A stretch of 63,068 nucleotides of DNA, counting the filler. It is 5 parts of 5 records of this genome, joined end to end, with 100 filler letters (N's around TTAATTAATTAA, not from the genome) between each part and the next. Parts side by side here need not be neighbours in the genome. Positions count along the whole stretch, not along the records: positions 1 to 12,055 come from DRR723986_10712; 4 more parts are not named here. One strand, 5' to 3'. Every line of letters starts with the position of its first letter. Positions within the stretch are counted from its first letter, which is position 1. A program made the position numbers and the translations under genes. This document shows positions 1 to 63,068 of this stretch, one piece after another. Below the pieces are notes generated by a model, which made no database searches, had not been told where the DNA came from, and saw only the letters and a list, made by a program, of their open reading frames with translations.

Positions 1-1
1 C

Positions 2-22
2 CGTGCCACTCAGGTACCGTAA
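2..22 (+). CDS. Possible 3' end of a truncated upstream gene ending ...RATQVP*
   Basis: Frame 2 reads CGT GCC ACT CAG GTA CCG TAA. The QVP ending matches the tails of the next two genes (GQVPRLDD, GQVPDID), and a strong hairpin follows. Confidence 0.45.
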   Translation, partial: RATQVP

Positions 23-56
23 GCAAGCGAAACGACGTTAGCAACGTATGAGTGAT

Positions 57-92
57 AAACATGGGTCCCCCCTAACAGGGGGGCCCATGTTT
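57..92 (+). terminator. Strong intergenic stem-loop (terminator or mRNA-stabilising hairpin)
   Basis: AAACATGGGTCCCCCCT-AAC-AGGGGGGCCCATGTTT is a near-perfect inverted repeat with only a short U tail. Confidence 0.6.
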
Positions 93-143
93 GGAAACAC
101 TAGCGACAGACACTCAATTAAAACTTTTAAGGATGATTGAATC

Positions 144-2456
144 ATGAGACGAGTTTACGGCGTCATCTTCTGCCTGATGATAGGTTGTTCCGTGAGCGCC
201 TTCTCCTACGACATCACCGTACGTGTCCTCAACCCGGAAGTGGACAACACAACTGCTACAGTTACGTACGATGTCTACCTGCAGAATACCAGTCCAGAGG
301 ATGTCCGTTTAACGGAGTCCTCTTATTTGTTTCAGTACAATAAGGACAAGTTCACGAATCTTGACTGTGATCTGAATTCGCCGTTAAACACGTCCCATTA
401 TGATCCGTACTGCGACATAGTGTTTAACGATGAGGTCATCCTGTTCGATATTCCCCATGATGTATCGAGTCCTTCGACGTCGAATACGCAGCCAATTGCG
501 AAGACCTTTCCAGGTACGCGCATTGGGTCAATCTCCGTATCGACGATCAATGACTTTACGGGGACATTAGATCTCGACTGGGAACCGAACTTCGGTGGCA
601 CACTGGTATTTGTGTACGATCCTTTACTGGATCTGGAGGAAGAGGCGAATCTTACGCTTGAAGCTATTCCAACAGTCTATGTTGGACCGCAATTCACAGC
701 TACGGTTACAAAGCAACAATTGCTGAATAACGATTTTACATTTGACGTTTTGGTCAAAAAGACGGACGGACCGGATTTCTATCTGGATAACTCTGACCTC
801 GTTATTCGTATTCCAAACCTCAATACAAAATTTACCGCGCCGGCAGTAACAATTACGCCGTGCACGGACCGTATTGACGACTTCTATCAAATTTCGAGCA
901 ACATCGTTGGTGATGAAATTCGAATTACGGTAGATGGTCCAAATGCACTTGCTGATCAAGCAGAGTTTAATCAACGCGTGCAAAGGATCTCACCTGTTGG
1001 TGACGGTACTAAAATCGTTTCGGTGGAAATCAGTAATGCAAACAATGGGCAAACTGTCTTTGACATGGGCCCACTGTGGAATTTCTCTATCCCCGGTGTA
1101 ACGACTGTACGTCAACGTCGTCCACTCAATAGCAGTGACGACATTTCCAACAATGGTACATTCGCCATTGATGCACCAGAATTCTCAATTGATGTTCAGG
1201 CACCCCTTGGTGGTGAACTCTTTTGTGGTGGTGACATCGTAACAATTGATTGGGTAGCTCAGAACATCGGTACGGTAGATATTACTCTGCTTGACGCTGG
1301 TACGACTTCCGCAACGATTGCTACAGGTGTAACAGCAACCAATGAAACGTACGATTGGACAGTACCTGGTGGCGTTGCCGCTGGTGACTATACAATTCGT
1401 GTACAAGATGCGTCAGCATCAGTACGCAACGATGACAGCGGTCTGTTTACAATTGGAACAGTTGCAACAATCACACAGCAGCCGCAAGGCGTTACGACTT
1501 GTGATGGTTCGACAGTAACACTGGAAGCAACAATTACAGGACTGGTTACATCACTTCAATGGAAGTTTAATGGTGTAAACATTACTGGCGCAAATGCTTC
1601 CACGTATAGCTTCACAGCATCTACTCTGACTGCAGGAGCATATACACTGTGCATTACGAACGATTGCGGAACTGTAGCAACAGTTCCAGCGCAGGTAATG
1701 GTTGAGCTTCCACCAGCAATAACACAACAACCTGCTGATCAAACTGTCACCGAACTTGATGATGTTTTGATTACTGTTGGTGCTACAGGCGCCAACCTTT
1801 CGTTCCAATGGCAGTATTCAACTAACAACACGATCTTTTCGGATCTGGCTGGCGAAACCAACCCAGACCTGATGATCAACCAAATTGCACTAAATGAAGC
1901 TGGTTTCTACCGTGTAGTAATCAATGGAAACTGTCCTCCGGCAATCACTTCTGATGCCGCAGAAATTACAGTAACACCTCTGTTTACTACGTTCGAAGTA
2001 ACTGCATATATGGAAGGATACTGGCGCGGAACGCATCATCGGATCACTCCGATTGCGATTGAACTGCGTGAAGGTCCAGACCTTGCAACTTCAAACACAG
2101 TAGCAATTACCAGCCAAATGATAAGCTCAACCGGTACTGTTGCAGCAATCTTCCCAGCTCTTGTTAGCGGAGATTATTGGCTCGTTGTCCGTCACGGTGG
2201 ACACTTCCCAGCTGCTTCAAATGGACGTCTGTCCGTTACTGCCGGTCAAACAGTTGTATACAACTTCTCAGATGCACCTGATCGTGCCTTTGGTGGAGTC
2301 GGTGTAACTGTTGAGTTCAACAATGCGGGTGAATATATGTTGCGTGCAGGCGATCTCAATGGAGACCAGACTGTATCTGCCGATGACTTCATCCAACACT
2401 TTATCCCGAACTTTGGTTTGTTCAATCCTGGGCAAGTACCAAGACTCGACGATTAA
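144..2456 (+). CDS. Secreted modular protein: signal peptide, two cohesin-like beta-sandwiches, one Ig-like and two I-set-like Ig domains, C-terminal beta-sandwich plus dockerin-like Ca-binding module
   Basis: 770-aa ORF with AAGGA upstream and a hydrophobic N-terminus. Two related ~160-aa domains (YDVYL..YNKDKF..GTRIGSI; FDVLV..NTKF..GTKIVSV). Ig motifs ITQQP..QW..G.Y. Tail GDLNGDQTVSADDF..GQVP. Confidence 0.85.
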   Translation: MRRVYGVIFCLMIGCSVSAFSYDITVRVLNPEVDNTTATVTYDVYLQNTSPEDVRLTESSYLFQYNKDKFTNLDCDLNSPLNTSHYDPYCDIVFNDEVILFDIPHDVSSPSTSNTQPIAKTFPGTRIGSISVSTINDFTGTLDLDWEPNFGGTLVFVYDPLLDLEEEANLTLEAIPTVYVGPQFTATVTKQQLLNNDFTFDVLVKKTDGPDFYLDNSDLVIRIPNLNTKFTAPAVTITPCTDRIDDFYQISSNIVGDEIRITVDGPNALADQAEFNQRVQRISPVGDGTKIVSVEISNANNGQTVFDMGPLWNFSIPGVTTVRQRRPLNSSDDISNNGTFAIDAPEFSIDVQAPLGGELFCGGDIVTIDWVAQNIGTVDITLLDAGTTSATIATGVTATNETYDWTVPGGVAAGDYTIRVQDASASVRNDDSGLFTIGTVATITQQPQGVTTCDGSTVTLEATITGLVTSLQWKFNGVNITGANASTYSFTASTLTAGAYTLCITNDCGTVATVPAQVMVELPPAITQQPADQTVTELDDVLITVGATGANLSFQWQYSTNNTIFSDLAGETNPDLMINQIALNEAGFYRVVINGNCPPAITSDAAEITVTPLFTTFEVTAYMEGYWRGTHHRITPIAIELREGPDLATSNTVAITSQMISSTGTVAAIFPALVSGDYWLVVRHGGHFPAASNGRLSVTAGQTVVYNFSDAPDRAFGGVGVTVEFNNAGEYMLRAGDLNGDQTVSADDFIQHFIPNFGLFNPGQVPRLDD

Positions 2457-2473
2457 GTTTTTTTGGAAAAAAG

Positions 2474-2525
2474 TGATATTCCCGGTGCTGCGATAGTAAC
2501 ATTTTCGCGGTATCGGGAATTGTCA
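2474..2525 (+). other. Long intergenic RNA stem-loop without U-tract
   Basis: TGATATTCCCGGTGCTGCGA..TCGCGGTATCGGGAATTGTCA pairs over about 20 bp using several G-U pairs, so it folds well only as the + strand RNA. Confidence 0.6.
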
Positions 2526-2606
2526 GCAGGTGGCACTGCACACACTTCCGGTCGAATATTGAATCCCATAACCAACGAATCCTTTTTCAGACACGGTATC
2601 ACAAGC

Positions 2607-3182
2607 ATGAAACAACGAAAATTTCAAACGTTGATGATGTCATTTGTCGCATTGTTTGCTTTCATAAGCACACAAAGCGGCGAATTACAAGCGCAAACCG
2701 TGACGACGTTCGAGGTAAAGGTGGCTTTGCAGGGATACTGGAATGGTGTGTCACATCGCAAATCTGCTGCAGCGATTGAGCTGCGGAGCGGTGTCGATCT
2801 GACTACATCATTGCTTACCCGCATTACCACAGGAATTATCGACGAAAACGGCGAAGTCACAGTATCGTTCGAAGACCTTCCAAGTGCAGACTATTGGGTT
2901 GTTGTCCGTCACGGATCACACATGCCGGTAGCTACACTCACACGGATAACAGTGACCGAAGGCGCAACACACAGTTACGACTTTACGAATGCCAATGACA
3001 AAGCTTTTCCCGGCTTTGACCCATTTTCACCCGTATTGGTGGAATTCGGCAGCACCGGAGTATTCCAGATTCGTACTGGAGACTTGGACGGTGACCAAAC
3101 TTGTTCGGCGAATGACTTCATTCAATACTTCCTGCCGAACTTTGGTGCGACGAGTTCTGGTCAAGTACCTGACATTGATTAA
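2607..3182 (+). CDS. Small secreted protein consisting only of the beta-sandwich plus dockerin-like module (paralog of the C-terminus of 144-2456)
   Basis: Start moved to MKQRKF, which opens a signal peptide ending LQA-Q. About 50% identical by hand alignment to the last ~157 aa of the previous gene. Ca-loop GDLDGDQTCSAND. Confidence 0.85.
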   Translation: MKQRKFQTLMMSFVALFAFISTQSGELQAQTVTTFEVKVALQGYWNGVSHRKSAAAIELRSGVDLTTSLLTRITTGIIDENGEVTVSFEDLPSADYWVVVRHGSHMPVATLTRITVTEGATHSYDFTNANDKAFPGFDPFSPVLVEFGSTGVFQIRTGDLDGDQTCSANDFIQYFLPNFGATSSGQVPDID

Positions 3183-3301
3183 ATGTCCGCGACCCGACTA
3201 TTCCCAAGCGCACTGCACACACACAGGCAACACCGAAAAGAACGTGAATGCCAGCTTTGAAATCTACGTGTTATTCTAATCTCATAAAGAGGATTTGTAC
3301 G

Positions 3302-6300
3302 ATGTCGAACATTGTACCGAGTTTCTCCAGAAAATTGCTTGTTACACTCATGAGCGTCTTCCTGCTCGGTAGTGTAACTGAAGCTTTTTCTGCGAATCTA
3401 ACGGAATTTTTCCTCCGCGATCAGCGGCCCAGCGACGACTGTACTGAGTACTTCGCCGAACTTTGGGTTACTGTTGATGCCGGAGAAACCTGGGACATTG
3501 CGTCGTCCAACATTGCTGTATCGTATAATACAGCAGCGATGGCGGCTCAGAACTTGGGTACGGCTCATGAGGCCAACCCATTCCTGACTGGCGACAATGT
3601 CAGTATCAGTCAAACGCCGGGACCAGGCTTCGTCAGGATCAACCTGCTGAAGTTTCCCGGATCCACTGCCACAAGTGGAACGTTCAAGATTGCCACGCTT
3701 CGTTGGACTATCACTGATAAGACCAACAGCGACAATCTGACGTTCATCACTGGTGGACCTTCCACACAGGTTTTCGATGACGCAACGGCATTGGCCTTCA
3801 ATTGCGGAACGAATCTGTGTTTTGGTGTTACAAACCCAACTCCTCCTCGCGTAATTGGTGGCCCGGTTATCACCGAACAACCAGTAAGCGTAACGACATG
3901 TGTTGGCTCTACCGTTGACTTCAATGTCAACGGTAACGGATGTAACATCGTTTGGCAATGGCAGCGTCTCGACGCTGGTGTGTGGACAGACCTTGCTGGT
4001 GAAACCAGCTCGACACTGTCACTTGCTAACGTAAGTGCAGCTATGGACGGCAATCAGTACCGCGTGGAAGCGACTGCTGATGAACCACCAGTAGCAACAT
4101 CCAACGTTGTAACTCTCACCGTTAACTCACCTGCTGTGTTTACTACACAGCCTGCTAATGTTGCAGAGTGTGAAGGTGCCGATGCCGACTTCACGATTGC
4201 TTTCACCGGAACAGCCCCTGTTACAATTCAGTGGGAACAGTTCAATGGTGGAACGCTGACGTGGGATCCACTGGCTGGTGAGGTTTCAACTACACTGACA
4301 ATTACGAATATCCAAACTTCGGATAATGGTAATCAGTATCGCGCAGTTCTCACAAACATCTGTAACTCCACTACGAGTAGTGTTGGTGTTCTGACTGTTT
4401 GGACTGCACCAATCGTCAATAACGACCCTAACGACAAGTTCATCTGCGCTGGTGACAACGTTACCTTCCTCGCAAACGCCAATGGTAACCCACTGCCAAC
4501 AGTACAGTGGCAGGTTGACAATGGTGGTGGTTTCGCGGACATTCCGAATGAAACCAGTGGAACACTGTCGATCAACAACGTTCCAGCTAACCTCAACGGC
4601 AACCAGTATCGTGCGGTATTCACGAATGTTTGTGGTTCATCCGCAACTGTTCCTGCTACTATCACTGTTTACGAACTGCCTGTTGTTGCTAACCAACCAG
4701 CTGATGTTTCAGTCTGCGAAAACAACGATGCAGTCTTTACGGTAAGTGCCAACAGCGCTATTCCGTTGACGTATCAATGGCAGGTTGACAACGGTGGTGG
4801 TTTTGGTGACATCGCTGGAGCAACCACAACAACTCTGACTCTGACGAATGTTCAGTTTGCTGCTAATGGTAACAACTACCGTGTTGTTATCAGTAACACT
4901 TGCGGAACAATCAACTCCAGCTCAGCTCTGCTGACAGTATGGACAGACCCAGTTGTTACAAACGATCCAGGTGACGCTTCGATCTGTGAAGGTACTAACC
5001 ACCAGTTCACAGCTAACGCTACTGGATTCCCAACGCCAACTATCCAATGGCAAGTAGATGACGGTAACGGCTTTGCCGATATCGCCGGTGCTACTTCCAG
5101 TACGTATACGGTTATGAATGCCATGCCTGGCATGAACGGGTATGAGTATCGTGCTGTATTCACAAACGTTTGCTCCGCAGTTAACTCTTCGGCAGCCGTT
5201 TTGACAGTTCGTCCAGTTCCTGCTATCACGCAAGAGCCAGTTGACGTTGCTGTTTGTGAAGGTCTCAACGCTTCCTTCGTTTCCGCTGCAAGTGGTGATC
5301 CAGTTCCAACAGTTCAGTGGCAAGTTGACAATGGCGGCGGTTACGCTGACATTGCCGGCGCAACCAATGCAACTCTGGACCTGAACGCCGTTGCCGCTGC
5401 TATGAATGGCAACCTGTACCGTGCTGTATTCACTAACGAATGTGGCATTGTCACTTCGTCAAGTGTTACACTCACAGTATGGACTGCACCAGTTGTAACG
5501 ACACAACCACTTGATCAGACGATTTGTGAAACCGACAACGTAAGCTTCACAGCTGCTGCAACCGGTTTCCCAGCTCCAACTGTACAGTGGGAAGAAAACG
5601 ATGGAAATGGCTGGGTTGCTCTTGCAGGTGAAACTGCTCTGACACTCAACCTGAACAATGTTGCTGCTACTTCCGATGGTTACATGTACCGCGCTGTGTT
5701 CTCAAACACATGTGCCAACGTGTCAACTACCGGCGCTACACTCACAGTTAACACTGCACCAGTTGTAACTCTGAATCCTGGCCCGCAAAACGGTTGTGAA
5801 GGTGATGACTTCATCTTTATCGCTGATGCGAGCGGCGATCCAGTTCCAACAGTTCAGTGGCAAGTAAACGATGGCGGCGGTTACGTTGACATTGTTAGTG
5901 CAACTTCAACAACGCTGACACTGACGAACGTTCAGGCAGCTCTGGATGGCAACCTTTACCGCGCAGTCTTTACGAATGTTTGCGGCATTGCTACTTCAGC
6001 CAGCGCTCTCCTGATCATCGACGTACCTGCATTCGTTTCTCTGAACCCAGCAAACCAAACGGTTTGTGAAGGTGTAGATGCCACTTTTGAATCAAATGGC
6101 GGCGGTACGCCTCCTCCAACGGTTCAATGGCAAGTAAACGATGGTAATGGCTGGGTTGACCTGGTCAACGCTACTTCAACAACTTTGACTGTTGTTAACC
6201 CACAAGCTTCGATGGACGGTAATAACTACCGTGCTATCTACACAAACGCTTGTGGAACTGCAGCGACTGTACCAGCATCGCTCACAGTTAACACCATTCC

Positions 6301-9300
6301 AGTTGTATCCGTTCAACCTCAAGATGTTGACAACGCTTGCGAAGGCGACGACATCTCCTTCACTGCAGCAGCAACTGGCCAGCCAGCTCCTACTGTACAG
6401 TGGCAGGAAGATGATGGTAACGGTTGGCTTGACATGGTTGGCGAAACCAATACGACACTTAACATCAACAATGTTCAGGGAACTCAGGACGGTTATATGT
6501 ACCGTGCTGTATTCACGAACGTTTGCGGTGTAACTAATAGCGATGCTGCCTTGCTGCTCGTTGACGTACCTCCAGCTGTAACGCTTGAGCCGGTTAACAC
6601 TACAGTTTGTCAAGGCGAAACTGCATTCTTCACTTCGACGGCTTCCGGTGATCCGGCTCCAACGATCCAGTGGGAATGTGATGCTAACGACGGTAATGGC
6701 TTCCAGGCACTGCCTGGTAAGACACTTTCGACTCTCGACCTGACAGGCGTTCTGCCTGAGTGGGATGGCAACCTTTATCGTGCCGTCTTTACTAACCCTT
6801 GCGGAACTTCAGTTCCTTCCGCTTCTGCAATGCTGACGGTTAACCTGGATCCAGTTGTTACAGCTGACCCTGTTAATACGACAGTTTGCGAAGGCGACAA
6901 TGCTTCCTTCACTGCAGCTGCTACGGGTCAACCGACTCCAACAGTTCAGTGGCAAATGGATGACGGCAATGGTTGGGCGGACATCGTTGGTGAAACTGCT
7001 CTGACGCTGAACCTGAACAACGTGATGGCAAACATGGACGGTTACATGTACCGTGCTGTCTTCACGAACATCTGTAATACAGCAACAACAGCTCCAGCAA
7101 TGCTGACAGTTAATGTTGCTCCAGTTGTAACGGCCAGTCCTGCTGACGTCGCTGTCTGCGAAGGTAGCGATGTTACATACACTGCTTCGGCAACTGGAAC
7201 ACCGACTCCTACTATCCAGTGGGAAGAAAACGACGGTAACGGTTGGGTTGCTATGGCTGGTGAGACTGGGCTCATGCTGACGCTCACGAACATCCCTGCC
7301 AGCTCTAACGGTTACATGTACCGCGCTGTCTTCACCAACGTTTGTGGTTCCGCTACTACGCTGGAAGCTACACTTACAGTTTGGACAGAGCCAACAATCA
7401 CGCTGAACCCAGTTGATGACGTTGTCTGCGAAGGCGAGGATGCTTCATTCTCCGCCGGCGCCGATGGCTTCCCAACTCCAACAGTACAATGGCAGTTTGA
7501 CGATGGTAACGGCTGGCAAGATCTTGCTGGTGCTACCGCTGTCAACCTGACAATCGTTGCTGCACAAGCTAGCCAGGACGGATACCTCTACCGCGCTGTT
7601 TTCACAAACAACTGTGGTACGGTAATCTCCAACTCCGCAATGCTGACGGTAAATACTCCACCAGTTGTAACTGCCGATCCAATGGACGTCACAGTTTGCC
7701 AAATGGAAACAGCAGAGTTTACTGTTGAATTCACTGGCCAGCCGACTCCAACGATCCAATGGCAGATCTTCAACCAGCAGTCATGGGCTGACCTGTCAGG
7801 CGAAAATAGCCCGACACTGTCACTGCCAAATGTACCTGGTGGTTGGGATGGTAACCTCTATCGCGCAATTCTCACGAATGTTTGCGGTACGGTTATCTCA
7901 CAAGCTGCTACCTTGCGCGTTCAGGATCCACCAGTTGTACTGGTTGAGCCTAATCCACAAACGGTTTGTGAAGGTGCTAACGTAACCTTTACTTCCAGTG
8001 CTGATGGCGATCCGATCCCAACGATCCAATGGCAGGTTAACGACGGTAATGGCTGGATTGACCTGGCGGGTGAAACTGCTCAGGATCTGCAGCTTAACAA
8101 CGTTATGCCAGCTATGGACGGCAACCTCTACCGTGCAGTATTCACGAATATCTGCGGTACAGTAGAATCTCAGCAAGTTGCTCTGGTTGTTAACAGCAAC
8201 CCTGTTATCACAGAACAGCCTGCCGACACCGAAGTATGTGAAGGTGAAATTGTCATCCTCCAGGCCGACGCAATCGCTAAACCGCCAGCAGTACTGCAAT
8301 GGCAGGTTGACCGTAACGACGGTAATGGCTGGGTTGACATCCTCGCAGAAAACACAACATTGCTCGACCTTGGTGCTGTAACAGCAGACATGGACGGGTA
8401 CATGTATCGTCTTGAGGCTTCCAACATCTGTGACGTTGTCAATTCCGACGCCGCTACACTGATTGTTAACGAAGCTCCAGTCGTAACAGCTGATCCTACT
8501 GACGAAACGATTTGTGAAGGTGATGACATTACCTTTACTGCGTCAGCCAGTGGACAGCCTACTCCAGAAATTACCTGGGAAATCGACCGCAATGACGGTA
8601 TTGGTTGGGTTGACTACGAAACCAATGCAACTGAAACTCTCAGCCTGACAGCAGTTCCAGCTGGATGGGATGGCTACAAATTCCGCGCTACGTTTGTTAA
8701 CGTTTGTGGTGTTGCCAGCTCCGCTGAAGCTGTATTGACTGTATGGACTACGCCAGTCGTTACCACTCAACCAGAAGACATGCTGGTTTGTGAGCCGAAT
8801 GATGTAACGTTCAGCGCTGCCGCAAGTGGCACGCCAACACCTACAGTACAATGGCAGGTTAGCACAGACGATGGTGGAATCTGGACTGACGTTGCCGGCG
8901 CTACTGCCGTTGACTACACGTTCACTCCAACAATCGCTGAAGATGGAAACCTCTACCGCGCAGTATTCACAAACGATTGTGGCGTTGCTACATCCGATGC
9001 TGCTGAACTCGACTACTACCTGCTTCCGTTCATCACAACACAGCCAACTGCTCCTGCAGAAGGTATCTGTGTTGGCCTCGACTGGACATTCACAGTCGTA
9101 GCCGGTGGTACGGAAATCAGCTACCAGTGGCGTAAAGATGGTGTAGATATTCCTGGCGCAACTAGCGACTCCTACACTCTGACCGGCATCGCCGTTGAAG
9201 ATGCAGGTAGCTACGATGTTGTAATCACGAACGTTTGTCAGTCGATCACGTCTGACGCTGCTGTTCTGATCGTCAACACACCGCCAGCTATCACAGCTCA

Positions 9301-11758
9301 GCCTACTGGCGACGAGATCTGCGAAGGTGAAGACTTCACATTCAGTGTAAGTGCTACCGGAACAGGACTTGTTTATCAGTGGCAGAAATACGATGCAGAC
9401 AACGACATCTGGATTGACATTGCTGGTGCAATGGACGCTACATTCACATTGACCTCCGTGGTTGAAGGTGATGAAGGCGACTATCGCGTAAACGTAAGCG
9501 GTGTTTGTCCTCCAGCTGTTGATTCCGACGCTGCTACGCTGATCGTCAACAACCCACCAATGATCACAACTGAGCCTTCAATCGAAGGTGAACTGTGTGA
9601 AGGTGATGAACTTGACCTCAACGTCGAAGCAACCGGTACGGATCTCACGTACCAGTGGTACTTCAACGGTGTCGAAATCGAAGATGCAGAAGACGCAAAC
9701 TTCAATGTTGAAGAAGTAACACCTGCTGACGCTGGTGAGTACTACGTAATCGTTAGCGGCCTGTGTGAGCCAGCTGTTCAGTCACAAACTGTAACAGTTG
9801 TTGTTAATCTGCTGCCACGTATCGAAGTACAGCCGATTAGCCTCAATGGCGACGACGCCATCTGTCTGGACGATCCGGCATCCTTCTCGGTCGAAGCCAG
9901 CGGTACAGGAATCGCTTATCAGTGGGAATACAGTGAAAATGGTGTTGTTTGGAATCCAATCGCGGATGCTGAAGAAGATTCATTCTCACTCGACAACGCT
10001 CAGTACAGTGACGCCGGTTTCTACCGTGTCGTCGTTACTGGTGTTTGTGAACCACCTGCAATCTCCGAAGCTGCTGAACTCGTAGTTCACCGTCCGGTTG
10101 AACTCACAATCGACGTTGAAGACCAAACCGTTTGTATCGGTGACAACCACATCCTGGTTGCTGACGGTACAGGTACACCAGAATCTGGTGATGAGAATGA
10201 CGAACTGACGTACCAGTGGTACAAAAACGGCGAAATCATTCCTCTGGCTAATGAGCGTCAGCTTATCCTGACGAACATCCAAGAGGCAGACGCCGGTCAG
10301 TATCAAGTCCTGATCACTGGTTACTGTAACTCAGTCTGGAGCTCAGTAGCGATCCTCTTCGTTACTCGCGAGCCACTGGCTGAAATCCTTGAGCCAAACG
10401 ATCTCGTTGTTAATCCAGGTGAAGACATCGAATTCGAAATCAACACCAATTGCCCTCCAGGAGCTACCTTCCAGTGGTTCCGTGGCGATGTTGAACTCGA
10501 AGACGACGGACGCATCACTGGTTCAAACCAAAGCCGTCTGGTTATTCGCGACGTAGTTCCTGGCGACGCCAGCAACAACTACTACGCCGTAGTATCCTGC
10601 GCTTGTGGTACAGTAACAACTGAGTTTGCCGCTCTGACGGTTAACCCACTCGAAATCAATATCACTGCTAACCCAGTTGACACTGAAGTTTGTGAAGGCA
10701 ATGAAATCTGCCTCGAATTTGCATTCGACGCATTTGGCCAGCCTGTTTCAATCCAGTGGTTCGTAACTGGTACGGACGAAGCAGTTGACGGTGCTACCAC
10801 CAACCCATGGTGTTTCATCCCAACTGAAGATCAAACGTACTATGCAGTTGTAACGCTCGACAGCAACCCGACTATCAGCTCAAACACTGGTAACGCTGCA
10901 GTAACGATCCTGTTCACACCTATCATTGCAACTCAGCCTGCTCCACAGGCAATTTGCCCAGATGGCGACGCTACCTTCACGGTTGCCGTTTCCAACGAAG
11001 ATGCTAATACTACGTATCAGTGGTTCTTCGAAGGCAATGCAATTGACGGCGAAACAGCATCGAACCTCAGCCTCACAGCTGTAACTGCTGATCAAGCCGG
11101 CATGTACTGGGTTGTCATCACAAACGAATGTGGTGAAACAACTTCAGAACAAGTTGAGCTTAGCTTCCTGCCTGATGCCGTTATCACAACGCAGCCTCAG
11201 GATCAGGGTTATGACTTCGGTGGTAAACAAACAACACCATTCTCGGTAGTTGTTGACGGTCCTGGTGTGTGTACGTATCAGTGGCAGTTCCGTGCAGACG
11301 GTGCAGCTGACTTTACGGACATCGCCGGCGCTGAAAGCAGTGAGTACCAGATTGATCAGAATGTTGCACTGACTCAAGCGAATGCCGGTGATTACCGCGT
11401 AGTCGTCACTTGCCAGTGCGGTTCTGTCACCTCTGACGCTGCTACGCTGAGCATCGGTACGACAGACGTCACATCGACTCTGCCGGGCATGCCATTCAGC
11501 TTGACACAGAACTTCCCGAATCCGTTTGACGCCATGACGCAAATCGGCTATACGCTGCATAAGCCAATGGATGTTGAACTGGTTATCACGGACGTAATGG
11601 GTCAGGTAGTTGCTACGATCGACTCCGGCTTCAAAGCTGCGGGTAGCTACGAAGTAACGCTGAACGCTGAAACTCTGATCCTCCCAAGCGGTACATACAG
11701 CTACACGCTCAAAGGCGAAGGTCAGGCTATCACGAAGCAGCTCATCATCGTTAAGTAA
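3302..11758 (+). CDS. Giant T9SS-secreted surface protein (~2818 aa): cohesin-like N-terminal domain, 28 tandem Ig domains, type A T9SS C-terminal sorting domain
   Basis: AGAGGA precedes ATG 3302; signal peptide ends AFS-A. ~90-aa repeats P.(V/I)T..P....CEG....F.......P..QW...G.......Y(R/x)(A/V)V..N.CG. CTD FSLTQNFPNPF..I.Y.L..V.L.I.D..GQ.V..LPSGTYSYTL..TKQLIIVK. Confidence 0.92.
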   Translation: MSNIVPSFSRKLLVTLMSVFLLGSVTEAFSANLTEFFLRDQRPSDDCTEYFAELWVTVDAGETWDIASSNIAVSYNTAAMAAQNLGTAHEANPFLTGDNVSISQTPGPGFVRINLLKFPGSTATSGTFKIATLRWTITDKTNSDNLTFITGGPSTQVFDDATALAFNCGTNLCFGVTNPTPPRVIGGPVITEQPVSVTTCVGSTVDFNVNGNGCNIVWQWQRLDAGVWTDLAGETSSTLSLANVSAAMDGNQYRVEATADEPPVATSNVVTLTVNSPAVFTTQPANVAECEGADADFTIAFTGTAPVTIQWEQFNGGTLTWDPLAGEVSTTLTITNIQTSDNGNQYRAVLTNICNSTTSSVGVLTVWTAPIVNNDPNDKFICAGDNVTFLANANGNPLPTVQWQVDNGGGFADIPNETSGTLSINNVPANLNGNQYRAVFTNVCGSSATVPATITVYELPVVANQPADVSVCENNDAVFTVSANSAIPLTYQWQVDNGGGFGDIAGATTTTLTLTNVQFAANGNNYRVVISNTCGTINSSSALLTVWTDPVVTNDPGDASICEGTNHQFTANATGFPTPTIQWQVDDGNGFADIAGATSSTYTVMNAMPGMNGYEYRAVFTNVCSAVNSSAAVLTVRPVPAITQEPVDVAVCEGLNASFVSAASGDPVPTVQWQVDNGGGYADIAGATNATLDLNAVAAAMNGNLYRAVFTNECGIVTSSSVTLTVWTAPVVTTQPLDQTICETDNVSFTAAATGFPAPTVQWEENDGNGWVALAGETALTLNLNNVAATSDGYMYRAVFSNTCANVSTTGATLTVNTAPVVTLNPGPQNGCEGDDFIFIADASGDPVPTVQWQVNDGGGYVDIVSATSTTLTLTNVQAALDGNLYRAVFTNVCGIATSASALLIIDVPAFVSLNPANQTVCEGVDATFESNGGGTPPPTVQWQVNDGNGWVDLVNATSTTLTVVNPQASMDGNNYRAIYTNACGTAATVPASLTVNTIPVVSVQPQDVDNACEGDDISFTAAATGQPAPTVQWQEDDGNGWLDMVGETNTTLNINNVQGTQDGYMYRAVFTNVCGVTNSDAALLLVDVPPAVTLEPVNTTVCQGETAFFTSTASGDPAPTIQWECDANDGNGFQALPGKTLSTLDLTGVLPEWDGNLYRAVFTNPCGTSVPSASAMLTVNLDPVVTADPVNTTVCEGDNASFTAAATGQPTPTVQWQMDDGNGWADIVGETALTLNLNNVMANMDGYMYRAVFTNICNTATTAPAMLTVNVAPVVTASPADVAVCEGSDVTYTASATGTPTPTIQWEENDGNGWVAMAGETGLMLTLTNIPASSNGYMYRAVFTNVCGSATTLEATLTVWTEPTITLNPVDDVVCEGEDASFSAGADGFPTPTVQWQFDDGNGWQDLAGATAVNLTIVAAQASQDGYLYRAVFTNNCGTVISNSAMLTVNTPPVVTADPMDVTVCQMETAEFTVEFTGQPTPTIQWQIFNQQSWADLSGENSPTLSLPNVPGGWDGNLYRAILTNVCGTVISQAATLRVQDPPVVLVEPNPQTVCEGANVTFTSSADGDPIPTIQWQVNDGNGWIDLAGETAQDLQLNNVMPAMDGNLYRAVFTNICGTVESQQVALVVNSNPVITEQPADTEVCEGEIVILQADAIAKPPAVLQWQVDRNDGNGWVDILAENTTLLDLGAVTADMDGYMYRLEASNICDVVNSDAATLIVNEAPVVTADPTDETICEGDDITFTASASGQPTPEITWEIDRNDGIGWVDYETNATETLSLTAVPAGWDGYKFRATFVNVCGVASSAEAVLTVWTTPVVTTQPEDMLVCEPNDVTFSAAASGTPTPTVQWQVSTDDGGIWTDVAGATAVDYTFTPTIAEDGNLYRAVFTNDCGVATSDAAELDYYLLPFITTQPTAPAEGICVGLDWTFTVVAGGTEISYQWRKDGVDIPGATSDSYTLTGIAVEDAGSYDVVITNVCQSITSDAAVLIVNTPPAITAQPTGDEICEGEDFTFSVSATGTGLVYQWQKYDADNDIWIDIAGAMDATFTLTSVVEGDEGDYRVNVSGVCPPAVDSDAATLIVNNPPMITTEPSIEGELCEGDELDLNVEATGTDLTYQWYFNGVEIEDAEDANFNVEEVTPADAGEYYVIVSGLCEPAVQSQTVTVVVNLLPRIEVQPISLNGDDAICLDDPASFSVEASGTGIAYQWEYSENGVVWNPIADAEEDSFSLDNAQYSDAGFYRVVVTGVCEPPAISEAAELVVHRPVELTIDVEDQTVCIGDNHILVADGTGTPESGDENDELTYQWYKNGEIIPLANERQLILTNIQEADAGQYQVLITGYCNSVWSSVAILFVTREPLAEILEPNDLVVNPGEDIEFEINTNCPPGATFQWFRGDVELEDDGRITGSNQSRLVIRDVVPGDASNNYYAVVSCACGTVTTEFAALTVNPLEINITANPVDTEVCEGNEICLEFAFDAFGQPVSIQWFVTGTDEAVDGATTNPWCFIPTEDQTYYAVVTLDSNPTISSNTGNAAVTILFTPIIATQPAPQAICPDGDATFTVAVSNEDANTTYQWFFEGNAIDGETASNLSLTAVTADQAGMYWVVITNECGETTSEQVELSFLPDAVITTQPQDQGYDFGGKQTTPFSVVVDGPGVCTYQWQFRADGAADFTDIAGAESSEYQIDQNVALTQANAGDYRVVVTCQCGSVTSDAATLSIGTTDVTSTLPGMPFSLTQNFPNPFDAMTQIGYTLHKPMDVELVITDVMGQVVATIDSGFKAAGSYEVTLNAETLILPSGTYSYTLKGEGQAITKQLIIVK
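3863..11458 (+). repeat. Array of 28 diverged ~270-bp Ig-domain coding repeats
   Basis: Manual segmentation of the translation gives 28 units, each with a C-strand Trp (QW) and an F-strand Tyr/Phe. Confidence 0.85.
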
Positions 11759-11795
11759 TCGATATCCGATAGGATCTAAACGATCCGTGTAATAC

Positions 11796-11832
11796 AAAAA
11801 GGCCGGGGTGCGCAAGCATCTCGGCCTTTTTA
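11796..11832 (+). terminator. Rho-independent terminator of the surface-protein cluster
   Basis: AAAAAGGCCGGGGTGC-GCAA-GCATCTCGGCCTTTTT: GNRA loop and U-tract. Confidence 0.85.
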
Positions 11833-12055
11833 TGTTTTAGGAACTGGGAGTTCTTACCGTTCACCGGCGGATCAGGGCACTTTAATCACTCTTCAGGGTA
11901 CGTTGGTTTAATTCGCAAATCTGGTATCCGAATATTACCTAAACTTGTACTTCGGTTCGGCGAACATGTGCGCTAAGCCACCCCAATCTCTGAAACCCCA
12001 TTTAGTTTTTCTCTTACTCCGGTTCTCCGGGTAAGGGAGGGTGTGTCCAGGAGGT

Positions 12056-12155
12056 NNNNNNNNNNNNNNNNNNNNNNNNNNNNNNNNNNNNNNNNNNNNT
12101 TAATTAATTAANNNNNNNNNNNNNNNNNNNNNNNNNNNNNNNNNNNNNNNNNNNN
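12056..12155. other. Artificial contig spacer
   Basis: N-run, TTAATTAATTAA (stops in all six frames), N-run. GC content and codon style change across it. Confidence 0.99.
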
Positions 12156-13917
<1,762 letters not shown>

Positions 13918-13921
<4 letters not shown>

Positions 13922-14646
13922 GACACCAGCTTTCCCGCCTGTTCCGGCGTCAGTTCGATCCAAAGCGTGTCGGCCTGCGCCAGCAATGTGCCGTCGGCGG
14001 CGTGCAGGGCGGTTCCGGCAAAATGCTTCCGTCCTTTGGTCCACTCATACCAGGCATGGATGATCACCGGCTCGCCGGTCGGGACGGCTTTGTGCTGCGC
14101 CGCAACCATCTCCCCCAGCAGGTAGGTCGTCTCGATCTCGGGCAGGGCGAAGCCGCCGGGGCAGTCCAGCGCGGCCCAGACATATTCCGGCCGGACATGG
14201 CCATGCCCGTCATCGAAATTGGCATGCGGGGTCCAGACGGCCGCGGCTTCCAGTCTGTCGCCGAGCCGTCCGCAATGGATGTGCAGGCCTTCGCCTTCCT
14301 TCCGGTTCCGTCCGCAGACGAAGCAGGTGGAGACGCCGCCCGCGCCGAAATAGGTCGGGGTCTCGGCGGCTTTCCGCGCCGCCTCAATGGAGGGGGGAGC
14401 AGGCGGGGTGAGCGTTACGCCGCCGGGCCGTGCGGTCAGGATCGGCAGGCCCTCGTGTTCGGCCACCAGGATCTTGTCCTGACGGGTCACGGCCAGAGGC
14501 CTGTCGAGCGGGATGGGGGCAGAGATGCGGACGGTATGGGGCGTATTGAACAGGCGCGACAGCACACCAGCCGCATAGCCGCCATTGCCCGAACTGGGCG
14601 GCCCGTTGAAGGCAGAAGCAATGGTGATATTGCCGACCGGCTGCAT
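13918..14646 (-). CDS. Uncharacterised hotdog-fold (thioesterase-like) protein
   Basis: FNGPPSSGNGGY, CFVCG, WAALDCPG and GRKHFAGTAL motifs. GGAG precedes ATG 14646. Confidence 0.7.
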
Positions 14647-14654
14647 GGTCTCCG

Positions 14655-14768
14655 CTCCGTCCCTCGCGCCGGCCACGCCGCTTTTCGCGGCATTCCCCGG
14701 ATCAGGTTCAAAGGGTAAAGTCTCAGCCCTGCCGGCTCATTCCGGTCAGGACACCCCTCGGATGGCGC
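14655..14768 (-). ncRNA. TPP riboswitch (THI element)
   Basis: Minus strand reads CCATCCGAGGGG..GGCTGAGA..ACCCTTTGAACCTGATCCGG..CCGGCGCGAGGGACGG, and it lies upstream of a thiC operon. Confidence 0.9.
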
Positions 14769-14864
14769 CACCCTAGTGAATCTGGCCGGACTTGGAAAGG
14801 GTGAAGCCGTATTGACGGAAGGTGTGCGCGTCCCGACCTATCCTTTCTTTGACGAGCATGTGCC

Positions 14865-15674
14865 ATGCACCTGAATGCCTATTTCGCGCGGATCGGATAT
14901 GACGGAACGCCAGCCGCGGATCTGGAAACGCTTCGGGCGCTAAGCCACCTGCACCCGCGTGCCATTCCGTTCGAGAATCTCGATGTGCAGCTGAAGCGCC
15001 CGGTCAGCATGGCGCCGGCGGTTGTGTTCGACAAACTGGTCACCCGGCGCCGAGGGGGCTGGTGCTATGAGATGAATGGCCTGCTGGGATGGGTACTCAG
15101 TGAGATCGGTTTTGACGTCCGGCGTGTCGAGGGCGGGGTGATGCGGGAGGCGACAGGCGATGGCACGCTCGGCAATCATCTCTGCTTGGCGGTCCGACTG
15201 GATGGTCAGGACTATCTCGTCGATGTCGGCTTCGGCGGTAGCCAGACTGCGCCAATGGTGATTACGCCGGGCAGCAACGCGCAGGTGCCGTTCGATCTGG
15301 AACTCGTACGGCTTGAGAACGGCTATTGGCGCATGGTTCAGTACACGCTGGGCAAGCCGTTCTCGTTCGATTTCCACCCTGACCGTTGCGACGAATCCTT
15401 GCTGGCCGACAAATGCAAGTGGCAGCAGAGCAATCCCGCGTCGGTTTTCGTTCAAAACCTTGTTGCGCAGAGGCGAACAGGGGAGGCGCATATCAGTCTG
15501 CGCGGGCGCGTGTTCACCCGGCTCGAATCCGGCACAGAGGAGAGGCGCCTGCTGCAGTCAGGCGCTGAGCTGGTTGATGTGCTGAAGGACGAATTCGACA
15601 TCGACGAGCCGGAAGCGGACGCGTTGTGGCCCGCCATCTGTGCGCGGCACGAGGCATTGTTCCCGCAAGCCTGA
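14865..15674 (+). CDS. Arylamine N-acetyltransferase family protein
   Basis: IPFENLD, RRGGWCYEMNGL (catalytic Cys), NHLCL (His) and YLVDVGFG (Asp). Confidence 0.93.
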   Translation: MHLNAYFARIGYDGTPAADLETLRALSHLHPRAIPFENLDVQLKRPVSMAPAVVFDKLVTRRRGGWCYEMNGLLGWVLSEIGFDVRRVEGGVMREATGDGTLGNHLCLAVRLDGQDYLVDVGFGGSQTAPMVITPGSNAQVPFDLELVRLENGYWRMVQYTLGKPFSFDFHPDRCDESLLADKCKWQQSNPASVFVQNLVAQRRTGEAHISLRGRVFTRLESGTEERRLLQSGAELVDVLKDEFDIDEPEADALWPAICARHEALFPQA

Positions 15675-15717
15675 GGGCAAGCTCAGACTTGGTGCGCGCC
15701 CCCTGGTGTCTGTTTGT

Positions 15718-16722
15718 CTATTCCGCTGCTTCGGAAGCGAGCTTTTTGACCGCCTTGTCCCAGTCGCTGACCTTGTCCAGCTGGCCATTGTAGACCCGGA
15801 TCTGGTCTTCCGGGGTGCGCATCAGCACGTCGATATGCGGCCGGGCTTTTTCGGCCAGCGGGCGGGCGATGGCGTCCAGTTCGGCCTTCTGCGCGCGCAT
15901 CAGCTTGTCGTCATCGAAGGTCTTCTGCGGCAGGGCTGGATTGGTCCAGATCCAGCCGCCATTCCCGAAATTGATGTTCTCCAGATAGACGTGCTCCCAA
16001 CGGGTCAGGCGTTCGACTTCCTGCCCGTAGAGGCGGGCAAGGTAGAAATCGAGCTCCAGCTTGTGGGCGGGGCAGGCGGCGTAGAGCGACTTGAGGCGGT
16101 TCCCGGCCCAGCCAAAGCCCGGATGATCGTATCTGGTCTTGATGAGCCGGTCCCATAGATTGGTCTCTTCCTGCAGGCGGAAATTGGCGTGGTCGGCAAA
16201 GGGGCAGGATTCGTAAGGGGCGCCGGAGATCACCGGGTGAAGGCGACCGGCCTCGGCCAGCGAAATCGTGTAGGGAATGGCGTATTTGAGCTGCGCCGTG
16301 GTGGCGGCATTGTAGCCGAAATAGTCCTTCTCGGTGCCATCCAACTGTTTCAGCACGCTCGGCTTCTGTTTCGTGTTCCAGGCATAATCGTTCTGCGTGA
16401 TCGCGGTCAGCGCTCGCGTGATGTCGCGCTCCAGCGTATCCAGATCCGATGCGGAGGCCATGACGGTGCTGGACAGGGTGGAGGCAATCGCCTGGGCGTC
16501 CGGCCGGTCCGGACAGGTCTCGATGGCCCAATCCGCCAGCTCCCGGATCGTGGCCGGGTCCGTCTGCGTGCCCTGACGGATGGCCATTTCCATATCATAG
16601 AGCGTCTGTTCGGCCTCGGCCGGGCAGGCGGGGGATGTTTCGGCGAAGGCGGGTGCAGGCATGGCGGCAGAGAAGGCCGCAAGTGCGAGGGGCGCCAATG
16701 CGCGGATCAGTCTTGTCTTCAT
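15718..16722 (-). CDS. Hypothetical secreted helical protein
   Basis: Start at MKTRLIRALAP, signal peptide ending AFA-E. GC3-rich coding frame, no family recognised. Confidence 0.7.
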   Translation of the reverse strand: MKTRLIRALAPLALAAFSAAMPAPAFAETSPACPAEAEQTLYDMEMAIRQGTQTDPATIRELADWAIETCPDRPDAQAIASTLSSTVMASASDLDTLERDITRALTAITQNDYAWNTKQKPSVLKQLDGTEKDYFGYNAATTAQLKYAIPYTISLAEAGRLHPVISGAPYESCPFADHANFRLQEETNLWDRLIKTRYDHPGFGWAGNRLKSLYAACPAHKLELDFYLARLYGQEVERLTRWEHVYLENINFGNGGWIWTNPALPQKTFDDDKLMRAQKAELDAIARPLAEKARPHIDVLMRTPEDQIRVYNGQLDKVSDWDKAVKKLASEAAE

Positions 16723-16878
16723 GGTGTCCCCAACATGTTCGGGGCTTTGTGGCATGGGTTGGGCGGCATGCGCACCTGTGGCGTGATTAACGCCAGCGGC
16801 AGTTCCATTAACCTTCTGTCGACCCGATTGGTCCATGTCTGGTGGCAGACACTGAACACACGGACGGGAGACCCGCCC

Positions 16879-17685
16879 ATGGCATTCGATGCTGCCCTTG
16901 CTGCCGCCCCAAAGACCGACACGAAGCCGACCAAATGGCAGCGTTTCAAGGTCGATTTGTGGCTGACAGACCTGAACCTCACCGAAATCGGCATCATGAA
17001 ACATACCCAGCATGAGGCGGAATCCGACCAGTTCACCAAGGATATGGAGATCATCGGCCAGATCCGCGAAGGCGGAAAACGGTCCGGCATCGTCGCCTAC
17101 CGCAAGGAATTGTGGAAGGAAGGCAAGGACATGAAACGCCGCCTGGTGATCAAGCTGTTTTCCGAGAACATGCGCTGGCGCGGCACGATGGAACTCATGA
17201 TGGGCCGCTCGCTGCAGCTCTCCATCGGGGCGCGCGGTGTGCCGGTGACGGCGTTCTCGCTGAACCTGTCACGGTCAAAACAGCTGATCCAGCTGGAGCG
17301 GTCGGCACAGAAATGGCCGCTGTTTCCTGAGAAATTCTCCTTCTTCATCGAAACCTCGCGTGGGCCGCGCTTCTATCGCCTGCGCCGGAACGTTATCGGC
17401 ATCGGGGCCGACTACACGCTGTATGACGACAAGAACCGCAAGATTGGTTCGCTGGACCACCGAATCATCAATCTGGGCGGCAGCTGGATGGTGAAGCTCG
17501 ACGCGGCGCATTCCTATGCGGCGCTGGAATCGGTGCTGCAGATGTTCTGCACCATGTTGCGATTCAACGGGGCTGTGCGCCGGCATGTCTCGCACGAAGT
17601 GGAGATGGTCAATCGCGGCCGCGCGGTGCGCGAGCTGGATCATCAGGAGGCAGACCTTTACCTCAATCCGCGCCGCCGGCGCTGA
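16879..17685 (+). CDS. Hypothetical protein, possibly LURP-one/Tubby-C/scramblase-like
   Basis: GGGAG precedes ATG 16879. The C-terminal segment RRNVIGIGADYTLYD..IGSLDHRIINLGGSWMVKLD resembles LURP-one repeats. Confidence 0.6.
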   Translation: MAFDAALAAAPKTDTKPTKWQRFKVDLWLTDLNLTEIGIMKHTQHEAESDQFTKDMEIIGQIREGGKRSGIVAYRKELWKEGKDMKRRLVIKLFSENMRWRGTMELMMGRSLQLSIGARGVPVTAFSLNLSRSKQLIQLERSAQKWPLFPEKFSFFIETSRGPRFYRLRRNVIGIGADYTLYDDKNRKIGSLDHRIINLGGSWMVKLDAAHSYAALESVLQMFCTMLRFNGAVRRHVSHEVEMVNRGRAVRELDHQEADLYLNPRRRR

Positions 17686-17688
17686 GGT

Positions 17689-18057
17689 CTATTTTCCGTC
17701 CTTGAGGAAACCGAGTTCCCGCCGGAGCTTTTTCGTGAGGCCGGCGGCGACCAGTTTATGCGAGCCTTCGAGATAGACCTTCAAATCGTCGTCGGAGAGC
17801 GTTTCCGGCGTGTAGCGCTGGATCCATTTCATGCCGCGTGAGGCCAGGTGCGGTGCGCCCCGGCAGCCGGGTTGTTCCTTCAGGATGTCGAAGCTCATCT
17901 CCGAAACCTTGAACGAGCAGACCATGTCGCCATCTTCCTCCCGGCCGATGGCGAAGACCTTGCCGCCCACTTTCCATACAGTCGCCTCGCCCCACTGGAC
18001 GACGCTGGTCGTGTGAGGAAGACTGCCGCAGAATTTGTTATAGGCCTTGAGCTTCAT
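17689..18057 (-). CDS. MmcQ/YjbR family protein
   Basis: FCGSLPHTT..QWG..VWKVGGKVFA..SFKV..APHLASRGMKW..SHKLV. Confidence 0.88.
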   Translation of the reverse strand: MKLKAYNKFCGSLPHTTSVVQWGEATVWKVGGKVFAIGREEDGDMVCSFKVSEMSFDILKEQPGCRGAPHLASRGMKWIQRYTPETLSDDDLKVYLEGSHKLVAAGLTKKLRRELGFLKDGK

Positions 18058-18067
18058 CGAGAGCGGG

Positions 18068-18466
18068 TCACAGTCCCTTTGCCTTGTCGCACATGTTTGA
18101 GACGAGTGCTTCAGCGAAGGGGCGGGGCTGGTCCTTGCCGCCAAACTTTACCCCATACAATGACAGTTCATCCCGCGCCTCGTTGTAGATCACTTCCAGC
18201 GTGGCGGCGGTGTTGATGCCGACATAGAGGATTTCCCCTTCAGCCGATACGCGCACCGTGTCCGGATCGTCGGTGCGATAGGCAGTCCATAACGTTTTGG
18301 CGTCGAAATCATTGATGAAGTAGCCATTGACGATCTTGCCGAGCGATTGGTCCGGGCATTCCGGCAGATAGGCATCCTTTGCTTCATCAATTACCGAATG
18401 TCCGCCACACGAAGAGAGCGCGCCGGTAAGCAGGCCAATTGCCGCGAGTGTGTGTCGTTTCATCAT
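18068..18466 (-). CDS. Hypothetical lipoprotein
   Basis: Lipobox-like LSSC after a hydrophobic stretch; GGGG upstream of the start. Confidence 0.65.
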   Translation of the reverse strand: MMKRHTLAAIGLLTGALSSCGGHSVIDEAKDAYLPECPDQSLGKIVNGYFINDFDAKTLWTAYRTDDPDTVRVSAEGEILYVGINTAATLEVIYNEARDELSLYGVKFGGKDQPRPFAEALVSNMCDKAKGL

Positions 18467-18609
18467 TTCCCCCCGGAACTGATCAGTCGAAAGATCACGA
18501 ACTATAGGTCCGTACCGGCCGCCTTGGCCAGATGGAAGATCTGTTGCGACGTCCGGTAGGAGGCAGGGTGCCCGCCGGGAGTCCGAACATCCCGGCGGGA
18601 TAAGCCGCG

Positions 18610-19368
18610 TCAGCCCTGATAGGAATCGTTCAGCATCTTGAAGACCTGGTCGAAATTGCCGCTGGCTTCGGCGCCGCGCAGGAGTTTCGCGCGCTGGACG
18701 CAGACTTCCGCAGGCGTATCCTCGATGCCGAAACTCTCCATCGTTTCAGCGATGAAGTCTGCCAACGGCATGTAGCCTTCACGCGTTGATTGGCCAGGCG
18801 TGAGACCGGTCTGGACACCCGGCGGCGCAAGCTCGATCACCTCGACGGTCGTCTCGCGCAGTTGGTAGCGCAGCGACTGCGTCCAGGCATGCATGGCGGC
18901 TTTCGAGGCGCTGTAGGCAGGTGTATGGGCGAGCGGCACGAAGGCCAGGCCAGATGTGACATTGACGACCCGCGAGGACGCTTGAGCCCTGAGGTGCGGG
19001 AGCAGGGCAGCGGTCAGCCGGATCGGGCCGAGAATGTTGGTCACAACGGTGGCCTCTGCGACGGAGAGATCCATCGGGTCGGCCAGCCAGTCTTCCTTGG
19101 CCATGATGCCGGCATTGTTGAACAGAACGTTGAGCGCCGGGAAATCGCGGATCAGCTCCTTCGCGAAGCGGGCGATATCGGCGGCGTCCTGAACATCCAG
19201 CGTGCGCGCGTGCATGCCGTCGCGCCCATCAATGGTTTCTTCGAGGGTTTTGACGGTGCGGCCTGCGACGATCACTGTATTGCCGAGGGCATGGAAATCC
19301 CGGGCAAGTTCCCGGCCGATGCCTGATCCGCCGCCCGTCATCAGAATTGTATTGCCTGAAGTTTTCAT
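18610..19368 (-). CDS. Short-chain dehydrogenase/reductase (DltE-like)
   Basis: TGGGSGIG, NNAGI and catalytic YSASK motifs. Confidence 0.92.
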   Translation of the reverse strand: MKTSGNTILMTGGGSGIGRELARDFHALGNTVIVAGRTVKTLEETIDGRDGMHARTLDVQDAADIARFAKELIRDFPALNVLFNNAGIMAKEDWLADPMDLSVAEATVVTNILGPIRLTAALLPHLRAQASSRVVNVTSGLAFVPLAHTPAYSASKAAMHAWTQSLRYQLRETTVEVIELAPPGVQTGLTPGQSTREGYMPLADFIAETMESFGIEDTPAEVCVQRAKLLRGAEASGNFDQVFKMLNDSYQG

Positions 19369-19528
19369 GATCTCTCTCCTCATCCGCGGGATGGCCCCAT
19401 CGCAGGTAGATAAGGCGCGGCCCGACGTCTGGAAGAGGCGCCGGAAGTGCTATGCGGTCACAATAAAAGTGATTGGACACGATGATTCGTGCCGCCGGTG
19501 GCGCCTGGTATATCAGTGTACAGAGAAA

Positions 19529-20017
19529 TTAGAGCGGCTTCTCAAGGAACATCGCCTGGCCCATTTCCGGATCGAGCTCATAGGCTGCATAGCCGGCGGA
19601 CCCGTAGACATCGCGGGCGCGGGTGTTTCCGGAGAGGACTTCGAGCGTGAGCTTGCAGCAACCGCGCCGGCGCGCTTCAGTCTCGACGGCATCCAGCAGC
19701 ATCCTGCCGATTCCCTTGCCGCGGTGGTCAGCATGGACGGCAATATCGTGCACGTTCAGCAGCGGCTTGCAGGCAAAGGTCGAGAAGCCCTCGAACGCAT
19801 TCAGCACACCGGCTGGCACGCCGTCGTCAAAAGCAAGGAAGCTCACCGCGTGTGGCCGCTTCGCCAATTCTGCGGCGAGGTGTTGCCGCGTATGCGCGCT
19901 CAGCGGTTTGCCGCCGCCCATCGGGTCTCGCGCATAGGCGTCCAGCATGTCGACCAGTGCGGCAGCGTCCGCGGGGGCGCTGTAATCGACCTGCCGGATC
20001 GTGATACTCATAATCAT
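19529..20017 (-). CDS. GNAT family N-acetyltransferase
   Basis: YARDPMGGG, FSTFACKPLLNVHD, RGKGIG and GCCKLTLEV motifs. Confidence 0.9.
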   Translation of the reverse strand: MIMSITIRQVDYSAPADAAALVDMLDAYARDPMGGGKPLSAHTRQHLAAELAKRPHAVSFLAFDDGVPAGVLNAFEGFSTFACKPLLNVHDIAVHADHRGKGIGRMLLDAVETEARRRGCCKLTLEVLSGNTRARDVYGSAGYAAYELDPEMGQAMFLEKPL

Positions 20018-20370
20018 CCGCCGAGCAGGGTGGCCTGCACGTCCTTGCCCCAGCCGACATGCACGGCGCCGTCATTCTCGATGACCGGTCGCTTGATCAG
20101 GGTCGGATGCTTGGAGAGCAGGGCTTTTTCGCCATTCGTGCCAGCCTTTGCCTTTTCGGCATTGGTAAGGCTGCGCCAGGTGGCGGAGCTCTTGTTGACC
20201 AGCTTGTCCGGTGCAGCCTTCAGCCAGACCGGCAGCTTTGCGGACAGGTCCGCCTCGTCACGGATGTCGACAAATTTTACCTTGCTGCCGGCAGCTTCAA
20301 GTTCGCGTTTGGCTTTGCGGCAGGTGTCGCAATTCTTGAGTCCATAGAGGACGACCGCCGATCCGGGCAT
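20014..20370 (-). CDS. ArsC/Spx (YffB-like) family protein
   Basis: LYGLKNCDTCRKA..LVNKSSATWR..HPTLIKRPVI. Confidence 0.9.
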   Translation of the reverse strand: MPGSAVVLYGLKNCDTCRKAKRELEAAGSKVKFVDIRDEADLSAKLPVWLKAAPDKLVNKSSATWRSLTNAEKAKAGTNGEKALLSKHPTLIKRPVIENDGAVHVGWGKDVQATLLGG

Positions 20371-20473
20371 GCTCTCTCTCCGGTTAGAAAGAGGCGAGTC
20401 CCTATCCCCAAAGGCGAGTAGGCACAAGCTGCCAAACGCGCTGCGGTGCAGCACCTGACAGTGTTTTTTCAGA

Positions 20474-21232
20474 TCAGCCACCGTTCCGGGCAGGGCTGCG
20501 CACAATCGCGACGATCGGGCCCATGTCGGTGCCGCCATCATCCCGTCCGAGAGACGGCGCATAGAGCCGGGAGACCACGCCATCGAGATAGAGCGCGTCG
20601 GGCGTGCCGAGCCGGTCGCGGAAGAGACGGGCGAATGTGTCGAAGTTCACCGGTGCGTCGCTGATCGCGAACCAGAGCGTGTCGCCATCCGCGCTGAGGC
20701 CGACGCCATTGCGCCGCTTGCGGCTGGTGCCGTCCGGATTGAAGGCCGGATGCAGCGCGCCATCGATCACCAGCATCGGGCCGGACTGTGTGGCGAAGCG
20801 TGGGCCGGGGGAGAGGGCTTCATAAGCCAGCGTCTCGGTCACATGCGCGGCGCCATCCTCATCCACCCAGAACACGCCGTTCGGCAGCAGACCGAAATTG
20901 CCAGGTCCTGCGCGGGTGACCAGTCCGGCCTGTTGGTCGCCATTCTCGACATAGAGCCCGACCGGGCGACGGTCCTCATGGTACATGCCCGCATTCATCG
21001 CAAAGACGAGCTCGCCGCGATCGGCTGCGACGGCGCCTGCCAGACGGTCGAAGTCCGCAAACGGCGTGCCATCGGCATGGGTGTGAAAAAGGGCCAGGCC
21101 CGGATCGTCCGCCGCAAATTGGCAGACGGTGAAAGGCTGGTCCTCGAACCGGATCGCCTCGCAGGCCTGCGCCGTCTCCTCCCGGCAGGCGGGAAGCAGG
21201 AGCAACAGGAAGAGGATCGGCCAGATGCGCAT
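20474..21232 (-). CDS. Phosphodiester glycosidase (YigE/NAGPA-like) family lipoprotein
   Basis: Lipobox LPAC, FAMNAGMYH, GNFGLLPNGVF, ATQSGPMLV, RNGVG and ALYLDG motifs. Confidence 0.85.
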   Translation of the reverse strand: MRIWPILFLLLLLPACREETAQACEAIRFEDQPFTVCQFAADDPGLALFHTHADGTPFADFDRLAGAVAADRGELVFAMNAGMYHEDRRPVGLYVENGDQQAGLVTRAGPGNFGLLPNGVFWVDEDGAAHVTETLAYEALSPGPRFATQSGPMLVIDGALHPAFNPDGTSRKRRNGVGLSADGDTLWFAISDAPVNFDTFARLFRDRLGTPDALYLDGVVSRLYAPSLGRDDGGTDMGPIVAIVRSPARNGG

Positions 21233-21294
21233 GAGCGCAACCTATCCATCCTCCTGAACGCCTTCCAGAGGCCGTTATCAGCCCGCCACGACTT

Positions 21295-21360
21295 TTTCGA
21301 TATATCTATATATTGTATTTACGATATATCTAAATTATATGCCATTCAGATATATCGAAA
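21295..21360. promoter_or_regulatory. Three GATATATC palindromes, a probable PadR operator array
   Basis: GATATATC at 21299, 21323 and 21349. The outer two form a 13-bp inverted repeat (TTTCGATATATCT / AGATATATCGAAA) in an AT-rich island before the PadR gene. Confidence 0.75.
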
Positions 21361-21369
21361 GGATACAAA

Positions 21370-22008
21370 ATGAGATATCGAAACAGACAATCAAATCGCG
21401 GTGCCGGCGTGCACATCTTTGTCGACCAGGGCGAAGACTGTGTTGGCGGCTGCAATGACCGGAAGGGATGGGGCATGCGCCAGGGACGAGGTGGACGCGG
21501 ATTCGGACGCGGGCAGGGGAGAGGCCCTGGCGGTGGCCGTGGCCGCCGCCGCCCGCTGGATCATGGCGATCTCCGCCTCCTCATTTTGAAACTGATCTCG
21601 GAAGAGCCGCGCCACGGCTATGAGATGATCCGCGAGATCGAGGCCCGCACCGGCGGCGCCTATGTGCCGAGCCCCGGCGTCATCTATCCGGCGCTGGAAG
21701 CGTTGCTGGATCTCGGCTGGGTCCATGCCGAGGCAGACGGATCGCGCCGGTCATTCAAGCTGACCGATGAAGGCGAAGCCGAACTCGAAGCCGAAGCTGC
21801 GACGCTGGCACGGATCGAACTGAGGCTGGCGGATCTGCTGGGCAGCGACCGGCCGGAAGACCCGCTGGACGTACGCGGGGCCATGTGGCGCCTTCGCCAT
21901 GCCGTGCGCGAAGCCGTTCGGGCGCACCCGGAGGAACCGGCCCGCCGCAAGGCCGTCGCGGACATCCTGACCGAAGCGCAGGAAAAAATCGCCCGCCTCG
22001 AAGACTAA
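21370..22008 (+). CDS. PadR family transcriptional regulator (YqjI-like)
   Basis: Gly/Arg-rich N-terminus, then HGDLRLLIL..PRHGYEMI..YVPSPGVIYPAL. Confidence 0.9.
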   Translation: MRYRNRQSNRGAGVHIFVDQGEDCVGGCNDRKGWGMRQGRGGRGFGRGQGRGPGGGRGRRRPLDHGDLRLLILKLISEEPRHGYEMIREIEARTGGAYVPSPGVIYPALEALLDLGWVHAEADGSRRSFKLTDEGEAELEAEAATLARIELRLADLLGSDRPEDPLDVRGAMWRLRHAVREAVRAHPEEPARRKAVADILTEAQEKIARLED

Positions 22009-22104
22009 CACTCAGGAACGGGCCGAGGCGGGCTGAACCTGCCGATTGACCTGCCCTCTGATCCTGTGAAGACTGAAACAGGAACTCCGGATCAGAGGGC
22101 GGGC

Positions 22105-23601
22105 ATGGTTCAGTCAATCTTGGTCGTGGGCGGCGGCAGCGCTGGCTGGATCACGGCCAATCTGCTCAACGCGCATATTCGCCGCGCCGGCCGGTCGACG
22201 ACTGTCACGCTGGTCGAATCTCCCGACATTCCCACCATCGGCGTGGGGGAGGCGACGGTGCCGACCATCCGGCGGACTCTCAGCGATATTGGCCTGCCGG
22301 AACAGGACCTTCTGGTTTCGGCAGAGGCAACCTTCAAGACGCTGATCCGGTTTCGGGACTGGAATCCGGGAGAGAGTTACGACCATCCATTCGACCGGCG
22401 CCAGCGCCCGCATACGGATGCGGCGGTCAGGGGCTGGACGGCACAGAATGGCCAGGCCTTCGACCGGGCCTTTTCAGCGCTCACCCAGCTGGCAGACTTC
22501 AATATCGCCCCGAAATCCCCGCATACGCCTCAATATCGCGGCAATTTTCCGTATGCCTACCACCTCGATGCGATCAAGCTGGCGAAGCGCTTGTCGGAAT
22601 TCGGACAGGCGCGCGGCATCCGCCACAAGCTTGCCAATATCACGGATGTGAAAGTGTCCCCTGAAGAGCAGATCTACTCGTTGGAGACAGATCAGGGTGA
22701 GACGCTGACGGCAGATCTCTATGTCGATTGTACCGGCTTCCGCTCCGCCCTACTGGGCAAGGCGCTGGACGTGCCGATGAAATCCTATGCCAAATATCTC
22801 TTGTGCGACCGCGCCGTAACGATGCGCGTGCCTTATGAGGTCTACAGGCCGGAGCGGATCCTGACCTACACGCTTGCCACCGCGCGCGAGGCGGGCTGGC
22901 AATGGGACATCAACCTGCAGTCCCGCCGCGGCATCGGCTATGTCTATTCCAGCCAGTTTCTCAGTGATGATGCGGCCGAAGCGGCGCTACGCAGATATGA
23001 GGGCCCGCATAGCGACACGCTGGAAGCACGGCATATCAAATTCACCAGCGGCAAGCGCGAGATGAGCTGGAAGGGCAATTGCGTGGCCGTGGGGCTCAGC
23101 GATGGTTTCCTCGAGCCACTGGAATCGTCCGGCCTCTACTTCATCGAATTTGCCGCCCTCGCCATTGCCAGCATGCTGGAAGACTATGCTGGCGCGCCGG
23201 AGGCGACCGTGCGTTACTATAACCGGATCAGCAATGAACTGTTCCAGGAGATCCTGGGCTTCATCAATTTGCACTATGTGACGTCCAAACGCCGGGATAC
23301 ACCGTTCTGGCAGGCGGCAACAGCGGACGAGGCGATCCTCGACGATCTGCGCGACCGGCTGGAACTGTGGAAGCGGCGTTCCCCCACACAGTTCGACTTT
23401 CCGGGGGCAGACAGGCTGTTCGCGCAGGACAGCTACGAGTTCATCCTGCATGGCATGAAATATGTCGAAGGCCCCGCAGGCACGGCGGTGCTGCCGCCGG
23501 ATCTCAGCGGGGTTGTGGCAAAAAGCCGGAGCGAATTGCCTGAGCACGAGGCTTTTCTTGCGCTGGTGGAGCGGGCGGCTGCCGCGCGCCCGGCAGGCTG
23601 A
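22105..23601 (+). CDS. Flavin-dependent halogenase, tryptophan halogenase family
   Basis: GGGSAGW, IGVGEAT, ATFK (catalytic Lys position), YAYHLDA, DCTGF, WQWDIN and FLEPLESSG motifs. Confidence 0.9.
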   Translation: MVQSILVVGGGSAGWITANLLNAHIRRAGRSTTVTLVESPDIPTIGVGEATVPTIRRTLSDIGLPEQDLLVSAEATFKTLIRFRDWNPGESYDHPFDRRQRPHTDAAVRGWTAQNGQAFDRAFSALTQLADFNIAPKSPHTPQYRGNFPYAYHLDAIKLAKRLSEFGQARGIRHKLANITDVKVSPEEQIYSLETDQGETLTADLYVDCTGFRSALLGKALDVPMKSYAKYLLCDRAVTMRVPYEVYRPERILTYTLATAREAGWQWDINLQSRRGIGYVYSSQFLSDDAAEAALRRYEGPHSDTLEARHIKFTSGKREMSWKGNCVAVGLSDGFLEPLESSGLYFIEFAALAIASMLEDYAGAPEATVRYYNRISNELFQEILGFINLHYVTSKRRDTPFWQAATADEAILDDLRDRLELWKRRSPTQFDFPGADRLFAQDSYEFILHGMKYVEGPAGTAVLPPDLSGVVAKSRSELPEHEAFLALVERAAAARPAG

Positions 23602-24777
23602 TCAGCCTTCGGTCGCGCCGCCAGCCTCGGCGGCGAGCGCTTCGCGGCGCTTTTCGGCGGCAGATTTTTTGACGCTTTCAGAGCGCAACTGGCCGCAGGC
23701 CGCAAGGATGTCACGTCCGCGCGGCGTACGGATCGGGCTGGCATAACCGGCCCGGTTCAGCACTTCAGCAAACGCCTCGATCGTTTCCCAGTCGGAGCAT
23801 TCATACGGGCTGCCCGGCCACGGATTGAACGGGATCAAATTGATCTTCGCCGGAACGCCCTTCAGCAGCCGGACAAGGTTACGCGCCTCGGCCAGAGTGT
23901 CGTTGACGCCTTTCAGCATGACATATTCGAACGTCACGCGTTTCGAATTGCTCAGGTCCGGATAGGCGCGGATCGCTTCGAACAGGGTCTGCAGATCATA
24001 TTTGCGGTTAATCGGCACGATCTCATTGCGCAGGTCATCATTCGTCGCGTGCAGCGAGATGGCGAGCGCCGCATTGGTGCGGTGGCCGAGTTCCGGAATC
24101 TTCGGCGCCACGCCTGCGGTCGACACCGTAATGCGGCGGCGGCCGATGGCGATGCCGTCCCCGTCGGAAATCGTGTCGATCGCCTCGGCGACATTGTCGA
24201 GATTGTAGAGCGGCTCGCCCATGCCCATGAAGACGATATTGGTCAGGCGGCGGTTCTCGGTCGAGGTTGGCCATTCGCCCAGCTCGTCGCGCGCGATCAG
24301 CACCTGCGCGACGATCTCCTGAGCCGTCAGGTTGCGGACGAGTTTCTGCGTGCCGGTATGACAGAAAGTGCAGTTCAGCGTGCAGCCGACCTGGCTGGAC
24401 ACGCACAGCGCCCCCGCCTTGCCTACATCCGGGATGAAAACGCTTTCGCCTTCGATGCCGGGCCCGAACCGGGTCAGCCATTTCTGGGTCCCGTCGCGCG
24501 ACACCTGATGATCGGCGATTTTAGGGCGGTTGAGGATGTAGCGTTCCGCCAGCTGGGCGCGCAGCTCCTTCGCCACATCGGTCATCTCGGCAAAGTCCTG
24601 CGTGCCGAAATGATGAATCCAGCGGCGCAGCTGCTTGGCGCGCATGCCCGATTTCCTCGGATCGACACCCATGGCTTCCATCTCCGCCTTCAGCGCAGGC
24701 AGGCTCAGCCCGGCCAGAGACGGCAGGGCAGCAGGGGCCGCGTCAGGGCGGCGGGAGAGGTCCAGTTCGATCTTCAT
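23602..24777 (-). CDS. rlmN: 23S rRNA (adenine2503-C2)-methyltransferase RlmN
   Basis: [15 protein letters not shown] radical-SAM motif, [10 protein letters not shown] and DILAACGQL. Confidence 0.96.
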
Positions 24778-24948
24778 TTCGCGGGGCCTATATCACGGTT
24801 GGGTGACAGGCGGAAACCACCAGCACAGCTTTGGTTCACAAGGGGTTCATCCCATCGCCCTCAAAAAGCCACGAGCGGAACATATGATTTCGCCGCGCGT
24901 TGATACGCGTCCCGAAAAGTGGGCTGATCCAGATATGGAGCTGATATT

Positions 24949-25587
24949 ATGAAACGTCTCGCCATTGCCGTCTGTGCTGTCTCAATGCTCGCCGCCTGTG
25001 CGGAAGGGCCCAGCCGTAACGTTTGGACCGGTGCCGCAGCCGGCGCGATCCTCGGAGCCGGAGCCGGTACGCTCGCAGGCGGGGACGACGGCCGCAATGC
25101 CGCAATCGGTGCAGCAGTGGGCGCGATCGCCGGCGCTGCCGTCGGTGATTACATGGACAAGCAGGAACGCGCGCTGCGCGAACAGACCGCCGGCACTGGT
25201 ATCGGTGTTGAGCGCCAGGGCGACCAGATCGCGCTGACCATGCCGTCCAACATCACATTCGATGTCGACAGCTCGACCATCAAACCGGGCTTCTATGCCA
25301 CGCTGAACGATGTCGCCACGACGCTGGTCGACTATCCGTCGACGGCTGTGGACGTCATTGGCCACGCGTCTTCGGATGGCCCGGATGACTACAACATGCA
25401 GCTGTCGCAGCGCCGCGCGGTTTCCGTGCAGAACTACCTCGTCAGCCAGGGCGTTGCCTCGGTCCGCATGCGCGCCATCGGCATGGGAGAAACCCAGCCG
25501 ATTGCCGACAACTCAACCGCTGAAGGCCGCGCTGCCAACCGCCGCGTCGAGATCATCCTGACGCCGGTGACGCAGGATAGCTACTAA
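24949..25587 (+). CDS. OmpA family lipoprotein with glycine zipper (YiaD-like)
   Basis: Lipobox LAAC, GAAAGA..GAAVGA zipper, YMDKQE, YNMQLSQRRA and NRRVEI. Confidence 0.92.
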   Translation: MKRLAIAVCAVSMLAACAEGPSRNVWTGAAAGAILGAGAGTLAGGDDGRNAAIGAAVGAIAGAAVGDYMDKQERALREQTAGTGIGVERQGDQIALTMPSNITFDVDSSTIKPGFYATLNDVATTLVDYPSTAVDVIGHASSDGPDDYNMQLSQRRAVSVQNYLVSQGVASVRMRAIGMGETQPIADNSTAEGRAANRRVEIILTPVTQDSY

Positions 25588-25621
25588 GCTGCCTCACCCG
25601 ATTGAGGGTGCGAGATAAAAG

Positions 25622-25654
25622 AAAGGCCAGCCGAGTGCTTCGGCTGGCCTTTTT
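25622..25654 (+). terminator. Rho-independent terminator
   Basis: AAAGGCCAGCCGA-GTGCT-TCGGCTGGCCTTTTT. Confidence 0.85.
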
Positions 25655-25733
25655 CTTTGGCCTTTTTCAGGCAGGACTCTACGCGACTTCTGTGTCCGGA
25701 AAGTCTATACACATTTCCAGCAAGGGGACGCTC

Positions 25734-26363
25734 ATGATCAACGAAGACGCCCCTGTGCAGAACCCGCGGGGAAAATTCGGCAAGTCCGGACCCTATCGGG
25801 GCGCCTTTTCCGAAGGGATCCGGGGAATTTCCTGGCTGTGTCTGAAAGCGGCTGGCTGGCATGTCGCTACGGACTGGCCGGATGTGCCAAAGTCGGTCGT
25901 GATCGCAGCCCCCCACACATCGAATTTTGACGGCCTTCTGATGCTCGCCATAGCAGGCTGGTACCGGCAAAAGCTCAGCTGGATGGGCAAGGCCTCGCTT
26001 GTCTCAGGCCCCTTCGGTGGGCTCGTGCGCCGGGCAGGGTGCGTGCCGGTCGACCGGTCGAAATCCGGCGATGTCGTCACACTGATGCGGGAAACCTTCG
26101 AGCAGGCCGCCTCCCTCCACCTTGCCATTTCACCGGAAGGCACGCGGAATGCGAATGCCAACTGGAAAACCGGCTTCTGGCATATCGCGAAATCGGCCGG
26201 TGTGCCGATGCTGATCGCGGTCTTGGACTTCGGGACAAGGGAAATGCGGTTAGAAGGGCCGATAATGCCGGGCGAAGACATCGGCGCAGACATGGCCGAG
26301 ATCGTCGGGTACTATCGCGATGCTGAAGGAAAGCACCCGGAAAAATTCGTCCTGCCGGAGTGA
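25734..26363 (+). CDS. 1-acyl-sn-glycerol-3-phosphate acyltransferase family protein
   Basis: APHTSNFD (HxxxxD), PVDR, SPEGTR and WKTGFWHIA motifs. Confidence 0.88.
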   Translation: MINEDAPVQNPRGKFGKSGPYRGAFSEGIRGISWLCLKAAGWHVATDWPDVPKSVVIAAPHTSNFDGLLMLAIAGWYRQKLSWMGKASLVSGPFGGLVRRAGCVPVDRSKSGDVVTLMRETFEQAASLHLAISPEGTRNANANWKTGFWHIAKSAGVPMLIAVLDFGTREMRLEGPIMPGEDIGADMAEIVGYYRDAEGKHPEKFVLPE

Positions 26364-26367
26364 GGCA

Positions 26368-26901
26368 TCAGCGGCAGGTGGCGGCAGCCTTGTCAATGGC
26401 GGCGGCAGAACCGCTCAGCGAGAAATGATAGGCGACCTGCGTGTTCCTCGCCGACACGGCCTGAACGCGCAGCTCCGAGCCTTTCTTCAGTGCCGTGACG
26501 ATGCGGGAATCGTCGGAATCGTCGGCAAAGGCTTCGCGGCCAACGGCGAACAGCGTCCAGCTGGACCGGCCGACCTGCGCTTTCGGGGCCATGTCTTCGC
26601 GCAGATTGTAGCCAACCTTGAGGCTTGGCTGGTTGCGGGCACGGCCGGATTTCCAGCTCGTCACATAAAACCAGACATCGCCATGGTCGGCATTCTTCGG
26701 CGCCTTGTCGGTGGCCGGGGTTGCCGCATAGCAGATCGTTTCGCCGCCGGTCGTGTCGGTGAAGACCGACCAGTCCTTGTAGCGGCCCACAGCTGCAGGC
26801 TCAGCGGACGCAAGCGGGGCAGCGAGGAGGACGGCGGCAGCCAGCAGGCCGGAAAGGCGGAGGCCCGAAAATCGAAGGGAAGGGGTCATAAATGTATGCA
26901 T
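26368..26901 (-). CDS. Invasion associated locus B (IalB) family secreted protein
   Basis: Signal peptide, YKDWSVF..CYA and FSLSGSAAAIDKAAATC. Start may be 26889. Confidence 0.8.
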   Translation of the reverse strand: MHTFMTPSLRFSGLRLSGLLAAAVLLAAPLASAEPAAVGRYKDWSVFTDTTGGETICYAATPATDKAPKNADHGDVWFYVTSWKSGRARNQPSLKVGYNLREDMAPKAQVGRSSWTLFAVGREAFADDSDDSRIVTALKKGSELRVQAVSARNTQVAYHFSLSGSAAAIDKAAATCR

Positions 26902-27083
26902 CTTCTATACAGCGTCTCGTCCGGTTCGGTTTCTGCCGCCATTCTAGGTGTCATAGAGTTAAGGCCAAACTTCGGCAAACTGAATGACGTGGCTGTGGCG
27001 GCCGATTTCTGTAAATGCACCTTTGCACAAAAGGTGTGAGCGCCGGATGAACCCCGCTGTTGTTTGCGGTTCACGCGAACGGA

Positions 27084-27584
27084 TCAGCCCGGCAGCTTGC
27101 CATCGCCCGGAACACCGCCCGGCATGATGGGGCGCGGGGCATAGGCGCCGAGAGCGAGATGGCGGTCATACATGACCAGCGCGCCTGCGAGGCTTAGATT
27201 GATGCAGAACTTGGTCGGGATCTTCACGACATGGTCGCAGCGGGCAATCGTCTCCGGCGACAGGCTGCCGCGCTCCGGGCCTAGGATATAGGCCGCCTGC
27301 ACCGGATGGCGGAAGGTTGGCAGCATCACGGCCTCGTCGGTCAGCTCCACGCCGACCAGCTGGCAGCCGCGCGGCAGCTGCATCTCGTCGATCGTGTCAT
27401 ACTGGTAGTAGGGGATATGCCCCGCCGTCTTGGACGTGTCGGCGGCATAGGCCGCCCGCAGGCGGTGCTCTGCGTCGATGGAGAAGAAAAAGCTCGCGCC
27501 AAACGCATTCGCCGTCCGCATCAGCGCGCCGAGATTCATGGCCTTGGAGATCCGCTCCGACCCGATGGCGAAATAACCGCGCAT
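27084..27584 (-). CDS. SpoU/TrmH family RNA methyltransferase
   Basis: NLGALMRTANAFGA, ILGPERGSLS and FCINLSLAG SPOUT motifs. Confidence 0.9.
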   Translation of the reverse strand: MRGYFAIGSERISKAMNLGALMRTANAFGASFFFSIDAEHRLRAAYAADTSKTAGHIPYYQYDTIDEMQLPRGCQLVGVELTDEAVMLPTFRHPVQAAYILGPERGSLSPETIARCDHVVKIPTKFCINLSLAGALVMYDRHLALGAYAPRPIMPGGVPGDGKLPG

Positions 27585-27588
27585 GGGC

Positions 27589-27909
27589 TCAGAACGCTCT
27601 CGCAATGAAGCGCAGATAGGCAAGAGAGAGAAGAATGGCCATCGGCGCTGTATAAGTCACCCGCCGGGCGAGGCGCAAATGCGAGATCGGCGCAGGGTAG
27701 GTCTCAGCCAGCCAGGCGGTGTGCTCGCCGATCTCTGCCGACGTGCCGACCGCCGCAATGGCGGCGCGGTAGATGGTGTCTCGATAGTCGCCGCCGAATT
27801 TCTCTGCCAGCGCCCGGCGCAGCGACACCGAGATCAGCATCCGCATCTGCGCCGCCAGCACCAGGGCGAAACCGGTCACGCCCAGAACGATCCAGCCGGC
27901 GATGATCAT
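27589..27909 (-). CDS. Hypothetical membrane protein
   Basis: 106 aa with two hydrophobic segments; ATGA overlap with the upstream gene. Confidence 0.65.
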   Translation of the reverse strand: MIIAGWIVLGVTGFALVLAAQMRMLISVSLRRALAEKFGGDYRDTIYRAAIAAVGTSAEIGEHTAWLAETYPAPISHLRLARRVTYTAPMAILLSLAYLRFIARAF

Positions 27910-28775
27910 GCGAAGGTTGCCACTTCGAACCGGCCGTCGGCATCCATGATGCCGCGCTTCAGGCCGCCGGAATTGGAGCCTGTGATCAGTGTTCCGTCGG
28001 CGCCGACGGCGATCATGCCGCCTTCGCCGCCGAGGTGTTTCACATCGTCCAGTGCGCCCTGCACGGCGTCTTCCAGCGAGGCGCCGCCATAGCGGATCCG
28101 GGCGGAAACGTCTGCGGCGGCGGCCGCGCGGATGAAATACTCGCCGAGGCCCGTACAGGAGATGGCGCAGCGCTCATCCGCCCAGGTGCCGGCCCCGATC
28201 AGGGGCGTATCGCCCACCCGGCCGGGGGTCTTGGACTTCACCCCGCCGGTGGAGGTGGCGGCCGCGAGGTCGCCATACTGGTCCAGCACCACCGCGCCGA
28301 CCGTGCCCATGGCCCGGGCCGGCAGCAGGCAGCGCTCTTCCACCGGCTGGTAATAGGTATCAGGGTCGCGCACTTCCGGCAGGCCGTATTCCGTCGCCAG
28401 CGCCCAGGCGCCTTCGCCTGCGATCAGTACGTGCGGCGTGCGCTCCATGACGATCCGGGCCGCAGCGATGGGGCTGATGATGCCGGAGAGGGCCGCAACC
28501 GCCCCGGCATTACGGGTGCGCCCGTCCATGATGGCGGCGTCCAACTCATATCGCCCATCCGTATTGGGCGCAGCGCCCTTGCCGGCCAGGTGCAGGCCGG
28601 ACTCTTCCAGCGCCGCGACCATGGCCTCCACAACGTCCAGCGCGGCCACGCCAGCGGCCAGCCGCTTGCCGCCTTCGCGCAGCAGCTCGGCCATGTGCGC
28701 TTCTTCGCGCGAATAGTCGCGCCCGAAAACCGGTCCGGCGCCGCCATGCAGGGCGATGGCCCATTTCCTCGCCAT
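27906..28775 (-). CDS. iaaA: Isoaspartyl peptidase / L-asparaginase (Ntn hydrolase)
   Basis: IALHGGAG, ELDAAIMDG, GTVGAV (nucleophile Thr), ATSTGG and GRVGDTPLIGAG. Confidence 0.88.
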   Translation of the reverse strand: MARKWAIALHGGAGPVFGRDYSREEAHMAELLREGGKRLAAGVAALDVVEAMVAALEESGLHLAGKGAAPNTDGRYELDAAIMDGRTRNAGAVAALSGIISPIAAARIVMERTPHVLIAGEGAWALATEYGLPEVRDPDTYYQPVEERCLLPARAMGTVGAVVLDQYGDLAAATSTGGVKSKTPGRVGDTPLIGAGTWADERCAISCTGLGEYFIRAAAAADVSARIRYGGASLEDAVQGALDDVKHLGGEGGMIAVGADGTLITGSNSGGLKRGIMDADGRFEVATFA

Positions 28776-28871
28776 AGCTGGTAATACTCCCTTACGTCAG
28801 GCTTGGATTATGAAGGCCACACCGCTACCGTCTGGCGCAGCAAACAACAAGACAGGAAGGGAAGCGCGCTC

Positions 28872-29864
28872 ATGAAAGCTGTGCTGTCGAAAGAAGTCGG
28901 CGGACCGGAAACTCTGGTCCTCGAAGAGATCGCCTCGCCGGAATACGGCAAGAACCAGGTTCTGGTGCGGGTGAAGGCGTGCGGGGTGAACTTCCCGGAC
29001 TCGCTGATGATCAAGGACATGTACCAGTTCAAGCCGCCGCGTCCGTTCAGCCCGGGCGGCGAAGTGGCCGGTTTTGTCGAAGCAGTCGGGGAGGGCGTGA
29101 CCCATGTGAAGCCCGGCGACCGGGTTCTGGCCTCCATCGGTAATGGCGGTATGGCGGAACTGGCCGTCGCTGCGGCCCATTCCGTGATGCCCATCCCGGA
29201 CGACATGCCGTTCGCCGAAGCGGCCGCGTTCATGATGACCTATGGCACGTCCTATTATGCCCTGAAGGACCGGGCGGACCCGAAAAAAGGCGAGAAGCTG
29301 CTCGTTCTCGGCGCAGCTGGCGGTGTCGGCATCGCGGCGGTCGAGCTTGGCAAGGCGATGGGCCTCGAAGTCATCGCGGCCTGTTCCAGCCAGGAGAAGG
29401 TGGATTTCTGCCTCGGCAAGGGCGCCGACAAGGGCCTAGTCTATGCCCGCGAGCTCGACAAGGACGGCATGAAAGCCTTCTCGAACGACATCAAGGAAAT
29501 CTCCGGCGGCGGCGTGGACATCATCTATGACGGTGTCGGCGGCAATTATGCCGAACCGGCGCTGCGCGCGATGAACTGGGAAGGCCGCTTCCTCGTGATC
29601 GGCTTCCCGGCCGGTATCCCGAAGATCCCGCTGAACCTGACCCTGCTAAAAAGCTGCGACATCCGCGGCGTGTTCTGGGGCGCAGCTGTGGCCCGCGATC
29701 CCAAGGCGCATGCGCAGAACGTCAAGGAACTGTTCGAGCTCTACACCGCTGGCAAGATCCGTCCGCACGTCTCCAACACCTATCCGCTGGAGAAGTCGGC
29801 CGATGCCATCCTTGAACTGACGGAACGCCGCGCCCAGGGCAAGGTCGTCATCGTCATCGACTAA
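28872..29864 (+). CDS. NADPH:quinone oxidoreductase (MDR family)
   Basis: GVNFPD, FSPGGEVAG, LVLGAAGGVG and GKVV motifs. Confidence 0.92.
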   Translation: MKAVLSKEVGGPETLVLEEIASPEYGKNQVLVRVKACGVNFPDSLMIKDMYQFKPPRPFSPGGEVAGFVEAVGEGVTHVKPGDRVLASIGNGGMAELAVAAAHSVMPIPDDMPFAEAAAFMMTYGTSYYALKDRADPKKGEKLLVLGAAGGVGIAAVELGKAMGLEVIAACSSQEKVDFCLGKGADKGLVYARELDKDGMKAFSNDIKEISGGGVDIIYDGVGGNYAEPALRAMNWEGRFLVIGFPAGIPKIPLNLTLLKSCDIRGVFWGAAVARDPKAHAQNVKELFELYTAGKIRPHVSNTYPLEKSADAILELTERRAQGKVVIVID

Positions 29865-29906
29865 GCGGCAGTCCATGGCTTTCCCGGTACCGGCCTCCTC
29901 ATCTAG

Positions 29907-30890
<984 letters not shown>

Positions 30891-30912
30891 AGCCACTGGC
30901 TAAGGATTAAAT

Positions 30913-30950
30913 AAAAAGCCCGCCGGATTGCTCCGGCGGGCTTTGTCTTT
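30913..30950. terminator. Bidirectional terminator between pip and dnaK
   Basis: AAAAAGCCCGCCGGA-TTGC-TCCGGCGGGCTTTGTCTTT between convergent genes. Confidence 0.85.
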
Positions 30951-30966
30951 TCCGTTGTCTGACGGA

Positions 30967-31459
30967 CTATTTCTTGTCGTCGTCGACTTCCTCGAAGTCG
31001 GCGTCGACCACATCGTCGCCATCTGCGGCGGCGTCCGCTGCCGCGTCAGCATGAGCGGTCGACTCCTGCTGGCTGGCGTAGATCGCTTCGCCAAGTTTCA
31101 TGGCGGCCGACATCAGGGCCTGATGCTTGGCCTGGATGTCTGCGAGATTGTCCGTTTCGCGGGCTTCTTTCAGTTCGCCGACGGCTTTCTCAATCTCGCC
31201 TTTGACGTCCTCGGAGACCTTGTCGCCATGCTCTTCGAGCTGCTTCTCGGTCTGGTGCACCAGGGCTTCGGCGTGGTTCTTCGCTTCCACCAGTTCGCGG
31301 CGGGCCTTGTCGGCACCCGCATTGGCTTCAGCGTCTGCCATCATGCCTTTGATGTCCTCTTCCGAGAGACCGCCATCGGCCTGGATGGTGATGACCTGTT
31401 CCTTGCCGGTGGCCTTGTCCTTGGCGGACACCGACACGATGCCGTTGGCGTCGATGTCG
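30967..31459 (-). CDS. dnaK: Chaperone DnaK, C-terminal part (5'-truncated)
   Basis: [48 protein letters not shown]. Confidence 0.96.
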
Positions 31460-31559
31460 NNNNNNNNNNNNNNNNNNNNNNNNNNNNNNNNNNNNNNNNN
31501 NNNTTAATTAATTAANNNNNNNNNNNNNNNNNNNNNNNNNNNNNNNNNNNNNNNNNNNN
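31460..31559. other. Artificial contig spacer
   Basis: N-run, TTAATTAATTAA, N-run. Confidence 0.99.
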
Positions 31560-32404
31560 GCTGCCCCTATCACAGCTGGTGCTATTCCAAGGACGGGCGG
31601 CTTGTCTCCACCCCGCATGTGGGCGGCCCCGGCCAGAACAGCCATCCGCTTATGGACCGATCCGATCTGGGTCTGATCGAAGTGCGCAGCCATGTCTGGC
31701 GCGACGTGATCTTCGTGAACCTCTCGGGCGACGCGGCACCGTTTGAAGAGGTACACGCCACGGTTCTGGATCGCTGGAAGGATGTGGAAAAACCGCTTTA
31801 TCATGGCGGCGCAGACAGCAGCTTTACGCTGGATGTGAAAACCAACTGGAAGCTCGCGGTCGAGAATTACTGTGAAAGCTATCATCTGCCTTGGGTGCAT
31901 CCCGGCCTGAACAGCTATTCGCGGCTGGAAGACCACTATCATATCGAAGAAAAGAACCAGTTTTCCGGTCAGGGCAGCTATGTGTATCGGCAGATGAAAG
32001 GCGAAAACGGCGAGGTTTTCCCGGATTTCGACGGGTTGCCGGAGTTCTGGGACACCGGCGCGGAATATATCGCGCTTTATCCCAACGTGTTGCTCGGCGC
32101 GCAGCGGGATCACGCCTTCGCCATCGTGCTGGAACCAGTCAGCCACATGCAAACGCGCGAGCATGTGCATCTCTATTACGCCACGCCCGATATCTCTGAT
32201 GCGATGCGCGCCAAGAACGCCAAGCTTTGGAAAGAGGTCTTCGTTGAAGATGTCTTCGTGGTGGAAGGCATGCAACGGGGCCGCAGCGCGCCCGGTTTCG
32301 ACGGCGGTCGCTTCTCGCCCGCGATGGACGGGCCGACGCATCTGTTCCACGACTGGGTGGCAGGCAAGGTCGCGACCCTGCGGGCGGAACGCGATGCGGG
32401 ATGA
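31560..32404 (+). CDS. Rieske aromatic-ring-hydroxylating oxygenase alpha subunit (choline monooxygenase-like), 5'-truncated
   Basis: CPYHSW Rieske half-site at the contig start, NWKLAVENYCESYHLPWVHP mononuclear-iron motif and EDVFVVEGMQRG. Confidence 0.9.
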
Positions 32405-32615
32405 TCTGGACCAGCGCCTTCTGGCAGCCCATGCGGCGGATGACCGGGCGGCGCTGATCTCTCTTTATACCGAAGCGTCCGAGGCGGCGGGAAAGCCCGT
32501 CGCCCGGAACTTCTATCTGACCCATGCCTATGTCTTTGCCCTGGAAGCGGGCCTGCCCATTGCCGCCACCTTGCGGGCACGGCTGGTGGAGTACGGATCC
32601 GAGACGCCGGACTAG
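32394..32615 (+). CDS. Small hypothetical protein
   Basis: MRDDLDQRLLAAHA..FYLTHAYVFALEAG; overlaps the oxygenase stop. Confidence 0.7.
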   Translation: MRDDLDQRLLAAHAADDRAALISLYTEASEAAGKPVARNFYLTHAYVFALEAGLPIAATLRARLVEYGSETPD

Positions 32616-32956
32616 TCGGCGTCGCCCCAGGGCGGCGGCACAGCCACATCATCAGCGCGCGCCTCGTCTGTTTGATTGTCCAGAACCACCGGGCACTCCC
32701 ACAGCTCCAGCGTGGGTCGAACGCCGAAGCGGCCTTCCATCCAGTCGGCCCACCCGTCATTGAACCATGCCTCGGCGGCATCTCGACTGTCGAATTCGTA
32801 GACACCGCCACCGCCCGCTTCGGCATTGAGGAAGTATTTTCGGCGCAGCCCCTGAACCTTGCGGAAGATCTTCGTAGCCTCCAGCGACTGTGCGGTCACC
32901 AGATCATGCGGACGTTTTGGCCCGGTCAGCGGGATGCGGACAATGGCGATGATCAT
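32612..32956 (-). CDS. YdhR/monooxygenase-like dimeric alpha-beta barrel protein
   Basis: [26 protein letters not shown]. Confidence 0.7.
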
Positions 32957-33534
32957 GCGCCCAGTATCGCGCGAACATATTCCTGCGTCTCGGAATAGGG
33001 CGGCACCCCGTCATGGGCCTCGACCGCCTCGGGACCGGCATTATAGGCGGCCAGCGCCAATCGCCAGTTGCCGAAGCGGCGGAACTGCTGCGCCAGGTAG
33101 CGGGCGCCGCCATCGAGGTTTTCGTTGGCGTCATGGGGGTCGACCCCAAGCAGCGCCGCCGTGTCGGGCATCAGTTGCGCAAGACCGATCGCACCTGCAT
33201 GGCTCAGCGCATCCCGGTCCCAGCCGCTTTCCTGCTGCACAAGGCGCAGGAACAGGTCCTCGGGGATGCCATGGCGCCGCGCGGCGGACCGGGCGACTTC
33301 CAGCCAAGGGCCATTATAGCTGCCGTTGTAATAGGGGATGACTTCCTCGGCCTCGGTATCGGGGCGCAGGCGATCCGAAAACTCGTACTGGCTGGCTGCA
33401 CGGCTGTCGAGCAGGTCCAGCTGATCGCTGAACCGGCTGAGCCTGTCAGAACTCAGCCCCTGCGCCAACGCCGCCCCGGACCAAACCAGACCGGCCACAA
33501 GGGCAGACACCAAGACACCCCGTGATCCTGTCAT
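32953..33534 (-). CDS. Lytic transglycosylase (SLT domain)
   Basis: [23 protein letters not shown] and [10 protein letters not shown] motifs. Confidence 0.92.
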
Positions 33535-33700
33535 TCAAAGCCTCATTTCATCAACCGCATGCAATATACGGAAAAGACGCGGCATTTCCAGAGTGTCGCG
33601 CGCCGCTTGGCAATCCCCCGCGCATTTGGGTTTTCTTAACCATGTTGCGGTGATCTAAGCTGCGTCACATCGTGAGATTCGAAATAAACGGGGAGAGATC

Positions 33701-34231
33701 ATGGCTGGGTCCGTCAACAAGGTCATTCTGATAGGCAATCTGGGGCGCGATCCCGAAGTGCGGTCGTTCCAGAATGGCGGCAAAGTCTGCAACCTGCGTA
33801 TCGCCACCAGCGAAACCTGGAAAGACCGCAACACCGGCGAACGGCGTGAAAAGACGGAATGGCACAGCGTTGCCATCTTCCAGGAAGGTCTGGTCCGCGT
33901 GGCTGAGCAATATCTGCGCAAAGGGTCCAAGGTCTATATCGAGGGCCAGTTGCAAACCCGCAAATGGCAGGATCAATCCGGTCAGGACCGCTATTCGACC
34001 GAAGTTGTGCTGCAAGGCTTCGGTGGAACGCTCGTGATGCTCGACGGCCGCAGCGAAGGCGGCGGTGGCGGTGGCGGCTACGGTGGTGGCGGTCAGGGCG
34101 GCGGCTATGGCGGCGGCGGCGGTTATCCCGATGACCGCGACGGCGGCGGATATGGCGGCGGCGGCGGTGGCGGCGGCAGCCAGGGTGGCGGTGGCCGCTC
34201 GAACGATATGGATGACGAAATTCCGTTCTAA
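33701..34231 (+). CDS. ssb: Single-stranded DNA-binding protein
   Basis: [19 protein letters not shown], Gly-rich linker and DDEIPF tail. Confidence 0.97.
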
Positions 34232-34258
34232 GCCCAACCAGATCCGACGAGGCGCGCC

Positions 34259-35446
34259 ATGCATGTGCTGAACCCCAGATTCGCGGCCACCTTCCCGCCC
34301 CCCGTCATGGAGGCGCGGCGCTGGATGGATGGGGTCACGTTCCCCGCCAACCGGCCGCTGATCAACCTCAGCCAGGCCGCGCCCGTCGATCCCCCGCCCG
34401 AGGGCCTGCGCCGGGCCATGGCGGACGCGTTGCTGACCCAAGCCGACAGCCATCTTTACGGCCCGGTTCTGGGCCGCCCCGAATTGCGCAACGAACTGGC
34501 CGCGCAATGGACTGGCGGCTATGGCGGCACGGTCCGCCCCGATCAGGTGGCAATCACCTCCGGCTGCAATCAGGCGTTCTGCGCCGTCATGGCAACGCTG
34601 GCGGGCGAAGGCGACGGGGTGATCCTGCCGACGCCCTACTATTTCAACCACAAGATGTGGCTGGATATGACCGGGGTCGAGGCGCAACTGCTGGCGACGG
34701 GCGAAAGCCTGATCCCCGATCCGGACGCCGCCGAGGCACTGATCACCGATCGCACCCGTGCCATCGTGCTGATTTCGCCCAACAATCCGGGTGGTGTGGA
34801 ATACCCCGCCCCGGTTATGGCCGCCTTCCGCGACCTGTGCCGCCGTCGCAAGATTGCGCTGATCGTGGATGAGACCTATCGCGACTTCCATTCCGTCGAG
34901 GGCGCGCCGCATGATCTGTTTGCCGATCCCGATTGGGATGACACGCTGATCCAGCTCTATTCCTTCTCCAAGTCCTATCGCCTGACCGGTCACCGTGTCG
35001 GTGCCATCGTCGCCAGCCCGGAACGTCTGTTCGAGGTGGAAAAATTCCTCGATACCGTCGCCATCTGCCCCAGTCAGGTCGGCCAGATAGGCGCGCTTTG
35101 GGGGATGCAGAACCTTGGCGACTGGCTGGCGGGCGAACGGCTGGAAATCCTGAACCGCCGCGCGGCGATGGAAACCGCCTTTCAGCGGCTTTCCGGTTGG
35201 GAATTGCTGGGATGCGGCGCCTATTTCGCCTATGTACGCCACCCGTTCGAGATGCGCTCGGACGAGGTTGCCAAGGCAATGGTGACGCAAGCGGGCCTTC
35301 TGACCCTGCCCGGCACCATGTTCGGCCCGTTGCGGGACCAGGGCGGATCGGGTCAGGCCGAAACGACCCTGCGGATCGCCTTTGCCAACGCAGATGCCGC
35401 CGGATTGGCCGAAGTTGGGCACAGACTTTCCCAGCTTTCCCTCTAG
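34259..35446 (+). CDS. PLP-dependent aminotransferase class I/II
   Basis: SPNNPGG, DETY and SFSKSYRLTGHRVG motifs. Confidence 0.9.
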   Translation: MHVLNPRFAATFPPPVMEARRWMDGVTFPANRPLINLSQAAPVDPPPEGLRRAMADALLTQADSHLYGPVLGRPELRNELAAQWTGGYGGTVRPDQVAITSGCNQAFCAVMATLAGEGDGVILPTPYYFNHKMWLDMTGVEAQLLATGESLIPDPDAAEALITDRTRAIVLISPNNPGGVEYPAPVMAAFRDLCRRRKIALIVDETYRDFHSVEGAPHDLFADPDWDDTLIQLYSFSKSYRLTGHRVGAIVASPERLFEVEKFLDTVAICPSQVGQIGALWGMQNLGDWLAGERLEILNRRAAMETAFQRLSGWELLGCGAYFAYVRHPFEMRSDEVAKAMVTQAGLLTLPGTMFGPLRDQGGSGQAETTLRIAFANADAAGLAEVGHRLSQLSL

Positions 35447-35515
35447 GCCCCTTGCCCCCCCTGCCGTGACCCCCTAAACCTGCGCTTCAGAGCCAGATCA
35501 AGGGAGATATCCGGC

Positions 35516-37375
35516 ATGGCACGACGCGCAGGCAAACGAAAGCTGTCAGACTATTTCGTCTGGGCCATTCTCGCCCTTTTGATGTTCGGGCTTGCGGGCT
35601 TCGGCATCGGCAATTTCGGCGGTTCGGCGCTGGAGGTCGGATCGGTCGGAAACGCCTCGATCTCGGCCAACGCCTATGCCCGTGCCATCCAGGCGGAACT
35701 GCGCGCCCAGGCCGCCGAAGGTGGCCCCTACCAATCGCTCAGTGACCTGCGCCAAGCCGGGCTTGACCGCGCCATTCTGGAAGGGCTGGTCGCCCGCGCG
35801 GCGCTGACCCACGAGGCGGGAGAGATGTCGCTTTCCGTGGGCGACGGGGAAGTCGCGCGCCAGATCACCACGACCTCTACCTTTCAGGGCATCGACGGCA
35901 ATTTCGACCGCGCAGGCTACGAACTGGCACTGAGCCAGGCAGGCTATAACGTGGAAGAGTTCGAAGAAACCATCCGCGAAGACGTGTCCCGCTCGATCCT
36001 CCAGGCAGCTGTCATCGGCGGATTGCCGACGCCCGAGACCTTTACCGAGATCATGGTCGCCTTCCAGACCGAGACCCGCACATTCACCCTCGCGCGTATC
36101 ACCGAAACCGATCTGACCGCCGGTCTGGCCGCCGCCACGCCCGAGGACTTGCAGGACTATTACGACGAGAACGGACAGCGGTTCGAACGCCCCGAGATGC
36201 GCACGATTTCCTATGCTTGGATCACGCCCGACATGATCATGGACTCGGTCGAGATCGACCCCACTGTTATCCGGGCGCTCTATGACGAACGCATCGCGGA
36301 ATATGTCCAGCCCGAACGCCGCCTGCTGGAACGGCTGGTCTTTCCAAACCAGGAAGACGCTGACGCAGCCCGCGCGGCCCTCGATGCCGGGGAAACCGAT
36401 TACGACACGCTGGTCGAGGATCGCGGCCTGACGCTGGACGATGTGGATCTTGGCGAAACCGCGCCCGACGACCTGTCCGATGCCGCCGCCGCCGTGATCT
36501 TCGCCGATACCGAAAGCGAGATCATCGGCCCGCTCGAAAGCCGCTTCGGCCCGGCCCTGTTCCGCATCAACGCTGTGCTGGACGCCACGGAAGTCCCCTA
36601 CGAGGACGCGGCCGAAGACTTGCGCGCCGAATTGGCCGAAGACGGCGCCCGCCGCGCCATCGACGACATGTTGGAGGAACTGGACGATCTTCTGGCCGGC
36701 GGGGCAACGCTGGAAGAGATCGCAGACGAAACCGACATGGTATTCGCCAGCATCGACTGGTTTGACGGGATGGATCAGGGCATCGCCGCCTATGACAGCT
36801 TCGCAGAGGCCGCGGCAGCCGTTCAGGAGGGCGATTTCCCCGAGCTTCTGGCCCTGTCCGATGGCGGCCAGTTCGCCCTGCGTCTTGATGCCATCGTGCC
36901 TCCGGCCATCCCGCCGCTGGCCGAGATCGAGGACGAGGTCAACGACGCCTGGCGCGCCACGCAATTGCGCATCCGGCTGGAGGAGCGCGCCAATGCGATC
37001 CTCGGAAACCTCGCGTTGACGGGCAGCCTTGAGGATCAGGGCCTTAGCCTGACCACCGAAGACCAGATCCGCCGGCAGGATTTCATCCCTGACGCGCCCC
37101 CCACCCTTGTGCCGCAGGTGTTCCAACTGGACGCACCCGGCGACATGGTGGTCATCCCCGGCGCCCGCGCCGCCTATATTGCGCGGCTCGACAGCATCAA
37201 TCAGGGCACCCGTGGCACGCCGGAAGTGGCGGCGCTGCAAGGCTTGTTTGGGGCGCAGATCGCCAATTCCATCGCGGCGGATGTGTTCGAAGCCTTCGGA
37301 CAGGCGCTGGAAGCGGAGATCGGCATTTCACTCGATCCCGCCGTCATCAACGCGGTCAACGCACAGTTTCCCTGA
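35516..37375 (+). CDS. ppiD: PpiD-like membrane-anchored periplasmic chaperone / peptidylprolyl isomerase
   Basis: N-terminal TM helix, SurA-N-like region and parvulin-like segment (DLG..GPLESRFG); lies upstream of trpE. Confidence 0.8.
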   Translation: MARRAGKRKLSDYFVWAILALLMFGLAGFGIGNFGGSALEVGSVGNASISANAYARAIQAELRAQAAEGGPYQSLSDLRQAGLDRAILEGLVARAALTHEAGEMSLSVGDGEVARQITTTSTFQGIDGNFDRAGYELALSQAGYNVEEFEETIREDVSRSILQAAVIGGLPTPETFTEIMVAFQTETRTFTLARITETDLTAGLAAATPEDLQDYYDENGQRFERPEMRTISYAWITPDMIMDSVEIDPTVIRALYDERIAEYVQPERRLLERLVFPNQEDADAARAALDAGETDYDTLVEDRGLTLDDVDLGETAPDDLSDAAAAVIFADTESEIIGPLESRFGPALFRINAVLDATEVPYEDAAEDLRAELAEDGARRAIDDMLEELDDLLAGGATLEEIADETDMVFASIDWFDGMDQGIAAYDSFAEAAAAVQEGDFPELLALSDGGQFALRLDAIVPPAIPPLAEIEDEVNDAWRATQLRIRLEERANAILGNLALTGSLEDQGLSLTTEDQIRRQDFIPDAPPTLVPQVFQLDAPGDMVVIPGARAAYIARLDSINQGTRGTPEVAALQGLFGAQIANSIAADVFEAFGQALEAEIGISLDPAVINAVNAQFP

Positions 37376-37381
37376 GGCACC

Positions 37382-37990
37382 ATGGCACTGACCCCGTCCT
37401 TCGAGGCATTTGACCAAGGCTGGTCCCAGGGCAAGAACCAGCTGGTCTACACCCGGCTTGCCGCCGATCTGGACACGCCGGTTTCGGTGATGATGAAGCT
37501 CGCCGATGCTGGCAAGGACAGTTTCATCCTCGAATCCGTGACCGGGGGCGAGGTGCGCGGGCGTTATTCGATCATCGGCATGAAGCCCGATCTGATCTGG
37601 GAATGCCGGGGCGATGGCAGCCGTCTGAACCGGTCCGCCCGCTATGATCGTGACGCGTTCGACCCGTGCTCGGAACCGCCGCTTCAGGCGATCCGGTCGC
37701 TCTTGGCCGAAAGCGCCATCGACATCCCCGACGACCTGCCCGCCGCGGCGGCGGGGCTGTTTGGCTATCTGGGCTATGACATGATCCGGCTGGTGGAACA
37801 TCTGCCGGACGTGAACCCCGACCCGCTCGGCCTGCCAGACGCGGTGCTGATCCGCCCCTCGGTCATCGCGGTTCTGGATGGCGTCAAGGGCGAGGTCACG
37901 GTCGTCTCTCCTGCCTGGACGGGAACCGGCCTGTCGGCCCGCGCCGCCTATGCGCAGGCGGCCGAACGGGTGATGGATGCGGTGCGCGAT
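37382..37990 (+). CDS. trpE: Anthranilate synthase component I (3'-truncated)
   Basis: LAADLDTPVS, LESVTGGEVRGRYSIIG and GLFGYLGYDMIR motifs. Confidence 0.93.
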
Positions 37991-38090
37991 NNNNNNNNNN
38001 NNNNNNNNNNNNNNNNNNNNNNNNNNNNNNNNNNTTAATTAATTAANNNNNNNNNNNNNNNNNNNNNNNNNNNNNNNNNNNNNNNNNNNN
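37991..38090. other. Artificial contig spacer
   Basis: N-run, TTAATTAATTAA, N-run. Confidence 0.99.
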
Positions 38091-38125
38091 CCATGCAAGC
38101 GCTCTCCCAGCTGAGCTATACCCCC
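38091..38125 (-). tRNA. tRNA-Ala(GGC), 5' half, truncated at the anticodon by the contig end
   Basis: Minus strand reads GGGGGTATAGCTCAGCTGGGAGAGCGCTTGCATGG. Confidence 0.9.
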
Positions 38126-38140
38126 GAAGCGAAGACCAAG

Positions 38141-38169
38141 ATTATTAATTATTTTGCTCAACTTGTCAA
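38141..38169 (-). promoter_or_regulatory. Sigma70 promoter of the tRNA
   Basis: TTGACA-N17-AATAAT on the minus strand, just upstream of the tRNA. Confidence 0.7.
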
Positions 38170-38315
38170 CAACCTGCTGAACCTTTTTAAACAAAACTTT
38201 TAAATCTTTTTGCCTTCTGCCTGCATTGCCTCAGCAATTCGAGCAGCCCGAATTATACACATATTTGTCGGGTACACTGCAAGTGATTTTTCAAAAAAAC
38301 AGAAGCAAACAACAA

Positions 38316-38882
38316 ATGAAATACTGCAGCACATGTGGAACCCCGGTTGAACTTCGAATTCCTGCTGGCGATAACCGGGAACGAAGCTGTTGCCCCGGAT
38401 GTGGCACCATTCACTACGTGAATCCGAAAATTGTCGTTGGCACCATCCCAACCTATCAGGGCAAGGTTTTGCTTTGCAAACGTGCGATTGAACCTCGCTA
38501 TGGTTTTTGGACATTGCCGGCAGGCTTCATGGAACTGAATGAAACCACCCACCAGGGCGCCACTCGCGAAACCTGGGAAGAAGCTGGTGCCCAGATCGAA
38601 CTCGGTCCGTTATTTACCATGTTCGATGTCATTCGCGCCGAACAAGTTCATATTTTTTTTCGTGCTGAAATGCCGACCCCCACCTTTAACGCAGGTGAAG
38701 AAAGCCTGGATGTGCGACTGTTTGCTGAAGACGAGATTCCTTGGGATGAGCTGGCCTTCAAAACCGTGTCAAAAACACTGACCCTGTTCTTTGCAGATCG
38801 AAAAGCGGGTCGCTATACCCTTCACACGGGCGATGTCTTCGATCACACAGACTGGACAGATTCGCAATTCAAGGCCGGATGA
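38316..38882 (+). CDS. NUDIX hydrolase with N-terminal zinc ribbon
   Basis: CSTC..CPGC..HYVNPK and the Nudix box GFMELNET..GATRETWEEAG. Confidence 0.92.
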   Translation: MKYCSTCGTPVELRIPAGDNRERSCCPGCGTIHYVNPKIVVGTIPTYQGKVLLCKRAIEPRYGFWTLPAGFMELNETTHQGATRETWEEAGAQIELGPLFTMFDVIRAEQVHIFFRAEMPTPTFNAGEESLDVRLFAEDEIPWDELAFKTVSKTLTLFFADRKAGRYTLHTGDVFDHTDWTDSQFKAG

Positions 38883-39607
38883 CAAAAACCACGATTCCCT
38901 GGCTGGACTCCCCACACGAATTTCCCAGCACCCACCTCGCACTTGAATACCCGCCAGGCTTGCTCGCTGCCAGCATGGAAATCAATGCAGACTGGCTTGA
39001 AGCGAGCTACGCACGCGGCATTTTCCCATGGTATTCCCAAGGGGAACCTGTGCTGTGGTGGAGCACAACCCCACGCGCTGTTCTATACACGGCAGAATTC
39101 AAGCTTCACCGCTCATTGGCCAAAGCGATACGCAAAATGCAGGGCAACTCGAGCAGCACGATTCGCCTGAACACCGCCTTTGAGCGAGTGATGCGTGCCT
39201 GCGCAGCACCCAGGCCTGGCCAGGAAGGCACCTGGATCACCGAAGAAGTGATTGCGGCCTACACCACACTTCACGAACGGGGTTTGGCGCACTCTGTTGA
39301 ACACTGGCAAGGCGACCAGCTCATCGGTGGCCTGTATTGTGTGGCCTTGGGCAAAATGGTGTACGGTGAAAGCATGTTTGCCACCCAAACCGATGCTTCC
39401 AAAGTGGCCTTCGCTCATTTTGTGTATTGGCTAAAATCACAGAATGTGCACATAATTGATTGCCAGCAGGCCACCCGGCATTTGATGTCTATGGGTGCCC
39501 GTACGGTAAGCCGAAAGGTGTTTGAGACTGAAATGGCGAATTCCATTGTGCAGCCCACCTTGAATTGGGAACCTCGCGAACTTAAATGGACGTATGACCA
39601 GACCTAA
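38879..39607 (+). CDS. aat: Leucyl/phenylalanyl-tRNA--protein transferase
   Basis: GIFPWYS..VLWWS, AHSVE, GGLY and GESMF..DASKVA motifs. Confidence 0.95.
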
Positions 39608-40328
39608 GGAACTGCCCTTCTCCACACTGCAGTTTTATTCGACTGCGCCTTATCCCTGTAGCTATTTGGACAATCGTTTGGCCAGGTCACAGGTGGCAAC
39701 TCCCAGCCATTTGATCAACGCCGATGTGTACAGCGAATTGGTGCGCCTGGGTTTTCGTCGCAGTGGTCTGTTCACTTACAAACCCCACTGCGATGGCTGT
39801 AACTCGTGCAAGCCCCTGCGCCTGAAAGTGTCCCAGTTTCATACGAATCGAAGCCAGCGACGTACAGTAAAGGCATTTGCCAATCTGAAACCGAGCGTAC
39901 AGCGACTGCATTTTAACTCAGAGCATTATGCCTTGTACCTCAAATATCAATCGGCCCGCCATCACGGTGGCGGGATGGATGAGGATAGCCGCGAGCAGTA
40001 TTCGCAATTTTTATTGCAAACTAGGGTGAACTCGCGATTGGTAGAATTCCGAAACCCGGAAGGCAAATTGGTGATGGTATCCATCATCGATATTCTTACC
40101 GATGGCCTATCCTCGGTGTATACCTTCTTCGATCCAGAGGAACGAAGCGGCTTGGGCGTCTACGGCGTACTTTGGCAAATTGAGCAATGCCGAGACCTGG
40201 AACTCCCCTATCTTTATTTGGGCTACTGGATCAAGGAAAGCGAAAAAATGGCTTACAAGGCCCGCTTTTCCTCTGCAGAAGTTTTTCAAGACAACATATG
40301 GCAACCACTGGCTGAACCAAACCGGTAA
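39594..40328 (+). CDS. bpt: Aspartate/glutamate leucyltransferase (ATE1-like)
   Basis: [27 protein letters not shown] and [13 protein letters not shown] motifs; follows aat. Confidence 0.92.
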
Positions 40329-40395
40329 TCGGCCAACACATTCCCCGTTACAATTCGGGCTCATTCATCTTAACTACCGCTGCTTGAAAACCGCC

Positions 40396-41445
40396 ATGCT
40401 GCTGCCCTATTCAATTGTTCGTCCCGCACTCTTTTCGCTCGATCCTGAGAAAGCGCATCACGTTACTTTCAGCAATTTGCAAATGTTGCGCAAACTCGGT
40501 TTGCTGAAGCTATTTTCTCCCAAGGCTGTGGCCGATCCGGTGCAAGTGATGGGTATCGAGTTTCCAAATCGAGTGGGTTTGGCTGCAGGGCTGGACAAAG
40601 ACGCAGCCTACATCAGCGAACTGGGACTGATGGGCTTTGGCTTTCTTGAAGTAGGTACGGTAACACCCAAACCACAGGCGGGTAACCCTCAACCACGTCT
40701 GTTTCGCCTGCCCAAGGCCAATGCAATGATTAATCGCATGGGTTTTAACAATCATGGTGTGGATACACTGATACAAAACATCAAGGCCAGCAATTATCCG
40801 GGTGTACTGGGGATCAATATTGGAAAAAATGCGGTCACACCGGTAGAAAATGCGAGCGATGATTATCTCGCTGCACTCGAGGCCGTGTATCCATACGCCA
40901 CTTACATCACAGTGAACATCTCCTCGCCTAACACCAAAAATTTGCGCGACTTGCAAGGTGGAGACAGCCTGGATGTTCTATTGGGTTCGCTGAAAGAAAA
41001 ACAGAAAGCGCTGGCTGATGAACATGGCCTTTACAAACCCATGGCCCTGAAAATTGCCCCGGACCTCAATGACGAACAAATTGACGCAATTGCCAAACGA
41101 CTGACTCATTTTGGATTTGATGGTGTGATTGCGACCAACACCACGATTGACAAAACCAGCGTGGAGAATCTCCCGCACGGTCAAGAACAAGGTGGATTAA
41201 GCGGCGCTCCGGTACTGGAGAAATCAACTCATGTGATCAAACGCTTGTACGCCGAACTGGGAGATGACATTCCAATCATCGGCGTGGGTGGAATTTCAAG
41301 CGGCGCGCATGCAGTGGAAAAAATACGTGCAGGTGCCAAACTCATTCAAATTTATACTGGCCTGATCTACAAAGGTCCTGAACTGGTTACCGAATGTGCA
41401 GCCACGATTCGCGTCAATTGCAAATCCCAAGCGCGCAAGCAATAA
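40396..41445 (+). CDS. pyrD: Quinone-dependent dihydroorotate dehydrogenase
   Basis: [28 protein letters not shown] and GGLSG motifs. Confidence 0.96.
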
Positions 41446-41473
41446 AAAAACGGCCTTCATGAGGCCGCTTTTT
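41444..41473. terminator. Bidirectional terminator between pyrD and lutB
   Basis: AAAAAAACGGCCT-TCATG-AGGCCGCTTTTT. Confidence 0.75.
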
Positions 41474-41492
41474 CGATCCGGATCAGTGCTGA

Positions 41493-42902
41493 TTATTTCC
41501 GTTTGTGCGTTTGATAGAGGCTTGAAAAAGTTTCACCCGTGGGCACCGGAAAATCACGCTGATCCGTCCAGCCCTTGGCTCCGGGTAAACTGTGAATGCC
41601 TCCTCTGCGTTTTCCCCACCAGGCCATGGCCTTGATGCCCATGCGTGACAAGAATCGATACAACGCAGGCCGCTGTGCCACAAACGCCCACACCTTGAAT
41701 GCCGCTTTCTCTTGCCAGGGTCGAAGCCCCCTCGAGAACTGCTGCTCCCGCAGCTTGCGCAACAAATCAGGCAATGGAATTTTAACCGGGCACACCACAT
41801 GGCACTCGCCACACAAAGTAGCCGCCTGTGGCAAGTCCAGCGCTTTTTCAATGCCGGTGTAACTTGGCGTAAGAACCGATCCCATCGGGCCGGGATAAAC
41901 CCAACCGTAGGCATGACCACCGATTTTTTGATACACCGGGCAGTGATTCATGCAAGCACCGCACTTGATGCAGCGAAGCATTTCTTCAAATTCGCCACCG
42001 AGCAGTCCAGTGCGACCACCATCCAAAATCACAAAATACATGTGCTCGGGGCCGTCCAGATCGCCTTGCCGCTTGGGACCGGTCAATAGAGAGACATAGT
42101 TGGAAATGCTTTGACCGGTCGCCGAGCGCGGTAGCAAGCGAATCAACGTGGCAAAGTCTTCGAGGGTGGGCACGACTTTTTCAACGCCAGTGATGGCCAC
42201 ATGCACGCGGGGGTTAATGGTACACATACCCTCGTTGCCCTCGTTCGTAACCAAGGCCACTGAACCTGTGTCAGCTATGATGAAGTTGCCGCCTGTGACA
42301 CCCATGTCTGCAGCCAAAAACTGAGGGCGCAGAATTTCACGTGCCTCTCGGGTCATTTCGGCAATGTCTGTTTTACGGGGTAAATGGTGATGCTTTTCAA
42401 ACAGGTCAGCCACCTGCTCTTTGTCTTTGTGCACCACGGGCGCAATAATGTGGCTGGGGCGCTCGTTGTCGTTGATTTGAAGAATGTATTCGCCGAGATC
42501 GGTTTCGCGCACTTTCACATCCGCCGCCTCAAGCGCTTTGTTCAATGCCATTTCTTCAGTCACCATCGACTTCGATTTGATCACCGATTTCACATTGTGC
42601 TTTTTCGCAATTTTCACAACCAGCTGGGCTGCCTCTTGCGGTGTGCGTGCAAACAATACCTTGGCACCAGTCTCGGCTGCTTTCTGTTCAAACAATTCAA
42701 GCCACACATCCAGGTTCTTGATGCTTCGGTTGCGAATTTCAACTGCCGCAGACCGAGTACCCTCAAAATCTTCCAGCTCCAGAATACTGGTGGCTCGTGC
42801 ATTCACAAACTTTGAAGACAAGCGTTTCAAGTTTTCCTGCAAACGCGGATCATTCAGCTTTTCACTGGCCTTGCGTTCAAAAAACATGCTTTGTACTTGC
42901 AT
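41493..42902 (-). CDS. lutB: LutB/LldF/YkgF L-lactate utilisation iron-sulfur protein
   Basis: KSKSMVTEE, ETDLGEYI, PSHIIAP, CIKCGACMNHCP and TLCGECHVVCP motifs. Confidence 0.92.
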   Translation of the reverse strand: MQVQSMFFERKASEKLNDPRLQENLKRLSSKFVNARATSILELEDFEGTRSAAVEIRNRSIKNLDVWLELFEQKAAETGAKVLFARTPQEAAQLVVKIAKKHNVKSVIKSKSMVTEEMALNKALEAADVKVRETDLGEYILQINDNERPSHIIAPVVHKDKEQVADLFEKHHHLPRKTDIAEMTREAREILRPQFLAADMGVTGGNFIIADTGSVALVTNEGNEGMCTINPRVHVAITGVEKVVPTLEDFATLIRLLPRSATGQSISNYVSLLTGPKRQGDLDGPEHMYFVILDGGRTGLLGGEFEEMLRCIKCGACMNHCPVYQKIGGHAYGWVYPGPMGSVLTPSYTGIEKALDLPQAATLCGECHVVCPVKIPLPDLLRKLREQQFSRGLRPWQEKAAFKVWAFVAQRPALYRFLSRMGIKAMAWWGKRRGGIHSLPGAKGWTDQRDFPVPTGETFSSLYQTHKRK

Positions 42903-42919
42903 GGTGTTACTGCCCCACT

Positions 42920-43660
42920 TTAAATTTGACCGGGCTTGCGGCCCGTGAGCAATTCGGCCACATGCAACACCTGCGTGTTGTCACCCATGCGGCGCAATCG
43001 GCCTTCAATATTCAACATACAGCCCAGGTCGCCCAACACCACAGCCTGTGCACCGGTCGCTTGTACCTGCTCGCACTTGTCGGTACAAATTGCGCTGGAA
43101 ACCTCGCCATACTTCAAGGCGAACGTGCCACCAAAACCGCAGCACTGCCGACTGTCTTTCATTTCAAGAATTTCTACGCCACCCATTTTGCCAATCAAGG
43201 TGCGGGGTTGATTTTGCACACCCAACTCGCGCAGCCCACTGCAAGAATCATGATAGGTAATCTGTTTAAGCTCGCTCACCCCTAGCTTGACCTTGTCTAC
43301 ACCCAGCACATTGACCAAAAAGTCAGTGAGCTCGTAAGTGCGTGCAGCCAAACGGGCCGCGCGGATCTTCAAATCCGGGTCGTTCTTGAACACTTCGGTG
43401 TAATGGATTTTTGTCATGCCAGCGCAAGAACCAGAAGGCGCAACCACATAATCAAACTGCTCGAATTCCGCCAACCATTTTTGAGCCAGCTTGTGCGTAC
43501 TCTCCTGGTCACCTGAATTCCAGGCAGGTTGACCACAACAGGTTTGGGCCTGAGGTACCACCACCTCGCAACCGGCTGACTCCAGCAATTCGACGGTCGA
43601 AAAACCGATAGAGGGCCGCATGGAATCCACAAGGCAAGTAACAAACAAACCGACGCGCAA
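42920..43660 (-). CDS. lutA: LutA/LldE/YkgE CCG-domain Fe-S protein
   Basis: LFVTCLVD, QTCCGQP, PSGSC, YHDSC, CCGFGGTF and DLGC motifs; TTG start. Confidence 0.9.
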   Translation of the reverse strand: MRVGLFVTCLVDSMRPSIGFSTVELLESAGCEVVVPQAQTCCGQPAWNSGDQESTHKLAQKWLAEFEQFDYVVAPSGSCAGMTKIHYTEVFKNDPDLKIRAARLAARTYELTDFLVNVLGVDKVKLGVSELKQITYHDSCSGLRELGVQNQPRTLIGKMGGVEILEMKDSRQCCGFGGTFALKYGEVSSAICTDKCEQVQATGAQAVVLGDLGCMLNIEGRLRRMGDNTQVLHVAELLTGRKPGQI

Positions 43661-43798
43661 GGCAATTCCCCAAAATGTCTAGAAACCAGTTAAGTGTATG
43701 CAGCATGCCGCTTTCCAGCCAGTAGTGATAACCATAACGAGTGACGTATTTCACAATATGGTTTAAACTTTGCACCGGATGAAAAGGAACTACCCCGT

Positions 43799-44599
43799 AT
43801 GAGCGAAGAGTCGATTGGACGCACCAGTATTCAGGTGATTGAGCGAATGATGCAACTTTTGGATGCCTTGGCTGAACACCAAGATCCCGTTGCATTGAAA
43901 GACTTGGCGCGCGACACCAAGCTACACCCCTCGACTGCTCACCGCATTTTGAATGACCTTGTGGCTTGCAGACTGGTTGACCGGACAGACCCTGGTCTGT
44001 ATCGCTTGGGTATGCGACTACTTGAGCTGGGCAATTTGGTGAAAGCCCGGTTGAATGTGCGCGACGCTGCCCTTGAACTGATGCGCAAATTGCACCGCTT
44101 GACCGGTCAAACGGTGAACCTTTCGGTTCGGCAAGGCGACGAAATCGTGTACGTTGACCGAGCGTACAGCGAGCGCTCAGGTATGCAGGTGGTACGTGCA
44201 ATTGGAGGCCGCGCGCCCTTGCACCTTACTTCGACCGGCAAACTTTTTCTGGCCAATGAGTCGCCTGAAAATCTGAAGCTTTATGCGGACAGAACCACCT
44301 TGCGCGGCACCACCTTGAACAGCTTGACCACACTTGAAAAGCTGGAAAAGGAACTGTTGCTGGTAAGAACAGAGGGGTTCGCGCGCGACAACGAAGAGCT
44401 TGAGATGGGTGTTCGGTGTATGGCGGCCGGCATTTATGACGACTCGTCAAAACTGATTGCAGGTCTGTCGATATCTGCGCCGGCAGATCGAATTCAAGAA
44501 GACTGGCTACAAGAGCTAATCCACACTGCACAGCGCATCAGTGCATCACTGGGATGGCAGGGTCGAGTGACCCCACCCAGCGGGCGATTCCGAATTTAG
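43799..44599 (+). CDS. IclR family transcriptional regulator
   Basis: SIQVIER..LHPSTAHRIL HTH, APLHLTSTGK and DNEELEMGVRCMAA motifs. Confidence 0.93.
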   Translation: MSEESIGRTSIQVIERMMQLLDALAEHQDPVALKDLARDTKLHPSTAHRILNDLVACRLVDRTDPGLYRLGMRLLELGNLVKARLNVRDAALELMRKLHRLTGQTVNLSVRQGDEIVYVDRAYSERSGMQVVRAIGGRAPLHLTSTGKLFLANESPENLKLYADRTTLRGTTLNSLTTLEKLEKELLLVRTEGFARDNEELEMGVRCMAAGIYDDSSKLIAGLSISAPADRIQEDWLQELIHTAQRISASLGWQGRVTPPSGRFRI

Positions 44600-44601
44600 C
44601 T

Positions 44602-45483
44602 TTATTTTGTTACATATGAGGCCGTGCTAGGTGCCACGGCCATCACATATTCGCGAATGCGCTCAGCATCGGCAAATCGGGCCTGAGAGCCCAAAGCATC
44701 CAGCAATACTATAACCAGGTTACGATCGCCTACCCTGGCCTTCATCACCAGACATCGACCGGCTTCATTGATGAAACCAGTCTTTTGAACTTGAATATCC
44801 CACTCCTTGTTTTTGATCAGGCGATTGGTATTTCTGAAGTTCAATTGGCCTTTCCCCGTCTGAACCGAGAACTGGGGGTCAGTGGAAAACTGGCGAATCA
44901 ATGGGAAACGTTGGGCATGCAAAATCATGCGGGCCAAATCGTTGGCACTGGATTTGTTTTCCACCGAAAGTCCCGTGGTTTCCGCGAAGTTCGTGTTAAA
45001 CATTCTGAGCGAAGCCGCCCGACGGTTCATCTCAGCGACACATGCCGCCAAACCACCGGGATAGCTGCGCCCCAAGGCGGAGGCAGCGCGGTTTTCGGAA
45101 GCCATGAGAGCAAGATGAATCAGTTCACGACGGGTGAACTCACTGCCAGGCTTCAAGCGTGATCGGGTATTTTTGTAGTAATCGATGTCTTCGGTGGTGA
45201 TCGTAATGACCTCATCCAGATCGAGCCCGGCTTCAAGCGTCACCACGACGGTCATGATCTTGGTAATTGATGCGATTGGAACCACTGCCGAGGGGTTTTT
45301 TGCATAAAGCACTTCGAGTGAGTCTGCATCGGCCACCAGGGCCACAGAGCTGTTCAGCGACAGCGGGTCATGCGCTTCTTTGAGATTTGCCCGTTCAGAC
45401 TGCCCAGGGGCGGCGTGCACAGCGGGGCTTGACACCATGGATAAAGCAAGAAGTGTTGAGCCGAGTAATGCTTTGTAGATCAT
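44602..45483 (-). CDS. pbpG: D-alanyl-D-alanine endopeptidase PBP7
   Basis: ASITK (SxxK), SEN (SxN) and KTGFINEAGRCL motifs. Confidence 0.88.
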   Translation of the reverse strand: MIYKALLGSTLLALSMVSSPAVHAAPGQSERANLKEAHDPLSLNSSVALVADADSLEVLYAKNPSAVVPIASITKIMTVVVTLEAGLDLDEVITITTEDIDYYKNTRSRLKPGSEFTRRELIHLALMASENRAASALGRSYPGGLAACVAEMNRRAASLRMFNTNFAETTGLSVENKSSANDLARMILHAQRFPLIRQFSTDPQFSVQTGKGQLNFRNTNRLIKNKEWDIQVQKTGFINEAGRCLVMKARVGDRNLVIVLLDALGSQARFADAERIREYVMAVAPSTASYVTK

Positions 45484-45610
45484 GGTGTATTGTCTTTGTT
45501 ATTCAAACGAATGTTTTGTTGGATTCTACGCAGAATTGGGTTAACCGCCAAGGCCCCAGATCGAGTGATAACAGGGTTTTAAGTCATCTAATTCGAGCGA
45601 TTTCTTAAAT

Positions 45611-46591
45611 CTACCTGTCCCATGTAGTGTTTACTGCCTCTTGATGGTGCTCGCCATACTCAGCCATGCGCTTGATGACATCAAGCTGCAAGTCTGTTAA
45701 GTGCTCAAGATCTGGGAAATATCCGCCCGCCATCACCGCAGCCACAGGCAACTGGCGTTGCCGGGCCCATTTCAATACCATCTGATCCCGCAGCAAAATA
45801 CCCTCATCGCTCAGGGCCAGCTTTCCGAGACGATCTGCTCGATGAACGTCAAGCCCCGCCACATACAAAATCAAGCTTGGCATGAATCGTTCACCGATCA
45901 GCCCCAAAGCCGTTTCAAGTTGAGCCAGGTATTCATCGTCTCCAGTCCCATCGGGCAATTCGATGTCCAAATCACTTGTCTCTTTTTGAAAAGGGTAATT
46001 TTTCTCCCCGTGCATTGAAAAGGTAAACACACTGTCGTCATTGTTCAATATTTCAGCTGTTCCATCACCCTGATGTACATCCAGGTCGATCACGAGTACG
46101 TTGCAGGTGCGACTACCCATACCTGACTGCGACTGTTTACTTTTATAAAGCCTGGAGACTCCGTCAGTCTGATAAACGCGAGCAGCCACTGCCAAATCAT
46201 TGAATACACAAAAACCACCCCCTTTGCCCCGCTTGGCATGATGCGTACCCCCCGCCAAATTAACCGAAGCTCCGTGCTGCAGCGCACTTCGAACGGCGGC
46301 CACGGTGGCACCCACGGAGCGACGAGAACGCTCAACCATTCGCTCTGACCACGGAAATCCAATGTCACGCTGTTCATCTCTGGAAACATTGCCCGTCTCT
46401 ATGCGTTCAATGTAATGAGGGCAATGCGCCAAGGCCAATTGCCCAGGTGTTGCCGCATCTGGTACAACAAGCCTTATAGAACAAACACTTGAATACACCT
46501 TGTCCCGAAGAATTCGATACTTCTCCATCGGAAAACGGTGCCCTGAAGGCAAAGGGAGAACAAATTCGTCGGTATAGAAAGCTTCAATCAT
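45611..46591 (-). CDS. Histone deacetylase family protein
   Basis: GHRFPM, GGTHHA, GFCVFND, DLDVHQGDGT and MAGGY motifs. Confidence 0.93.
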   Translation of the reverse strand: MIEAFYTDEFVLPLPSGHRFPMEKYRILRDKVYSSVCSIRLVVPDAATPGQLALAHCPHYIERIETGNVSRDEQRDIGFPWSERMVERSRRSVGATVAAVRSALQHGASVNLAGGTHHAKRGKGGGFCVFNDLAVAARVYQTDGVSRLYKSKQSQSGMGSRTCNVLVIDLDVHQGDGTAEILNNDDSVFTFSMHGEKNYPFQKETSDLDIELPDGTGDDEYLAQLETALGLIGERFMPSLILYVAGLDVHRADRLGKLALSDEGILLRDQMVLKWARQRQLPVAAVMAGGYFPDLEHLTDLQLDVIKRMAEYGEHHQEAVNTTWDR

Positions 46592-46621
46592 GATTAATAC
46601 AACAGAACGAACTCAGATTAT

Positions 46622-46684
46622 TGCGTTGCAACATTTTTGTTGACATCAGGATTTTTTTTGGTAGAATTCGTTTTGTGCACCGCA
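46622..46684 (+). promoter_or_regulatory. phaP promoter flanked by two putative PhaR boxes
   Basis: TTGACA (46640)-N16-TAGAAT (46662). TGC-N3-GCA palindromes at 46622 and 46676. Confidence 0.65.
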
Positions 46685-46736
46685 TCAAACGGTGTCGAAA
46701 ATAACCCTAGTGGTACGAAACCTGACGGAGCAAACT

Positions 46737-47294
46737 ATGATGATGACCCCCGAACAATTTCTAGACGTTCAAAAAGCCAACCTTGAAAAAATCCTGGGTC
46801 TTAGCCAGCAATCGTTCAGCAATGTCGAAAAAGTAGTTGAGCTGAATCTTAACGCTGTTAAGTCTTACATGGAAGAGAGTGTTGAGGCCGTTAAAGCCCT
46901 GTCCTCTGCAAAAGACATCCAGGAATTCGTTGCGGTATCTACATCAGTAACACAACCTTTGTCAGAGAAAGCCGTTTCCTATGGCAAAGACCTGTACACC
47001 CTGTCCTCCGGCATTGCTTCCGAAGCCGCCATGCTGGTTGAAGAACAAGTGTCCGAGAACAACAAGAAATTCGTTGAGCTGTTTGAATCAGCCAGCAAGA
47101 ATGCTCCTGCCGGTTCAGAAAGTGCAGTTGCATTGATGAAATCAGCAATCACTGCCGCAAACACTGCTTACGACAGCGTAAGCAAGGCCACCAAACAAGC
47201 TGTTGAAATGGCTGAAGCCAACGTGGAAGCCGCAACCAAGGCAACCATCAAGGCCACCAACACAGCAACAACCAAGGCCCGCAAAGCAGCATAA
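46737..47294 (+). CDS. phaP: Phasin (PHA granule-associated protein)
   Basis: MTPEQF..QKANLE..VEKVVELNL..KNAPAGSESAVA, with an Ala/Lys/Thr-rich tail. Confidence 0.92.
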   Translation: MMMTPEQFLDVQKANLEKILGLSQQSFSNVEKVVELNLNAVKSYMEESVEAVKALSSAKDIQEFVAVSTSVTQPLSEKAVSYGKDLYTLSSGIASEAAMLVEEQVSENNKKFVELFESASKNAPAGSESAVALMKSAITAANTAYDSVSKATKQAVEMAEANVEAATKATIKATNTATTKARKAA

Positions 47295-47345
47295 GTCTGT
47301 TTTGCCTGTACAGATGTCTCCTCGTTCCTCCTGGAACGAATTCTC

Positions 47346-47379
47346 AAAGCCTGCCCTCTTTTGTGGCAGGCTTTTTTTT
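47346..47379 (+). terminator. Rho-independent terminator after phaP
   Basis: AAAGCCTGCC..GGCAGGCTTTTTTTT. Confidence 0.85.
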
Positions 47380-48160
47380 ATTCGATCAGCTCAAATTCAC
47401 AACGCATGCTTTCCAGAACCTGAAGAAGCTCTGCGAACGCTTTCGACACCACTTCTTTCTTACCGAGGTCACCCCTGGCTTTAACTCCAAGCTCAATGTG
47501 GCGTGCCATTTTGTTGTCGCCAACACTGGGCAGGCTATACAACCTACATTCAGGAAATGTCGCCTCGAGTTGTTCCATGACAGGCGTAATTCGCGCCTCT
47601 GGCGTGTTGAATAACAACAAGGCTTTCTTGTACTCAAGCTCCTGATGATGAAAGTGGGGATAAAGTGTATCCAGCACCCATTCAATCATGGGCCAAGCCA
47701 TCACGGGAAAACCTGGGACAAAGTGATGTTGCCGCACAGTAAACCCTGCAATCCGATTGTACGGGTTGGGTATCAGACTGGCTCCAGCCGGGAAATCTGC
47801 CATACGCAATCGAAACTCATCCAATGGCTGGCCGCTCTCCTCACATCGTTGACGAATCAGATCCACGGCACCTTCATGGCGTACGATTGGCAAACTCAAG
47901 GCTTGAGCGGCCGCCTGCCGAGTGTGGTCATCAGGCGTGCCACCGATGCCACCGCAACTCAATACAATGTGTTCACTGGCGAAGGAACGCCTCAAGGTAT
48001 CAGTTAAAAATTCCCTGTCATCACCCACCATTTGAACCCACGACAAATGCAGCCCGCGGGCCGACAGGCGTTCAATCACGGCTGGTATGTGTTTGTCTTG
48101 CCTTAGGCCGGACAAAATTTCGTCGCCCACAACTATTAAACCTATTTTTGGTACTGCCAT
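47378..48160 (-). CDS. CinA-N/MoCF-domain molybdopterin-binding protein
   Basis: VGDEILSG, GGIGGTPDDHT and HFVPGFP motifs. Confidence 0.88.
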   Translation of the reverse strand: MAVPKIGLIVVGDEILSGLRQDKHIPAVIERLSARGLHLSWVQMVGDDREFLTDTLRRSFASEHIVLSCGGIGGTPDDHTRQAAAQALSLPIVRHEGAVDLIRQRCEESGQPLDEFRLRMADFPAGASLIPNPYNRIAGFTVRQHHFVPGFPVMAWPMIEWVLDTLYPHFHHQELEYKKALLLFNTPEARITPVMEQLEATFPECRLYSLPSVGDNKMARHIELGVKARGDLGKKEVVSKAFAELLQVLESMRCEFELIE

Positions 48161-48173
48161 TGTTTGCTCTTGT

Positions 48174-48938
48174 TTAGTTGGATTCAATCACTGACATATC
48201 AATCGTTTTGTCGTTTCGAACTTGCACAAGCGCGCCCATGTAATGGCGTGTAAAAGCCAGTGCCGACATCACGGGCATAATCAATAAAATTGGCGGAATA
48301 AAACTTAAAAATGCGCAAACCAAACCGATCAACCAAGCGGAGGTGCTGTCGCGCTTCTTGATTTCTTTCATCTCAAGTTTAGTGGCGTGCCCGGCCAATG
48401 AATCGAAGCGCATCACCGCCATTAGCAAATAAGCGGTCAGCAAAACAGGCAATACGAACGCCATACCGGGAATCAACCACAAAGGCAGCGTGACAATCCA
48501 TGCGATGAGAAATACAACAACAGCTTTTAAAGTGACCCACAGGCTCATGACCATGCCCGAGTCTCCCCTCTTTTCAATGCCCTGAAATTCCCGCTCGGTC
48601 AGGTAATTAACTACTGGTGGAGTGACATACAAACCTGCAAGCAACACGGCAGAAGTGGCGACGATCGGCCATAAAAGCCCAAACACCGCCAAGGGCACCA
48701 GAATTAATTTTAACCAACCCATGAATGCGGCATCCGCTGCCACTGCCTCGGCGGAGAAATCAAAGCCCAGGTAACCCAAGGCCCAAGTGGCGGCACTGAC
48801 CAAAGGATCAATGGATAACCAGATAATCACCAACCAGAACACGGATGCAATTGCCACAGACACAAGAGTCAGCATCAGCATTTTCGGGCGAAATGAATCA
48901 ACCAGTGCGTTAAAAAGAATGGACATTGCGTTGTTCAT
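48174..48938 (-). CDS. EI24/CysZ-like membrane protein
   Basis: Multiple TM helices and TLPLWLIP; lies next to the CinA-like gene. Confidence 0.7.
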   Translation of the reverse strand: MNNAMSILFNALVDSFRPKMLMLTLVSVAIASVFWLVIIWLSIDPLVSAATWALGYLGFDFSAEAVAADAAFMGWLKLILVPLAVFGLLWPIVATSAVLLAGLYVTPPVVNYLTEREFQGIEKRGDSGMVMSLWVTLKAVVVFLIAWIVTLPLWLIPGMAFVLPVLLTAYLLMAVMRFDSLAGHATKLEMKEIKKRDSTSAWLIGLVCAFLSFIPPILLIMPVMSALAFTRHYMGALVQVRNDKTIDMSVIESN

Positions 48939-48949
48939 CAATATTCCCT

Positions 48950-51900
48950 TTATTGTTGTCGCTTTGCCATGGTTTCCCATGCCTTTTGCAAACGTTTGAC
49001 GGACACAGGCATTGGCGTGCGAAGTTCCTGGGCAAACAGGGAGACCCTCAACTCCTGAAGTTGCCAGCCAAACTGGCTGAGGCTTTCGTCCTCCTGACCT
49101 TTCAAGTGTGAACTGGCACGAACCCAGTGTAATTGAAGATCCATGACATCTTTCATCAACTGTTTATCCCGATCGATTGAATTACGCACTCGCTCCAGAC
49201 GTATTTGCGCAGCTTTCAAATAACGGGGGTAATGGGCCAACTGCTCCCATGGCTTTTTGAGCAGAAAACCCTTGGGTAGCAACCAGTTCAACTGATTTTG
49301 AATGTCGTTAACACACTCGGGGAACGACTTGGACAATGTCTGCAGCTTTTTATTCAGTGCACTGTATTCAGTCAAAATAATAAAAAGAATCTTTCCGATC
49401 TCCTGAGCAATCAGGTTCATTCGGCTCCGCGCTTCCTGTACTTTGACATTGAATTCATCTTGAGTAACAGGCAAACCTCCTGCAAGTGCACTGCGCATTA
49501 ATGTCAGCTTGATCCACTGTTGCTGCAGTTCTTCAGAGGATCCAAGGGGCATATACAGCATGGCGACTTTCTGAAAATCAAGCAGGTTTTTGGTCAGGTA
49601 TTTCAGAGGCTCTTTCAAAGCGATATTGAACAGGCGGAGTACACCGTCAAGGTGCACTTTCCGGGCAATGTTTTCTTCATCGAACACTTCAATGATGCAG
49701 TGGTCACCCATGTCTTTCAACGCCGGATATCCAAAGAAAGTTTGCCCTGCGCGTCGGATCTCCAGCATATCGGGCAAACTACCAAAACTCCAGGTGGTGA
49801 TCGGCTGATCGCTGTATGCGCCTGCATTGCCCGACGGAGGGGATTTGACTGCATTTGCTGAGGGCTTGCTTTTTTCAGAAGAGTGACCAGCGTCATCGAT
49901 CTGCGCACCGACCTGGGCACGGACCTGCTCAACCACGTCTGAACTTTTAAAACTCTCTTGCGCCTTTCGACCCCACTCAGCCTTCAGTGCTGACAAGCTG
50001 CGTTGCATATCCAGTTGGCGCCCATGCTCATCGACCAACTTAAAATTCATGAAATGGTGCGGTGGCAAGGTTTCAATTCGGAAATCGCTGAGCAGCGGAC
50101 GGGCTGGCGTTTCGCTGGCTACGAAATCGCGAAGGCGTTCAAGAAGCGGCTTGTCATAGAGTTTGGAATCAAAGTGCGCTTCGGCAAACTTTTCAGCAAA
50201 CTGCGGTACCGGGACACAGTGACGGCGAACTTTCTGCGGCAAGCTTTTCAGCAAAAGCAATGCTTTTTCTTTCAACATGCCGGGAACCAACCACTCGGTG
50301 CGGCCCACATTCACTTGGTTCAACAACATTAGGGGAATGGTCAGGGTAACCCCATCGCGCGGGCTACCGGGCTCAAAGTGGTAGCTCAAATCAAAGGCCA
50401 AACCGCCCATTTCCAGCTTTTTAGGATAAAACTCGGTGGTAATGTCGCCTGCCTTTTTGCTCAAAAGGTCTTCTTTGTTCAAATAAAGCGCGGCGAGATC
50501 TTCCTTGCTGGCCTGCTTGGCCCAATTTTCCAGGGTTTGCTGGTTGTACACACCAGCGGGAAGCTTGTCATCATAAAACTGCGCAATCAGCCCCTCATCC
50601 ACCAAAATATCCTGACGGCGGGCTTTGTGCTCCAGCTTTTCAAGGTCTTCAATCAGCTTGCGGTTGTGAACATAAAACGGCACGCTGGTTTTGACCTGCC
50701 CGGGCACCAACCCCTCGTGAATCATCAAGCGGCGTGCATCGGCTTGATTAAACCTCGCCAGGCTCACGCGGCGCTGGGAGTAAATAGGCAAACCGTAAAT
50801 GGTGCCGGTTTCCAAGGCAACGGCCTGGCCTGAACCTTTTTCCCAATGCGGATTGTTGTGGTTACGCTTCACCAAATGAGCGCCCACCTTCTCAATCCAA
50901 TCAGGCTGAATTTTGGCCACACTGCGAGCATACAGTCGTGTGGTTTCAACCAGTTCAGCAGCCATGATCCATTTGCCGCCTTTCTTGAACAAATTCGAAC
51001 CGGGGTGAATTGAAAACTTGATGCTTCGCGCCCCAAGGTAGACCGGGTCGGTTTCATGTTTCAACCCAATGTTGCCCAACAAACCCGCCATCAAGGACAT
51101 GTGAATTTGATCGTATTCCGCAGCCTTGGTATTAACAACCCAGTTCTGATCTCTCACCATGGCAGTGAGCTGTTGATGAACCTCGCCCCACTCACGCAAG
51201 CGGTTGGCCGATAAGAATTTGCGCTGAAGCGTGTTTTTCATTTCACGATTCGTCAGCTCTTTTTCTTTTAAATCAACATAAAACTTCCACAACTTCAGAA
51301 AAGACATGAAATCAGATTCGGTGTCCTCAAACTGTTGTTGAGCGTTGTCAGCTGCCTCTTGCGCATCAATTGGGCGGTCTCGCGGGTCTTGAATCGACAA
51401 AGCTGCAGCCAACACCAACAGTTCGCGCAAGCAGCCCCGAACGCTGGCTTCAAACAGCATTCGTGCAATTCGTGGATCAAGCGGCAGCTTGGCCAGTGCT
51501 TTGCCTGTTCTGGTCAGATGCCCTGCATCGTCCAGGGCATTCAGTTCGCTGAGCAACTGATAACCATCCGCAATCGCGCGCCCCATGGGGCGCTGCAAAA
51601 ATGGAAAATCCTCCACCTCAGTCAGGTGCAGGCTTTTCATTCTCAAGATGACGGAAGCCAATGAAGAACGAAGGATTTCCGGATCGGTGTAATCAGCACG
51701 CCCTGCAAAATCCGCGTCGGAATACAAACGAATGCATACCCCGTTGGCAACCCGGCCGCAACGCCCCGCCCGCTGATTGGCCGAGGCCTTGGAAATCCGC
51801 TCCACCTGCAACATTTCGACCTTGTTGCGATAACTGTAGCGCTTCACTCGGGCAAGACCCGAATCAATCACGTAGCGAATGCCTGGTACCGTCAACGAGG

Positions 51901-52843
51901 TTTCAGCCACGTTGGTAGACAACACAATTCGACGGCGCCCGCTGGGTTTGAAAATCCGATCCTGTTCCTGTGCGGTCAGCCTTGCGAACAAGGGCAAAAT
52001 TTCCAGCGTTTGCCGCAGGTTTTTATTCAGGAAATTTGCCATGTCGCGAATTTCCCGCTCCCCCGGCAAGAACATCAATATATCGCCCTGACCCTCCCGG
52101 CAGAGCTCTTCTACCGCATCGAGGGTGGCAGCCTGAAACGCATCTTCATCCACCTCATCAGCCAGGTTTACAGGTGCGTTCTTGCGCCGGCTGGTGTCAA
52201 AATCATTTGGGTCTTTGTAGCGCACTTCCACCGGGTACAAACGACCGGATACTTCGATCACCGGAGCAGGCTTACCCAGGACACTTTCAAAATGCTTCGA
52301 GAACCGCTCTGCATCGATGGTTGCTGAGGTCACAATCAACTTCAAGTCAGGCCGCTTGGTTAGCACCTCTTTCAGATAACCCAACAGAAAGTCAATGTTC
52401 AGGCTGCGCTCATGAGCCTCGTCAATAATGATGGTGTCGTACTTCTTGAACAGCGGGTCGGTTTGGCTTTCCGCCAACAAAATGCCGTCGGTCACCAACT
52501 TCACCGCGGTACTGGCATTGGATTGGTCTTGAAACCGTATTTTGAACCCCACCCATTGCCCGAGTTCAGAATTCAGTTCTTGCGCAATCCGTTTGGCTGT
52601 CGCTGTTGCTGCCAACCGACGGGGCTGGGTGTGAACAATACTTCTTCCGTTCAAACCACGCCCAAGTTCAAGGCACATTTTCGGCAACTGAGTGGTTTTA
52701 CCCGAGCCTGTTTCACCGCAGACAATCACCACCTGATGGTCAGCGATCAACTGCTTGATCTCAGTGCGACGCTGGGAAACCGGTAGCTCTTCAGAGTATC
52801 GAATTTCGGGTAACGACTGAATGGTTTGTTCTTTTGACAACAC
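48950..52843 (-). CDS. hrpA: ATP-dependent RNA helicase HrpA
   Basis: GETGSGKTTQLPK, DEAHERS, SAT, TNVAETSLT, QRAGRCGR and the C-terminal ELRVSLFAQEL. Confidence 0.96.
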   Translation of the reverse strand: MLSKEQTIQSLPEIRYSEELPVSQRRTEIKQLIADHQVVIVCGETGSGKTTQLPKMCLELGRGLNGRSIVHTQPRRLAATATAKRIAQELNSELGQWVGFKIRFQDQSNASTAVKLVTDGILLAESQTDPLFKKYDTIIIDEAHERSLNIDFLLGYLKEVLTKRPDLKLIVTSATIDAERFSKHFESVLGKPAPVIEVSGRLYPVEVRYKDPNDFDTSRRKNAPVNLADEVDEDAFQAATLDAVEELCREGQGDILMFLPGEREIRDMANFLNKNLRQTLEILPLFARLTAQEQDRIFKPSGRRRIVLSTNVAETSLTVPGIRYVIDSGLARVKRYSYRNKVEMLQVERISKASANQRAGRCGRVANGVCIRLYSDADFAGRADYTDPEILRSSLASVILRMKSLHLTEVEDFPFLQRPMGRAIADGYQLLSELNALDDAGHLTRTGKALAKLPLDPRIARMLFEASVRGCLRELLVLAAALSIQDPRDRPIDAQEAADNAQQQFEDTESDFMSFLKLWKFYVDLKEKELTNREMKNTLQRKFLSANRLREWGEVHQQLTAMVRDQNWVVNTKAAEYDQIHMSLMAGLLGNIGLKHETDPVYLGARSIKFSIHPGSNLFKKGGKWIMAAELVETTRLYARSVAKIQPDWIEKVGAHLVKRNHNNPHWEKGSGQAVALETGTIYGLPIYSQRRVSLARFNQADARRLMIHEGLVPGQVKTSVPFYVHNRKLIEDLEKLEHKARRQDILVDEGLIAQFYDDKLPAGVYNQQTLENWAKQASKEDLAALYLNKEDLLSKKAGDITTEFYPKKLEMGGLAFDLSYHFEPGSPRDGVTLTIPLMLLNQVNVGRTEWLVPGMLKEKALLLLKSLPQKVRRHCVPVPQFAEKFAEAHFDSKLYDKPLLERLRDFVASETPARPLLSDFRIETLPPHHFMNFKLVDEHGRQLDMQRSLSALKAEWGRKAQESFKSSDVVEQVRAQVGAQIDDAGHSSEKSKPSANAVKSPPSGNAGAYSDQPITTWSFGSLPDMLEIRRAGQTFFGYPALKDMGDHCIIEVFDEENIARKVHLDGVLRLFNIALKEPLKYLTKNLLDFQKVAMLYMPLGSSEELQQQWIKLTLMRSALAGGLPVTQDEFNVKVQEARSRMNLIAQEIGKILFIILTEYSALNKKLQTLSKSFPECVNDIQNQLNWLLPKGFLLKKPWEQLAHYPRYLKAAQIRLERVRNSIDRDKQLMKDVMDLQLHWVRASSHLKGQEDESLSQFGWQLQELRVSLFAQELRTPMPVSVKRLQKAWETMAKRQQ

Positions 52844-52993
52844 AAATAACCAATATTGGGTTCAAATTCCGATCAAATCGGGGAAAAACAAAGCGAAGGC
52901 TGGACTACGCTCAATCGGAAATTATAATCAATCGATCGAGCGGCCACGGCTGCCCACAGTGTATTCCCTTTTTTCAGGACAGCCCCCAAGCCA

Positions 52994-54334
52994 ATGAGTA
53001 ACGCGCCAAGCAACGACGACCTTTCCATGAACAGCCAAACTTTCGTTCAATGGCTGAGAACTGTTGCCCCTTATATTCATGCCTTTCGAGGTAAAACCTT
53101 CGTGGTGGCCGTTGATGGTGAGTTGGCTTATCAAGGCTACTTGAATTCACTTGCTCAGGATTTGTCACTGTTACACGCGATGGGCATGCGGATTGTGCTG
53201 GTGTGTGGTTCTCGTCCTCAGGTTGAAGAACAACTGGCCCTGCGCAACATTCAACCCGCTTTTCACAAGGGTTGGCGAATCACCGACAAGGGCGCACTGG
53301 AGTGTGCCAAAGAAGCCGCTGGCGAATTGCGGCTCGACATCGAGGCTGCATTTTCGCAAGGCTTGCCCAACACGCCCATGGCGCATTCATCCATGCGCGT
53401 TATTTCGGGCAACTTCATCACAGCGCGCCCCATGGGTATTCTGGATGGTGTGGATCTGCAACATACCGGCCTGGTTCGGAAAATAGACGTCACTGCGATC
53501 CAAATGAGCCTGAACAGCAGCGCAATCGTGCTGCTGTCGACCATTGGATTTTCTCCCACGGGAGAGGCATTCAACTTGAGCATGGAAGACGTGGCCACCA
53601 GTACGGCGCGTGCAATCAAGGCTGACAAGTTGATCTTCGTAAGCCAAATTGAAGGCATATTCGACAAAAACGGCAAACTGCTCGAAGAACTTGAACTGGA
53701 CCGTGCTCGTGAAATCATGCTTCAGGATGACCTGCCCGAACTGACCAAAGACTATCTCGAGTGCTGCATTCTTGCCGTGCAAGGCGGTGTGGGACGCGCG
53801 CACATAGTGCCACTGAACCTGGATGGTGGCGTGATGCTTGAACTGTTCTCGCACGACGGCGTAGGCACCATGGTTTCGGAGGAAAATCTCGAAAGCTTGC
53901 GCCAAGCGACACTGGATGACTCCGGCGGTATCAAGACCCTGATCGAACCCCTGGAAATGGCGGGTGTTTTGGTGCGCCGCGGGCGCGACCGAATTGAACG
54001 CGACATCGATCATTTCATCGTACTGGAACACGACGGCATTTTATGGGGCTGTGCCGCCATGTACCCTTACCATGCAGAAGGTGTCGCCGAATTGGCCTGC
54101 CTTGTTGTCCATCCCTCTTGGCAGGGCACAGGCGATGGTGAGCGCTTGTTGAAGAAAATTGAACACGACGCCCGCAAACAGGGTTTAAAACAATTGTTTG
54201 TTTTGACCACACAAACCTCGCACTTCTTCCTGAAGCGTGGTTTTGTGGTGGGCGACGTGGACAAGTTACCCATTGAACGCAAGCGCCTCTACGACTGGAA
54301 CCGCAAATCGCAAGTGATGATTAAAACGCTGTGA
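52994..54334 (+). CDS. argA: N-acetylglutamate synthase
   Basis: APYIHAFRGKTFV amino-acid-kinase-like domain plus a C-terminal GNAT domain (ELACL..LFVLTT). Confidence 0.95.
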   Translation: MSNAPSNDDLSMNSQTFVQWLRTVAPYIHAFRGKTFVVAVDGELAYQGYLNSLAQDLSLLHAMGMRIVLVCGSRPQVEEQLALRNIQPAFHKGWRITDKGALECAKEAAGELRLDIEAAFSQGLPNTPMAHSSMRVISGNFITARPMGILDGVDLQHTGLVRKIDVTAIQMSLNSSAIVLLSTIGFSPTGEAFNLSMEDVATSTARAIKADKLIFVSQIEGIFDKNGKLLEELELDRAREIMLQDDLPELTKDYLECCILAVQGGVGRAHIVPLNLDGGVMLELFSHDGVGTMVSEENLESLRQATLDDSGGIKTLIEPLEMAGVLVRRGRDRIERDIDHFIVLEHDGILWGCAAMYPYHAEGVAELACLVVHPSWQGTGDGERLLKKIEHDARKQGLKQLFVLTTQTSHFFLKRGFVVGDVDKLPIERKRLYDWNRKSQVMIKTL

Positions 54335-54356
54335 TCGAGCATACAAGGCGGGCATC

Positions 54357-55565
54357 ATGAGCACCTTCAAACAAAAACCTCACACACTAGGCTTGAGCAC
54401 TGAGATTATTCACTCCAAGCCGGTCAGTAGTGAGGGCTTTTCCGCACTGCCTGTACCTGTATACCGAGGATCAAGCACGTTTTTTGATGACACCGCAGCC
54501 CAACGCGCCTCCGTCAATCCTATCGGGCTTGACTACAGCTATGGCTTGCATGGCAACCCTACGCAGTACTCGCTGGCAAAAAAACTGGCTGAAATAGAAG
54601 GCGCTACACATGCGCTGGTGTGCCCCTCTGGGCTGACCGGTATTGCGCTGGTGGCCCAAGCCTGCCTGAAAAGTGGCGATCATTGGCTAATTCCAGAAAA
54701 CGTGTACGGCCCCGTGCAAGCTTTGGCGAGAAGCCTGCACATGGACTACGGTGTTGAGTTTTCAGAATATGACCCTTGCAACGCCAATAGTGTCGCGGAG
54801 GGCTTGCGCACCAATACCACCCTGGTGTGGACTGAGGCACCAGGCTCACTCACATTCGAGGTTCCCGATTTACAAACCATTGTGGCACTTGCGAAAGCCC
54901 ATGGTGCACGCACTGGCATCGACAATACCTGGGCTGCAGGCATCGCATACAAGCCTTTCCAGCATGGATTTGACTTTAGTGTGCAGGCGCTGACCAAGTA
55001 CCAATGTGGCCATGCCGATGTATTGATGGGTGCGGTGCTCAGCCACAACACCAAGGCCTTTGCAGATTTGGAACGAAAAAACCGGATATTGGGCTTGGGT
55101 GTGTCACCCGCCGATTGCGACCTGGTGTTACGCGGCCTGCTCACGCTGCCCTTGCGCTATCAGCAACAGGCACAAAACGGCTTGCTGGTGGCCTCCGCAC
55201 TAAGGCAACACCCGGCAGTGGCGCGGGTGCTTCACCCGGAATTCCCGGATTGCCCGGGACATGCGTTTTACAAACGCGACTTCAACGGCTTTGCCAGTAT
55301 TTTTTCGATCGTATTGAAGGCGCAGTACTCGGATGAACAGGCCTGCGCAATCATCGATAAGCTGAAGCTGTTCAAGATTGCGTATTCATGGGGTGGGCCC
55401 GAAAGTTTGGGATTGGTGGTGAACATTCCTGACAGCCGAAGAAGCCGCCTTGCAGACGAGCACGGCCGCTGCGGGCCAATACTTCGTTTGGCCATTGGGC
55501 TGGAGGAGCCGGCGGATTTAATTGCTGATTTGATGCAGGCACTTGATACAGCGAACCGGGCTTAA
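54357..55565 (+). CDS. metC: Cystathionine beta-lyase
   Basis: YGLHGNPT, EAPGS, DNTWA, ALTKY (PLP Lys) and SWGGPESL motifs. Confidence 0.88.
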   Translation: MSTFKQKPHTLGLSTEIIHSKPVSSEGFSALPVPVYRGSSTFFDDTAAQRASVNPIGLDYSYGLHGNPTQYSLAKKLAEIEGATHALVCPSGLTGIALVAQACLKSGDHWLIPENVYGPVQALARSLHMDYGVEFSEYDPCNANSVAEGLRTNTTLVWTEAPGSLTFEVPDLQTIVALAKAHGARTGIDNTWAAGIAYKPFQHGFDFSVQALTKYQCGHADVLMGAVLSHNTKAFADLERKNRILGLGVSPADCDLVLRGLLTLPLRYQQQAQNGLLVASALRQHPAVARVLHPEFPDCPGHAFYKRDFNGFASIFSIVLKAQYSDEQACAIIDKLKLFKIAYSWGGPESLGLVVNIPDSRRSRLADEHGRCGPILRLAIGLEEPADLIADLMQALDTANRA

Positions 55566-55614
55566 CCAAACTTCAGTAAAGGACGCGCTGCCGGCAACGC
55601 GTCCCCTAAACCCT

Positions 55615-56140
55615 TTATACCTTCACACAATCTACGAAATAACTCACGTTGCCCTGCTCATCTTCAATTTCGACCAAACCGTGAATATCGGTCTCGAAGC
55701 CAGGAAACTGCTTGTTGAAATCGCGTGCAAAGCGCAAATAATCCACAATCGTCGCATTGAAAATTTCACCGGGGATCAACAATGGAATTCCCGGCGGATA
55801 AGGCGTCAACAATGCCGAGGTAATGCGACCTTCCAGTTCATCAATTGCCACACGCTCAATTTCTCGATGGGCCACTTTGGCGTAGGCATCGGCAGGCACC
55901 ATCGCGGGCTGCATGTCGCTCAAGTACATTTCTGTAGTCAAACGTGCCACATCCTTCTTGCGATACATGTCGTGAATCGTGTTGCATAAATCGCGCAAGC
56001 CCACGCGTTCATAGCGTGGATGGGCTTGGCAAAACTCAGGAATGACACGCCACAAGGGTTGGTTTTTGTCGTAGTCGTCCTTGAATTGCTGAAGCGCAGT
56101 CACCAAAGTATTCCAGCGGCCTTTGGTAATGCCGATGGTG
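55615..56140 (-). CDS. Orn/Lys/Arg decarboxylase, C-terminal part (5'-truncated)
   Basis: TIGITKGRWNTLVTALQQFK, PYPPGIPLLIPGE and FPGFETDIHG motifs. Confidence 0.92.
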
Positions 56141-56240
56141 NNNNNNNNNNNNNNNNNNNNNNNNNNNNNNNNNNNNNNNNNNNNTTAATTAATTAANNNN
56201 NNNNNNNNNNNNNNNNNNNNNNNNNNNNNNNNNNNNNNNN
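56141..56240. other. Artificial contig spacer
   Basis: N-run, TTAATTAATTAA, N-run. Confidence 0.99.
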
Positions 56241-57341
56241 TTTGATGAATTCTTTGGCAATCTCTACCACCTGAATGCCGAGGAAGAACCCGAAAGCGTC
56301 GACTATCCCACAGACCCCGAGTTTCGTAAAAACTTCGGTCCGCGCGGGGTCATCAAATCCTCTTCCGATGGCACCGTCGAAGACACCGGGCCTCTGACCC
56401 GCAAGCGGATGGAAACCATCGACGAAGAAGTCACCGCCGGGGCGATTGATTTCATGGATCGCGCGGTCGAACAGGAAAAGCCATTTTTCCTGTGGTACAA
56501 CACCACCCGAATGCACATCAACACGCACCTGAAACCCGAAAGCCAAGGCGTGACTGGCTTGGGCATTTATCCCGATGGCATGGTCGAACATGACGGCATG
56601 GTGGGCCAGATGCTCGACAAACTCGAAGAGCTGGGCATCGCCGACAATACCGTGGTGATGTATTCCACCGACAACGGGGCCGAGGTGTTCTCGTGGCCCG
56701 ATGGCGGCACCACGCCCTTCAAGGGCGAAAAGAACGACAATTGGGAGGGCGGCTATCGCGTTCCCATGATGATCAAATGGCCGGGTGTCATTGAACCGGG
56801 GCGCAAGTCCAATCAGATCATCAGCCACCTCGATTGGTTCCCGACCTTCATGTCTGCCTCGGGCGATCCTGACATGAAAGAAAAGATGCTCGAGGGGTCT
56901 CAATTCGGCGAGGGCAACGAAGGTGTCCACCTCGATGGTTATGACTTCATGCCTTACTTCAAAGGCGAAACAGACGAAGGACCGCGCAGGGAATTCTTTT
57001 ACTTCTCGGATGGCGGCGATCTGGTGAACCTGCGCTATGGCCGCTGGAAACTGGTCTTTGCCGAACAACGCGCCGAAGGCTTCGATGTCTGGGAGGAACC
57101 CTTTGTCCCCCTCAGGGTGCCCAAACTGATCGACCTCTACAGTGATCCGTTTGAACGCGCGCAGGAAGAAGCCGCAGCCTACACCCAATGGCGGTTCGAA
57201 CGCCTGTACCTGCTGGTTCCGGCTCAGGTCTTTGTGGGCAAGTTCCTCGAAACCTTCATCGACTATCCACCACGTCAGGAACCTGCCAGCTTCTCGATTG
57301 ATCAGGTCCTAACCAACCTGCAACGCAATCAGGGCGGTTGA
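56241..57341 (+). CDS. Arylsulfatase family protein (5'-truncated)
   Basis: The frame is open from the contig start (FDEFFGNLYHLNAEEEPE); STDNG and GEKND.WEGGYRVP motifs. Confidence 0.92.
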   Translation, partial: FDEFFGNLYHLNAEEEPESVDYPTDPEFRKNFGPRGVIKSSSDGTVEDTGPLTRKRMETIDEEVTAGAIDFMDRAVEQEKPFFLWYNTTRMHINTHLKPESQGVTGLGIYPDGMVEHDGMVGQMLDKLEELGIADNTVVMYSTDNGAEVFSWPDGGTTPFKGEKNDNWEGGYRVPMMIKWPGVIEPGRKSNQIISHLDWFPTFMSASGDPDMKEKMLEGSQFGEGNEGVHLDGYDFMPYFKGETDEGPRREFFYFSDGGDLVNLRYGRWKLVFAEQRAEGFDVWEEPFVPLRVPKLIDLYSDPFERAQEEAAAYTQWRFERLYLLVPAQVFVGKFLETFIDYPPRQEPASFSIDQVLTNLQRNQGG

Positions 57342-57540
57342 TGCTTTGAACACATACCGCAAAGCTGCGCCTGCGGCTTTGCGGATCGGCGCAAACTTGC
57401 AGGGAAACGGGACGATATGGCGCATAATGGCCTGAAAATGGGTTCCCCGCTGCAAGTTGGTTGCGGATAGTCTACATAGATAGACAGGGCGCCCACAGTG
57501 GATTTGCCCTGAGAACCGATCCTGAGAACGGGAGATTTAC

Positions 57541-57774
57541 GTGACTTCAACGCTCAAAATAGCATCCCTTGCCATATTGGTGGCCATAACGGGTGCCTGC
57601 TCAAATAACCCAGCTGCACAACACGAAGTGGCCTGTGTCGGCGGTGTCTTGACCGGCGCAGTTCTTGGTGGTGCGATCGGCAACCGTTTTGGCGGTGGAA
57701 CCGGGCAAACACTTGCCACAGCGGCTGGCGCTTTTGCGGGGGGGGCAGCGACTGGCACTGCCATGAACTGCTAA
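57541..57774 (+). CDS. Small glycine-zipper 2TM lipoprotein
   Basis: GGGAG before the GTG start, lipobox TGAC and GAVLGGAIGNRFGGGTG..AAGAFAGG. Confidence 0.75.
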   Translation: MTSTLKIASLAILVAITGACSNNPAAQHEVACVGGVLTGAVLGGAIGNRFGGGTGQTLATAAGAFAGGAATGTAMNC

Positions 57775-57785
57775 TGGGACACACA

Positions 57786-58127
57786 ATGAAACGAATTGCA
57801 TACTCCACCGCTGCTGCATTGGTACTTGCATCTGGCGCATTCGCCCAAACCATGCCGGGCGAGGCCTTGTTGCTGCTCGACGGGGACGGGGACAGCCAAA
57901 TCACCCTCAACGAATTCACCGAACAAATGGATGCTATGTTTGGGGGGATGGACACCAACAAGAACGGTCAGCTTGAAACCTCAGAGGTCGACAGCTTTAT
58001 TGCGCAAGATCTGTTTGATGCCACGGATACAAATGCCGATGGGCGCATTTCAAAAGCCGAGTATGATGCGCAAATCCAAAAAGACTTTGCCAACGCAGAC
58101 AAGAATTCCAGCGGCGCGCTTGACTGA
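57786..58127 (+). CDS. Secreted EF-hand domain protein
   Basis: Signal peptide ending AFA-Q; loops DGDGDSQITLNE, DTNKNGQLETSE, DTNADGRISKAE and DKNSSGALD. Confidence 0.85.
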   Translation: MKRIAYSTAAALVLASGAFAQTMPGEALLLLDGDGDSQITLNEFTEQMDAMFGGMDTNKNGQLETSEVDSFIAQDLFDATDTNADGRISKAEYDAQIQKDFANADKNSSGALD

Positions 58128-58187
58128 CCAAGACTGGATCAGATCCCATCCAGCCTGAAACCGAAAAACGAAAAAAGGGCACCTTAA

Positions 58188-58430
58188 TCAGGTGCCCGAC
58201 GCCTGCGAATACCGTTCCTTGAGACGCGGAAAACGGGTGAGGATACTGTCCAGCATGGCCAGAACACCCGCATCCTGCGCCGTCTCGGTCGAAATCGCGC
58301 CCTCAAACCCCAGTTCCCGCGCAGAGCAGATCAATTGCGGCGCGTTCGCAGGCGACACGCCGGACAAAACCAACAGATCAGGACGCGTACGCATGATCGG
58401 CGTCAGAACGGGCGTAAAGTCGGTGGTGTC
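58188..58430 (-). pseudogene. Chimeric remnant of a branched-chain amino-acid-type ABC transporter
   Basis: DTTDFTPVLTPIMRTRPDLLVL..ARELGFEG (binding-protein-like) runs in frame into FPRLKERYSQASGT* (LivF-like ATPase segment). Confidence 0.6.
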
Positions 58431-58512
58431 TAACCGGCCACCTGACAGGTTGGCCGATCAAATCCTCCGGTTTCCGTGCCCGTGGCGGCTCTTGACCCTT
58501 CCTCGGGCGGTG

Positions 58513-59004
58513 TCAGGAAAACTCAGAGACGCAAATGGCCGCGCCCCATAAGCCCATACCGTAACTAAGATGTGCGACGAAACTCTTGAGCCGGGCATTG
58601 TTCGGCTTGGGCATGTTGCGGGCAAACAGCCCAGCCCCCATGCCCGGCTGTAGCACCAGAAAAGGGGCAAGCACGGTCAAAGCACCAAACGCCAAGGCTG
58701 GCAACACGCTGGGGCCTCTTAACCAGCCCTGACCGACGAGGGCCAGAAACGCCAAAGCAAACACAACCCCAATTAGGTAATGCGCGCACCACCCAATGGC
58801 CCGTTCAAACGGAATGGGTTGGCGCGTTGAAATAGGGTGATTGCAAAATTCGCCGCAGGCCAGATGGCCAATCCAGCGCCCAACCATCCCCCAGTCGAGA
58901 GAGGGTTGAGACAGAATGCGCTTTTGAGCAAGAGCAATCACATCCATGAATGCGGTTGCGCCCATTCCAAGCAGAGCTGCGTTAAAAAGAAAGGTAGTCA
59001 TCAT
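58513..59004 (-). CDS. DUF2938 family membrane protein
   Basis: GMGATAFMD, MVGRWIGH, GWCAHYLIG, PFLVLQPGMG and AHLSYGMG motifs. Confidence 0.85.
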   Translation of the reverse strand: MMTTFLFNAALLGMGATAFMDVIALAQKRILSQPSLDWGMVGRWIGHLACGEFCNHPISTRQPIPFERAIGWCAHYLIGVVFALAFLALVGQGWLRGPSVLPALAFGALTVLAPFLVLQPGMGAGLFARNMPKPNNARLKSFVAHLSYGMGLWGAAICVSEFS

Positions 59005-59048
59005 GAAACAGAGGCCTCTTTTTTGTTGATGTTTTTCAAGAAGGACGC

Positions 59049-59079
59049 ACTGTACAAATTCAAGCCAACTTGAGGTCAA
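59049..59079 (-). promoter_or_regulatory. MerR-type promoter/operator for the DUF2938 gene
   Basis: TTGACC-N19-TACAGT on the minus strand, with the dyad TCAAG-N4-CTTGA in the spacer. Confidence 0.8.
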
Positions 59080-59083
59080 GATC

Positions 59084-59524
59084 ATGCTGGATATTTCTGA
59101 ACTCGCCCGCCTGAGCGGATTTCCTGCTTCAAAACTGCGCTATTACGAAGAGATTGGCCTGATAAGCTCCGTCGGGCGACGGGGCCTAAAGCGCCTTTTT
59201 GAAGATGACGCAAAGACCCGTATTTCCCTGATTGCACTGGCCCAATCTGCGGGGTTTTCGCTGCTCGAGATCAAAGAGATTATTGGAACCACCGGCACCC
59301 CGGATCTCGATCGCAGCGCCTTGGCGCAAAAAGCGGACGCGATCGACCAAACGATCAAAGAGCTAACCGTCCTGCGGGATGGTCTGCGGCACGTCACAAA
59401 CTGCACGGCCCCAAATCATCTGGAGTGCGCGCGATTTCAGCGCATTATGCGCGTTGGGCTGGCACGGAAACAGGCCGCAAACAGACGCCCGAAATCCAAA
59501 CCAACCCCTGACCAAAACGACTGA
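59084..59524 (+). CDS. MerR family transcriptional regulator
   Basis: LDISELARLSG..LRYYEEIGLI..AGFSLLEI, with a C-terminal C-x6-C (NCTAPNHLEC). Confidence 0.92.
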   Translation: MLDISELARLSGFPASKLRYYEEIGLISSVGRRGLKRLFEDDAKTRISLIALAQSAGFSLLEIKEIIGTTGTPDLDRSALAQKADAIDQTIKELTVLRDGLRHVTNCTAPNHLECARFQRIMRVGLARKQAANRRPKSKPTPDQND

Positions 59525-59661
59525 GCCGCAGAACCCCAAGCGCATCTGACGCGTGGGGTTTGCGAACATTCAAACTGGGATCTCAGCGGACTACAGGTGC
59601 TGGATTTCGAGGCCGATATCACACTCCCGATTTATCGGTTCGATCCCTTCAATGTTGATGC

Positions 59662-59935
59662 CTACGGCGTGTGGTTTCAGACCTGACACTGGACAAATTG
59701 ATCTTGAAGGTGGCCGCAACGGGAAACTTCTGAGCCCCTCGCGCCGACGTGCCTGCATAGATCATGTGCGCAGCCAGATGAAGGTTTCTGAGCGTCGCGT
59801 TTGTCGCGCCCTGGGCCAGCACCGATCCACACAACGTCGATTGCCGCAGGGGCGTGCTGACAAAAACTGCCTGGTCGCAGACATGATCGAGCTGACGCGT
59901 CAGTATGGTCGATATGGCTACCGCCGGGTGGCTGC
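59662..59935 (+). mobile_element. IS3-family transposase remnant spanning the orfA/orfB junction
   Basis: orfA end LRRVVSDLTLDKLIL..GNF*, slippery GGGAAAC at 59721 and orfB start LLSPSRRR..VSERRVCRALG.HRSTQR..YGRYGYRRV. No DDE domain or terminal repeats seen. Confidence 0.8.
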
Positions 59936-60066
59936 CCCATCATCGGATCGGCGACCGCTATCAATACATGGACGAATTGAACCACGGCCAATCCGGGCGC
60001 CCAAGCTAACAAACGCGCGCGCAGGTTCCAGTCCCGCGCGCAAAAGCCTGACGTTGCTTGTGTACC

Positions 60067-60750
60067 CTAGTCCTTGGCTCCCTCAGACTCGTCGTTGGTT
60101 TCTGACAGGAACACGACGATATCCTTGGCATCAAAATTAGGGCTGCTCATGGCCGCGTGCTCTGTTTCCCCCATGTCAGGCAATTCATGCGCGATGCCCT
60201 TGTGGCAGCTGATGCAAGTCTTTTCGCCCGTAAACAGGAACCGTTCGTGCATATCCGCGGCCCGGATGCTTTGGCGCGTGATATCCATCGACTCGGCCGA
60301 ATGGCAGTTTCGACATTCCAAAGAGTCATTGGCCTCAAGCCGAGCCCATTCGTGCTGGGCCAGCTCTAATCGCTTGGCCAGGAACTTTTCGCGTGTATTG
60401 ATCGTGCCGAAAATCTTGCCCCAAACCTCTTTAGAGGCCTGCATCTTTCGGGCGATTTTCGATGTCCACCCATGCGGGACGTGGCAATCTGAACATATGG
60501 CCCGGACACCCGAACGGTTGGTATAGTGGATGGTCACCTTGAGTTCTTCATACACATTGGTGCGCATCTCGTGGCAGCTGGTGCAGAACTTTTCGGAATT
60601 GGTGACCTCCATCGCAGTGTTGAAGCCACCCCAGAAAATCACCCCCATCAGAAAGCCGCCCATCGTAAGCGCCCCGAGGCTGATAAAGGCGCTGGGGCTG
60701 GCAATGATGCCCCAAGTGGTTTTGAGCAGCGTAATTATACGGCCAAACAT
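60067..60750 (-). CDS. napC: Tetraheme cytochrome c NapC
   Basis: N-terminal TM helix and four CxxCH motifs (CTSCH, CSDCH, CRNCH, CISCH). Confidence 0.96.
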
Positions 60751-61217
60751 CAGTCTCCTCCGTCTTGGGACTGGCGGGCGATGTCCAGCACTGTGTCCAC
60801 ATCAATGAACTGGTTGCCAACCAACTCGCGCACTTGCCCCTGTGTGACGTGACACTGAGTACAAAAGTAACGCCGCGGTGTGATCGAGGTGAGAAACTGG
60901 TTCTCGCGGTTCATGAAATGGGTGATCGAAACCATCGGGGCCTGGCTCACTTCGGTCGCGGCACGGCTGTGACACTGCAGGCATTGGTTCACATTGACGT
61001 CGATCTGGTAGCCGTCGATCTTATGCGGGATGAGCGGCGGTTGCTCAGGATAGTTCCGCGTTTGTCGCAAATCCGAATTGTTGACCTTTGCGATCGCAGG
61101 GGGCGTTGCCGTTTCATGCAACGGCGTGCCTTGCCGAAACGTCGCCACATGTTCCTGCGCAACAACCCCAGTGACCAATACCAACGCAGGAAGGGAGAGA
61201 AAGAGATATCGTTTCAT
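60750..61217 (-). CDS. napB: Diheme cytochrome c NapB
   Basis: Signal peptide, [17 protein letters not shown] and RRYFCTQCH. Confidence 0.95.
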
Positions 61218-61219
61218 GA

Positions 61220-63068
61220 TCACGCTCCCACCGGTTCTATCTTGACCGCGCATTTCTTGAAATCAGTCTGCTTAGACAGCGGATCAGTCGCATCCAACGT
61301 GACCTTGTTGATCAGCTGCCGGGCATCAAACCAGGGGACAAAAACCAATCCTTTCGGTGGTTTGTTCCGCCCCCGCGTTTCAATCCGTGACAGGATAAAC
61401 CCCCGACGCGAACTGAGCTTGACCTCAGATCCGCGCCGCACGCCCAGCGCTGTGGCATCATCCGGGTGCATATAGACCAAGGCATCCGGGATCGCTTTGT
61501 GCAATTCAGGAACGCGCTGTGTCATCGAACCTGAATGCCAATGCTCCAACACCCGACCCGTAGACAGCCAAAACGGGTATTCCTCGTCCGGCACCTCTGG
61601 AGGGGCCTCATAAGGCAGCGCAAAAATCCGCGCCTTGCCGTCTTTGTGACCGTAAAATTCGAAATCGGCCCCGGCACTCACATAAGGGTCCGACCCTTCT
61701 TTAAATCGCCACAGGGTCTCTTTCCCGTCGACCACGGGCCACCGCAATCCGCGTTCCTCGTGATAACGGTCAAAGGGCGCAAGATCATGACCATGGCCGC
61801 GACCAAACTCAGCATATTCTTCGAACAATCCCTTTTGCACATAAAACCCATAGGCCTCGGATTCGTGGTTTTCATAATCCTCAGCGGTCTGCTCCAACGG
61901 GAACGCATCAACTTTTCCGTTTGCAAACAACACATCAAACAGGGTTTTGCCCTTAAATTCCGGCGCACTGTCCAGCAACTCAGCAGGCCAAACCTCATCC
62001 GTGGTGAACCGCTTGGAAAACTCCATCAGCTGCCACAGATCGGATTTAGACTCGCCCGGCGCGTTCACCAGCTGGTGCCAAAATTGGGTGCGGCGTTCCG
62101 CATTGCCATAAGCGCCTTCTTTCTCAACCCACATCGCGGCGGGCAGGATCAGGTCAGCGGCCTCCGCCGTCACTGTCGGATAGGCATCTGAAACCACAAT
62201 AAAGTTTTCGGGATTTCGATACCCCGGCAACCCTTCCTCCATGATGTTGGGTGCGGCCTGCATGTTGTTGTTCACCTGAACCCAATAGCAATTGATCTTC
62301 CCATCCTTGAGCTGGCGATTTTGTTCGACCGCATGGGCCCCAACCCAATCGGGCACCGTGCCCGCAGGCACTTTCCAGATCTCCTCAGCGTGGGCGCGGT
62401 GTTCGGGGTTGGTCACCACCAAATCCGCAGGCAATCGATGCGAGAATGTCCCCACTTCTCGGGCTGTCCCACAAGCCGATGGCTGCCCCGTAAGCGAGAA
62501 TGGCGAATTGCCGGGGGTCGAAATTTTGCCGGTCAGCAGGTGGATGTTGTAGATCATATTGTTGACCCAGACACCGCGGGTGTGCTGGTTCACCCCCATG
62601 GTCCACAGGGACATCACCTTGGTCTCGGGATCCGCATAAAGCGCGGCAATTTTCTCCAACGTGTCCGCCGGAACCCCCGACATCTCTTCGGCTTTTTCTA
62701 ATGTATAGGGTGCAACAAATTCGGCGAAATCCTCGAATGTCATTGGCTCGGATGCACCAGAATTCGGGTTGGCGGCCTCCATCTGCAGCGGGTTCTCATC
62801 GCGCAGACCATAGCCAATGTCAGTGGCCCCCAGCCGGAAATTGACATGCTTGGCGACAAACTCTTCGTTGACCGCCCCAGACTGGATGATGTGATTGGCG
62901 ATATAGTTCAGGATCACCATATCGGTCTGCGGCGTGAAAATCGCCGGGATATCGGCAAGATCAAAGCTGCGGTGCTTGAACGTGGACAACACAGCGACCT
63001 GCACATGCGGGTGGCTGAACCGCCGGTCCGCGATCCGCGTCCACAGGATCGGGTGCATCTCGGCCATG
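61220..63068 (-). CDS. napA: Periplasmic nitrate reductase catalytic subunit NapA (5'-truncated by window end)
   Basis: [49 protein letters not shown] and [16 protein letters not shown]. Confidence 0.97.

Follow-up and report, generated by a model that had tools for sequence, protein, structure and literature searches.

Three genes and the layout of the giant Ig-repeat protein

The window, by which we mean the whole 63,068-nucleotide stretch of DNA that was analysed, carries three genes on the plus strand near its beginning. Gene 1 (P0002, 770 aa; 144..2456, +) encodes a protein with a lipoprotein-like signal, an N-terminal part, an Ig domain resembling Kre9/KNH (residues 355-436), two Ig repeats (Ig1, residues 442-521; Ig2, residues 523-611) and a C-terminal module. 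Ig1 holds an additional Cys, C503. Gene 2 (P0003, 239 aa as listed; 2463..3182, +) has the C-terminal module in common with gene 1, with 51% identity between residues 81-239 of gene 2 and residues 615-769 of gene 1. Read by eye, the common module seems to end in a dockerin-like acidic loop; searches of Pfam and NCBIfam matched no family to gene 2. An exact database look-up of the window's proteins gave no match, and P0004 and P0006 received no names from it.

Gene 3 (P0001) is an open reading frame of 2836 aa (3248..11758, +); translation probably begins at the ATG at 3302, ahead of what by eye is a hydrophobic signal peptide. The signal peptide is followed by a small head, then by 28 I-set Ig repeats and by a type IX secretion system (T9SS) sorting domain. 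Using a W-anchored scan of the protein, we found the 28 repeats of ~90 aa, and the span 3863-11458 corresponds to residues 206-2737, from repeat 1 to repeat 28 (R01 to R28). Both Ig_3 (PF13927; 588 bits, 23 stretches) and I-set (PF07679; 414 bits, 15 stretches) scored above their curated cut-offs. The T9SS type A C-terminal sorting domain (11513..11749, +; residues 2756-2834) was recognised by TIGR04183 with 33 bits (cut-off 23) and by PF18962 with 27.4 bits, barely above the cut-off of 27. In two close relatives, whose genomes (G001 and G002) measure 5.6 Mb each, at least 150 matches to the sorting domain were counted per genome. On direct reading, the sequence after gene 3 shows a G+C-rich hairpin and then a T run (11796..11839, +), a likely intrinsic terminator.

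The head domain (3389..3850, +; residues 48-201) has three Cys (65, 186 and 191), which are conserved in L001 and L002. The stretch from the signal peptide to repeat 1 is only ~155 residues long, and a large N-terminal hook module is absent. The head had no match in Pfam and no significant similarity to gene 1, and an AlphaFold2 model of the head with R01, made from a three-row alignment, had a pLDDT of 33.9. Language-model features (scores 0.93-0.94) suggest that the head may be cohesin-like; Cohesin (PF00963) is found on 13-18% of the cluster members.

Cysteine pattern of the rod and of its relatives

The 28 repeats were aligned with MAFFT, and two Cys positions were scored as alignment columns. 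The early Cys, the last residue of strand A', is present in 26/28 repeats and missing in R25 and R28, while the late Cys, at the tip of the FG hairpin, is present in 26/28 repeats and missing in R01 and R26. The first-pass annotation had read most of this from the letters, namely one early and one late Cys in most repeats, a repeat 1 without the late and a repeat 28 without the early Cys, and the loss of the early Cys in R25 matched by the loss of the late one in R26. The alignment bears this out, and the short strings quoted for it were all found in place. Equally correct was the remark that the two Cys are not the canonical B/F-strand pair, as HMM columns 23 and 70, where the canonical Cys of strands B and F would stand, are without Cys in all 28 repeats.

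The early Cys of repeat n and the late Cys of repeat n+1 share the same state at 27/27 junctions of the gene 3 protein, and none of the four deficient repeats misses both Cys. With two missing early and two missing late Cys placed at random on 28 repeats, this junction rule holds in 378 of 142,884 placements, and in 27 of 142,884 if both end rules are included. The pattern predicts 26 inter-domain disulfides, or staples, in two segments of 25 and three domains. Stapled segment 1, R01-R25 (3851..10654, +), would have 24 of them, joining the early Cys of R01 to R24 with the late Cys of R02 to R25 over spans of 146-157 residues, with C1304-C1456 and C1394-C1546 as the predicted pairs of R13-R15. 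Stapled segment 2, R26-R28 (10655..11467, +), would have two, C2482-C2628 and C2570-C2724, and the junction between R25 and R26 (~10650) is a conserved, unstapled one. Of the 243 proteins sampled below, 19 end in the same pattern with a tail of ~100 aa behind it. Titin Ig domains measure ~4.3 nm each. A stapled rod of ~100 nm had been envisaged for gene 3; its length is reasonable (28 x ~4.3 nm, or ~120 nm), whereas stapling from end to end needs correction, because of the unstapled R25/R26 junction.

Extra Cys pairs within a domain are present in R25 (2402, 2451), R26 (2488, 2522) and R28 (2675, 2722), and single extra Cys at 232 in the BC loop of R01 and at 1144 in R11. Since the mature gene 3 protein has an odd number of Cys (63), at least one of them must be free.

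Gene 1 obeys the same rule, as previously claimed. The early-type C361 of its Kre9/KNH-like domain would pair with C508, the late Cys of Ig1, and C453, the early Cys of Ig1, with C597, the late Cys of Ig2 (predicted spans of 147 and 144 residues). Ig2, its last Ig domain, is without an early Cys.

Co-variation of the two positions across homologs had been suggested as a check. Set 1 comprised 122 proteins (the gene 3 protein, the gene 1 protein and 120 homologs) and set 2 a further 121 representatives at 50% identity, giving 243 proteins, 241 of them beyond genes 1 and 3; 156 of the 243 are of the two-Cys type, and 37,043 representatives match at E 0.001. Homolog repeats were cut with an HMM made from the 28 repeats of gene 3 itself. 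Repeats and proteins have common ancestry, so the following counts are not phylogenetically independent: using strict columns in set 1, early(n) and late(n+1) agree at 2313/2358 junctions, compared with 2349/2584 for early(n)/late(n) and 2206/2412 for late(n)/early(n+1). Shift-tolerant windows gave 2337/2358, 2361/2583 and 2232/2412, respectively, and set 2 gave 2275/2319, 2463/2626 and 2246/2386. Disagreeing junctions, part of which are left unexplained, amount to 6 (+-) and 15 (-+) in set 1 and to 8 and 36 in set 2; some of them were read singly. The co-variation holds in both sets, with exceptions that are compensated.

Several of these exceptions show where the partner Cys can lie. In P0148 the early Cys is missing in 20/21 domains and a Cys is found instead in the linker after strand G, while the last domain has no linker Cys; the same linker Cys is present in P0062 and in the P0067 group. 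In P0123 a Cys in the BC loop of domain n+1 serves as partner. P0182 is built from pairs of early-only and late-only domains, with short linkers within the pairs and longer ones between them. Many homologs carry PF19081 or PF19408 and obey the Cys rule too, including across the border to other repeat types. At array ends, at least one Cys follows within 110 aa in 111/112 cases if the last recognised domain has an early Cys, and in 16/37 cases if it has none.

An ordinary disulfide between the early and the late Cys of each domain could also be considered, and the agreement within the same domain is indeed high (2361/2583), as most domains have both Cys. However, the 243 proteins contain 223 early-only and 237 late-only domains, and R01, R25, R26 and R28 of gene 3 would each be left with an unpaired Cys. 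Moreover, the loss always takes the form of a late-only domain followed by an early-only one (64 junctions in 93 proteins, 39 in 63 proteins), and a Cys-free domain was never found inside a two-Cys run in either homolog set. Together with the location of early and late Cys at opposite domain poles (see below), these data already contradict an intradomain bond, and we regard it as very improbable.

The shuffle test was based on 159 runs holding any one-Cys domain, from 131 proteins. In these runs mismatches numbered 97/2318 for early(n)/late(n+1), 400/2477 for the same domain and 310/2318 for the reverse order. When the late labels were permuted inside the runs, mismatches averaged 306.6, and 0/2000 shuffles came down to 97. 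This result bears on the idea that the Cys pattern is an accident of repeat history without structural meaning. Duplication passes on states in blocks, and the 64 unstapled junctions reduce to 20 clusters at 50% identity; at 40% identity nearly all of them merged, which makes that threshold unusable for counting events. Yet early(n) and late(n+1) lie 152 residues apart and a duplication unit of 90 residues cannot hold both, the rule persists at identities under 40% and where arrays end, and no shuffle attained the observed fit. We therefore give almost no weight to this explanation.

Domain topology and the GhpA precedent

The AlphaFold2 model of R13-R15 (pLDDT 97.4, pTM 0.80) is a straight, titin-like rod in which the Ig fold is kept without the canonical B-F disulfide. 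In this model Cys14 ends strand A' (11-14), Cys76 lies in the FG turn between strands 67-74 and 77-80, and the G strand continues into the A strand of the next domain (strand 84-96). An alignment to Robo puts the early and late Cys likewise. Model and alignment agree with the earlier statement that the end of A' and the FG loop sit at opposite poles of the domain. From this topology it can be argued that the early Cys of domain n and the late Cys of domain n+1 would come close together at the junction.

The closest global fits of the R13-R15 model are titin I67-I69 (2rik, 2rjm), with a TM of 0.75-0.76 and an rmsd of 4.3-4.4 Å. According to the part of the source available, titin N-conserved domains are marked by a strand A that opens with PPxh, a BC loop rich in proline and an FG hairpin with NxxG, which pack at the N-terminal pole (PMC9529554). 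All three marks are in the consensus of the gene 3 repeats. The junctions in the titin N-conserved I-set tandems I65-I70 (3b43, 2rik, 2rjm) are without covalent staples and their Cys are at other positions, whereas the gene 3 repeats have one Cys inside the NxxG turn and one ending A'. A PDB search with the single-repeat profile lists Robo and phage tail Ig proteins (9ncf, 9c2d), the latter without both Cys.

Gram-positive pilins of the Spy0128 type are alike in principle: an isopeptide ties the first strand of an Ig-like domain to its last, bears load and blocks extension under force. These pilins differ in that the Lys-Asn isopeptide lies within a domain of a sortase polymer, and their fold family and secretion route are other ones, with no homology; gene 3 would have Cys-Cys bonds between the domains of one giant chain. 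SprB and other giant T9SS adhesins with Ig_7 or PKD_6 repeats are the same kind of protein with the same secretion signal. To our knowledge, there is no structure or disulfide map of SprB, and our literature search for either found none. Cytophagalysin was considered as a precedent and rejected, as the part of that paper available concerns one predicted bond that joins the catalytic domain to domain D3, which is a different thing (PMC11674741).

The precedent is GhpA, grappling-hook protein A of Aureispira sp. CCB-QB1, a T9SS substrate whose long stem is made of Ig-like repeats in tandem (10.1101/2024.01.29.577165). The available part of this preprint describes, in one sentence and one supplementary figure legend (Fig. 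S8), intramolecular disulfides seen by cryo-EM that join nearby Ig-like domains, e.g. Cys-2988 to Cys-3140, and it gives hydrogen bonds as the contacts between protomers (10.1101/2024.01.29.577165). Using a three-repeat profile against the PDB, we found GhpA as the top match (9flp_A, E 7.3e-135, 18 stretches), and in the part of the alignment examined its repeats align Cys to both Cys columns. The span from Cys-2988 to Cys-3140 is 152 residues, the same as the median staple span here, and the HMMER stretch coordinates, accurate to ~2-3 residues, map the two as early(n) and late(n+1). GhpA, represented in the PDB by 9flp and the seven further entries 9fls, 9flu-9fly and 9g8b, was absent from the search with the single-repeat profile (E 1e-30), which indicates that the relation is distant. 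The two proteins also differ in size: as far as the available text goes, GhpA has 5898 aa, a hook module of ~1400 residues and 52 stem repeats of ~82-97 aa in a heptameric hollow stem, while in gene 3 (2836 aa) the head comprises ~155 residues and the repeats number 28, each ~90 aa long. The gene 3 rod would thus be a further, well-supported example of the GhpA design, and the principle itself is not new. Besides this preprint on ixotrophy (10.1101/2024.01.29.577165), our literature search found no description of the staple rule.

As GhpA forms a heptameric bundle (10.1101/2024.01.29.577165), the Cys of gene 3 might instead join several rods that lie in parallel, level with one another along the axis, into a cross-linked bundle. 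Bonds to a neighbouring chain in register would yield the early(n)/late(n+1) co-variation as well. On the other hand, the GhpA bonds are reported as intramolecular in the available text, with hydrogen bonds between protomers (10.1101/2024.01.29.577165). The linker is exactly 12 residues long at 2684/2820 stapled junctions, compared with 46/79 unstapled junctions from proteins of this kind and 1001/1532 junctions from Cys-free proteins. This fixed linker, and the replacement of the early Cys by a linker Cys, indicate contact within one chain, and we consider the bundle improbable.

A predicted stapled fibre and its oxidation

Overall, pairing of the early Cys of domain n with the late Cys of domain n+1 is supported as the sole pairing that fits four lines of evidence: the pattern in gene 3, its co-variation across 241 further proteins, the exceptions with their compensation and the GhpA disulfide. 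The pairing proposed by the first-pass annotation is thereby supported; the bond itself we infer. With a probability of roughly 0.78, we think that the product of gene 3 is a surface fibre that leaves the cell through the T9SS, in which early(n)-late(n+1) disulfides staple the 28 Ig domains in two ladders. The analysis shows the Cys pattern with its co-variation, the topology of the domains and the relation to GhpA; formation of the bonds in the gene 3 protein and their mechanical effect are predictions.

DsbA (PF01323), DsbB (PF02600), VKOR (PF07884) and Thioredoxin_4 (PF13462) gave no match in the two relatives' genomes, the completeness of which is unknown, and generic Thioredoxin_2 genes gave 10 matches in each. 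In Dsb systems, interleaved (non-consecutive) disulfides are harder to make than consecutive ones. The two Cys may meet at the junction and stay reduced or bind a metal, co-varying by packing; the lack of the four families in the two relatives' genomes speaks for this, and co-variation reveals a common site, not its chemistry. However, two thiols by themselves are poorly suited to holding a metal, the protein is predicted to reach the cell surface, and the shift of the partner to the linker or the BC loop suits a bond between two sulfurs better than a shaped site. In the stem of GhpA, moreover, the disulfides are visible in the cryo-EM density according to the available text (10.1101/2024.01.29.577165). 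We hold reduced or metal-bound Cys to be unlikely.

In the stapled fibre, the sorting domain would be proximal to the cell after export by the T9SS, with the small head at the tip. The early Cys of domain n would lie at its C-terminal pole and the late Cys of domain n+1 at its N-terminal pole, so that both could meet at the junction and make a disulfide. The result would be 26 overlapping covalent loops of ~152 residues in two ladders, R01-R25 and R26-R28, in which consecutive staples interleave. Load would pass from strand G of a domain into strands A/A' of its successor, then through the disulfide and onward. As the staples interleave, the junctions would be unable to swivel freely and the rod would hardly extend even with unfolded domains; we calculated a stretched length of R01-R25 of ~156 nm if stapled versus ~859 nm otherwise.

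A wider reading, for which we see about even odds, is that the staple is a general, as yet unnamed rule of T9SS-type Ig rods, valid across repeat families and across the borders between domain types. The partner Cys would be movable between the end of A', the linker and the BC loop, and the two-path ladder would cap R01-R25 at the shorter of the two lengths. The bonds would then be made without classical Dsb or VKOR enzymes, by proximity after export or by another enzyme.

Experimentally, the staple principle has been seen once before, in GhpA. Should the staples be real, interleaved Cys pairs by the dozen would have to be oxidised in lineages that lack DsbA, DsbB and VKOR, which raises the question of the oxidant. 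The gene 3 protein and many of its relatives would then be single-chain fibres that neither hinge nor extend, which matters for the transmission of force by gliding adhesins, grappling hooks and appendages like them. Moreover, the rule would allow the hinges of such rods to be predicted from the genome: a late-only domain followed by an early-only domain would mark a hinge, and elsewhere the rod would be rigid.

Genomic context and cysteine pattern of the repeat array

The window joins five contig pieces (1-12055, 12156-31459, 31560-37990, 38091-56140 and 56241-63068), separated by spacers of N44, a stop-linker and N44 (12056-12155, 31460-31559, 37991-38090 and 56141-56240). The GC content of the pieces, in this order 0.493, 0.625, 0.636, 0.511 and 0.558, differs and suggests a mixed bin. 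Since the Ig rod is confined to the first contig, we considered only this contig as its genomic context. It carries three genes on the plus strand, namely gene 1 (144..2456; P0002, 770 aa), gene 2 (2463..3182; P0003, 239 aa) and gene 3 (3248..11758; P0001, 2836 aa), the last of which is followed by a hairpin and a T run read in the sequence. The Pfam matches of P0001 comprise Ig_3 in 23 stretches and I-set in 15, and its C-terminus is a T9SS sorting domain (PF18962, 27.4 bits with a cut-off of 27; TIGR04183, 33 bits with a cut-off of 23). Genes 1 and 2 have a common C-terminal module of ~155 aa (1986-2456 and 2703-3182; 51% identity) with a dockerin-like acidic loop, and the head of gene 3 (3389-3850) is cohesin-like, in language-model features only; the rod tip might serve as docking site for the products of genes 1 and 2. 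A ThiC-like ORF on the minus strand (12108..13490) is interrupted by a spacer, its profile match ending at 270 of 420 positions.

A scan that used the conserved Trp as anchor gave 28 repeats (R01-R28) in P0001. In the repeat alignment, the early Cys at the end of strand A' is present in 26 of the 28 repeats, R25 and R28 being without it, and the late Cys at the tip of the FG hairpin is likewise present in 26, missing from R01 and R26. Early Cys of repeat n and late Cys of repeat n+1 are therefore present or absent together at 27/27 junctions. This agrees with the first-pass annotation, which had described a first repeat without late Cys, a last repeat without early Cys, and a loss of the early Cys in R25 exactly where R26 lacks the late one. 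Each of the four deficient repeats retains one of the two residues. When two early and two late Cys are lost at random, the junction rule holds in 378 of 142,884 arrangements, and together with both end rules in 27. Gene 1, as had also been noted, follows the same rule (C361 with C508, C453 with C597), and here the rule also holds where a Kre9/KNH-like domain adjoins an Ig repeat.

The mature P0001 protein has 63 Cys, of which Cys 1144 (6677, in R11) is left over. The head residues Cys 65, 186 and 191 (3440, 3803 and 3818) and Cys 232 in the BC loop of R01 (3941) are conserved in the close relative L001 and, where covered, in a second one, L002. They could form two further bonds, perhaps one of them between head and R01.

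Position of the cysteines in the fold

When aligned with Robo2 and Robo1 by HMMER, the repeats have their early Cys two residues ahead of the Gly in the A'-B turn and their late Cys directly ahead of the Gly in the FG turn; the canonical Cys of strands B and F are replaced by other residues in P0001. An AlphaFold2 model of R13-R15 (pLDDT 97.4, pTM 0.80), calculated with 26 overlapping triplets of P0001 as input alignment, agrees with these positions: Cys14 ends strand 11-14, Cys76 is in the turn that joins strands 67-74 and 77-80, and the last strand of one domain continues unbroken into the first of the next (84-96). Alignment and model predict a domain length between the two Cys within a domain, at opposite poles as previously proposed, with the early Cys of domain n and the late Cys of domain n+1 both turned towards their common junction. 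Compared as a whole with PDB structures, the model fits titin I67-I69 best (TM 0.75-0.76), and the repeats resemble the titin 'N-conserved' Ig class in their PPxh start, Pro-rich BC loop and NxxG hairpin.

The best PDB match of a three-repeat profile is the grappling-hook protein GhpA of Aureispira sp. CCB-QB1 (9flp_A, E 7.3e-135, 18 stretches). In the preprint, GhpA is described as a T9SS substrate of 5898 aa and its stem as a heptamer with 52 Ig-like repeats (10.1101/2024.01.29.577165). Among the alignments listed, Cys of GhpA align with both P0001 columns. By the stretch coordinates, accurate to a few residues, the early column falls near GhpA residues 2824, 2906, 2988 and 3085, and the late column near 2959, 3140 and 3222. 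The reported intramolecular bond between Cys-2988 and Cys-3140 therefore maps, to within a few residues, to an early(n)-late(n+1) pair. Its span of 152 residues matches no other pair of the Cys columns and is also the median staple span in our homolog data. Besides the GhpA preprint, no description of inter-domain staples was found in the literature searched. With GhpA, bonds of this kind are on record for the protein class of P0001.

Co-variation of the two cysteines in relatives

Two sets of homologs were analysed. The first consisted of the best 120 of 710 matches from a word-indexed search together with P0001 and P0002 (122 proteins), cut into ~2650 domains by an HMM of the 28 repeats. For the second, 50%-identity representatives were searched exhaustively with HMMER, and the 121 new proteins among the best 150 of 37,043 matches at E 0.001 were taken. 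Junctions were counted when the gap was -5 to 12 residues and residues were present at the scored columns. In the first set, early(n) and late(n+1) agreed at 2313/2358 junctions with strict columns and at 2337/2358 with shift-tolerant windows, the corresponding values being 2349/2584 and 2361/2583 for the two Cys of the same domain and 2206/2412 and 2232/2412 for the reverse order, late(n) with early(n+1). The new representatives gave 2235/2319 (strict) and 2275/2319 (shift-tolerant) for early(n)/late(n+1), 2414/2626 and 2463/2626 within domains, and 2197/2386 and 2246/2386 in reverse.

Most proteins are all-or-none for the Cys, hence domains with one Cys are the informative cases. In the 159 runs containing such domains (131 proteins), the junction rule was violated 97 times in 2318, compared with 400/2477 for pairing within the domain and 310/2318 for the reverse order; 2000 shuffles of these runs gave a mean of 306.6 mismatches and a minimum of 278, none near 97. 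The co-variation expected from the first-pass annotation is thus found across homologs, and early(n)-late(n+1) pairing fits better than pairing within a domain. Stapled runs always start with an early-only domain or as continuation from another domain type and end with a late-only domain. Breaks consist, without exception, of a late-only followed by an early-only domain (64 in the first set, 39 in the second), and a Cys-free domain inside a two-Cys run was never seen in either set. Clustering at 50% identity reduces the 64 breaks to 20 groups, so that they are not 64 independent events, yet represent several.

Inspected singly, many mismatches were late Cys shifted by one or two columns. In P0148, 20 of 21 domains lack the early Cys and have a linker Cys just past strand G, which is missing only from the last domain; a linker Cys where the early one is missing was also found in P0062 and seven proteins of the P0067 group. 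The late site has two adjacent Cys in P0034 and P0105, and in P0123 the late Cys is replaced by one in the BC loop of the following domain. P0182 has early-only/late-only pairs in series, with short linkers within and longer ones between pairs. In all compensated exceptions, domain n still has a sulfur at its bottom and domain n+1 one at its top.

The linker spacing is exactly 12 residues at 2684/2820 stapled junctions, at 46/79 unstapled junctions of stapled-type proteins and at 1001/1532 in Cys-free proteins. Where the last recognised repeat has an early Cys, another Cys follows within 110 residues in 111/112 cases (16/37 without it); first repeats with a late Cys have a Cys ahead of them in 93/100 cases (29/49 without it).

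The canonical F-strand Cys (HMM column 70) occurs as a third Cys in 703/1743 two-Cys homolog domains and in none of P0001; it has no B-strand partner and is presumably a buried free thiol. P0034, a rod protein with two-Cys domains, carries the source label of a Methanotrichaceae archaeon MAG, which means either that the design extends to archaea or that this bin is mixed.

Possible oxidation and predicted mechanics of the rod

L001 has the same three-gene order and is 86% identical over head and R01. Its genome and that of L002 (5.6 Mb each) contain at least 150 T9SS sorting domains each, which we take to be inconsistent with the label of the L001 MAG, uncultured Hyphomicrobiales bacterium. 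DsbA, DsbB, VKOR and Thioredoxin_4 had no match in these two possibly incomplete genomes; generic Thioredoxin_2 had 10 matches in each. Either an undescribed oxidase acts or pre-positioned thiols oxidise after export, and the missing match to a classical oxidase lowers our confidence that the staples form.

The 26 predicted staples of P0001 span 146-157 residues, and the early Cys of the next-but-one staple follows the late Cys of a given staple after 28-33 residues. Because the staple loops interleave, two covalent paths would run along the rod, each passing in turn through a G strand, the A/A' strand that follows it and a disulfide. Counting 0.38 nm for each residue, we obtain for R01-R25 a shortest covalent path of ~156 nm stapled vs ~859 nm unstapled; folded, the segment would measure ~108 nm if each domain is given the titin figure of 4.3 nm. 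From these path lengths, the rod should be stiff at its junctions and almost inextensible, as isopeptide-locked pilins are; for P0001, both the staple bond and this stiffness are what we infer.

The ladder of predicted staples is interrupted once, at R25/R26. Of the earlier proposal of one stapled rod of 28 Ig domains, the early(n)-late(n+1) pairing is supported, and the rod would consist of two stapled segments, not one. The end cassette (10373-11755) comprises four Ig domains (late-only, early-only, two-Cys, late-only, in this order) followed by the sorting domain of ~100 aa, and the whole cassette is conserved in 19 of 243 proteins (P0001 and 18 others). As a reasonable guess, the interruption provides a conserved hinge, with three domains between it and the anchor.
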